From: a virus
Taxonomy: Duplodnaviria; Caudoviricetes
Virus record (IMG/VR): IMGVR_UViG_3300033508_000635
Span: 1-32,846 of that record
DNA: 32,846 nt
Strand: one strand, 5' to 3'
The first letter of the stretch is position 1; the number at the start of each line of letters is the position of its first letter. Positions 1 to 32,846 of this stretch are shown piece after piece. Under the pieces are notes generated by a model, which ran no database searches, was not told the origin of the DNA, and was given only the letters and a program-made list of their open reading frames with translations. Made by a program: the position numbers and the translations under genes.

Positions 1-270
1 ATACGTAAAAATTCACAAGCTTTAAACAAAGCACTTGAACCGTATAATGCAGTGCGTAAAACATTATTCGAAAAATACGGGGAGGTTCACGAGTCAGGAC
101 AAACGGTAGTAAAAGAGGAACATTTAATTACTTTTTATGACGAGTTAAATAGTATCAACGAGGTTGAGGAAGAACTTGAGTTGGCTATTATTGATTTTAC
201 AACTATTGAAAATGCCGAGTTGTCCGCCTTAGATTTAAACAAACTGGAGTATTTACTTAAGTTTGAATAA
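1..270 (+). CDS. Phage hypothetical protein, 5'-truncated (resembles DUF1617-type proteins)
   Basis: Frame 1 is open from base 1 (IRKNSQALNKALEPYNAVRKTLFEKYG...), so the track's start at 52 is an edge artefact. Helical and acidic. Confidence 0.6.
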   Translation: MRKNSQALNKALEPYNAVRKTLFEKYGEVHESGQTVVKEEHLITFYDELNSINEVEEELELAIIDFTTIENAELSALDLNKLEYLLKFE

Positions 271-299
271 AAACGCGGGACAACTCGGTAAAATTATTA

Positions 300-336
300 A
301 ATTGAAGGTTATTTGGATTGAAAATAACCTTCAATT
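300..336. terminator. 15-bp perfect inverted repeat at a convergent gene junction
   Basis: AATTGAAGGTTATTT (300-314) / AAATAACCTTCAATT (322-336) with a 7-nt loop, overlapping the stop of the last - strand gene. Confidence 0.6.
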
Positions 337-752
337 ATTCGATTTGAGTTATTAATTATCGAATGTAGGTCCTTCATAATAAGTTGACTGGTTTCCATTA
401 TTTTGTGGTTATTCTGCAACAAATCCATGAACCTATTCATTAGTGAGTAATACTCCTCCATTTGTTCTTCTTTGTCGGTCAACCTTGCCGTTTGTATTTC
501 ATGAATGGTATCCATAGCAAGCTGTAATTTTTTTTCCAAATTATCGACCTGCTGTTTCAAATAAATATCCGCGGCCAAAGACTTATCCTCTAACGAGGAC
601 TTATTCTTTTTGTTCTCGTTATAAGTATCCTCTATCCATTTACGCATCAGTACCGCCATGGCGAGTAAACCACCGGTCGGTAAACCATAAGAAATTACGA
701 GGTCTGTTATGCCATTCGGAGGCACGTTCAATAAATTATTTAGTAGGTCCAT
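309..752 (-). CDS. Membrane-anchored coiled-coil protein, putative holin-like
   Basis: One hydrophobic segment (LVISYGLPTGGLLAMAVLM) followed by RK and a coiled coil. Last gene of the late operon. Confidence 0.45.
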   Translation of the reverse strand: MDLLNNLLNVPPNGITDLVISYGLPTGGLLAMAVLMRKWIEDTYNENKKNKSSLEDKSLAADIYLKQQVDNLEKKLQLAMDTIHEIQTARLTDKEEQMEEYYSLMNRFMDLLQNNHKIMETSQLIMKDLHSIINNSNRIIEGYFQSK

Positions 753-849
753 TTTTCTTGTCTTTATTGTTTAAGTGTTTTTTATAAGCTAAACCACAAG
801 CTAATATTATAACCGTTCCGTATAGGAAAAAAATAAAAGCATCATACAT
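736..849 (-). CDS. 37-aa single-TM peptide (not in ORF track)
   Basis: MYDAFIFFLYGTVIILACGLAYKKHLNNKDKKNGPTK*; fills the gap between two genes and overlaps the next start codon. Confidence 0.6.
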   Translation of the reverse strand: MYDAFIFFLYGTVIILACGLAYKKHLNNKDKKNGPTK

Positions 850-864
850 GGTATTTTTAATTTT

Positions 865-1443
865 TTAATAAGTTACGTCTAAATAATGGTCAATGGAATT
901 GCTTCCAAAGTAGCTGGTTCCAGTAGGTTCTATATTCAAATAATCATGTGAGTACTCACGCACAAAAAAACTAATAATTCCTTTATTATTTAATTCGGTT
1001 AATGCGTCAGAATTTAAAATAACTTTAAAATACGGGTAAGTATTTATAGTAATAATTTCTGAACTCACACCAAAATTACCTGAAAAATTATCATAATCGT
1101 CAGTAATTAAAGTCCCTGAGTTATTACATTTTTGTACTATTATATCAATAGTCGGGGCGGCACTATAGTTATTCACATATAGTATAGCTTCTTTTATTTG
1201 CCCGGATATAGCTGCCAAATCAAAACGGGCAACCATTCTATAAATATAAAAATTTGAATCAGGTCCTTTAGCACATACAACAGATGTTGAAGACCCTCCC
1301 ACTGCACCGGTAGTTGCATCATGGATTGTTGCAAAAACTGCCCCTGATTTTGAAATAACAGCTTTATAGCTGGTAGATAAACGGGAGGTTACCGGTACTT
1401 TAGCACCACCGCTAAACTTGAAAAAAAAAGTTCCGTTTCCCAT
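865..1443 (-). CDS. Tail-associated beta-sandwich protein (DNRLRE/CBM96-like)
   Basis: Motif RMVARFDLAAISGQIKEAILYV. TAATG stop-start coupling with the tail fibre gene. Confidence 0.5.
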   Translation of the reverse strand: MGNGTFFFKFSGGAKVPVTSRLSTSYKAVISKSGAVFATIHDATTGAVGGSSTSVVCAKGPDSNFYIYRMVARFDLAAISGQIKEAILYVNNYSAAPTIDIIVQKCNNSGTLITDDYDNFSGNFGVSSEIITINTYPYFKVILNSDALTELNNKGIISFFVREYSHDYLNIEPTGTSYFGSNSIDHYLDVTY

Positions 1444-4400
1444 TAGCTTGTAATTTTTGAAATAGAGACTAAAACATTCGTAGGTGCGTATGACGTGAAA
1501 TTGACCATGTACTTCGAATTAATTTCCAAATTCTGTAACACGCCTGCTACTACCACACCGTTCAAGCCCTCGAAGGTTATACCGCTTTGGCTTAGCGTTA
1601 TGGTTCGTAAGGTTGCACCCATAGTCAGTATTACGGTAGCGGTTACTTCCGGGTTTATATTCGTAAATGCCCAAGTTTGGTTTCCGCCGGGCGTATTGCT
1701 GTACATAGTTGTACTATTGAAATCAATAGTAGTGCCCATGGCTACTGCGGCATCTTTGAAAACTCGGGCACCGCGGCTGCTAATGAAACCAGTTACAGAG
1801 CTATTGCCGGCAACAGTTAATCCATTTGTTGTGAAATATCCAACTTCGGTAAGCTCAGTTCCTGATGTAGTTGAAGTCGTCAATAAAAAACCAAGTCTTG
1901 ATTGAGATGAATCGTTCGCAAAACCTATAGCTGAAGCTCTATGACCTGTATTATTTACAGCAGGTAACGTATTTCCAAACTTAATATTTGAACCAATAAA
2001 ATAACCTCGCCAATATTCACCAACTCCATTTGAACCGATTATATTCCAATCAATATCATTACCAGCACCTTTGAAACTGGCTATTTCCCTGACTATTGTA
2101 TCTACTACAGTTAATTTTGCTGTAGGTGTAGTGGTACCAATACCAACGTTTCCAAATGGAAACACCCAATCAGCAAAACCAACAATAGTTTGATATCCAC
2201 TTGTTAATTCTACATATTGACGTGTTGTTGAAGATACGTGATTAATATGTATATTGGGTTTATAGGTAGAATCCAATACTAATGAATTAAATATTCTATT
2301 AGTTCCTAACGCTGTATTAATGATGTTTAACTTCGCATCTGCAAATGGATATGAAGATGTGCCACCGATAAATATATTCGCATTCACATCCTCATAAACC
2401 CCACTGTTAACCATCCCACCATTAACATACTTACTAAGGTAGTTAACCCCAAGGTTCGTATTATACAGTACACTTGCCGGCAAATCGCCTGCTGCAATCG
2501 TACTGCTATACAACTTATGCGTAGTAGTATTATATTTCGTGAATTGTCCGTTCGTCATACTGTCTTCGCGTGCGGCTATAATCGACAATGCACCTACATC
2601 ACCCACACGAGCAAAACCATCAACCCCTACAGCTAATTGTAAGTCATTTACACCATTGTATTTAATAATTTGAAAGCCACTTAATTCACCAGGACCCAAT
2701 GGCAAAGTAGCTCCATTTCTTGTATAAATCAATGCATCAGTCACCCTTAACTCGTCGACAAATACTATTTTGCCCGTTACTTGTTGGTATATATCACCAT
2801 TAAATACTACATCCCCATTGAAAGTAGTAGTATTAGTAAATGATTTTTCACCAACAATTGTTTGCGCTTCGTCGTCGATATGCCCGTCCTTAACTCCTGC
2901 CCCGGCTTTTAAAACGTCGGTTAGACCTGCGTGTGAAGTAGGATTAATACCTTTACCCAATGCTGAAACTCTCCAGTCAACATAACTTTCGTTTTGGTCA
3001 GTCAATCGAATACGAGACTTAGTGGTATTGGTGAAAGCTGCGGCAACATACGTAATACTTGAAGTACTCGAACCATTATCTACCCCTACAAAAGTAAAAG
3101 TATTTTCGTCAATTATTGTAATTGTCTTATTACCTGTGGTTTGACTACCTCCTATAGCGGTAACATTAACTACTTCACCGGTAATTAATTTATGATTCGT
3201 CGAAACCACGGTAATTAAGCCTCCTACTCTACTCCAAGTCGAGGTAACCGTTATATTGGTATTTCGAGTCTGAAAAATAATAGTACCAATTAGGACCGCT
3301 TCTTGTATAGCAAATCCATTCTTTATACTGGCTGCTTCATTATTCGCCCCAGACCGCGCTGCACTGACAGTAGTATATTCATTCTGCCCCATTGCGGTAA
3401 TATATCGTTTTGTAACTCCATTCACCACAAAGCGGTGGTATAGTACGAAATTATTATTACCTACTTCGGTCAAATAATAAGACCCTAACAATAACTGATT
3501 ATAATATAATCGACCATTCGATGGAGCATTTAATACTGAAAAATTAGCCTGCTCACGGGTTCTAAAATATGAAGGACCTAATAAATAAGACACCGGTACT
3601 GTTGCATTTGGAGGTGAGTAAGTACCAACATGCGTAATATCCTCGTCAGCGTAGACACCTTCACTTATACCATATTGACTATGTTGGTCAGAAGTTCCAA
3701 GCCCTACTACAAAATCACTCAAACCAAAACCTGAACCGTATTGTGCCCTCAAATATAAATGGTTATATAAATGTACAGAAGACGGCATGTTAATACCGTG
3801 ACGTTCTTCAAATAAGTCAAACTCTACTTTTTTGTCGGTTGCATTCCAATATAAAGAAGCTACAAACGCATATTTTAAAATAACGTCTTGTATTTGACTT
3901 GGTGTTGGTGCGTGCAAGCAAACCAAACTTTCACCGGTATAATAAAACCAATGTTCACCTTCAACATCGGTCCAATTTACCGAGACTGCGGCGGGTTTTT
4001 CAAATTTTTCACCTTCCACATAATAATGAAATGGACTAACTATAGGGGTCTGTGTGAATTGTCTGGTTAATTCATTATACGACAAAGTGGTATTAGTTTT
4101 TTGTGTAGGAGGAAATCCATTAGTATCGGTAAGCTCGATAGTCAAATCTGAGCTAATAATATCTACCACAATAACTCCATTGATATTTACAGAACCTACT
4201 GCCCCGATAACAATTGGATAACCACCATCCGTAGGGCGCGTAGTTGTAGGGTCGCCGCTCCCGTCTTCACTTAAATATATTAAGTCGCCTAAAATTAAAG
4301 CGGTCGTATCGAACCCATCAACCGGACCTATTTTAACCACGGTCCCTGCCGAGTTTGGTTGTATATCAATATCAACCACACCTACTAACCTACTTTCATT

Positions 4401-4904
4401 CTTTACACGAGCATTTGCATATTTTATAGTAGGCATACCTTGGTAATTACCATCAGGAGTTACAATTTTACCTTTTGGTATCACATTGTTGGTATTATTG
4501 TATACCTTAATTTTTACAATAAAACCTTCTTGTTCGTCCAAAAACACCAACTCGTCATTTATAAATTGATATAACGATTTTATCGGATTCACTGAATTAG
4601 TTACAAATTGGCCTTCAACCAAGTCATTCACTAACCATTGAAGGTCATCTAAGGCGGTATAAATTTTATGTGAATCTATGGTAACAAAAGTATCCCCTAA
4701 TACAAAATAAGTAGGTAAGTCTGCCTCAACACCTATACCTAAATTTGCGACAATATTTTTCAGACCCGACGGGTTTCCAATTATTTCATGGGCCCCGTCT
4801 GCAAATATTTTGCAGGGGTTTCCATATATATCAAAACCAAAACCCATCTTACCGTCGGGGGATGGTAAAAAGGTTGTGGTCTTTGTCAAATTAATTTGTG
4901 CCAT
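1443..4904 (-). CDS. Long tail fibre / receptor-binding protein
   Basis: 1153 aa, G/T/N/V-rich and modular, with a GNVGIGTTTPTAKL fibre motif. Lies after the hub gene. Confidence 0.8.
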   Translation of the reverse strand: MAQINLTKTTTFLPSPDGKMGFGFDIYGNPCKIFADGAHEIIGNPSGLKNIVANLGIGVEADLPTYFVLGDTFVTIDSHKIYTALDDLQWLVNDLVEGQFVTNSVNPIKSLYQFINDELVFLDEQEGFIVKIKVYNNTNNVIPKGKIVTPDGNYQGMPTIKYANARVKNESRLVGVVDIDIQPNSAGTVVKIGPVDGFDTTALILGDLIYLSEDGSGDPTTTRPTDGGYPIVIGAVGSVNINGVIVVDIISSDLTIELTDTNGFPPTQKTNTTLSYNELTRQFTQTPIVSPFHYYVEGEKFEKPAAVSVNWTDVEGEHWFYYTGESLVCLHAPTPSQIQDVILKYAFVASLYWNATDKKVEFDLFEERHGINMPSSVHLYNHLYLRAQYGSGFGLSDFVVGLGTSDQHSQYGISEGVYADEDITHVGTYSPPNATVPVSYLLGPSYFRTREQANFSVLNAPSNGRLYYNQLLLGSYYLTEVGNNNFVLYHRFVVNGVTKRYITAMGQNEYTTVSAARSGANNEAASIKNGFAIQEAVLIGTIIFQTRNTNITVTSTWSRVGGLITVVSTNHKLITGEVVNVTAIGGSQTTGNKTITIIDENTFTFVGVDNGSSTSSITYVAAAFTNTTKSRIRLTDQNESYVDWRVSALGKGINPTSHAGLTDVLKAGAGVKDGHIDDEAQTIVGEKSFTNTTTFNGDVVFNGDIYQQVTGKIVFVDELRVTDALIYTRNGATLPLGPGELSGFQIIKYNGVNDLQLAVGVDGFARVGDVGALSIIAAREDSMTNGQFTKYNTTTHKLYSSTIAAGDLPASVLYNTNLGVNYLSKYVNGGMVNSGVYEDVNANIFIGGTSSYPFADAKLNIINTALGTNRIFNSLVLDSTYKPNIHINHVSSTTRQYVELTSGYQTIVGFADWVFPFGNVGIGTTTPTAKLTVVDTIVREIASFKGAGNDIDWNIIGSNGVGEYWRGYFIGSNIKFGNTLPAVNNTGHRASAIGFANDSSQSRLGFLLTTSTTSGTELTEVGYFTTNGLTVAGNSSVTGFISSRGARVFKDAAVAMGTTIDFNSTTMYSNTPGGNQTWAFTNINPEVTATVILTMGATLRTITLSQSGITFEGLNGVVVAGVLQNLEINSKYMVNFTSYAPTNVLVSISKITS

Positions 4905-4914
4905 AATTATTAGT

Positions 4915-5241
4915 TTAATTTACGTTTATTTGCCCATCACAATTAATAATACCATTGACTTCCAAAGTAAAAGTATTATAATCATAGTATAGTGGAATAT
5001 TCAATAACTCAGTTGTTTCAATTATACGCTTTACTCCGCCTATTACCATGCCATTTAGTTTTATACCCGTACCAGCCTGACTACCACCTCCATATTGCTT
5101 CATTACTCCATTTAAAGCTTGGTAAAAGTAATCTGTATCAACCGGGTAGTAAAACGCCTGTTCAACCCATTTAGGAGAGTCAGAAGTTAAACTAAGTATT
5201 TGCGACTCAGTACCGTATACAAAATTTACAGTTGCTGCCAT
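4915..5241 (-). CDS. Small tail tip protein
   Basis: Lies between hub and fibre genes, overlaps the upstream stop, beta-rich. Confidence 0.55.
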   Translation of the reverse strand: MAATVNFVYGTESQILSLTSDSPKWVEQAFYYPVDTDYFYQALNGVMKQYGGGSQAGTGIKLNGMVIGGVKRIIETTELLNIPLYYDYNTFTLEVNGIINCDGQINVN

Positions 5242-6743
5242 TCGGTTTCTTGTATTACATTAGTAATTTGGTTGCTTATTTCATTTACCGTGTATGAATT
5301 TTTTTCGATGTTGTAAATTGATTGCTGCGTACTAAAATTAGAACTTTTTAATAAATTTAGCAAACTTTTCGGCAAAATATCACCGAATTTAATACTATAT
5401 TTGTAAGGGTTTACTATATTTTGTTCAAGTTCTTTTATTTCATATATATTGTCGATTTGGAACACCGAGGAAACAATACGCACAGAATCCCCTATACTAA
5501 ATTCTACGTTATTCTGCAAAATATATTGTTCGTCGATAACTGCGTCGTAGAAATCCAATCCCTGACTTTTTTTATTTACATAGTCTTGAGTCGCTTGTTT
5601 CAATCGTTGTGCAGCTTCTGTAATATAAGATTCCGGCATTATAATGTCGAATAATTTATACGTATTCCCTACTTCTGCAAATAAAATACTATTAGGATAC
5701 TGACCACTTTCGTCGGTATAATAATCCATAGTTATTTTATTGGTAGCTGCGTCGAATGAAATATTAAAAGTCAAACCATTTAGCTTTCCGTCTAAAAATT
5801 GAATTTTAGGAGGTATACCGGGTGCTAAATGGTCGTTGATATTAAATTCTATTGAAGAGTCGAAAAACTCCCGGACGTCACTCGAAATTGCGCTTACATT
5901 CCCAATTTTTTCGGGTTTTATATCGTCAAACTCTTGCACACTTTCAATTATACCGTACTTATCAACATTATTACTTAATTTACTTTCATTATTGTCACCT
6001 ACAAATGCCAATCGGTTTTCACTCAGCAAAGGACTGTCATATGTTAATACTCCTTCATTTGCAGACCTTGGCGGCATGTTTTCCGTACTTCCGTATCCAT
6101 ACACCACGGTTTCAATGCTTTCACTTTCTACTCGAGTTCTGGTTAATTGCATTAAACCTACAAATCTACCGACCTGTAAAGTACGCGGTGAATTATAAGC
6201 TTTTTGGTCAAAATTTAAAATATTATTTTCCAAATACCATGAAATGCCCAATTGTTTTGTTATTTCAAGGACCGCGTCAAAAGCATTCCAATTATTAAAT
6301 TGAATAGTTAGGCTTGTGGTTTCTTTATAAATTCCGGCGGTGTATATCGGGTTATTTCTATTCAGATTTAATACAATGAAATCTAAAAAAGTTTTGGCAG
6401 TCCCGGTCAGTGAAAATTTATAGTCATTATAAAAACCACCTCCTATTTTTGCGGTCTGCAAAAAGATTTTATTTTTTTTAAGTTCGTGTAAGGGTCCTTC
6501 AAAAATACATTCGTAAGTATAATCCCCTGCACCCTCGATAGTATAGGGCTTTTTATTCAATACGTATTTTTGTTCGTTTTTGGTCAAAATAATATAATCC
6601 CCTATACGAAGGTCGGTGTAATTAGGGATAGTAAAAGTCAACCGGACAAGGTCCTCTGTTTGCTTTTTTTGAACTAAAACAGAAGACTCCTCCGGCTGCA
6701 CTTCAATAACCAAAATATTATTTCTAAATATTTGGTAGTTCAT
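5226..6743 (-). CDS. Tail hub / Tal-like protein
   Basis: Position after TMP and Dit. TVVYGYGSTENMP and KYGIIESVQEFDDIKP motifs typical of siphophage hub proteins. Confidence 0.75.
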   Translation of the reverse strand: MNYQIFRNNILVIEVQPEESSVLVQKKQTEDLVRLTFTIPNYTDLRIGDYIILTKNEQKYVLNKKPYTIEGAGDYTYECIFEGPLHELKKNKIFLQTAKIGGGFYNDYKFSLTGTAKTFLDFIVLNLNRNNPIYTAGIYKETTSLTIQFNNWNAFDAVLEITKQLGISWYLENNILNFDQKAYNSPRTLQVGRFVGLMQLTRTRVESESIETVVYGYGSTENMPPRSANEGVLTYDSPLLSENRLAFVGDNNESKLSNNVDKYGIIESVQEFDDIKPEKIGNVSAISSDVREFFDSSIEFNINDHLAPGIPPKIQFLDGKLNGLTFNISFDAATNKITMDYYTDESGQYPNSILFAEVGNTYKLFDIIMPESYITEAAQRLKQATQDYVNKKSQGLDFYDAVIDEQYILQNNVEFSIGDSVRIVSSVFQIDNIYEIKELEQNIVNPYKYSIKFGDILPKSLLNLLKSSNFSTQQSIYNIEKNSYTVNEISNQITNVIQETEWQQL

Positions 6744-6746
6744 TGT

Positions 6747-7457
6747 TTAGATTTTTGTTGCATTAAACGAAGCCGATACATTAAAAATAGTAATGTTCCC
6801 TGCTATACTACTAAAAAATAAAGTTCCGTCAGGGTTCAATACTAAAGTAACTCCGGTGGTTCCTAAAGTTACGTTTATCTGATTTACTGAATGTTTAATC
6901 ATATGGAAACTACCACCATACATGCCTAAATTAGTTACAATAGAAATTACGCAATATACAGTTTGTATGTACGCAGCTCCACTAATATCACCCGGGTTTA
7001 TATTATACTGCCCTCCAACTGTTTTTTGCATAGTTAATGACCAGGCCAACGATTTTGAACTTGCAATAGTATTCGAATCCATACACCAGGTTGAAGGAGT
7101 ACTGTCGTTTGTTACAAATAAATCTTTTTTCCATTGCGCCAACATTAATGTTTGGTGAGGTGAATTTAGTAAGCCTTCCCCGGTTTTACCGGTAACTTCT
7201 GCCTCAGTCGCCAAGCGTTGTATTCCTTTTCGAGTTGTAGTACTAACCGAATTGTAAAACGATTTAGGGGTAACCATTTGAAAATCATTTTCGTTATTTT
7301 CAATAATAGCTGAATACAACAAGGTAGTCAACAATACTTTTTTAGCATCTGAGGCGCCAAAATCAATATGGTCAACCGCAAAATATAACAATGATTTTAA
7401 GGCGCTTAAATCCCCTTGGGCAACTTCTTGTCCTAAAGTACGTATCCTTTGGTCCAT
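6747..7457 (-). CDS. Short tail-fibre-like protein
   Basis: Phage fibre repeat motif STTTRKGIQRLATEAEV preceded by MVTPKSF. Confidence 0.55.
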   Translation of the reverse strand: MDQRIRTLGQEVAQGDLSALKSLLYFAVDHIDFGASDAKKVLLTTLLYSAIIENNENDFQMVTPKSFYNSVSTTTRKGIQRLATEAEVTGKTGEGLLNSPHQTLMLAQWKKDLFVTNDSTPSTWCMDSNTIASSKSLAWSLTMQKTVGGQYNINPGDISGAAYIQTVYCVISIVTNLGMYGGSFHMIKHSVNQINVTLGTTGVTLVLNPDGTLFFSSIAGNITIFNVSASFNATKI

Positions 7458-7462
7458 AATAT

Positions 7463-8386
7463 TTAATTTATTAAAAGGTTATCGGTTGAATTAATTAAAA
7501 AGCTATCGGTTGCATTAATTAAAAGTCGAGCATTCCGCACCGAAATATAATTTGTTTGTATTTTAGTCGCGTATCCTTTTGCACTATTAAATACCTGCAA
7601 CGTTACTGTATATATTCCCGTATTTTGGTAGATATGCACCGGGTTTTGTTCTGCACTCGTTTGCCCGTCCCCAAAATTCCAGGACCAAATTTCTACCGAA
7701 CCTTCCGAAGTATCGGTAAAAGATACCGACAAAGGCCTTGAACCACTAACTACTGAGGCATCAAAATCAGCAATTAACGGAGCTACTTGTAATGCGTTTT
7801 TGTCAATATCAATTATAACATCAACCGGACCATTGTCTGCAAAATCTGACTTGGTATAATTCCCTGAATTAGTTACCAATTGCTGACTACCTTCACCCCA
7901 ATATAACATGGCGGTTTGTCCTTTTTCATAATTTATAACTACCTCGTTGTCAACAATTTCGGTACTATAATGCACCGCGTTCGGGTTCATATTTTTCAAA
8001 CCTAATTTAAAGTAGTACAAACTATTTTGATTTCTAATTGAAATATTACCGGTAATAGCTCCCGACCTTGCACATAATATTGCAGTCCTGATACTCCTCA
8101 CCGTGTCGCGTAAAGATAATACCACCACGCCTTTACTCATTAAATACGCACTTAAATTTTGGACTTTTAAAAATGCCTGGTATTCGTTTTCAGCTTTACA
8201 ATAACATGGTAAAATGAACTCGAAAGCATCCCACTTCTTTATACTCAGATTTTTGTCAACTCCTGATTTGTCAGCCCAAACCCGTTCGTTTTCACGTTCG
8301 GGTGCAGAATGCAGTACCGGTGTGTAATCTAATACATTTATACCGAATACTCCTAATAGGTCTTTATTATCAATTAGTATGTTCAT
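7463..8386 (-). CDS. Distal tail protein (Dit-like) with C-terminal PKD domain
   Basis: Directly after the TMP. Likely start MNILID at 8386 avoids overlap with the TMP. PKD signature ADFDAS...VSFTDTS...WSWNFGDG...QNPVHIY...YTVTL. Confidence 0.75.
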   Translation of the reverse strand: MNILIDNKDLLGVFGINVLDYTPVLHSAPERENERVWADKSGVDKNLSIKKWDAFEFILPCYCKAENEYQAFLKVQNLSAYLMSKGVVVLSLRDTVRSIRTAILCARSGAITGNISIRNQNSLYYFKLGLKNMNPNAVHYSTEIVDNEVVINYEKGQTAMLYWGEGSQQLVTNSGNYTKSDFADNGPVDVIIDIDKNALQVAPLIADFDASVVSGSRPLSVSFTDTSEGSVEIWSWNFGDGQTSAEQNPVHIYQNTGIYTVTLQVFNSAKGYATKIQTNYISVRNARLLINATDSFLINSTDNLLIN

Positions 8387-8390
8387 ATTT

Positions 8391-11300
8391 TTATATGTTT
8401 TCAAGTTTTTCGTAGGTCCTTCTTGTGTTTGCAGCAATCTGTGGTAAGTAATCAGTATTTTGTTTTATTTCCTTCATATATAACAGATTCTGCAAAGCGT
8501 AGTCAAGCATATCAGCTGAGTAATTAGCTATTTGTTGGTTCGATAATACTAACGCACCTAACCTACCGGCTATTATACTTCCCGTTTCCTCGGTAATAGC
8601 TTGCGTTATCTGACCCGCAACTGATTGTTTTTTATTCTCCATAGCATCAATTTCTTTTGCTGGGTCAGAAGTCGGTGACTCTCTGTTAAATGCACTATCA
8701 AATCCTAATTTGGAGGCTAATAAATCCGCATTTTTGTAAGCCTGCAAAATCAATGGTTGTACGGTATTCAAATCACCATAAAAATTCGACAAAGCTTGTA
8801 GAATACTTTCTTGTAATGTGGTCGAAGTTATATCACCTTGTGCATATTGGGTCCCTAAATTTTTGGTTACTTCGTTCAATTCATTTAGGTAAGGTTGAAG
8901 AAAAGTAAACTCCAATGCGTCCTGAGTAAATTGTTCAATCATATTACTAAACGATTCCTCGAGTCCTTTCATAGATAGGTCACCGGTTTCATACATCGTT
9001 CTAAATGCCTGACCAATTTCGTCAGCCATACCACCAAATATTGAACTGATATAGTCACCAAATTGACCGTAGGCTTCTTCTGCTTGTTCGGTTAATTGCA
9101 CCAGTGCAGTCAAACGTTCTTTGTCTGCGTCGGTCAAATCAGCTTCAGTCAGTACCACTTTTAAAAGCTCTGAATTTAACTTACCAGTAGCATCAATTAA
9201 TCCCGGGTATAGTTCTAATAATGAACTATATTTATCGGTTATTCCCACAAGACCTTCAAACCAATTTGCATTTTTAGTTCGTACTCCTATACTTCCTAAT
9301 CCTTGTACTAACTTATTATCTGAACTCTTTTGTGCATTTCGATAAATTTGGTTCAGGTCAATGGCATCCTCGATAAATTGACTACCAAAATCAGATTGTT
9401 GTGAGTTAATTTTCAATTGTAAGTCGGATTGGTATTCAAGTGCCAAATTATACGCCTCGAGTCCGGCGAGTGCAGTACCCCACTTATCGTTAGTAAATAA
9501 CTCATTACCTTCGGCATATAACCGATTTTGTTCTACTAATAACGAATTAATGGTATTTATTGATTTTTCCTGTCTTAGTAATGCAGTCAAACGGGCTTCT
9601 TCAATTGGTTTAAAGGTTTCATTTAGTGCACTAATAATCTGTAAAGCTGCCCCGATAGCTGCAAGTATTACCGACGCTTTTTCTGCCGCGGTTATTGCGG
9701 TTTTTATATTAGCTGCGGCACTCGACAAATTGACCATACCACTAACTGTTTCAGTGATACCGGTCAAAATAGCTTTAGTGGTAATATCTAAGTCAGAAAA
9801 ATTGTTGGTTATACTTTTGGTTAATTCGTTTACCTCGTTCAATAATTCAATTGTATTTTTCCAATTATTATTACCGTCGGTTTCTGATTTATTTATTTTG
9901 TCAAGTTCTTTTTTTAATTGTTTTATTTGTTCGGTCAGCATTAAAACGGTTTCGGGGGACATCGTTTTATTTGAGTCTAAACTTAATTCAAGTGCAGACA
10001 ATTCCTTTTGAAGTTCGACAGCTCCCTTCTTTATGATACCGGGAAGTATTTCCTCGACCCATACCTGATACTTTTTATTTTTGCGTAAAAATGACTCATC
10101 CAATTGCTCAAGTTCTTCGGCATATTGGGTTTTCAACATTTCCATTTCTGCAAACGCACCCGATTGACGCAACTTCAAATAAGCATCGGAATAATCTTTT
10201 GTTATTTTTGCGCGTTGTTGCGTATAGGTTGCGTACTTCTCAAGTAAAGCGTCCAGATTACTTTTATTTTCATTGTATAGGGCTTGTTCTGCTTTTGTTT
10301 TCTGAATTAATGCGTCTAAAGTTGCCGCGCTTAATTCTTTTTGAATAATCGTCCGGTCACTTATCGAAGTTTCTTTTTGTAAAATACTATTCAAATAATT
10401 AACGTAGGTTTTCCCCTTGTTTAAAAGGTCCTGGTATTCTTTTGTTATAATTGCTTTGCGTTCTTCAGAAAGTCCTTCAACCGCGCTATTATACTCCTGA
10501 TATTGGCGTTTAGCTTTTTCCAGAGTTTCCTCTATTTTCAAAGTTGGGGTACCCGGGGAAGTTCCTCCGCCTGATTCTGTAGTTGCATCACTTCCTAATG
10601 CGTTAATGGTATCGTTAGTACTTTTAATAACTTCTTTTTGTTTGAGTTGTAACGATTCCAGTGCAGCTTCTTGTCCTTTTATCTGACCCAGTATAAACTC
10701 TTCACCCTTTAATGAATAACGAGCAGGGTCCTTACGAAGGGCATCCAAACGCATAGTGGTGTTTAGTAATACGTCTTTGGCTAAAGTTTCTTGTTTTATT
10801 AATTCGACTAAGGTACTTTGTTGGGCTTCAAGTGCCAGTTTCTTTTTGATACCATTTAAAATGGAAGTATAAGCTTTGTCGATTTGTTCTAAAAACTTCT
10901 GTTCGTCATCTAAATTCTGCAAAGTGGTCCCGTAATTTTCGTTGATGACCTTAAGTAACCGACTGCGTTCTTCACTACCCGCGTTACTTAATTTTAATTG
11001 ATTCACATACGCGGTTAATTCAATTGTTTCAGTACCTAAGGTTGCAGCTGATTCGTTACGTATTTTATCAATATTAGTTAAAGTTTTTTCAGTTTCTTTT
11101 TGTTTATCAATAAAATCAGTAATTAATGGAATTGCTAAGGTCAGACCAGTCACTATTATACCAATAGGATTTGACATGAACGCAGCCTTTAACGCACGAA
11201 ATGACTTAACCATAGCATAATTGGTTGCAGTCATAGTCGTCCCACTTATATTATATAACCTTTGCAATTTAATTTCGGTCGCAAGTTGCATTGCTCGAAC

Positions 11301-12479
11301 TTTAGATAGCTGAGTCATTGCTATAACCGATACCTTATAAACTGCGAATGCTTCCCCTAAAGTGAGTAATACTTTTGCGTATTTTTCAATGTCACCCGAC
11401 TCAAAAGCTGCGTTTAATTTCTGAATTAATTCTGTTATAACCGAAGTTGCATCCGCACCCAGTGGTTCGAGTGCAGCCAATATGTTATTTTTTAATAATT
11501 TCATTTGGTGGGCGGTCGAGTCAACTACCTTTTGTGCAGCTTTTTCAGTCGCTCCCATTGCATTATTCATTGCTAATAAATCTTGTGCAGCCATTTGGGC
11601 GTTCTCACCTCCTAATGCAAGGACCGCGTTTACAGCTTCAATTCGACCCAACATTTTGGTCATTACATTGGTACTTCCGGCTGCCCGTTTATTGATTTCT
11701 TCAACTCCTTGTTGATAGGTCATGGTTTTAGCCCAACCGTCACCTAAAACTTCATTCATGGATACCAGTGACGCGGTAATTTGAGTCAAAGCTTCCGAAG
11801 TCGGAGTACCTTGTTTGGTCATGGTTGCGACTGCCGCAGAAACTTCCTCAAATGATACACCCATTGTTGCAGCTATCGGGGCCACTTTCGCTATATTATT
11901 AGCATATTGGTCGAATGTCGTTTTACCGAGTTCGACCGTTTTAAAAAATACATCTGATACTTGAGTGGTTTCGGAAACATCTTTTTTCCATGCATTCAAT
12001 ACCGTGGTCAGACCATCACCGGCTACCTTTGCGTCGATAAACCCAGCGGTTGCGGCTACTGCCGCAGCTTCAACCACTATTAACCCGCGTTCTGCGTCAT
12101 AACCAGCCGACGCAATATCGTAATAAGCTTTGGTTAATTCGACAGCTCCCTGACTTGCGGTTAATTCGCTGGTACTCATTGCTATTAAAGTGGTTTTATA
12201 CTCTTCCATGTTATTAGTCACCACTTCACTTATCGTTGAAATTTCGGTCAGCGCGGTATTCAAATCTTTACTAAAAGTGAATAATTCTTTACCCGCCATA
12301 CTTAATGCACCTAAAGTACCAATGGCACCTATAGTGGTCCCAATTTCTTTAAATACAGAATCAATATCTTTACCTTTATTTTGGGCATTTCGATTGAATG
12401 CATTCAACGCGGCGTTCATTTTAGCGAGGTCCCGGTTGAATCCATCGTTTATACCACTGTCAAAAAATAATCCGGCCAT
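8391..12479 (-). CDS. Tape measure protein (TP901-family core)
   Basis: 1362 aa, helical and Ala-rich, with a DVFFKTVELGKTTF core. Follows the tail chaperones. Confidence 0.95.
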   Translation of the reverse strand: MAGLFFDSGINDGFNRDLAKMNAALNAFNRNAQNKGKDIDSVFKEIGTTIGAIGTLGALSMAGKELFTFSKDLNTALTEISTISEVVTNNMEEYKTTLIAMSTSELTASQGAVELTKAYYDIASAGYDAERGLIVVEAAAVAATAGFIDAKVAGDGLTTVLNAWKKDVSETTQVSDVFFKTVELGKTTFDQYANNIAKVAPIAATMGVSFEEVSAAVATMTKQGTPTSEALTQITASLVSMNEVLGDGWAKTMTYQQGVEEINKRAAGSTNVMTKMLGRIEAVNAVLALGGENAQMAAQDLLAMNNAMGATEKAAQKVVDSTAHQMKLLKNNILAALEPLGADATSVITELIQKLNAAFESGDIEKYAKVLLTLGEAFAVYKVSVIAMTQLSKVRAMQLATEIKLQRLYNISGTTMTATNYAMVKSFRALKAAFMSNPIGIIVTGLTLAIPLITDFIDKQKETEKTLTNIDKIRNESAATLGTETIELTAYVNQLKLSNAGSEERSRLLKVINENYGTTLQNLDDEQKFLEQIDKAYTSILNGIKKKLALEAQQSTLVELIKQETLAKDVLLNTTMRLDALRKDPARYSLKGEEFILGQIKGQEAALESLQLKQKEVIKSTNDTINALGSDATTESGGGTSPGTPTLKIEETLEKAKRQYQEYNSAVEGLSEERKAIITKEYQDLLNKGKTYVNYLNSILQKETSISDRTIIQKELSAATLDALIQKTKAEQALYNENKSNLDALLEKYATYTQQRAKITKDYSDAYLKLRQSGAFAEMEMLKTQYAEELEQLDESFLRKNKKYQVWVEEILPGIIKKGAVELQKELSALELSLDSNKTMSPETVLMLTEQIKQLKKELDKINKSETDGNNNWKNTIELLNEVNELTKSITNNFSDLDITTKAILTGITETVSGMVNLSSAAANIKTAITAAEKASVILAAIGAALQIISALNETFKPIEEARLTALLRQEKSINTINSLLVEQNRLYAEGNELFTNDKWGTALAGLEAYNLALEYQSDLQLKINSQQSDFGSQFIEDAIDLNQIYRNAQKSSDNKLVQGLGSIGVRTKNANWFEGLVGITDKYSSLLELYPGLIDATGKLNSELLKVVLTEADLTDADKERLTALVQLTEQAEEAYGQFGDYISSIFGGMADEIGQAFRTMYETGDLSMKGLEESFSNMIEQFTQDALEFTFLQPYLNELNEVTKNLGTQYAQGDITSTTLQESILQALSNFYGDLNTVQPLILQAYKNADLLASKLGFDSAFNRESPTSDPAKEIDAMENKKQSVAGQITQAITEETGSIIAGRLGALVLSNQQIANYSADMLDYALQNLLYMKEIKQNTDYLPQIAANTRRTYEKLENI

Positions 12480-12485
12480 AGTATT

Positions 12486-12761
12486 TTATCTTAGTGCGGC
12501 AATAACCGCGTTTATTTCGTCGTCTGCTGTTTTTGGGGTATTTACCTTCGGTTTAGTTGCTTTTTCTTTTTTCGAACTATAATCTATACTTGGAGCATCT
12601 AACATCCCCAAAACGAATTGTATATAGGGTAATTTCAAAATCTGTGCAGGAGTCATACCTGTTTTTTCCTGATATTGAAAAATACGACCTATTATTGTTT
12701 TACCTCCCTTAACAAGGTATGGTCCTTCTTCGTGATTAAATTCCAATAAGTGAAAAAAAAA
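12486..12761 (-). CDS. C-terminal part of frameshifted tail assembly chaperone (lambda gpGT equivalent)
   Basis: Open -1 frame overlapping the upstream chaperone, entered at a T9 run. Predicted fusion 212 aa. Confidence 0.7.
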   Translation of the reverse strand, partial: FFFHLLEFNHEEGPYLVKGGKTIIGRIFQYQEKTGMTPAQILKLPYIQFVLGMLDAPSIDYSSKKEKATKPKVNTPKTADDEINAVIAALR

Positions 12762-13123
12762 GCGGGTTCGTTTAAAGATTGAATAACTAAAAATAAATTC
12801 AAAATTTGTGCGTGGCTGCACTCTTTTATTTTTCGTTTCAATAGAAAATAAAAAAACCAACTAAAAGCTCGACCATTTAATAATCCGGTCAAAATATAAT
12901 CGTCCATTAATGGTTTTATTTTAGCCATTAACTCTGGGTCAGTGAAGTCAGATACTTTTGGTTCTGATTCTGTCAAAGCATCTATTTGGGCACGTATCTT
13001 GGCCAATTTAATATGAGTACCGGTAGTAATGAATTTAAGGTAAAAGGGAAAAATCCCTAATACCTTAAATCCTTGCAACTGCTTTGATGTTCCGGTAACA
13101 ATATCAGCTATTTGTTCCTTCAT
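12692..13123 (-). CDS. Tail assembly chaperone (gpG equivalent)
   Basis: Lies between tail tube and TMP genes and contains a slippery site. Confidence 0.75.
   Translation of the reverse strand: MKEQIADIVTGTSKQLQGFKVLGIFPFYLKFITTGTHIKLAKIRAQIDALTESEPKVSDFTDPELMAKIKPLMDDYILTGLLNGRAFSWFFYFLLKRKIKECSHAQILNLFLVIQSLNEPAFFFTYWNLITKKDHTLLREVKQ
12753..12761 (-). other. -1 programmed ribosomal frameshift site
   Basis: GCT TTT TTT TTC in frame 0 becomes CGC TTT TTT TTT CAC in the -1 frame; fits X XXY YYZ. Confidence 0.7.
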
Positions 13124-13136
13124 ATCTACGTAATAA

Positions 13137-13901
13137 TTAGACAGCTACAGTTACAGTTACGGTCCAATCTTGTGAAGTACCATCCGCAGACTCAACCGAA
13201 TAAGTTTTCGGAGTACTGAAGTTCTGAGCTACTCCACTATTCGGTTCGATTGACGCACCTAAACTAACACCGATAGTCGGTGCTAAGGCGGTTACCACTG
13301 TTCCTGCAAGTACCGTAATAGCTACCGTATGATTGACGGTGCTAATAGTTGCAGCGCCACTTTGTGCAGCCAAAGCAAACGAAATAATATCATTTGCACT
13401 TGGTAACTTCAATAAATCGTAACCATATGAAGTAACACCGACTTTTGAAGGTTGCAACACCACACCATTTATTTGGTGATAATGTAAGTCGTCATCGTTG
13501 ACCATCGGATACCCGTCGAAAGCTACGCGAGGCATACGAAATACCACATTTTTGTCGGTCAAAAATTTAACAGACAATTCAACACTTTGGTTTTCGTTTT
13601 CGGGTGCGTCGTAACTATCAGCATCCGCAGTCGAGGTCGTAACACCACCGGTAAATAATGCAACCACTTCGGGATTCAAGTCCGCCAATTGGAAGACTAC
13701 TGTTTTGTCGCCTTTCATTACAGCCGACTCTAAAACAGCTCCTAAAATATTCTTGTAATTACTTACATCGGCATCACTTCCGTTAAATTGCACGGTAGCC
13801 TCACGAGTGCCCAGTTCAACATTAACCCAATTTGAACCGATACCACCGTCGGCAGCTATCGACGAAACCCATAATTTTTTGATTTTAATGGATGTTTTCA
13901 T
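13137..13901 (-). CDS. Major tail tube protein with C-terminal Ig-like (DUF5018-like) domain
   Basis: Position in the operon. C-terminus SANDIISF...LAPTIGVSLGASIEP...NFSTPKTYSVESADGTSQDWTVTV. Confidence 0.8.
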   Translation of the reverse strand: MKTSIKIKKLWVSSIAADGGIGSNWVNVELGTREATVQFNGSDADVSNYKNILGAVLESAVMKGDKTVVFQLADLNPEVVALFTGGVTTSTADADSYDAPENENQSVELSVKFLTDKNVVFRMPRVAFDGYPMVNDDDLHYHQINGVVLQPSKVGVTSYGYDLLKLPSANDIISFALAAQSGAATISTVNHTVAITVLAGTVVTALAPTIGVSLGASIEPNSGVAQNFSTPKTYSVESADGTSQDWTVTVTVAV

Positions 13902-13907
13902 GGAAAA

Positions 13908-14306
13908 TTAGTGATTTTTAAAATTTAATTTCAATATACAATAATGTTCGTTCGTTTCATTCACCGGTTCCGAATAGATTTCCCGGCTTTTTATATCAAA
14001 CACAATAAAATTTTGAACAAGTAACTTATTCGATAAATTAAACAGAATGGTTTCAAAGACTGCCGATTTTTCGGTGTCTTCAAAATAAGTATTTTCGCTG
14101 AGTACATCCTTGTAAAATATTTTGATATAAACCGCACCGTTTTGCACAAACTTTGCAGTGAATCCATTTATAATACTGATAACGCAGTCCTCAACCTGAC
14201 TCGATACCGGGCGCACTTTCTTATATACATTACCGGTAATTTCCGATTGTATTTCGGTCTTGGTTAGATTCCAAATATAAGTCAGCAAAGTACTATACCG
14301 TTCCAT
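13908..14306 (-). CDS. Tail terminator-like protein
   Basis: 132 aa immediately before the tail tube gene; ITGNVYKKVRP motif. Confidence 0.55.
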   Translation of the reverse strand: MERYSTLLTYIWNLTKTEIQSEITGNVYKKVRPVSSQVEDCVISIINGFTAKFVQNGAVYIKIFYKDVLSENTYFEDTEKSAVFETILFNLSNKLLVQNFIVFDIKSREIYSEPVNETNEHYCILKLNFKNH

Positions 14307-14742
14307 TTATTTTTCGTTTTAGATTATCCAAAATTCCAGGCAAGTCTTGTTGCATTTTAAGTTCGGTTTTCTTCAGTACATTCAAGTTATGGTAATTTTC
14401 AACATAAGTTGCATATTCCATACCAGCTACCAAAATAATCACATACCCCTTGGGATAGTTCGAAAGTAAGCTATTAATAAAAGCTGTTCCTGTGGTTGGT
14501 CCATCAATACCATTACCTTCAAAACCTGCGTAACTAATTGGTTTGCCATTCTTTAAAACAACACCACCAATGGAGCTTTTTAGATTTGAAGTTTGGTCCT
14601 CATATTCTGCACTCAACTTTGCGTGATTTTGCAACTCAGCCACATAAGCTTCAAGTCGGTATATTAACGCGGCTTCAATCCGCGGGAACATTAACCGCAA
14701 GTAATTAGTTATAACATCTTTATTTCGAAGCTGTAAACTCAT
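14293..14742 (-). CDS. Neck/tail completion protein (HK97 gp10-like)
   Basis: DQTSNLKSSIG and VAGMEYATYVE motifs. Confidence 0.7.
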   Translation of the reverse strand: MSLQLRNKDVITNYLRLMFPRIEAALIYRLEAYVAELQNHAKLSAEYEDQTSNLKSSIGGVVLKNGKPISYAGFEGNGIDGPTTGTAFINSLLSNYPKGYVIILVAGMEYATYVENYHNLNVLKKTELKMQQDLPGILDNLKRKINGTV

Positions 14743-15068
14743 ACTATTATTTTTATTCGCTTACTTAAAGTTAATACTCTGATTTCTTGTATTTGAAAGA
14801 TTCCTACGTCAATACCAGCCGTATTAGTAATTTGCACCGATTTAATAGTGGTGAAATCTAAAGTAGGGGAATCAACGAAATCTACCATAATGTGGTATTT
14901 TTGCGTTAAGTACTGGTCGTTATTCACTTTCGTATAATTATGGTTAATTACTTTTAAATTAACCGGGACGTCTAAGGAAAACGAAAGTACCGGCGCTTTT
15001 ATATCACCATCGGTGGTAAAGCCTCCCGGTACCTCGCTACCATACTTAATAAACCCATTTCTAACCAT
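14739..15068 (-). CDS. Head closure / stopper-like protein
   Basis: Position in the neck cluster. Likely start MVRNG at 15068, overlapping the upstream stop. Confidence 0.5.
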   Translation of the reverse strand: MVRNGFIKYGSEVPGGFTTDGDIKAPVLSFSLDVPVNLKVINHNYTKVNNDQYLTQKYHIMVDFVDSPTLDFTTIKSVQITNTAGIDVGIFQIQEIRVLTLSKRIKIIV

Positions 15069-15387
15069 AATTTTCACCGGTATAACCGAAGGTTCGAACA
15101 TTCAACTTTGAGTCACCATACTTGGCGTAAATAGCATTTCCTTTAGCTATCAACTCTTCTTTAATACCTACCCCTAAATTGAACGATACCTCTTGTTCAC
15201 TGAAATTATGTGCAGTAGCTACCCATATATACAAATCAGCTTGTGCTAACTCGAACTCTTGGGTTATGCTTATTGCTTTCGTATAATCAGCTGAGTCAAT
15301 CAAATCACGGTCCAAAAGAATACGAGCTATCGTATTCTCAGGAACCGGATAAGGGGTTAAGCTAAGTAAAGCTGCCGCTATATTCAT
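15061..15387 (-). CDS. Head-tail adaptor
   Basis: 108-aa helical protein directly after the capsid gene. Confidence 0.6.
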   Translation of the reverse strand: MNIAAALLSLTPYPVPENTIARILLDRDLIDSADYTKAISITQEFELAQADLYIWVATAHNFSEQEVSFNLGVGIKEELIAKGNAIYAKYGDSKLNVRTFGYTGENYG

Positions 15388-15388
15388 A

Positions 15389-16480
15389 TTACCACGCTAC
15401 TGCGTTAACTTTTAGGTAGAAGTTATCGGCGTAGGTATCAATAACCGGCATACCTTGGAATTTAACCAAAGTTTTTTCCAAGTCAGGGTCAGACTGGTAC
15501 AAACGTTCAATTCTGTAGAAGTCTTCGGCACTGGTAATAGTTCCCGGTACTGAAGTCAACATAGAATATTGGAACGAACCAACCCGTGAAGTAGTAGTGA
15601 ATACTGCAACACCATCGGCAAAAGGATTACTTGTCACAATTGAACCGTCGAAGTCTTCACGACTTACCAACTCGTCAATAACTTCAAATTGCAACATACT
15701 ATTATCAAAATAGGTTTGCAACATGTTATTAACTACAGCTATAGTCGGTACTCCTTGCAAGTTCAACGCATTCTGAATATACGTAGCACATAATTTTTGC
15801 ACCTGCGTATTATTCTGAACATGTTTAAACCAAGTACGGTTGATTTTGATTTTAGTCAAAATTTTACCATAGGTTTTAGCGGTCTCAACTACCGACTCGA
15901 TGTCGTCAATAATTAAAGAAGCTGCATTGTCCCAACTGGTCGCAACATTATTTTTCTGCCAAGCAGCTATCGGGTACGATAAGTTCTTTAAACCGGCTAA
16001 ATAAGGAGAATTACCTGCTACTATACCCAAATTACAAGCAGATGATAATAAAGCCCACGATAAATAATTAGCTTGCGCTAACGCGGCAGTTCGTACAAAT
16101 TGAACATCGTCCAAAATCCAATTAAGGATTTGATTCCATTGGTCAGGTGATGTAAATTGTGAACTTTTGTTCTGCAACTGCAAGTAGTATTCAATTTCGC
16201 GTTCGTCTTTAATACGACCGGTTTTAAATACTCCAAAACCACCACTTATGGTTTCAACCCCTTGACGGGATTTAATCGGAGCAGAAGAACCCAAAGCTAC
16301 AGAATCCGCGGCTACGTTTACTGCTGAACTTTGGTTAGTTAAGGTTTTCCATGAGTCACCAAATACCTGAATTGTTGGGAAATACGGTTTCCAATTCATT
16401 ACCGGTGCAGGAAACTTTTTCAATATAGCATCCATTTCGGCTTGGCCAATACCTGATGCTAATTTTAATGGTCTTTGCAT
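15389..16480 (-). CDS. Major capsid protein (lambda gpE-like)
   Basis: 363 aa after scaffold and decoration genes. AADSVALGSSAPIKSR and WDNAASLIIDDI motifs. Confidence 0.85.
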   Translation of the reverse strand: MQRPLKLASGIGQAEMDAILKKFPAPVMNWKPYFPTIQVFGDSWKTLTNQSSAVNVAADSVALGSSAPIKSRQGVETISGGFGVFKTGRIKDEREIEYYLQLQNKSSQFTSPDQWNQILNWILDDVQFVRTAALAQANYLSWALLSSACNLGIVAGNSPYLAGLKNLSYPIAAWQKNNVATSWDNAASLIIDDIESVVETAKTYGKILTKIKINRTWFKHVQNNTQVQKLCATYIQNALNLQGVPTIAVVNNMLQTYFDNSMLQFEVIDELVSREDFDGSIVTSNPFADGVAVFTTTSRVGSFQYSMLTSVPGTITSAEDFYRIERLYQSDPDLEKTLVKFQGMPVIDTYADNFYLKVNAVAW

Positions 16481-16500
16481 AGTTATGTTTTATTATTCGA

Positions 16501-17079
16501 TTAATAACTTACTTCGTCGATGTTTTTAAGTACAGCCAAATAAGCTGAACCAATAACACCACTTCTGATACTACAGGCTACGATAGCCGGTATTGCTTCA
16601 AGGACTTTGCTTTGGTCTACAGTAAACGCAGTGGCTGCAACGCATACCGGTACATTTTTGAATGCGGAGGTATTACTTGCGGCTTCGGCTGCCATTTCAT
16701 AAATAAAAGCACCTACAGTTACTGCGTCGATGGCAGTACCTACGGTTAGAGTGTCGAGAGTACCGTCAGTAGTTATACCGGTTATTGCATAAGCTTTGCC
16801 GGCTTCTTTTACTCCGATAAAATCACCTACTTTAAAATGATGTTCACCGGTTGGTACTTTAACTGCAGTAGTCGTCGAACCGGTTTTAATAACCGCTTGC
16901 TTACATACTGAGCGAATACCCGCAGTGGGAGCAGATAAAGGCGTTCCTTGTTGAACCACACCACCATTTACTAAGGTGGATAGTTTTATGGAAGCTCCTC
17001 CGGGAATGTCACGTGAACGTTCAATATTAATTATATTGATTTTTACGTTCACATCTTTGGTCACTGAAATTTCCTTCAT
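16501..17079 (-). CDS. Head decoration protein
   Basis: Between scaffold and capsid genes. DIPGGASI...QGTPL...HHFKVGD, beta-rich. Confidence 0.65.
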   Translation of the reverse strand: MKEISVTKDVNVKINIINIERSRDIPGGASIKLSTLVNGGVVQQGTPLSAPTAGIRSVCKQAVIKTGSTTTAVKVPTGEHHFKVGDFIGVKEAGKAYAITGITTDGTLDTLTVGTAIDAVTVGAFIYEMAAEAASNTSAFKNVPVCVAATAFTVDQSKVLEAIPAIVACSIRSGVIGSAYLAVLKNIDEVSY

Positions 17080-17097
17080 GTGTAGTTTAAATTAAAA

Positions 17098-17739
17098 TTA
17101 TTTACTTGGGATACTTGGTGCAGTTGCGTCCAAAGCTTTTTGAAACATTGGACTAATTGCATCCGGTGAAGGCGGTAAAGCTGCACCACCGGGAGGGGTC
17201 ATTACAATCCCTGATTCCTTTACAGCCTGAATAGTTGCGTCGGTTTGCGTTTTCAATACTTGCGTATATTCTGCAAACTCTTCGTCGGTTTCAAATTTCA
17301 TTTTACTAAACGAAGTCGTAACTGTATCAGAATACCACTTAGGAGCTTGACCCAATACTTTTTGTACCTGAGCTAAGCGAATATCGTTAATTTTGTTACC
17401 TTGTAAAACTTGCATCGCTGCGTTAAGCTGCTTGTTTTGTTCGAGTAACTGTTTTGCCCAGTCGGGCATATCATTTGGCGTAGTCGGTGGTGTTGGAGGC
17501 GTATTCTGATTATTCGCAGGCGGCGTGGTTTCTTTTACTGCTTTAATTGCAGTGGCGGTGTGATGGTTAATATTACCGTCAATCGACGCAAGCATTGGCG
17601 TAAAATCAAATTTTTCCAGTGCAGCATCGTCGGTTATTACTGATTCCAGGCTTCGTGCAACATCTGTCAAAGTGCGGTCCGAAACATTCGACTTATCCCC
17701 TTTTTGGGATTTAATTTTTTGTAAGATTTTTTCAAACAT
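17098..17739 (-). CDS. Capsid scaffolding protein
   Basis: Pro-rich linker, DMPDWAK and a coiled coil. No prohead protease gene seen. Confidence 0.7.
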   Translation of the reverse strand: MFEKILQKIKSQKGDKSNVSDRTLTDVARSLESVITDDAALEKFDFTPMLASIDGNINHHTATAIKAVKETTPPANNQNTPPTPPTTPNDMPDWAKQLLEQNKQLNAAMQVLQGNKINDIRLAQVQKVLGQAPKWYSDTVTTSFSKMKFETDEEFAEYTQVLKTQTDATIQAVKESGIVMTPPGGAALPPSPDAISPMFQKALDATAPSIPSK

Positions 17740-17790
17740 GGTGTTTTCTTTTTTGATTACTACCGTAAAATTAGGTATATTTAGTCAAGT

Positions 17791-17841
17791 AATACTAATT
17801 AGCAATGAGTCAATACTAATTATACTACGAAGTAGTATAAT
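17791..17841. repeat. Direct repeat AATACTAATTA x2 plus a 10-bp hairpin with GAA loop
   Basis: Repeats at 17791-17801 and 17812-17822; hairpin ATTATACTAC-GAA-GTAGTATAAT at 17819-17841. Confidence 0.7.
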
Positions 17842-17907
17842 ATAGCAAATTTTATTTACTTAAGTTTCAGGTACTTATGAACTTTTTAAAAAAATGTTAA
17901 AAATTTT

Positions 17908-17981
17908 TTAAACTTTTCTTTAAAAATGTTTGGACTGAATTATATTAGTGCGCTATCTTTGGTGCATTAATAACAACTAAA
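17908..17981 (+). promoter_or_regulatory. Bacteroidota-type promoter cassette, copy A
   Basis: TTTG (17929-17932), 21-nt spacer, TATCTTTG (17954-17961). Near-identical copy at 25496-25571. Confidence 0.85.
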
Positions 17982-17992
17982 AATTTTGACTT

Positions 17993-18277
17993 ATGAAAAC
18001 AACTTACAATCAAATCAAAAAAGCACTCGACACTTTACATTCTCCTGAAGTTATTGCACTTATTGAAAATAATCTACCACTCAATACTGATGTATGCGTG
18101 GAGGATTTAATTGACACTATATCTGAACAAATGCCTAAACTTAAAATAAGGGTGATAATGAGAACCATCAAATTTCAATTAGGATGTGGTGGTTTATGTC
18201 GCACTGCATTGCAACGCGGTTGGTCCATTTCCTATTATAATCGTATGGGTTTTGCATATTATAAACGCACCAATTAA
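17993..18277 (+). CDS. Hypothetical 94-aa protein (moron)
   Basis: ATG directly behind promoter A and followed by a terminator. Confidence 0.75.
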   Translation: MKTTYNQIKKALDTLHSPEVIALIENNLPLNTDVCVEDLIDTISEQMPKLKIRVIMRTIKFQLGCGGLCRTALQRGWSISYYNRMGFAYYKRTN

Positions 18278-18291
18278 TTAAACCAAAAAAT

Positions 18292-18315
18292 AAAAGGTCC
18301 TCCGGGACCTTTTTT
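18292..18315 (+). terminator. Intrinsic terminator (probably bidirectional)
   Basis: AAAAGGTCC-TCCG-GGACCTTTTTT. Confidence 0.8.
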
Positions 18316-18339
18316 ATTAATCAGATAAAATTTAATACC

Positions 18340-18519
18340 ATGCAACCTACATTCAAAAAATGCACTCTACCTGTCGGGGACTATAATTGTCTGACCAACC
18401 GATTAGGAAAACCACGCGCGTATGCAAAAATCAACACCGCGTTTTCTGATAAAAAGACTCTGAACGAAGCAACCAAAATTATTAAAAGTGGGAATCGTTT
18501 CTTTATTGTTCGATTATAA
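18340..18519 (+). CDS. 59-aa basic hypothetical protein (not in ORF track)
   Basis: MQPTFKKCTLPVGDYNCLTNRLGKPRAYAKINTAFSDKKTLNEATKIIKSGNRFFIVRL*; A-rich leader and its own terminator. Confidence 0.65.
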   Translation: MQPTFKKCTLPVGDYNCLTNRLGKPRAYAKINTAFSDKKTLNEATKIIKSGNRFFIVRL

Positions 18520-18539
18520 TACCGAAATTTACTCCAAAC

Positions 18540-18562
18540 AAGCTCCTCACGGGGCTTTTTTT
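18540..18562 (+). terminator. Intrinsic terminator
   Basis: AAGCTCC-TCAC-GGGGCTT followed by a T-run, between convergent genes. Confidence 0.7.
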
Positions 18563-18581
18563 ATGTTTATAGAGTAAATGG

Positions 18582-18800
18582 TCATTTCATTTCTGAAACA
18601 ACTCTAAATTCCGGCAAAAAGCGCATTACGGTCCTAATCGGTATTTGGTAGACCTCACACCAATATTTTATTGTCTGCACTTCTTTTACTCCCGATAATG
18701 TAAGTACGGTGAAAGCTTTGTGTTTGATTTCGGTTTCTTTACTAACCGTAAATTCTGCGTGCATTTTAGTCGTTAGTTCTTCTTTATAATCTTTGGTCAT
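18582..18800 (-). CDS. 72-aa protein downstream of MuF toxin; candidate immunity/antitoxin
   Basis: Starts 12 nt after the MuF stop. TIKYWCEVYQIPIRTVMRF resembles a helix-turn-helix. Confidence 0.55.
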   Translation of the reverse strand: MTKDYKEELTTKMHAEFTVSKETEIKHKAFTVLTLSGVKEVQTIKYWCEVYQIPIRTVMRFLPEFRVVSEMK

Positions 18801-18812
18801 TGTTATTATGTA

Positions 18813-21305
18813 TTAATCGGTGAATCCCATGTATTTTTCGAAATAATTGCGTTGTAAAGGGTCTTTTAGTAATAATTCACCATACCAATCAGACCCGAGT
18901 AATGATTTTTTTAAATCTGGATGTTCAGCTAATAAATTCATAGGAAAGTGCGTTTTACCACTATTACTTCTTTTATATGTGGTAAATATATCGAGTGCCT
19001 TTGTTTTTTGAAGACCTTTAAATCTACTCGAAATAAAGTCCTGAGCTTCCTCCATTGTTTGACTGAACCCGTATTTAGCCCACGCATACCCTCCCACATC
19101 AATATTTGCGTGCACTTTAATTTTTTGCACCTTAGCTGTTTTATATTGCTTATACAAGCTTTTAAATACTTTTTTTGATAAGTCTTTACCTTGTAAGTCA
19201 TCACTAATAGTGAATAATGAGTGAGCTACCTGTCGTTCATTATTGGAATCTAAAGTAAAAGCTCGACGTATCAAATATTCAGATTTTTTAACATTACCAC
19301 CTACTGTAAAATTTACCCCGTTAGCTGAACCATTTAAAGTAATAGTACCCACCTTTGGAATCCCTACATCAGTAAAGGTTGAATTTATTTCTTTTACCAA
19401 TGTAGGCATGTCAAAATCACCTAATACGTTATGGTAATACTTATCCATTGACTTACTTATATTAATATCACATCCAGGGTATAAAGTTTTTAATTCAGCG
19501 GTTAATTTTTCAGCTGATTGAAAACGAAATCCTCCTCCTGGTTTTGGTGGTACTTCGTCAAATACTTCAACAACTAAAGTATTCGTTTCTTTATTCACTG
19601 AACGCACTACAAAATTACTATTGCGTCCAAGTAAATATTCTTGTTCTTTATTACCTAAATTAGCTACTTTAGCATTTTTATTGACCAACATTTCAATTTT
19701 AATCCCACTACCTCCAGAGGTCGGAGTTAATTTACCACGAGTATATCCATAATTAGTATAAACCTCACCTACTTGTTTATTCATTAATTGTTGTGCAAAG
19801 TCGCCGTCTATATTTCCATGCAACGTTATATTTTGTTTTGGAGCTCCTTTTTCAATAACCGCGTCGAGTGCTTTAATTTTAGCCTCCATAATTGGGCGTT
19901 CCCGAAAATTATAACCTTCACCACTCTTCGCTATATAATTATCAATTTCGTCAGATACATATTTACGCTTTATGTTGGTAGTCCCTTTATTATAGTCCTG
20001 AAGAACTTTTTGTTCGGCGGGATTTAAGGTTTTAGTAACGCGGATGTTCTCCTTAGCGTAAAATTCGGTAGCCTCCTTGCCTTTTAGTTGGGGATAGTCC
20101 TCCGAATCAATTTTTTTAATCGGTTCTACTTCGGTATTGATTTCTTTTTTAGTTTCTTTTTTAGGCTTGGGTACCTTCTTCGTTTCTTTTTTAGGTGCAA
20201 TTTCTACCGGTGCAGGTTCAACCTTCGGAGCTGGTTGTCTTTGCATCAAATTGTTATTCGATGCAATAAAACGCGGTTGATTAGTCCAATTTTTCCATTT
20301 ATCAGAATTGGTAGTGAGGTATTGTTTATAATTTTCGGGCATGACTTCAACTTCGTTGACCGAGTTTGAAGTAGGGGCACCACCTGACAATATTAAATCA
20401 ATATCCGCGTCGAGTTCTTCGGCGGTCTTCAGTATATTCAAAGACATACATTTACAATTCACATGCCATTTACTACTGAAATCAAAATCCTTAGGGTACT
20501 TGCCCTGCAAACTCTGACAAGAAATACCGCCTTTATCGTCTTCAGTTCTATGTTGAGGACTGACCCTTATTTCGACACCTACTATAAAAGGTTGCTGCTT
20601 TCGTTTTTCTTGTTGACTCTGTTCATAACTAAAATTGATTTCATTTCGAGCTAACCGCAATGCATTTTTATATGAACTTCGATATACGCCTTGTCCCGGG
20701 TGATAAACTTTAGCAGCCTGTGAAAGTCTTAATTCACCATTTGCGTTGCGGACACGACGGAATAATGCGTCAGGATTCTGTAAATACTGTTTCATATTAC
20801 GCGCCATGGTCGACGCAGCCTGTCCCGAACCTATTCCGGTCTCGAGTGCCAACTCCAACTCGGTTTTAAATTGGCTGGTATTATTCCATACTTTATCACT
20901 TAATCCTAATCCCTTTGAATCTTTACGACTAATAAAAGCTTTCAACGCATCGTGGTTATTACTCAAATATTGATTACGCAACTCTTTTGGTATATCATTT
21001 AGTTGGTCACCATAAATAGTTTTGACTAATTCGTTATTTTTTTCAACCGCCAGGTCCCACTCAGACGTAATACCTTCAACCGTAACCCCTAAAACATCAC
21101 CATACAGTTGGTCTATTATTTCGTCGATACTTTTGTTGACTTTCGGGTTATTTCGAAGGAATAAATTACTATTCTTGTCAAGTGATAACTCAGACTTTAA
21201 GTTCATGGACTTAGTAATAGCGGAGTAGTACGCCTTGGCTATACGCGCACTATATCCGGTATTATTTGCAGCATGTTGAGCATCAAAATTACTTTGTGAT
21301 GGCAT
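18813..21305 (-). CDS. MuF (SPP1 gp7-like) minor head protein fused to ART-like and GNAT-like domains
   Basis: Follows the portal gene. MuF motifs RLARNEIN and CQSLQG...WHVNCKC; P/K/E linker; VIP2-like segment ending EQEYLLGRNSNFVV; GNAT-like DDLQGKDLS...ANIDVGGYAWAKYGF. Confidence 0.8.
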   Translation of the reverse strand: MPSQSNFDAQHAANNTGYSARIAKAYYSAITKSMNLKSELSLDKNSNLFLRNNPKVNKSIDEIIDQLYGDVLGVTVEGITSEWDLAVEKNNELVKTIYGDQLNDIPKELRNQYLSNNHDALKAFISRKDSKGLGLSDKVWNNTSQFKTELELALETGIGSGQAASTMARNMKQYLQNPDALFRRVRNANGELRLSQAAKVYHPGQGVYRSSYKNALRLARNEINFSYEQSQQEKRKQQPFIVGVEIRVSPQHRTEDDKGGISCQSLQGKYPKDFDFSSKWHVNCKCMSLNILKTAEELDADIDLILSGGAPTSNSVNEVEVMPENYKQYLTTNSDKWKNWTNQPRFIASNNNLMQRQPAPKVEPAPVEIAPKKETKKVPKPKKETKKEINTEVEPIKKIDSEDYPQLKGKEATEFYAKENIRVTKTLNPAEQKVLQDYNKGTTNIKRKYVSDEIDNYIAKSGEGYNFRERPIMEAKIKALDAVIEKGAPKQNITLHGNIDGDFAQQLMNKQVGEVYTNYGYTRGKLTPTSGGSGIKIEMLVNKNAKVANLGNKEQEYLLGRNSNFVVRSVNKETNTLVVEVFDEVPPKPGGGFRFQSAEKLTAELKTLYPGCDINISKSMDKYYHNVLGDFDMPTLVKEINSTFTDVGIPKVGTITLNGSANGVNFTVGGNVKKSEYLIRRAFTLDSNNERQVAHSLFTISDDLQGKDLSKKVFKSLYKQYKTAKVQKIKVHANIDVGGYAWAKYGFSQTMEEAQDFISSRFKGLQKTKALDIFTTYKRSNSGKTHFPMNLLAEHPDLKKSLLGSDWYGELLLKDPLQRNYFEKYMGFTD

Positions 21306-21309
21306 AATT

Positions 21310-22701
21310 TTACATTAATGAGTTAGCGGCGGCTTTTTGTTCATTTTGAATGGTTTCAACTTCCAATGCAACATCGTCCACTTCATTCAATACGCGTACT
21401 TTGGTTTCGAGACTCATATTGGCACCGGCGGTCGCAACATATTGGGCGGTATCAACCTTATTTTTAACCGAGTATGGTTTTATCTGACTGCGTATGGTAA
21501 TTAGCTCCAGTGTAGCCTTCAACGCAGGGAACATAGTAGCCAAAAATTTCTTAACAATAACCAGTTCTGAGTAAAAAAGGGACTCCCATTCACCACCTAA
21601 GTCCCGAGCTTTCGCTTTTGCATCGGAAAATAGCAATTCCTTATTGTCTGCACTGGTATTTGAATTGATTAAATTAGCAAAACTAATATCGGGCATTTGT
21701 ACCTGCTCAAAATAAGAGTTTCGAAGTCTGCTATACCTACTACTTATTGCTTCACCTGCACCCTCCCAAGTTACGTCAGTCATACTACCACCTTTACCTA
21801 CATTAACTATTTTTCGTGAGTCTGTAGATTTTTCAGTAACCGCAGTTGATATGGCACCGGTACCGATTTCGCCATAATCCAAGATAAATGTCGGTAGTGA
21901 GTTGCGTTTTATGTAAAGTCCCTGAAACGACTCCATTTCCTCCAATTGCTCAACCAATGCAGTACCATGGTCACCGCCCCAAACCGGTTCGGAAATTGCA
22001 CTATATACCACCGGGAATACTTCGAGTTTCTGCGGATAGCCTTCCGCTATGGTCCAGTCGGTTGTTTTCACAAATCGGTTGAACTGCAAAGGATTTTTAG
22101 TATATAGGTCAAAGTATTCGACCTTGTCTGCGTCCTTATACGAAAGGGCGAGTGCTAACAACTCATCGTACTCATCATTTTTAACGGTAATCTGATAACC
22201 TTCCATTTCTGAGTAAGTCTTGTGCAGCAATTGTAATTTGGTGGTTAATTTATCGAAAATAAACGGTTCGTCAATCTGTTTAGCAAACCAAATTGTAGCA
22301 ACCTGACAAGAGGCGTTTAATCTTTTTGCGCGTTCAATATTTTTGGAATCAATTTTGTTATCAACTCGGTAGATTTGTTCAATCAAAGATACCACCATTT
22401 GTTGTTCTTCATTAGTCTTGTCGTAGGTATATATTCGTTCAACCGGTGTAGCAAACATAGCTTGAGCTATCCGATTAACTGCGAGTTTCTGCAAAGCTAA
22501 AGGAGTGCGTTTGAAATCGTCGGAACCGGTTTCATTCGGTTTACTCGGGTATTTTGCCTCGTCAAATATATTATGTTGCATCGGGTCGTATTGTTTGACC
22601 AAATCAGACCACTTTGGAACTATAGAGTCTGATGTTTCCAATGCTTTTATAATATCAGCCGGGGCCTTAGTTAATATTTCTGCTAATTTTTCTGTTGTCA
22701 T
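21310..22701 (-). CDS. Portal protein (SPP1 gp6-like)
   Basis: 463 aa between terL and MuF. LQKLAVNRIAQAMFATPV; QMPDISF. Confidence 0.85.
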   Translation of the reverse strand: MTTEKLAEILTKAPADIIKALETSDSIVPKWSDLVKQYDPMQHNIFDEAKYPSKPNETGSDDFKRTPLALQKLAVNRIAQAMFATPVERIYTYDKTNEEQQMVVSLIEQIYRVDNKIDSKNIERAKRLNASCQVATIWFAKQIDEPFIFDKLTTKLQLLHKTYSEMEGYQITVKNDEYDELLALALSYKDADKVEYFDLYTKNPLQFNRFVKTTDWTIAEGYPQKLEVFPVVYSAISEPVWGGDHGTALVEQLEEMESFQGLYIKRNSLPTFILDYGEIGTGAISTAVTEKSTDSRKIVNVGKGGSMTDVTWEGAGEAISSRYSRLRNSYFEQVQMPDISFANLINSNTSADNKELLFSDAKAKARDLGGEWESLFYSELVIVKKFLATMFPALKATLELITIRSQIKPYSVKNKVDTAQYVATAGANMSLETKVRVLNEVDDVALEVETIQNEQKAAANSLM

Positions 22702-22723
22702 TTGTATTATTTTTTAAATGAAT

Positions 22724-22748
22724 AAAGGAGGATTTGAACCCTCCTTTT
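22724..22748. terminator. Intrinsic terminator
   Basis: AAAGGAGG-ATTTGAAC-CCTCCTTT between the 130-aa gene and the portal gene. Confidence 0.7.
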
Positions 22749-22760
22749 GTTCGGTACTTA

Positions 22761-23153
22761 TTACTTACCTCCTCTACGGCGCACCGGTGTCAATGCATCG
22801 TTAGCAGGGTCAGTACTTAGCTGTGGTTTGTTGAGGGCTTCCTCCTCCTCTTCTTCTTCTTCGTCCTCTTCACCGGTAAGTTCGTAAGTATCCAACTCGG
22901 TCGGGAAATCGTCTTTTGCTGCACCATCTTTGGTTAATTTGGTCAACATATTATCCAGTTCGTCCTCACCATTGCGAACCACTTCCATAAACTCGTCGTA
23001 GCTCAACAATTCAGCTTCGTTTACGAGCTTTGTACCGCCGGTAACCTGAATAACGTAAGTGCATTTATTTGTTTTGAAGTCTTTTTTTGCTGCCACGACT
23101 TCAACCGGTGTACTTTGATAATACACCTTGTCACCACTTTTAAATTTTTGCAT
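22761..23153 (-). CDS. Acidic protein with N-terminal SH3/KOW-like barrel, poly-Glu tract and basic tail
   Basis: KFKSGDKVYY...TYVI...VNEAEL; GEEDEEEEEEE; ends PVRRRGGK. Confidence 0.7.
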   Translation of the reverse strand: MQKFKSGDKVYYQSTPVEVVAAKKDFKTNKCTYVIQVTGGTKLVNEAELLSYDEFMEVVRNGEDELDNMLTKLTKDGAAKDDFPTELDTYELTGEEDEEEEEEEEALNKPQLSTDPANDALTPVRRRGGK

Positions 23154-23223
23154 AACACTTAATATTTAATTAAATAATAAAAACATAAAATTAATATATT
23201 ATTTTGAAACCAGCAAATTACAT

Positions 23224-24735
23224 CTATTGAAATAATTTTGATAACTGGTTATAAATTTCCCCCACTACTTTATTGTCTGCACCATTCAAGTAATATTTAC
23301 GCGCGTAGCATAATAGGTCGACAGCTTCGTCGTGAGCTGCACGCGGGAACCCACAAACCCGGTCCAAGAACAACTCATTCCATACTCCTTGAAGAAGAAT
23401 AAAGCGACCGGCTTCAATACTTGCCGCCGCGTTACTTAATTCGGTCTCCTTACTATCTTTATGACCAAAATTATCACTTGAAATTGGAGCTATATTCATT
23501 TTAGTGAATTGCTGCAAAGTCTGAATGGTTGAAGTCCCACTACTTTTAGGTTCGATGTACATAATACTTCTATTATGATTATAACCATAAGTCCGCATGT
23601 ATACCGGTATAAATTCGCAAAGCTGCGGCAAAGGTAACCATACCTCCCGATAGTCAAGGACATAAACTATACCGCGTTGCATTATACAGGTCAGCAGCCC
23701 GGTCGGGTCATTTTTAGCCTCACCTTTCTTGTCGAGTTTCTTTTTTCGTTCGTACGCGGTATCGCCAAAAAACATTGGGGATTCTCCTTCATGCAAAAAT
23801 AATTCTTTTGGTAATATCTTAAACCAATTTCGTTTAATTATACCACCCTCAGGAGGGGTAGGATTTTGGTCGAATTGTGCGGCATATCCATATACACCTA
23901 ACTCCTCCCTTTTATCGGCTAAAATATCACTACGCATTCTGTTCACGTCGAGTAATCCATCTAAATAGAATTTACGCAACTCAGGTGGGTTTATTCGGTC
24001 CGATTCTGTAGCCGGTAGACAAATATGCTTGACTTTCCTTCTGCGTCCTAATTGCAACATATAAGCGGTACAATCGAGTTCGTGGAGTCTTTGCATTATT
24101 AATACGTTCACACTATTTCCTTTCTCAACCTCACGAGTGAATAAGGTCTTCATATGTTCAATTGCTTTTTGTCGGTGCGGTTCGGAAGCTGCTTGTGATA
24201 TTTCCTGTAAATCGTCCATTAATTTAATATGTGCATGTCGACCGGTGATAGCACTACCGGTTGAGGTTACGTCCCGGGTCCCACCTTTGGTATTTTCGTA
24301 ACTGGTCTTCGCTGACTTATCAATTCGTAATTTGACTTCCGGGAATAATTTCTTATACTTACTACTTAATAAAATATCCCGGGTCTTCATGGCTGAGTCA
24401 ATAGATAGGGAGCTACTATGTGAGCTACTTATTACGCGCAAAGTAGGGTCGACCGCCCACAACCAGGCGGGGAACATTTGTAAAACTATTGTGGTTTTGG
24501 TCGACCCGGGAGGTACATTAATTACCAAGTCATAGGGTTTCTTTTTTCGACCGACTATAAATGGTACTATATATTGCAGTTCGTCGCACAAATACTTAAT
24601 ATGCCAATTATCACTTAATTCTTCGTGCACAACCACTTCCCAAAAAGACAAGAAAAATTCGTAAAAGGATGACAAGCACGCCTCCCTTTCGACTTCAATT
24701 AATAAGCTTTCAAGTTCTTTATTGTTGGTAATCAT
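23224..24735 (-). CDS. terL: Terminase large subunit
   Basis: Walker A INVPPGSTKT, Walker B KLMDD, IMQRLHE, nuclease motif HDEAVD. Confidence 0.95.
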   Translation of the reverse strand: MITNNKELESLLIEVEREACLSSFYEFFLSFWEVVVHEELSDNWHIKYLCDELQYIVPFIVGRKKKPYDLVINVPPGSTKTTIVLQMFPAWLWAVDPTLRVISSSHSSSLSIDSAMKTRDILLSSKYKKLFPEVKLRIDKSAKTSYENTKGGTRDVTSTGSAITGRHAHIKLMDDLQEISQAASEPHRQKAIEHMKTLFTREVEKGNSVNVLIMQRLHELDCTAYMLQLGRRRKVKHICLPATESDRINPPELRKFYLDGLLDVNRMRSDILADKREELGVYGYAAQFDQNPTPPEGGIIKRNWFKILPKELFLHEGESPMFFGDTAYERKKKLDKKGEAKNDPTGLLTCIMQRGIVYVLDYREVWLPLPQLCEFIPVYMRTYGYNHNRSIMYIEPKSSGTSTIQTLQQFTKMNIAPISSDNFGHKDSKETELSNAAASIEAGRFILLQGVWNELFLDRVCGFPRAAHDEAVDLLCYARKYYLNGADNKVVGEIYNQLSKLFQ

Positions 24736-25360
24736 GTTTGCGTGATATTTGCAGAAGGACCTGTCGTTCTTCAGGAGTTAATTTAGCTGAATTGATTCCC
24801 GTGCTCAGATTCGTTATGTCGAGTTGGTCGGGTTCATTGTATCCCATTAACTTATTTATTCGGTCCAAGGCGTCGATTTTACTGTATAACTTAATCTTTA
24901 CATATTTGACCTCGACCGGCTCCTTATTAGCAATAATTACTTCTGTTTTGGTTTCAATGCTTTCAATAGCTTCCTTTTGTTTTTCGGTCAACTTATCGAA
25001 ATCCTTTAAAGTAATCCAGTCATCGTGTAAATGTGCGATGCTTGAGTAGGCGATTTTTGTATACTCCATAATTTGCCGCATTTTAGACACCCCACATATT
25101 TTTTCGTAGTCTCGTTTAATGTAATTTAGATACTGAATAACACGCGGGTCTTTACTTAGTTGATGCCCACGCACACCTGCACTTCCTTTCGTCACATGAG
25201 GATAGGCGGTCAGATATGCCCGCCTTGCATTCCAATCTAATATATATTCATGTGCAAAGTTCTTCATTTTGTTAGTTAATATATATTCTAACTCCGACAA
25301 TTTATACTGCCTATTATGAATAATTTCTTTTAGCGGTTTCTTTTTGCGTTCCATTTTCAT
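24719..25360 (-). CDS. terS: Terminase small subunit
   Basis: LTNKMKNFAHEYILDWNARRAY...AY HTH and KIKLYSKIDAL; overlaps terL. Confidence 0.9.
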   Translation of the reverse strand: MKMERKKKPLKEIIHNRQYKLSELEYILTNKMKNFAHEYILDWNARRAYLTAYPHVTKGSAGVRGHQLSKDPRVIQYLNYIKRDYEKICGVSKMRQIMEYTKIAYSSIAHLHDDWITLKDFDKLTEKQKEAIESIETKTEVIIANKEPVEVKYVKIKLYSKIDALDRINKLMGYNEPDQLDITNLSTGINSAKLTPEERQVLLQISRKHDYQQ

Positions 25361-25372
25361 TTATTTTTGATT

Positions 25373-25380
25373 CAAAATTA
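25373..25380 (-). promoter_or_regulatory. Possible -7 box (TAATTTTG) for terS and the late operon
   Basis: Matches TAnnTTTG 12 nt upstream of the terS ATG. The -33 element is imperfect (ATTG). Confidence 0.4.
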
Positions 25381-25495
25381 TGGTATTATTTATTACTAAA
25401 CAATATACTTGGTACTCATTTAGATTTTTTTGTCTAAATTATAGTATTTGTATTTGGTTGATTTTTACTACTATACTAATTAATTTTACTGAATG

Positions 25496-25571
25496 TTAAA
25501 CTTTTCTTTAAAAAGGTTTGGACTGAATTGTATTTGTTCCTTATCTTTGGTTCGATTTAATAACAACTAAA
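25496..25571 (+). promoter_or_regulatory. Bacteroidota-type promoter cassette, copy B
   Basis: TTTG (25517-25520), 21-nt spacer, TATCTTTG (25542-25549), shared leader TTAATAACAACTAAA. Confidence 0.85.
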
Positions 25572-25583
25572 TTTTTTACGACA

Positions 25584-25868
25584 ATGATTAAATTTAATGG
25601 CACATCACATTTATTAGTGCAAGCTTTCTTAGAAAGCAAACAGAACCAAGAGTTCGAAATTATGGACACCAATTTTTCCGAGGGTATTTATATTTGGACC
25701 GAGTTCAATTTTGTACCGATTAACAGAGCAGCTAAATTGGTTGCAGGTTGGTTAAAAGAATTGTCCGAGTTGGGTGTACAGGTAGATGCTGAATTTTTCC
25801 AATGCACCGACGAAAACCAAGAACCTATTGCTGATGCTTGGAGGGTGATTTTCACAGACGTAAAGTAA
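25584..25868 (+). CDS. Acidic 94-aa early protein
   Basis: First ORF behind promoter B; followed by a terminator. Confidence 0.8.
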   Translation: MIKFNGTSHLLVQAFLESKQNQEFEIMDTNFSEGIYIWTEFNFVPINRAAKLVAGWLKELSELGVQVDAEFFQCTDENQEPIADAWRVIFTDVK

Positions 25869-25874
25869 TTAATC

Positions 25875-25909
25875 AAAAAGGGACCTACTTTTAGGGGTAG
25901 GTTCTTTTT
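25875..25909 (+). terminator. Intrinsic terminator
   Basis: AAAAAGGGACCTAC...GTAGGTTCTTTTT. Confidence 0.75.
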
Positions 25910-25928
25910 AAAAAAATAAAAAAAGACT

Positions 25929-26219
25929 ATGACAGAGCAAGATTATTTTATTAAATTAGCTGATTTACAAGCTAAATTAAAAATTGAAGAAAAAAAATTA
26001 ATTAAAGAATATGTACAAAGCAATGCAACTTTAAAAATAGGGCAGATTGCTACAGATTCAAGTGGTTCAATTGAAATCGACTTAATATATGGTTCCAGGA
26101 TTAATTCGAACCATATACCAGTGATTACCTATTATGGTGTAATATTGAAAAAAGATGGTACACCGAAAAAAAATAGGGAACGTCGTTCTATTTATCAAAC
26201 TGCATTAATACTTAAGTAA
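25929..26219 (+). CDS. Hypothetical protein
   Basis: Tightly packed early ORF; LKKDGTP motif common in phage small proteins. Confidence 0.75.
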   Translation: MTEQDYFIKLADLQAKLKIEEKKLIKEYVQSNATLKIGQIATDSSGSIEIDLIYGSRINSNHIPVITYYGVILKKDGTPKKNRERRSIYQTALILK

Positions 26220-26222
26220 ATT

Positions 26223-26408
26223 ATGAATACTTCAGATTTAAAAAATATTCGAATACATGCCGGTAAAGCTGGTATGGCTATACAGACCGAAACCGGTTTA
26301 AAATTCGTTTCAGCTATCGGTAGAAATGTAAATGGTCAATGGTATGCATATACTTATTCGTTGAATAAACGCGGTACCGGCTTCCTTCTCAAACCTGATA
26401 AAATTTAG
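26223..26408 (+). CDS. Hypothetical protein
   Basis: Tightly packed ORF with 3-4 nt gaps to neighbours. Confidence 0.7.
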   Translation: MNTSDLKNIRIHAGKAGMAIQTETGLKFVSAIGRNVNGQWYAYTYSLNKRGTGFLLKPDKI

Positions 26409-26412
26409 AACC

Positions 26413-26664
26413 ATGCAACTATTCATTCACGGACATAATGAATTGTCCTCAACCGCAGTGCATCGTGTATGCTTCAATGGTGAAATATACGCGTTTATTC
26501 AAAGACTTTGGTATAAAAAATGCTGGCTGTGGTTTGTTGTGAAGCAGGTGTCCCTATCCTCAGGTAGGGTTACTTGGTCTGTAGATTCGAAACCATTGGG
26601 AGAATCAAAAGACGAAGCTTTGGTAGCTTTAAAATCAGAAATTGTACTTAATACCATTAATTAA
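26413..26664 (+). CDS. Hypothetical protein
   Basis: Tightly packed ORF. Confidence 0.65.
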   Translation: MQLFIHGHNELSSTAVHRVCFNGEIYAFIQRLWYKKCWLWFVVKQVSLSSGRVTWSVDSKPLGESKDEALVALKSEIVLNTIN

Positions 26665-26666
26665 AA

Positions 26667-27008
26667 ATGAAACCAGGAATTTATAAAGGCCTCTACGGAG
26701 GCTTTATTGTTATAAAAAATGACAATACCCGACAATTTACTGACTTATTTAGCCAAGCAGCTTTATTAATTGGGCCTAAACATCAGATTCCTTTGACCAC
26801 TCTTTTTACCTGCTTTATTACCAGTGGTTGGGGAATACCGAATAAATGGTTGAACACTACTCGTGATAATATACGAAAATTTGGTGAGTTAAGGAACGAT
26901 GTTTTTATACCGGTTCACGATTCTGTAATAATTAAAATTGACGCAGAACCAATGTTCTTAAAACGAAGCTTTGAGCAGACCCCTAAACAATGCAAACTTA
27001 AAAAATAG
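26667..27008 (+). CDS. Hypothetical protein
   Basis: Tightly packed ORF. Confidence 0.7.
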   Translation: MKPGIYKGLYGGFIVIKNDNTRQFTDLFSQAALLIGPKHQIPLTTLFTCFITSGWGIPNKWLNTTRDNIRKFGELRNDVFIPVHDSVIIKIDAEPMFLKRSFEQTPKQCKLKK

Positions 27009-27014
27009 AATAAT

Positions 27015-27335
27015 ATGCTGAATATTAAAGTAGGTCAATTAGTGATTATAGTGAGCTATCACGGAGTTCAATCTGTTGAAAAAGTGACCAAAATAGGTAA
27101 GAAATATTTCTATACTACCGGTAATACCAAAGGTGGTGGTCCTTATATCAAATTTAATCGTGAAACCGGTGCAGAATGTTCCGACTATACAAATGGCACC
27201 GCGTATGATAGTACTCAGTCTTTTACTCGAGCTATGCAAACTATCAGAATGCAAAAAGAACTAAAAGATTTCAATTGGAATAAATGCTCCTACGAGCAAT
27301 TAGTAAGTATTAAGTCAATTATAATAAACCTTTAA
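27015..27335 (+). CDS. Hypothetical protein, SH3/KOW-like N-terminus
   Basis: IKVGQLVII...VTKIGKKYFY. Confidence 0.7.
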   Translation: MLNIKVGQLVIIVSYHGVQSVEKVTKIGKKYFYTTGNTKGGGPYIKFNRETGAECSDYTNGTAYDSTQSFTRAMQTIRMQKELKDFNWNKCSYEQLVSIKSIIINL

Positions 27336-27345
27336 ATTTTGTTTT

Positions 27346-27558
27346 ATGCAAACACCCGAAATTGGTGCAGTATATGCTACCCGTGATTCACATAAAGTAG
27401 CTAAAGTAACCGCTATTTTATCAGCTCAAGTAGTTGCAGTAGAGTACTATAAAAAAGAAAACTACGAGAATGTGCAGAATGGAAAAAAAGAACCTTTGAT
27501 AAAAATAAGTTCAGGTCGAGGCCTCAACGATATTTTAGGGCGCAAAATTTCCAAATAG
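27346..27558 (+). CDS. Hypothetical protein
   Basis: Tightly packed ORF followed by a terminator. Confidence 0.65.
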   Translation: MQTPEIGAVYATRDSHKVAKVTAILSAQVVAVEYYKKENYENVQNGKKEPLIKISSGRGLNDILGRKISK

Positions 27559-27571
27559 TTAACTTAAATAT

Positions 27572-27605
27572 AGGTCGTTACTTCGAATAGTGGTAACGAC
27601 CTTTT
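27572..27605 (+). terminator. Intrinsic terminator
   Basis: 10-bp stem AGGTCGTTAC / GTAACGACCT followed by TTT. Confidence 0.7.
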
Positions 27606-27623
27606 GTATTCAATCTTTAAACC

Positions 27624-28181
27624 ATGAAAAAATTAATTATTTTTTTAGTACTGATTCCTTTTTACTCACATGCGTCGATATATGAACGATGTATTCAGCA
27701 TTTAAAAAAATCAGAATCTTTAAAGCTCGAACGATATTTATGTCCGAGTAATGCGGAAACAATCGGCTACGGGCATAAATTAAAACCGAATGAATATTTT
27801 ACCATCATAACGGAGAAAGTCGCGGACAGCTTGCTAAAATCAGATTTTAACGCATGTATTAAATTCATATCTAAAAAGCATCCTACAATAAGTCATCAAA
27901 AAAAATTATCTTTGGCTTGCTTCGTATTCAATTTAGGTGTCGGTGCATATTTAAAAAGTAGTATCTATACTAAAGTTCTGAATAACGAACCTATTGTCGA
28001 TAAATTATTGGAGTATCAGTATTATACCAGTCATGGTAAAAAGATAAAGTCTACACATTTATTGAAGTCCCGCATGTTTGAGGCTTCAATATTTATAGAA
28101 TCTGTGCAGAAAGTACAAAAAAATAGAAAAACCTTTAAAAAAACCGAATATGTTGAAAATTATTATTATGGTACCGGTTGA
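27624..28181 (+). CDS. GH24 phage lysozyme with N-terminal signal sequence
   Basis: E31-X8-C40-X5-T46 triad, TIGYGH, FVFNLGVG; N-terminus MKKLIIFLVLIPFYSHA. Confidence 0.88.
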   Translation: MKKLIIFLVLIPFYSHASIYERCIQHLKKSESLKLERYLCPSNAETIGYGHKLKPNEYFTIITEKVADSLLKSDFNACIKFISKKHPTISHQKKLSLACFVFNLGVGAYLKSSIYTKVLNNEPIVDKLLEYQYYTSHGKKIKSTHLLKSRMFEASIFIESVQKVQKNRKTFKKTEYVENYYYGTG

Positions 28182-28374
28182 GTACCTTAGTGCATTATTT
28201 ACCGAGCTTGGAACTTCAGTAAAAAGCTCAGGTGGTAAAATCAGTGGTGGTGAATGTAAAGTTGTTATTGAACCACGCGACCAAAAAGAAGAAGAAGTGG
28301 TACGTATACTTAAAAAATATTCTGATGTTAAAAACAATTCCGAAAACAGCTCAACTCAGATACCGAGCGAATAA
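28150..28374 (+). CDS. Hypothetical 74-aa protein
   Basis: Bridges the lysozyme and helicase genes with overlaps; alternating beta/alpha pattern. Confidence 0.55.
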   Translation: MLKIIIMVPVEYLSALFTELGTSVKSSGGKISGGECKVVIEPRDQKEEEVVRILKKYSDVKNNSENSSTQIPSE

Positions 28375-29974
28375 ACCGGTAATCGAATTAACGGTACCTT
28401 TCGACAAAGACCTTATAAATGCAATTAAGGGCATCCTCGGTTCGTATTATCTGAAAAAAGAAAAAAAGTGGTATTTACCGGGCGTATTGGTTTATGCATT
28501 TATTGTGCAACGATTAAAATTTATTTTAGGTGAGTCTTTACGAGAGTGGGCAAATAATGAGTACTCAAATCAAAGATTAATTAGTAATGGTCGGGTATAT
28601 CTGAACCATACAATATACCCCTATCAATACAAAGGTATAGCTACCATTGAAGCCTACCAAGGTCGATTATTATTAGCGGACGAAATGGGCTTAGGAAAAA
28701 CGGTACAGGTAATCGGATATTTGAGTCTACACCCTGAGTTTAAACGAGTATTAATTGTATGCCCTACTACTCTTAAACTTAATTGGCAACGAGAACTACT
28801 CTACTGGTCAAGTAAAAAATCGGTAATATTAACAAGTCAAACGCCTGAAGAAATAACCGAACGCATCAGTATTATTAATTACACTATTTTACAATATTGG
28901 AGTAAAGAACTACTTAAAGTAGAGTGGGATTTAATAGTGTTCGATGAAGTACATTATGTAAAGACCTTAGGTACCACTAAAAAGCCTATACACCGTACTC
29001 GCGCTGCGTTTGAGCTATCGAAAAAAGCAGAACATATTATTGGATTAAGTGGTACTCCCATCGAAAATAGACCGCGTGAATTGTGGGTACCATTGAAAAT
29101 GATTAACCCGGTATTATTCCCGGTTGAATGGTCCTTTTATATGCGTTATTGCGACCCTAAAAACAATGGTTTCGGCATGAATTTTAATGGTGCATCCAAT
29201 ATGTCTGAGTTGAACGATTATTTGAAGACATTCGTTATGCTGCGTCGTAAAAAATCTGAAGTATTAACCGAACTGCCCTACAAAATAATCAAATCAATTT
29301 ATTTGGAACTATCGAATAAAAAAGAATACAGCCGAATTGAAAACGATTTTATTAGTTACGTTACAGAAAAATTTGGTGCAAAAATCGACGAAGCTATTAA
29401 AGCTATGTTTGCACTTGAAATCGGGTCTGCTATCGACACCGGTAAAGTATCTGAGCTAAAAACAAGTATTATTCTGAATAAAGCCAATATACTTGCAAAA
29501 ATTGAACTATTGAAACAATTGGCTATTTTGGGTATACTTGACGACATTTGCATCTGGATTGACGATTTTATCGAAACCGGTGAAAAATTAATTGTATTTG
29601 GTATTCATAAAGAAATTTTGGACAGATTATATTTGAAGTACAAAAAAATATCGGTTAAAATTGACGGTTCGGTTTCTGCAAGGAATCGGCAACTGGCGGT
29701 TGATTCGTTCCAAAAAGATTCAAATATTAAATTATTTTTTGGTAATATGGAAGCTGCTGGTGTCGGTATCACTTTGACGGCTGCGTCAAATGTTGCTATA
29801 CTTGAATACCCTTGGAAACCGGGCATTTTAGCGCAAGCTATCGACCGTGCACATAGAATCGGACAAAAGAATACCGTAACCGTATATCAATTCGTTGCAG
29901 CCAACACTATTATGGAAACCGTTATTAAGGTACTAAATAAAAAAATGAGTCTTATCAATTCAATACTTGACTAA
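28325..29974 (+). CDS. SNF2-family helicase (SMARCAL1/HARP-like)
   Basis: LLADEMGLGKT, DEVH, LSGTPIEN, QAIDRAHRIGQ. First in-frame ATG is at 28325. Confidence 0.92.
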   Translation: MLKTIPKTAQLRYRANKPVIELTVPFDKDLINAIKGILGSYYLKKEKKWYLPGVLVYAFIVQRLKFILGESLREWANNEYSNQRLISNGRVYLNHTIYPYQYKGIATIEAYQGRLLLADEMGLGKTVQVIGYLSLHPEFKRVLIVCPTTLKLNWQRELLYWSSKKSVILTSQTPEEITERISIINYTILQYWSKELLKVEWDLIVFDEVHYVKTLGTTKKPIHRTRAAFELSKKAEHIIGLSGTPIENRPRELWVPLKMINPVLFPVEWSFYMRYCDPKNNGFGMNFNGASNMSELNDYLKTFVMLRRKKSEVLTELPYKIIKSIYLELSNKKEYSRIENDFISYVTEKFGAKIDEAIKAMFALEIGSAIDTGKVSELKTSIILNKANILAKIELLKQLAILGILDDICIWIDDFIETGEKLIVFGIHKEILDRLYLKYKKISVKIDGSVSARNRQLAVDSFQKDSNIKLFFGNMEAAGVGITLTAASNVAILEYPWKPGILAQAIDRAHRIGQKNTVTVYQFVAANTIMETVIKVLNKKMSLINSILD

Positions 29975-29976
29975 TT

Positions 29977-30129
29977 ATGAAAAAATATTTTATTGCATTA
30001 TTTATCGTAATTTTAATTATGGTAATAAGTATACTAATATGTAATATACTTTCGATAAACTACTACCAGTACTCCTTTTTAATTGGTTGGGTTTGCGGAT
30101 TTATTTTTCGTTTAATATCTAAAAAATAA
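29977..30129 (+). CDS. 50-aa two-TM membrane peptide (not in ORF track)
   Basis: MKKYFIALFIVILIMVISILICNILSINYYQYSFLIGWVCGFIFRLISKK*; exactly fills the helicase-primase gap. Confidence 0.7.
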   Translation: MKKYFIALFIVILIMVISILICNILSINYYQYSFLIGWVCGFIFRLISKK

Positions 30130-30133
30130 CAAT

Positions 30134-31024
30134 ATGGATATTATTTCGTTATATAAAGATTATAATGTGCACTATGTGACCGAAGGGCATAAACATTGTC
30201 GACCCGGTTGGGTGCAGGTTCCCTGTCCTTTCTGCACCGGTAATCCCGGTTACCACTTGGGCTATGATACCATTTTGGACCGGTATGTTTGTTGGAGGTG
30301 CGGTGGTCATTATCCGCCTAAAGTTATTGCAACTTTATTGACAATTTCGTTTGGTGAAGCAATGAAAGTAATACATACCTATGGTAGTACTATTCGAATT
30401 GAAACCGTTAAAAAAATCGGCAAAAAGATTTTTAAGTTACCTGAAAGTATGATATTACAAAAGAACCATCGTAGCTATTTAGAACAGCGAAATTTCGACC
30501 CAGACAAGTTAATACAAGAATGGAATATTACGGGAACGGGGGTTTATGCCAAAGTAGGTAAAATTGATTATAAACACCGGATTCTGATACCATTTACTTG
30601 GGATGGACAGATTGTATCATTTGATAGTCGTGACATTACTAATCGAGCTAAAAATAAGTATATGGCTTGTGAAGAAGCCCGGGAAATAATACCACATAAA
30701 CATATATTGTATGGTAGATCCGATAAGTGGGGTAGTACCGGTATTTGCGTCGAAGGACCTACGGATGTCTGGAGAATGGGAGTTAACTCGGCCGCAGTAT
30801 CAGGTATTAAATACACTATATATCAAGTACGTTTGCTTGCAAGTTTATTTAAACGAGTGCCCGTTTTATTCGATGGTGGAGAGTCCCAAGCTATTACTCA
30901 GGCGAATAAATTGGTTGCTGATTTGAGGTTTAGAGGAGTAGATTCCTTTCGAGTTGATATAACCGGCGACCCTGGCGGTCTCAGTGAAGAAGAAGCCAAA
31001 TACCTTGTTAAACAATTAGTATAA
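30134..31024 (+). CDS. DnaG-type DNA primase (zinc finger + TOPRIM)
   Basis: CPFC...H...CWRC zinc finger, RILIPF, VEGPTD, VLFD, GDP. Confidence 0.85.
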   Translation: MDIISLYKDYNVHYVTEGHKHCRPGWVQVPCPFCTGNPGYHLGYDTILDRYVCWRCGGHYPPKVIATLLTISFGEAMKVIHTYGSTIRIETVKKIGKKIFKLPESMILQKNHRSYLEQRNFDPDKLIQEWNITGTGVYAKVGKIDYKHRILIPFTWDGQIVSFDSRDITNRAKNKYMACEEAREIIPHKHILYGRSDKWGSTGICVEGPTDVWRMGVNSAAVSGIKYTIYQVRLLASLFKRVPVLFDGGESQAITQANKLVADLRFRGVDSFRVDITGDPGGLSEEEAKYLVKQLV

Positions 31025-31078
31025 AATTTTCATAACATTTTGTAAATATGTATATTTTTTTATTTCGAAAAATTGCCC

Positions 31079-31086
31079 TATCTTTG
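31079..31086 (+). promoter_or_regulatory. Bacteroidota-type -7 box upstream of the initiator leader
   Basis: TATCTTTGCA in the intergenic region. Confidence 0.7.
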
Positions 31087-31099
31087 CAGTCAATAGTTG

Positions 31100-31206
31100 A
31101 AATAAGGCCTATACGAGCAAATGTAAGCCTTATTTTTTGGTTGTTATTAAGTATAAGGGCGTTTGTTGAAGTGATTTGCTCCACTGAGACATTCCGCCCT
31201 TTTTTT
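31100..31206 (+). ncRNA. Structured leader RNA: two hairpins with complementary loops
   Basis: Stems AAATAAGGC/GCCTTATTT and AAGGGCG/CGCCCTT; loops GAGCAAAT (31115-31122) and ATTTGCTC (31174-31181); both followed by T-runs. Confidence 0.7.
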
Positions 31207-31226
31207 ATTCTAAAATTTGAAAACTT

Positions 31227-32081
31227 ATGCAAACTATAAGAATACCCGATGCTATAAACGCGAGTAAAAACAAATCATTTAGTATTGTCCCTACCGATAT
31301 TTTGCGTAACCCTTTAATCAGCGCAAAAGCGAAGACAATAATAAGTATTTTACTATCAAATCAAACCGGTTGGACCTCGTATATTGATTCACTAAAGCAA
31401 ATGATGCTCGAAAAAAAAGACAGTATTCAGGGAGCATTACGCGAATTGGAAACTCTCGGTTATCTGAAACGCATTAAATACCGAGACCACGAGAGTAAGA
31501 AATGGAAAGGTAGTTTTTGGGCTTATACTGATTCACCTAATAAGTTCGATATAACAGAACAAATTGATTTCTTAAAAAAGCAAAATATGGAAGTTATTTG
31601 TTTTAATGAAAGTACCGAAGGAAAAACCATAACCGGATTTCCCATAGCTGGCTTTCCCAGAGCTGGGAAATCGGCCTCTAATAATATTAATAATAAAAAT
31701 AAATCAAAAATAAATAAATCAATTTCGTGCGGAGCAGACAAAAAAATCAGAAACAATCACTTTGATTTATTTTGGAAATTATACCCAAAAAAAGTGAATA
31801 AAGGGTACGCCCTGACCACTTGGAATAAATTAACCACTAAAAAAGATGCTCCCACATGGAAACAAATTTACATTGCAATTAAAGAACAAAAAGACTCAGG
31901 ACAATGGCAAAATCCCAAATTTATACCACACCCGTCGAGTTGGTTAAATAATTTAGGCTGGTTGAACGATGCAAGTCAAATGTTAGGTGAATATAGAACC
32001 GAAACAAAAAAAATAGGTAACACAATAGGAACAAGTATAGACTACGCAAAATATGAACAGAAGCTCGTTGTGGGATACTGA
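31227..32081 (+). CDS. Phage replication initiator
   Basis: N-terminal wHTH (FSIVPTDILRNPLISAKAK...ALRELETLGYL), repeat linker, C-terminal FDLFWKLYPKK...FIPHPSSWLN. Confidence 0.85.
   Translation: MQTIRIPDAINASKNKSFSIVPTDILRNPLISAKAKTIISILLSNQTGWTSYIDSLKQMMLEKKDSIQGALRELETLGYLKRIKYRDHESKKWKGSFWAYTDSPNKFDITEQIDFLKKQNMEVICFNESTEGKTITGFPIAGFPRAGKSASNNINNKNKSKINKSISCGADKKIRNNHFDLFWKLYPKKVNKGYALTTWNKLTTKKDAPTWKQIYIAIKEQKDSGQWQNPKFIPHPSSWLNNLGWLNDASQMLGEYRTETKKIGNTIGTSIDYAKYEQKLVVGY
31623..31724. other. Putative replication origin inside the initiator gene
   Basis: Three repeats at 15-nt period (core CCAtAgCtGG), the palindrome TTTCCCAG-AG-CTGGGAAA, then an almost pure A/T tract. Confidence 0.65.
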
Positions 32082-32595
32082 GAAGTCTCCCGAAGTACTT
32101 AAAAAAGTACCGTTACGCATATCCACTTTTTTATCTGATTTCAAAGTGAATGAAGAAAATGTAGGAAGTGCTTATTTATTTGGTGGTGCTCGAACCGGGA
32201 AGTCGGTTGAGGCAGTGCGAAAATTATTACGTTGGCATAAATACCAATTTATTAACCGGTTAAATTATTCATTTGAGTACATAAATATTCCAACTTTATT
32301 GTCTCACTTGCGCACCAATTTACATAACGAAAGTTCGATAATTGAACAATACCAAAAATGTAAGCTTTTAGTATTGGACGATTTCGGTGCGGAAAAAATG
32401 ACCGACTGGTCGTACCAGGTCTTGTACTTAATAATTTCGTACCGATATGACGAAATGCTACCAACTATTTATACTTCGAATTTAAACCTACAAGAATTGG
32501 CTAATAAATTGGAGGATGACAGGTTGCCGAGTAGAATCTTACAAGACTGTGGACCAAATATTTTTAAATTCGAGAATAGTCCATATTTCAAGTAA
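32053..32595 (+). CDS. DnaC/IstB-like AAA+ helicase loader
   Basis: GGARTGKS, LLVLDDFGAE, YRYDEMLPTIYTSN, RLPSRI. Confidence 0.9.
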   Translation: MNRSSLWDTEKSPEVLKKVPLRISTFLSDFKVNEENVGSAYLFGGARTGKSVEAVRKLLRWHKYQFINRLNYSFEYINIPTLLSHLRTNLHNESSIIEQYQKCKLLVLDDFGAEKMTDWSYQVLYLIISYRYDEMLPTIYTSNLNLQELANKLEDDRLPSRILQDCGPNIFKFENSPYFK

Positions 32596-32688
32596 CCGGG
32601 CTACTTCTTACGATTTTTATTGAAGACGATAAAATCGTTAATTCAGATTAATAAATTTATTACATAAAGTTGTTTATACCGTACAATT

Positions 32689-32846
32689 ATGATTGAACGC
32701 AAAATAATTATTGGATTAATCACCAATTTGGAATTTTTACAAAAAATTCGAAGTTTATGGAATCCTCACTATATTGAATCCAGTACAGCTAAATTGATAG
32801 CAGGTTGGGCCATTGATTATTATGACACATATAATACTCCAATTGG
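32689..32846 (+). CDS. Replicative helicase N-terminus (DnaB/T4 gp41-like), 3'-truncated
   Basis: MIERKIIIGLITNLEFLQKIRSLWNPHYIESSTAKLIAGWAIDYYDTYN..., open to the window edge; follows the loader gene. Confidence 0.55.
   Translation, partial: MIERKIIIGLITNLEFLQKIRSLWNPHYIESSTAKLIAGWAIDYYDTYNTPI

Follow-up and report, generated by a model that had tools for sequence, protein, structure and literature searches.

The window analysed here, i.e. the whole stretch of 32,846 bases, is a single virus record from an uncultured tailed phage and represents an incomplete genome (a fragment). Its minus strand carries the terminase, portal, head and tail genes, and its plus strand carries genes for a helicase, a primase, an initiator and a DnaC-like loader. 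The leader of interest occupies the 202-nt gap between the end of the DNA primase gene (30134..31024, plus strand; phrog_47, E 9.5e-26) at 31024 and the start at 31227 of the gene for a phage replication initiator (31227..32081, plus strand), a 284-aa protein with an HTH_36-like N-terminus that matches replication-initiator PHROGs (phrog_270, E 5e-24). The DnaC-like helicase loader (32053..32595, plus strand; phrog_50, E 5.9e-33) is likely co-transcribed with the initiator. Elsewhere in the window, the minus strand at 18813-21305 encodes a minor head (MuF-like) protein of 830 aa that carries a long extension, and one of its matching PHROGs is labelled ADP-ribosyltransferase, the matched stretch overlapping the head-morphogenesis part. 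A phage lysozyme with a hydrophobic N-terminus (27624-28181, plus strand) lies among the early genes, directly before a SNF2-type helicase.

The leader is preceded by a Bacteroidota-type -7 promoter box, TATCTTTG (31079..31086, plus strand), which fits the -7 element TANNTTTG, with no clear -33 TTTG. By the consensus and position numbering given in the available part of PMC6847099, transcription is predicted to start near 31091. The box is followed by two hairpins, as the initial annotation had described. A simple promoter and terminator scan flagged neither the TATCTTTG box nor the hairpin-2 terminator, because it was limited to sigma-70 boxes and to loops no longer than 8 nt. At 17910-17995 and 25495-25586 there are two Bacteroidota-type promoters, near-identical to each other and followed by leaders (TTTG, approximately 20 nt, TATCTTTG); one stands at the head of the early gene cluster, and the other lies upstream of a lone 94-aa plus-strand gene within the minus-strand head-gene cluster, this gene being followed by a terminator-like hairpin (18287-18323).

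Hairpin 1 (31099..31136, plus strand; fold prediction) presents the 5' pairing word GAGCAAAT in its loop (31115..31122, plus strand) and is unusually strong for the family defined below, at -12.3 kcal/mol vs a mean of -4.4 kcal/mol. The loop word is present as originally annotated, but the TAC/GTA inner stem drawn beneath it ranks second: a slipped TATA/TGTA register, in which one base of the loop is hidden, is 0.6 kcal/mol more stable (pair probabilities of 0.41 for TAC/GTA and 0.55 for the slipped register). A U-rich tract (31130..31138, plus strand; 8 of 9 T) and a U/A-rich linker (31137..31154, plus strand), the length of which varies widely among relatives, lead to hairpin 2 (31155..31201, plus strand), predicted from its fold to be an intrinsic terminator. 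It has a GC-rich basal stem, a tandem GA/GA internal loop (31168-69 / 31186-87, plus strand) where most relatives have AGTA/GAA, an inner AGTG/CACT stem and loop 2, ATTTGCTC (31174..31181, plus strand), and is followed by a U7 tract (31200..31206, plus strand); a U-tract at this place is conserved in relatives. Both hairpins thus carry the U-tracts ascribed to them. The initiator ATG at 31227 is 25 nt past the hairpin-2 stem, and these 25 nt lie outside both hairpins. Forbidding the basal pairs of hairpin 2 costs 12 kcal/mol and leaves both arms unpaired, with no alternative antiterminator helix appearing in this nested-structure prediction; as no mutually exclusive helix is predicted, the word 'switch' in the initial annotation is therefore inferential.

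Loops 1 and 2 are exact reverse complements over 8 nt, which confirms the central observation of that annotation, and the word and its reverse complement have one occurrence each, i.e. only two in total, in the whole (incomplete) window. The 8-bp loop-loop duplex is valued at -8.3 kcal/mol. The chance of a complement to loop 2 of 8 nt or longer anywhere in the 110 nt upstream is 0.003, and the chance of loop 1 being exactly that complement is approximately 2.5e-5 from composition. Further, none of 200 shuffles of the leader region folds as well as the actual sequence (z -3.16).

Conservation of the loop pairing in related leaders

To place the leader among relatives, loci encoding initiator homologues (28 of 49 aligned) were fetched from three collections. 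This resulted in 242 loci, 211 of them with at least 200 nt upstream of the initiator and 163 non-redundant including the window. A blind finder identified hairpins with a U-rich tail near the ATG and sought the complement of each loop in the same leader's upstream 110 nt; as a control, upstream regions were permuted among leaders 20,000 times. A motif-first set was chosen by hairpin-2 motif, not protein, and comprised 46 loci, 24 of them non-redundant (five of which repeat contigs of the first set) and 23 with enough flank. For anatomical comparisons, 35 of the 45 positive leaders were kept and 10 were set aside on visual inspection, either because the words were AT-rich and probably due to chance or because the layout differed; one more (L211) was later dropped, and the remaining 34 together with 12 motif-first elements make up a set of 46. 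As full-length MAFFT alignment left the words out of register, pseudoknot pairs were tested by permutation and not by column counts. Four leaders (L161, L194, L165 and L127) contain long-range pairings of another layout, between their 5' end and their 3' part, and were excluded from later counts.

A terminator-like hairpin was found in 60 of the 163 non-redundant initiator leaders and was absent in 103. Within these 60 leaders, the hairpin loop had a complement of at least 6 nt in its own upstream region in 45 (permutation mean 5.8, maximum 16), and one of at least 7 nt in 23 (permutation mean 1.5, maximum 9). The motif-first set behaved similarly, with a complement in 16/23 leaders against a mean of 2.6. 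An AGTA/GAA internal loop occurs in hairpin 2 of 31/46 elements, which from its consensus we take to be a loop-E or sarcin-ricin type motif. The geometry of this motif class is covered in the available part of PMC2879506. A structure-only scan of all fetched loci returned 38 distinct loop-E hairpins, for 37 of which there is a complement of at least 6 nt, a result that shows coupling and not frequency given that these loci are enriched for the family. Loss of loop complementarity in homologues had been named beforehand as an outcome that would refute the proposal; complementarity is instead retained (23/60 and 16/23 leaders, 37/38 loop-E hairpins), which supports a real loop-loop pairing in the initiator leader.

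The letters of the words are free to change. Paired words are distinct in 45 of 46 elements, only 41/2070 ordered cross-pairs among these elements match over 6 nt or more, and in 31/35 the flanks are more paired than the word itself. Between the closely similar leaders L291 and L390 there are two compensated word/loop changes, while their basal and inner stems are identical; words are identical in all 21 leader pairs that are at least 0.89 identical upstream, these pairs not being independent. In L291 (1874-2008) and L390, the complement reaches into the inner stem of hairpin 2 and an extra stem-loop stands in the long linker. Hairpin 2 shows two-sided changes at 14/14 pairs, in a structure derived from the same alignment, with a covariation score of 0.709 vs 0.269 when shuffled and at most 0.323 when slid. 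This covariation and the conserved U-tract bear out the description of hairpin 2 as a terminator-like hairpin. Its basal stem varies freely among relatives, and its sequence conservation is concentrated in the internal loop and inner stem. The U-tract after hairpin 1 is not conserved across the 46 elements: the T count in the best 9 nt has a median of 4, and the window, with 8, has the highest value. A terminator at this position is therefore at most a feature of this phage, for which the U-rich tract makes it possible, and the short terminated hairpin-1 transcript put forward in the initial annotation is not supported as a family mechanism.

The surroundings of the element are also conserved. 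In positive leaders the distance from the end of hairpin 2 to the start codon is 8-50 nt, and a promoter-like box stands 20-45 nt before the word in relatives. A relaxed -7 box was found 12-48 nt before the word in 27/34 elements vs 5/34 control windows further upstream, and a strict box in 10 vs 3 of the same 34. The genes downstream of 15 elements comprise eight that are initiator- or loader-like, one helicase, two methyltransferases and four without a family. Each of five near-complete genomes, three of which are represented in the model training set, contained one match to hairpin 2, and there was no second copy of the element in these five carriers. Among five primase-anchored loci, two were read by eye as carrying it: in L446, with a primase 62% identical, the element precedes a related initiator, and L445 has a loop-E hairpin with a weaker match in the same gap; the other three lack the element. 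As the hairpin is missing from 103/163 leaders and the element from 3/5 primase relatives, it is dispensable for the gene module. There were no cultured carriers found in INPHARED, and Cellulophaga phage phi39:1 has a related initiator with no intergenic leader.

There does not appear to be an antisense RNA signal in the family, with an antisense -7 box in 6/34 elements vs 7/34 control regions, nor, in a sequence test, is there an antisense box downstream of loop 2 in the window. A minus-strand box at 31117-25 was considered as an antisense promoter and judged incidental, as it lies inside the variable word and has no family signal. A leader peptide was likewise considered and rejected: 13/34 elements have an ATG with a median of 26 vs 4.5 codons, in a comparison whose control is biased by ATGA overlap, and with a within-sequence control the frame is open in 9/17 cases vs 9.0 expected (p 0.61). 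The window has no ATG before the word. A subgroup of six leaders (L170, L184, L186, L206, L392 and L152) has an ATG 3-5 nt before the word and a frame open across the linker, which is the only open frame in three cases; the whole set shows no such signal. A 63-codon open frame in the window (31048-31239, plus strand) spans the leader: its ATG precedes the promoter box and its stop lies shortly after the start of the initiator gene, the chance of such a frame being 0.067. In L372 and L377, near 1201, the same GGAGTAGGTG...CACCGAAAC hairpin without an upstream complement is present, at a site that by eye resembles an intron-type insertion and has no Rfam match at gathering score.

The window itself reads as a divergent, atypical example of this loop-E kissing-leader family. 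A model built from 33 relatives matched the window's hairpin 2 with an E of 0.76, ranking second of 14 weak matches, and aligned only the basal stem, as a generic terminator. Given this value and the lack of AGTA/GAA, the family tie of the window rests on position and architecture: it shows the promoter box, the hairpin-1 word, the complementary loop on a terminator-like hairpin and the replication gene, with box-to-word (36 nt) and word-to-hairpin (32 nt) spacings that are both within the family range. A scan of viral contigs for the window-type hairpin-2 pattern returned 33 loci, none with the architecture, and an exact-word scan of viral contigs for both loops with a 30-60 nt gap returned 121 loci that were treated as chance, none of them, by design, with a loop-E hairpin required for later counts. 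A close relative is the contig that encodes P0002, which is 82% identical.

Possible modes of action

The reading we favour, at somewhat better than even probability, is that the stretch comprises the predicted promoter of a phage replication operon together with its 5' leader and contains a cis-acting pseudoknot attenuator, a structure that would likely govern the frequency of read-through into the replication genes. Transcription from near 31091 would yield a leader with both hairpins, and loop 1 would capture loop 2 on emergence, approximately 20 nt before the terminator stem could close; in stepwise folding, the 8-bp loop helix is marginally favoured already when loop 2 emerges. The resulting loop-loop pseudoknot would tune read-through of the predicted terminator before the initiator gene. 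As the pseudoknot is compatible with the terminator and no competing antiterminator helix is predicted, it would act either through folding kinetics or by providing a binding site for a protein, RNA polymerase or another. There is a slight lean towards pairing that favours read-through. The early region encodes a phage ProQ C-terminal-like domain protein (27015-27335, plus strand; PF24203, E 1.5e-10), a possible candidate for an RNA-binding partner of the leader.

A consideration against attenuation is that hairpin 2 is so near the ATG that translation could be its target instead. The pseudoknot could then operate after transcription, setting translation initiation of the initiator or mRNA stability, with the U-tract serving as a ribosomal-protein-S1-type landing site or as a leaky terminator unaffected by pairing. 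The short distance from hairpin 2 to the start codon throughout the positive leaders is consistent with this, as is the use in Bacteroidota initiation of low structure and upstream adenines, not a Shine-Dalgarno sequence, in the part of PMC6847099 available. However, the 25 nt before the window's ATG belong to neither hairpin, which leaves the pseudoknot no occluded start region to release, and a GC-rich stem with directly adjoining conserved U residues fits a terminator better; we regard post-transcriptional action as rather improbable. Somewhat less probable again is a put-like element, i.e. a two-hairpin RNA that binds RNA polymerase and makes it resist this and later terminators of the early operon. 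A promoter-proximal two-hairpin RNA heading a phage replication operon does resemble HK022 putL (PMC9378689, available part), and conservation concentrated in the internal loop and inner stem would suit a bound RNA of this kind. The same part of that source, however, describes HK022 put as a V-shaped RNA with a triplex and without a loop-loop helix; in addition, the leader has no Rfam similarity and the window lacks the conserved internal-loop motif.

The strongest competitor to the cis-acting attenuator, although we consider it unlikely, is address-coded control in trans, in which terminated leader RNA pairs with nascent leaders carrying the same word for copy-number control or same-type exclusion; in this phage the acting RNA could be the approximately 45-nt hairpin-1 transcript. 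The near absence of cross-matching among 45 distinct words, the word change between L291 and L390 with unchanged stems, and the strong hairpin 1 of the window with its 8 T in 9 nt are all points in its favour. Were the word an identity code, which we think similarly doubtful, the terminated leader, or in this phage a dedicated hairpin-1 RNA with a terminator of its own, would shut off or dose initiator synthesis by loop-to-loop pairing with same-word nascent leaders, and in Bacteroidota-type phages a word of 6-9 nt would define incompatibility groups by RNA alone, without an antisense gene or repressor. However, the words are unchanged in the 21 near-identical leader pairs and the basal stem also varies freely, and neutral compensated drift therefore suffices to account for word diversity. 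The lack of a conserved U-tract after hairpin 1, the single copy per genome and the expectation that intramolecular pairing should outcompete pairing in trans also argue against it. Integrase and resolvase counts in carrier records are a further point against it, and weaken the immunity role initially suggested: a tyrosine integrase was found in 3/20 carrier records (1/4 among records at least 90% complete) and a resolvase in 0/5. Lastly, the window's loop match could have arisen by chance beside an ordinary terminator. Hairpin 2 of the window goes unrecognised by the model built from relatives, and no near-identical leader was found to show covariation of the GA/GA variant; on the other side, the chance estimates are 0.003 or lower, the leader shares the primase-initiator position of L446, and its spacings lie within the family range; coincidence is the least probable of these explanations.

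Novelty and comparison with known systems

The Infernal search suggested by the initial annotation matched no family: with Rfam 15 at gathering score there were no matches in the window, the best E in 31000-31300 being 1.8. In two sets of related loci (20 and 19), the sole match was an unrelated one to a permuted tmRNA gene (RF04321), at L157:771-1000 in a related phage. Full-text literature searches, which leave subscription journals largely outside, and the available part of PMC5737381 contained no description of such an element. Among the freshwater phage candidate RNAs of Fremin 2023 (PMC10690425), the available part includes four unnamed ones (DNAVirus_1270, _187, _4859 and _704) that lie within 25 bp upstream of HTH_36, Phg_2220_C, DUF1376, DUF4373 or methyltransferase genes, are listed as non-terminators and are not described in the main text. 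Their gene context is like that of the kissing-leader family, with which they may overlap.

Taken together, sequence comparison points to a real, uncatalogued and widespread cis-regulatory leader RNA architecture with a strongly supported pseudoknot, the function of which we infer. Its pairing is kept while its letters are free, and it would represent a case in which the loop of a terminator serves to regulate it, with neither an antiterminator helix nor an antisense gene involved. To our knowledge, control of replication genes in Bacteroidota phages is poorly described. The 45 natural word pairs, mostly non-cross-reacting, offer a matched and mismatched panel for separating cis from trans action, and are possibly orthogonal RNA parts for Bacteroidota.

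Control by RNA pairing is known from several plasmids and phages: in repZ control the pairing partner is the strand hiding the ribosome-binding site, the pT181 attenuator needs an antisense RNA and a terminator/antiterminator alternative, and P1 C4 RNA is named beside P4 CI RNA as a comparable pairing-based control. The rep leaders of I-complex plasmids (ColIb-P9 repZ, IncB and IncK; RNAI/Inc RNA) share with the present element a loop-mediated RNA pairing before an initiator gene, and a few loop letters could set specificity there (PMC10724649, available part). Both involve a pseudoknot from a leader stem-loop, predicted and covarying here, but I-complex control has an antisense RNA and a coupled leader peptide, of which there is no signal here, and the pairing partner in the present phage leader, unlike in the plasmid repZ, is the loop of a terminator-like hairpin. 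The pT181 attenuator also links RNA pairing to a terminator upstream of rep (title cited in PMC10724649), but its antisense RNA and antiterminator alternative were not found here (34 elements; window fold prediction). HK022 putRNA likewise consists of two stem-loops just after an early phage promoter and acts on termination without a dedicated protein, but as described in the available part of PMC9378689 it has neither a loop-loop helix nor a terminator hairpin of its own at the end, and no sequence similarity to it was found. Phage P4 CI (seqA/seqB/seqC) resembles the element in placing short complementary words in a phage replication-operon leader, with pairing tied to premature termination (PMC4825925, available part). 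However, P4 CI, which is processed, pairs with two targets that flank it, in contrast to one word and one target here, and unlike P4 CI and P1 C4 the present leader has no Rfam match at gathering threshold and most of its carriers show no integrase. Judged by analogy, the element, although it shows none of the signals that define them (antisense RNA, leader peptide, second target), would appear to function most like the I-complex plasmid rep leaders and P4 CI.
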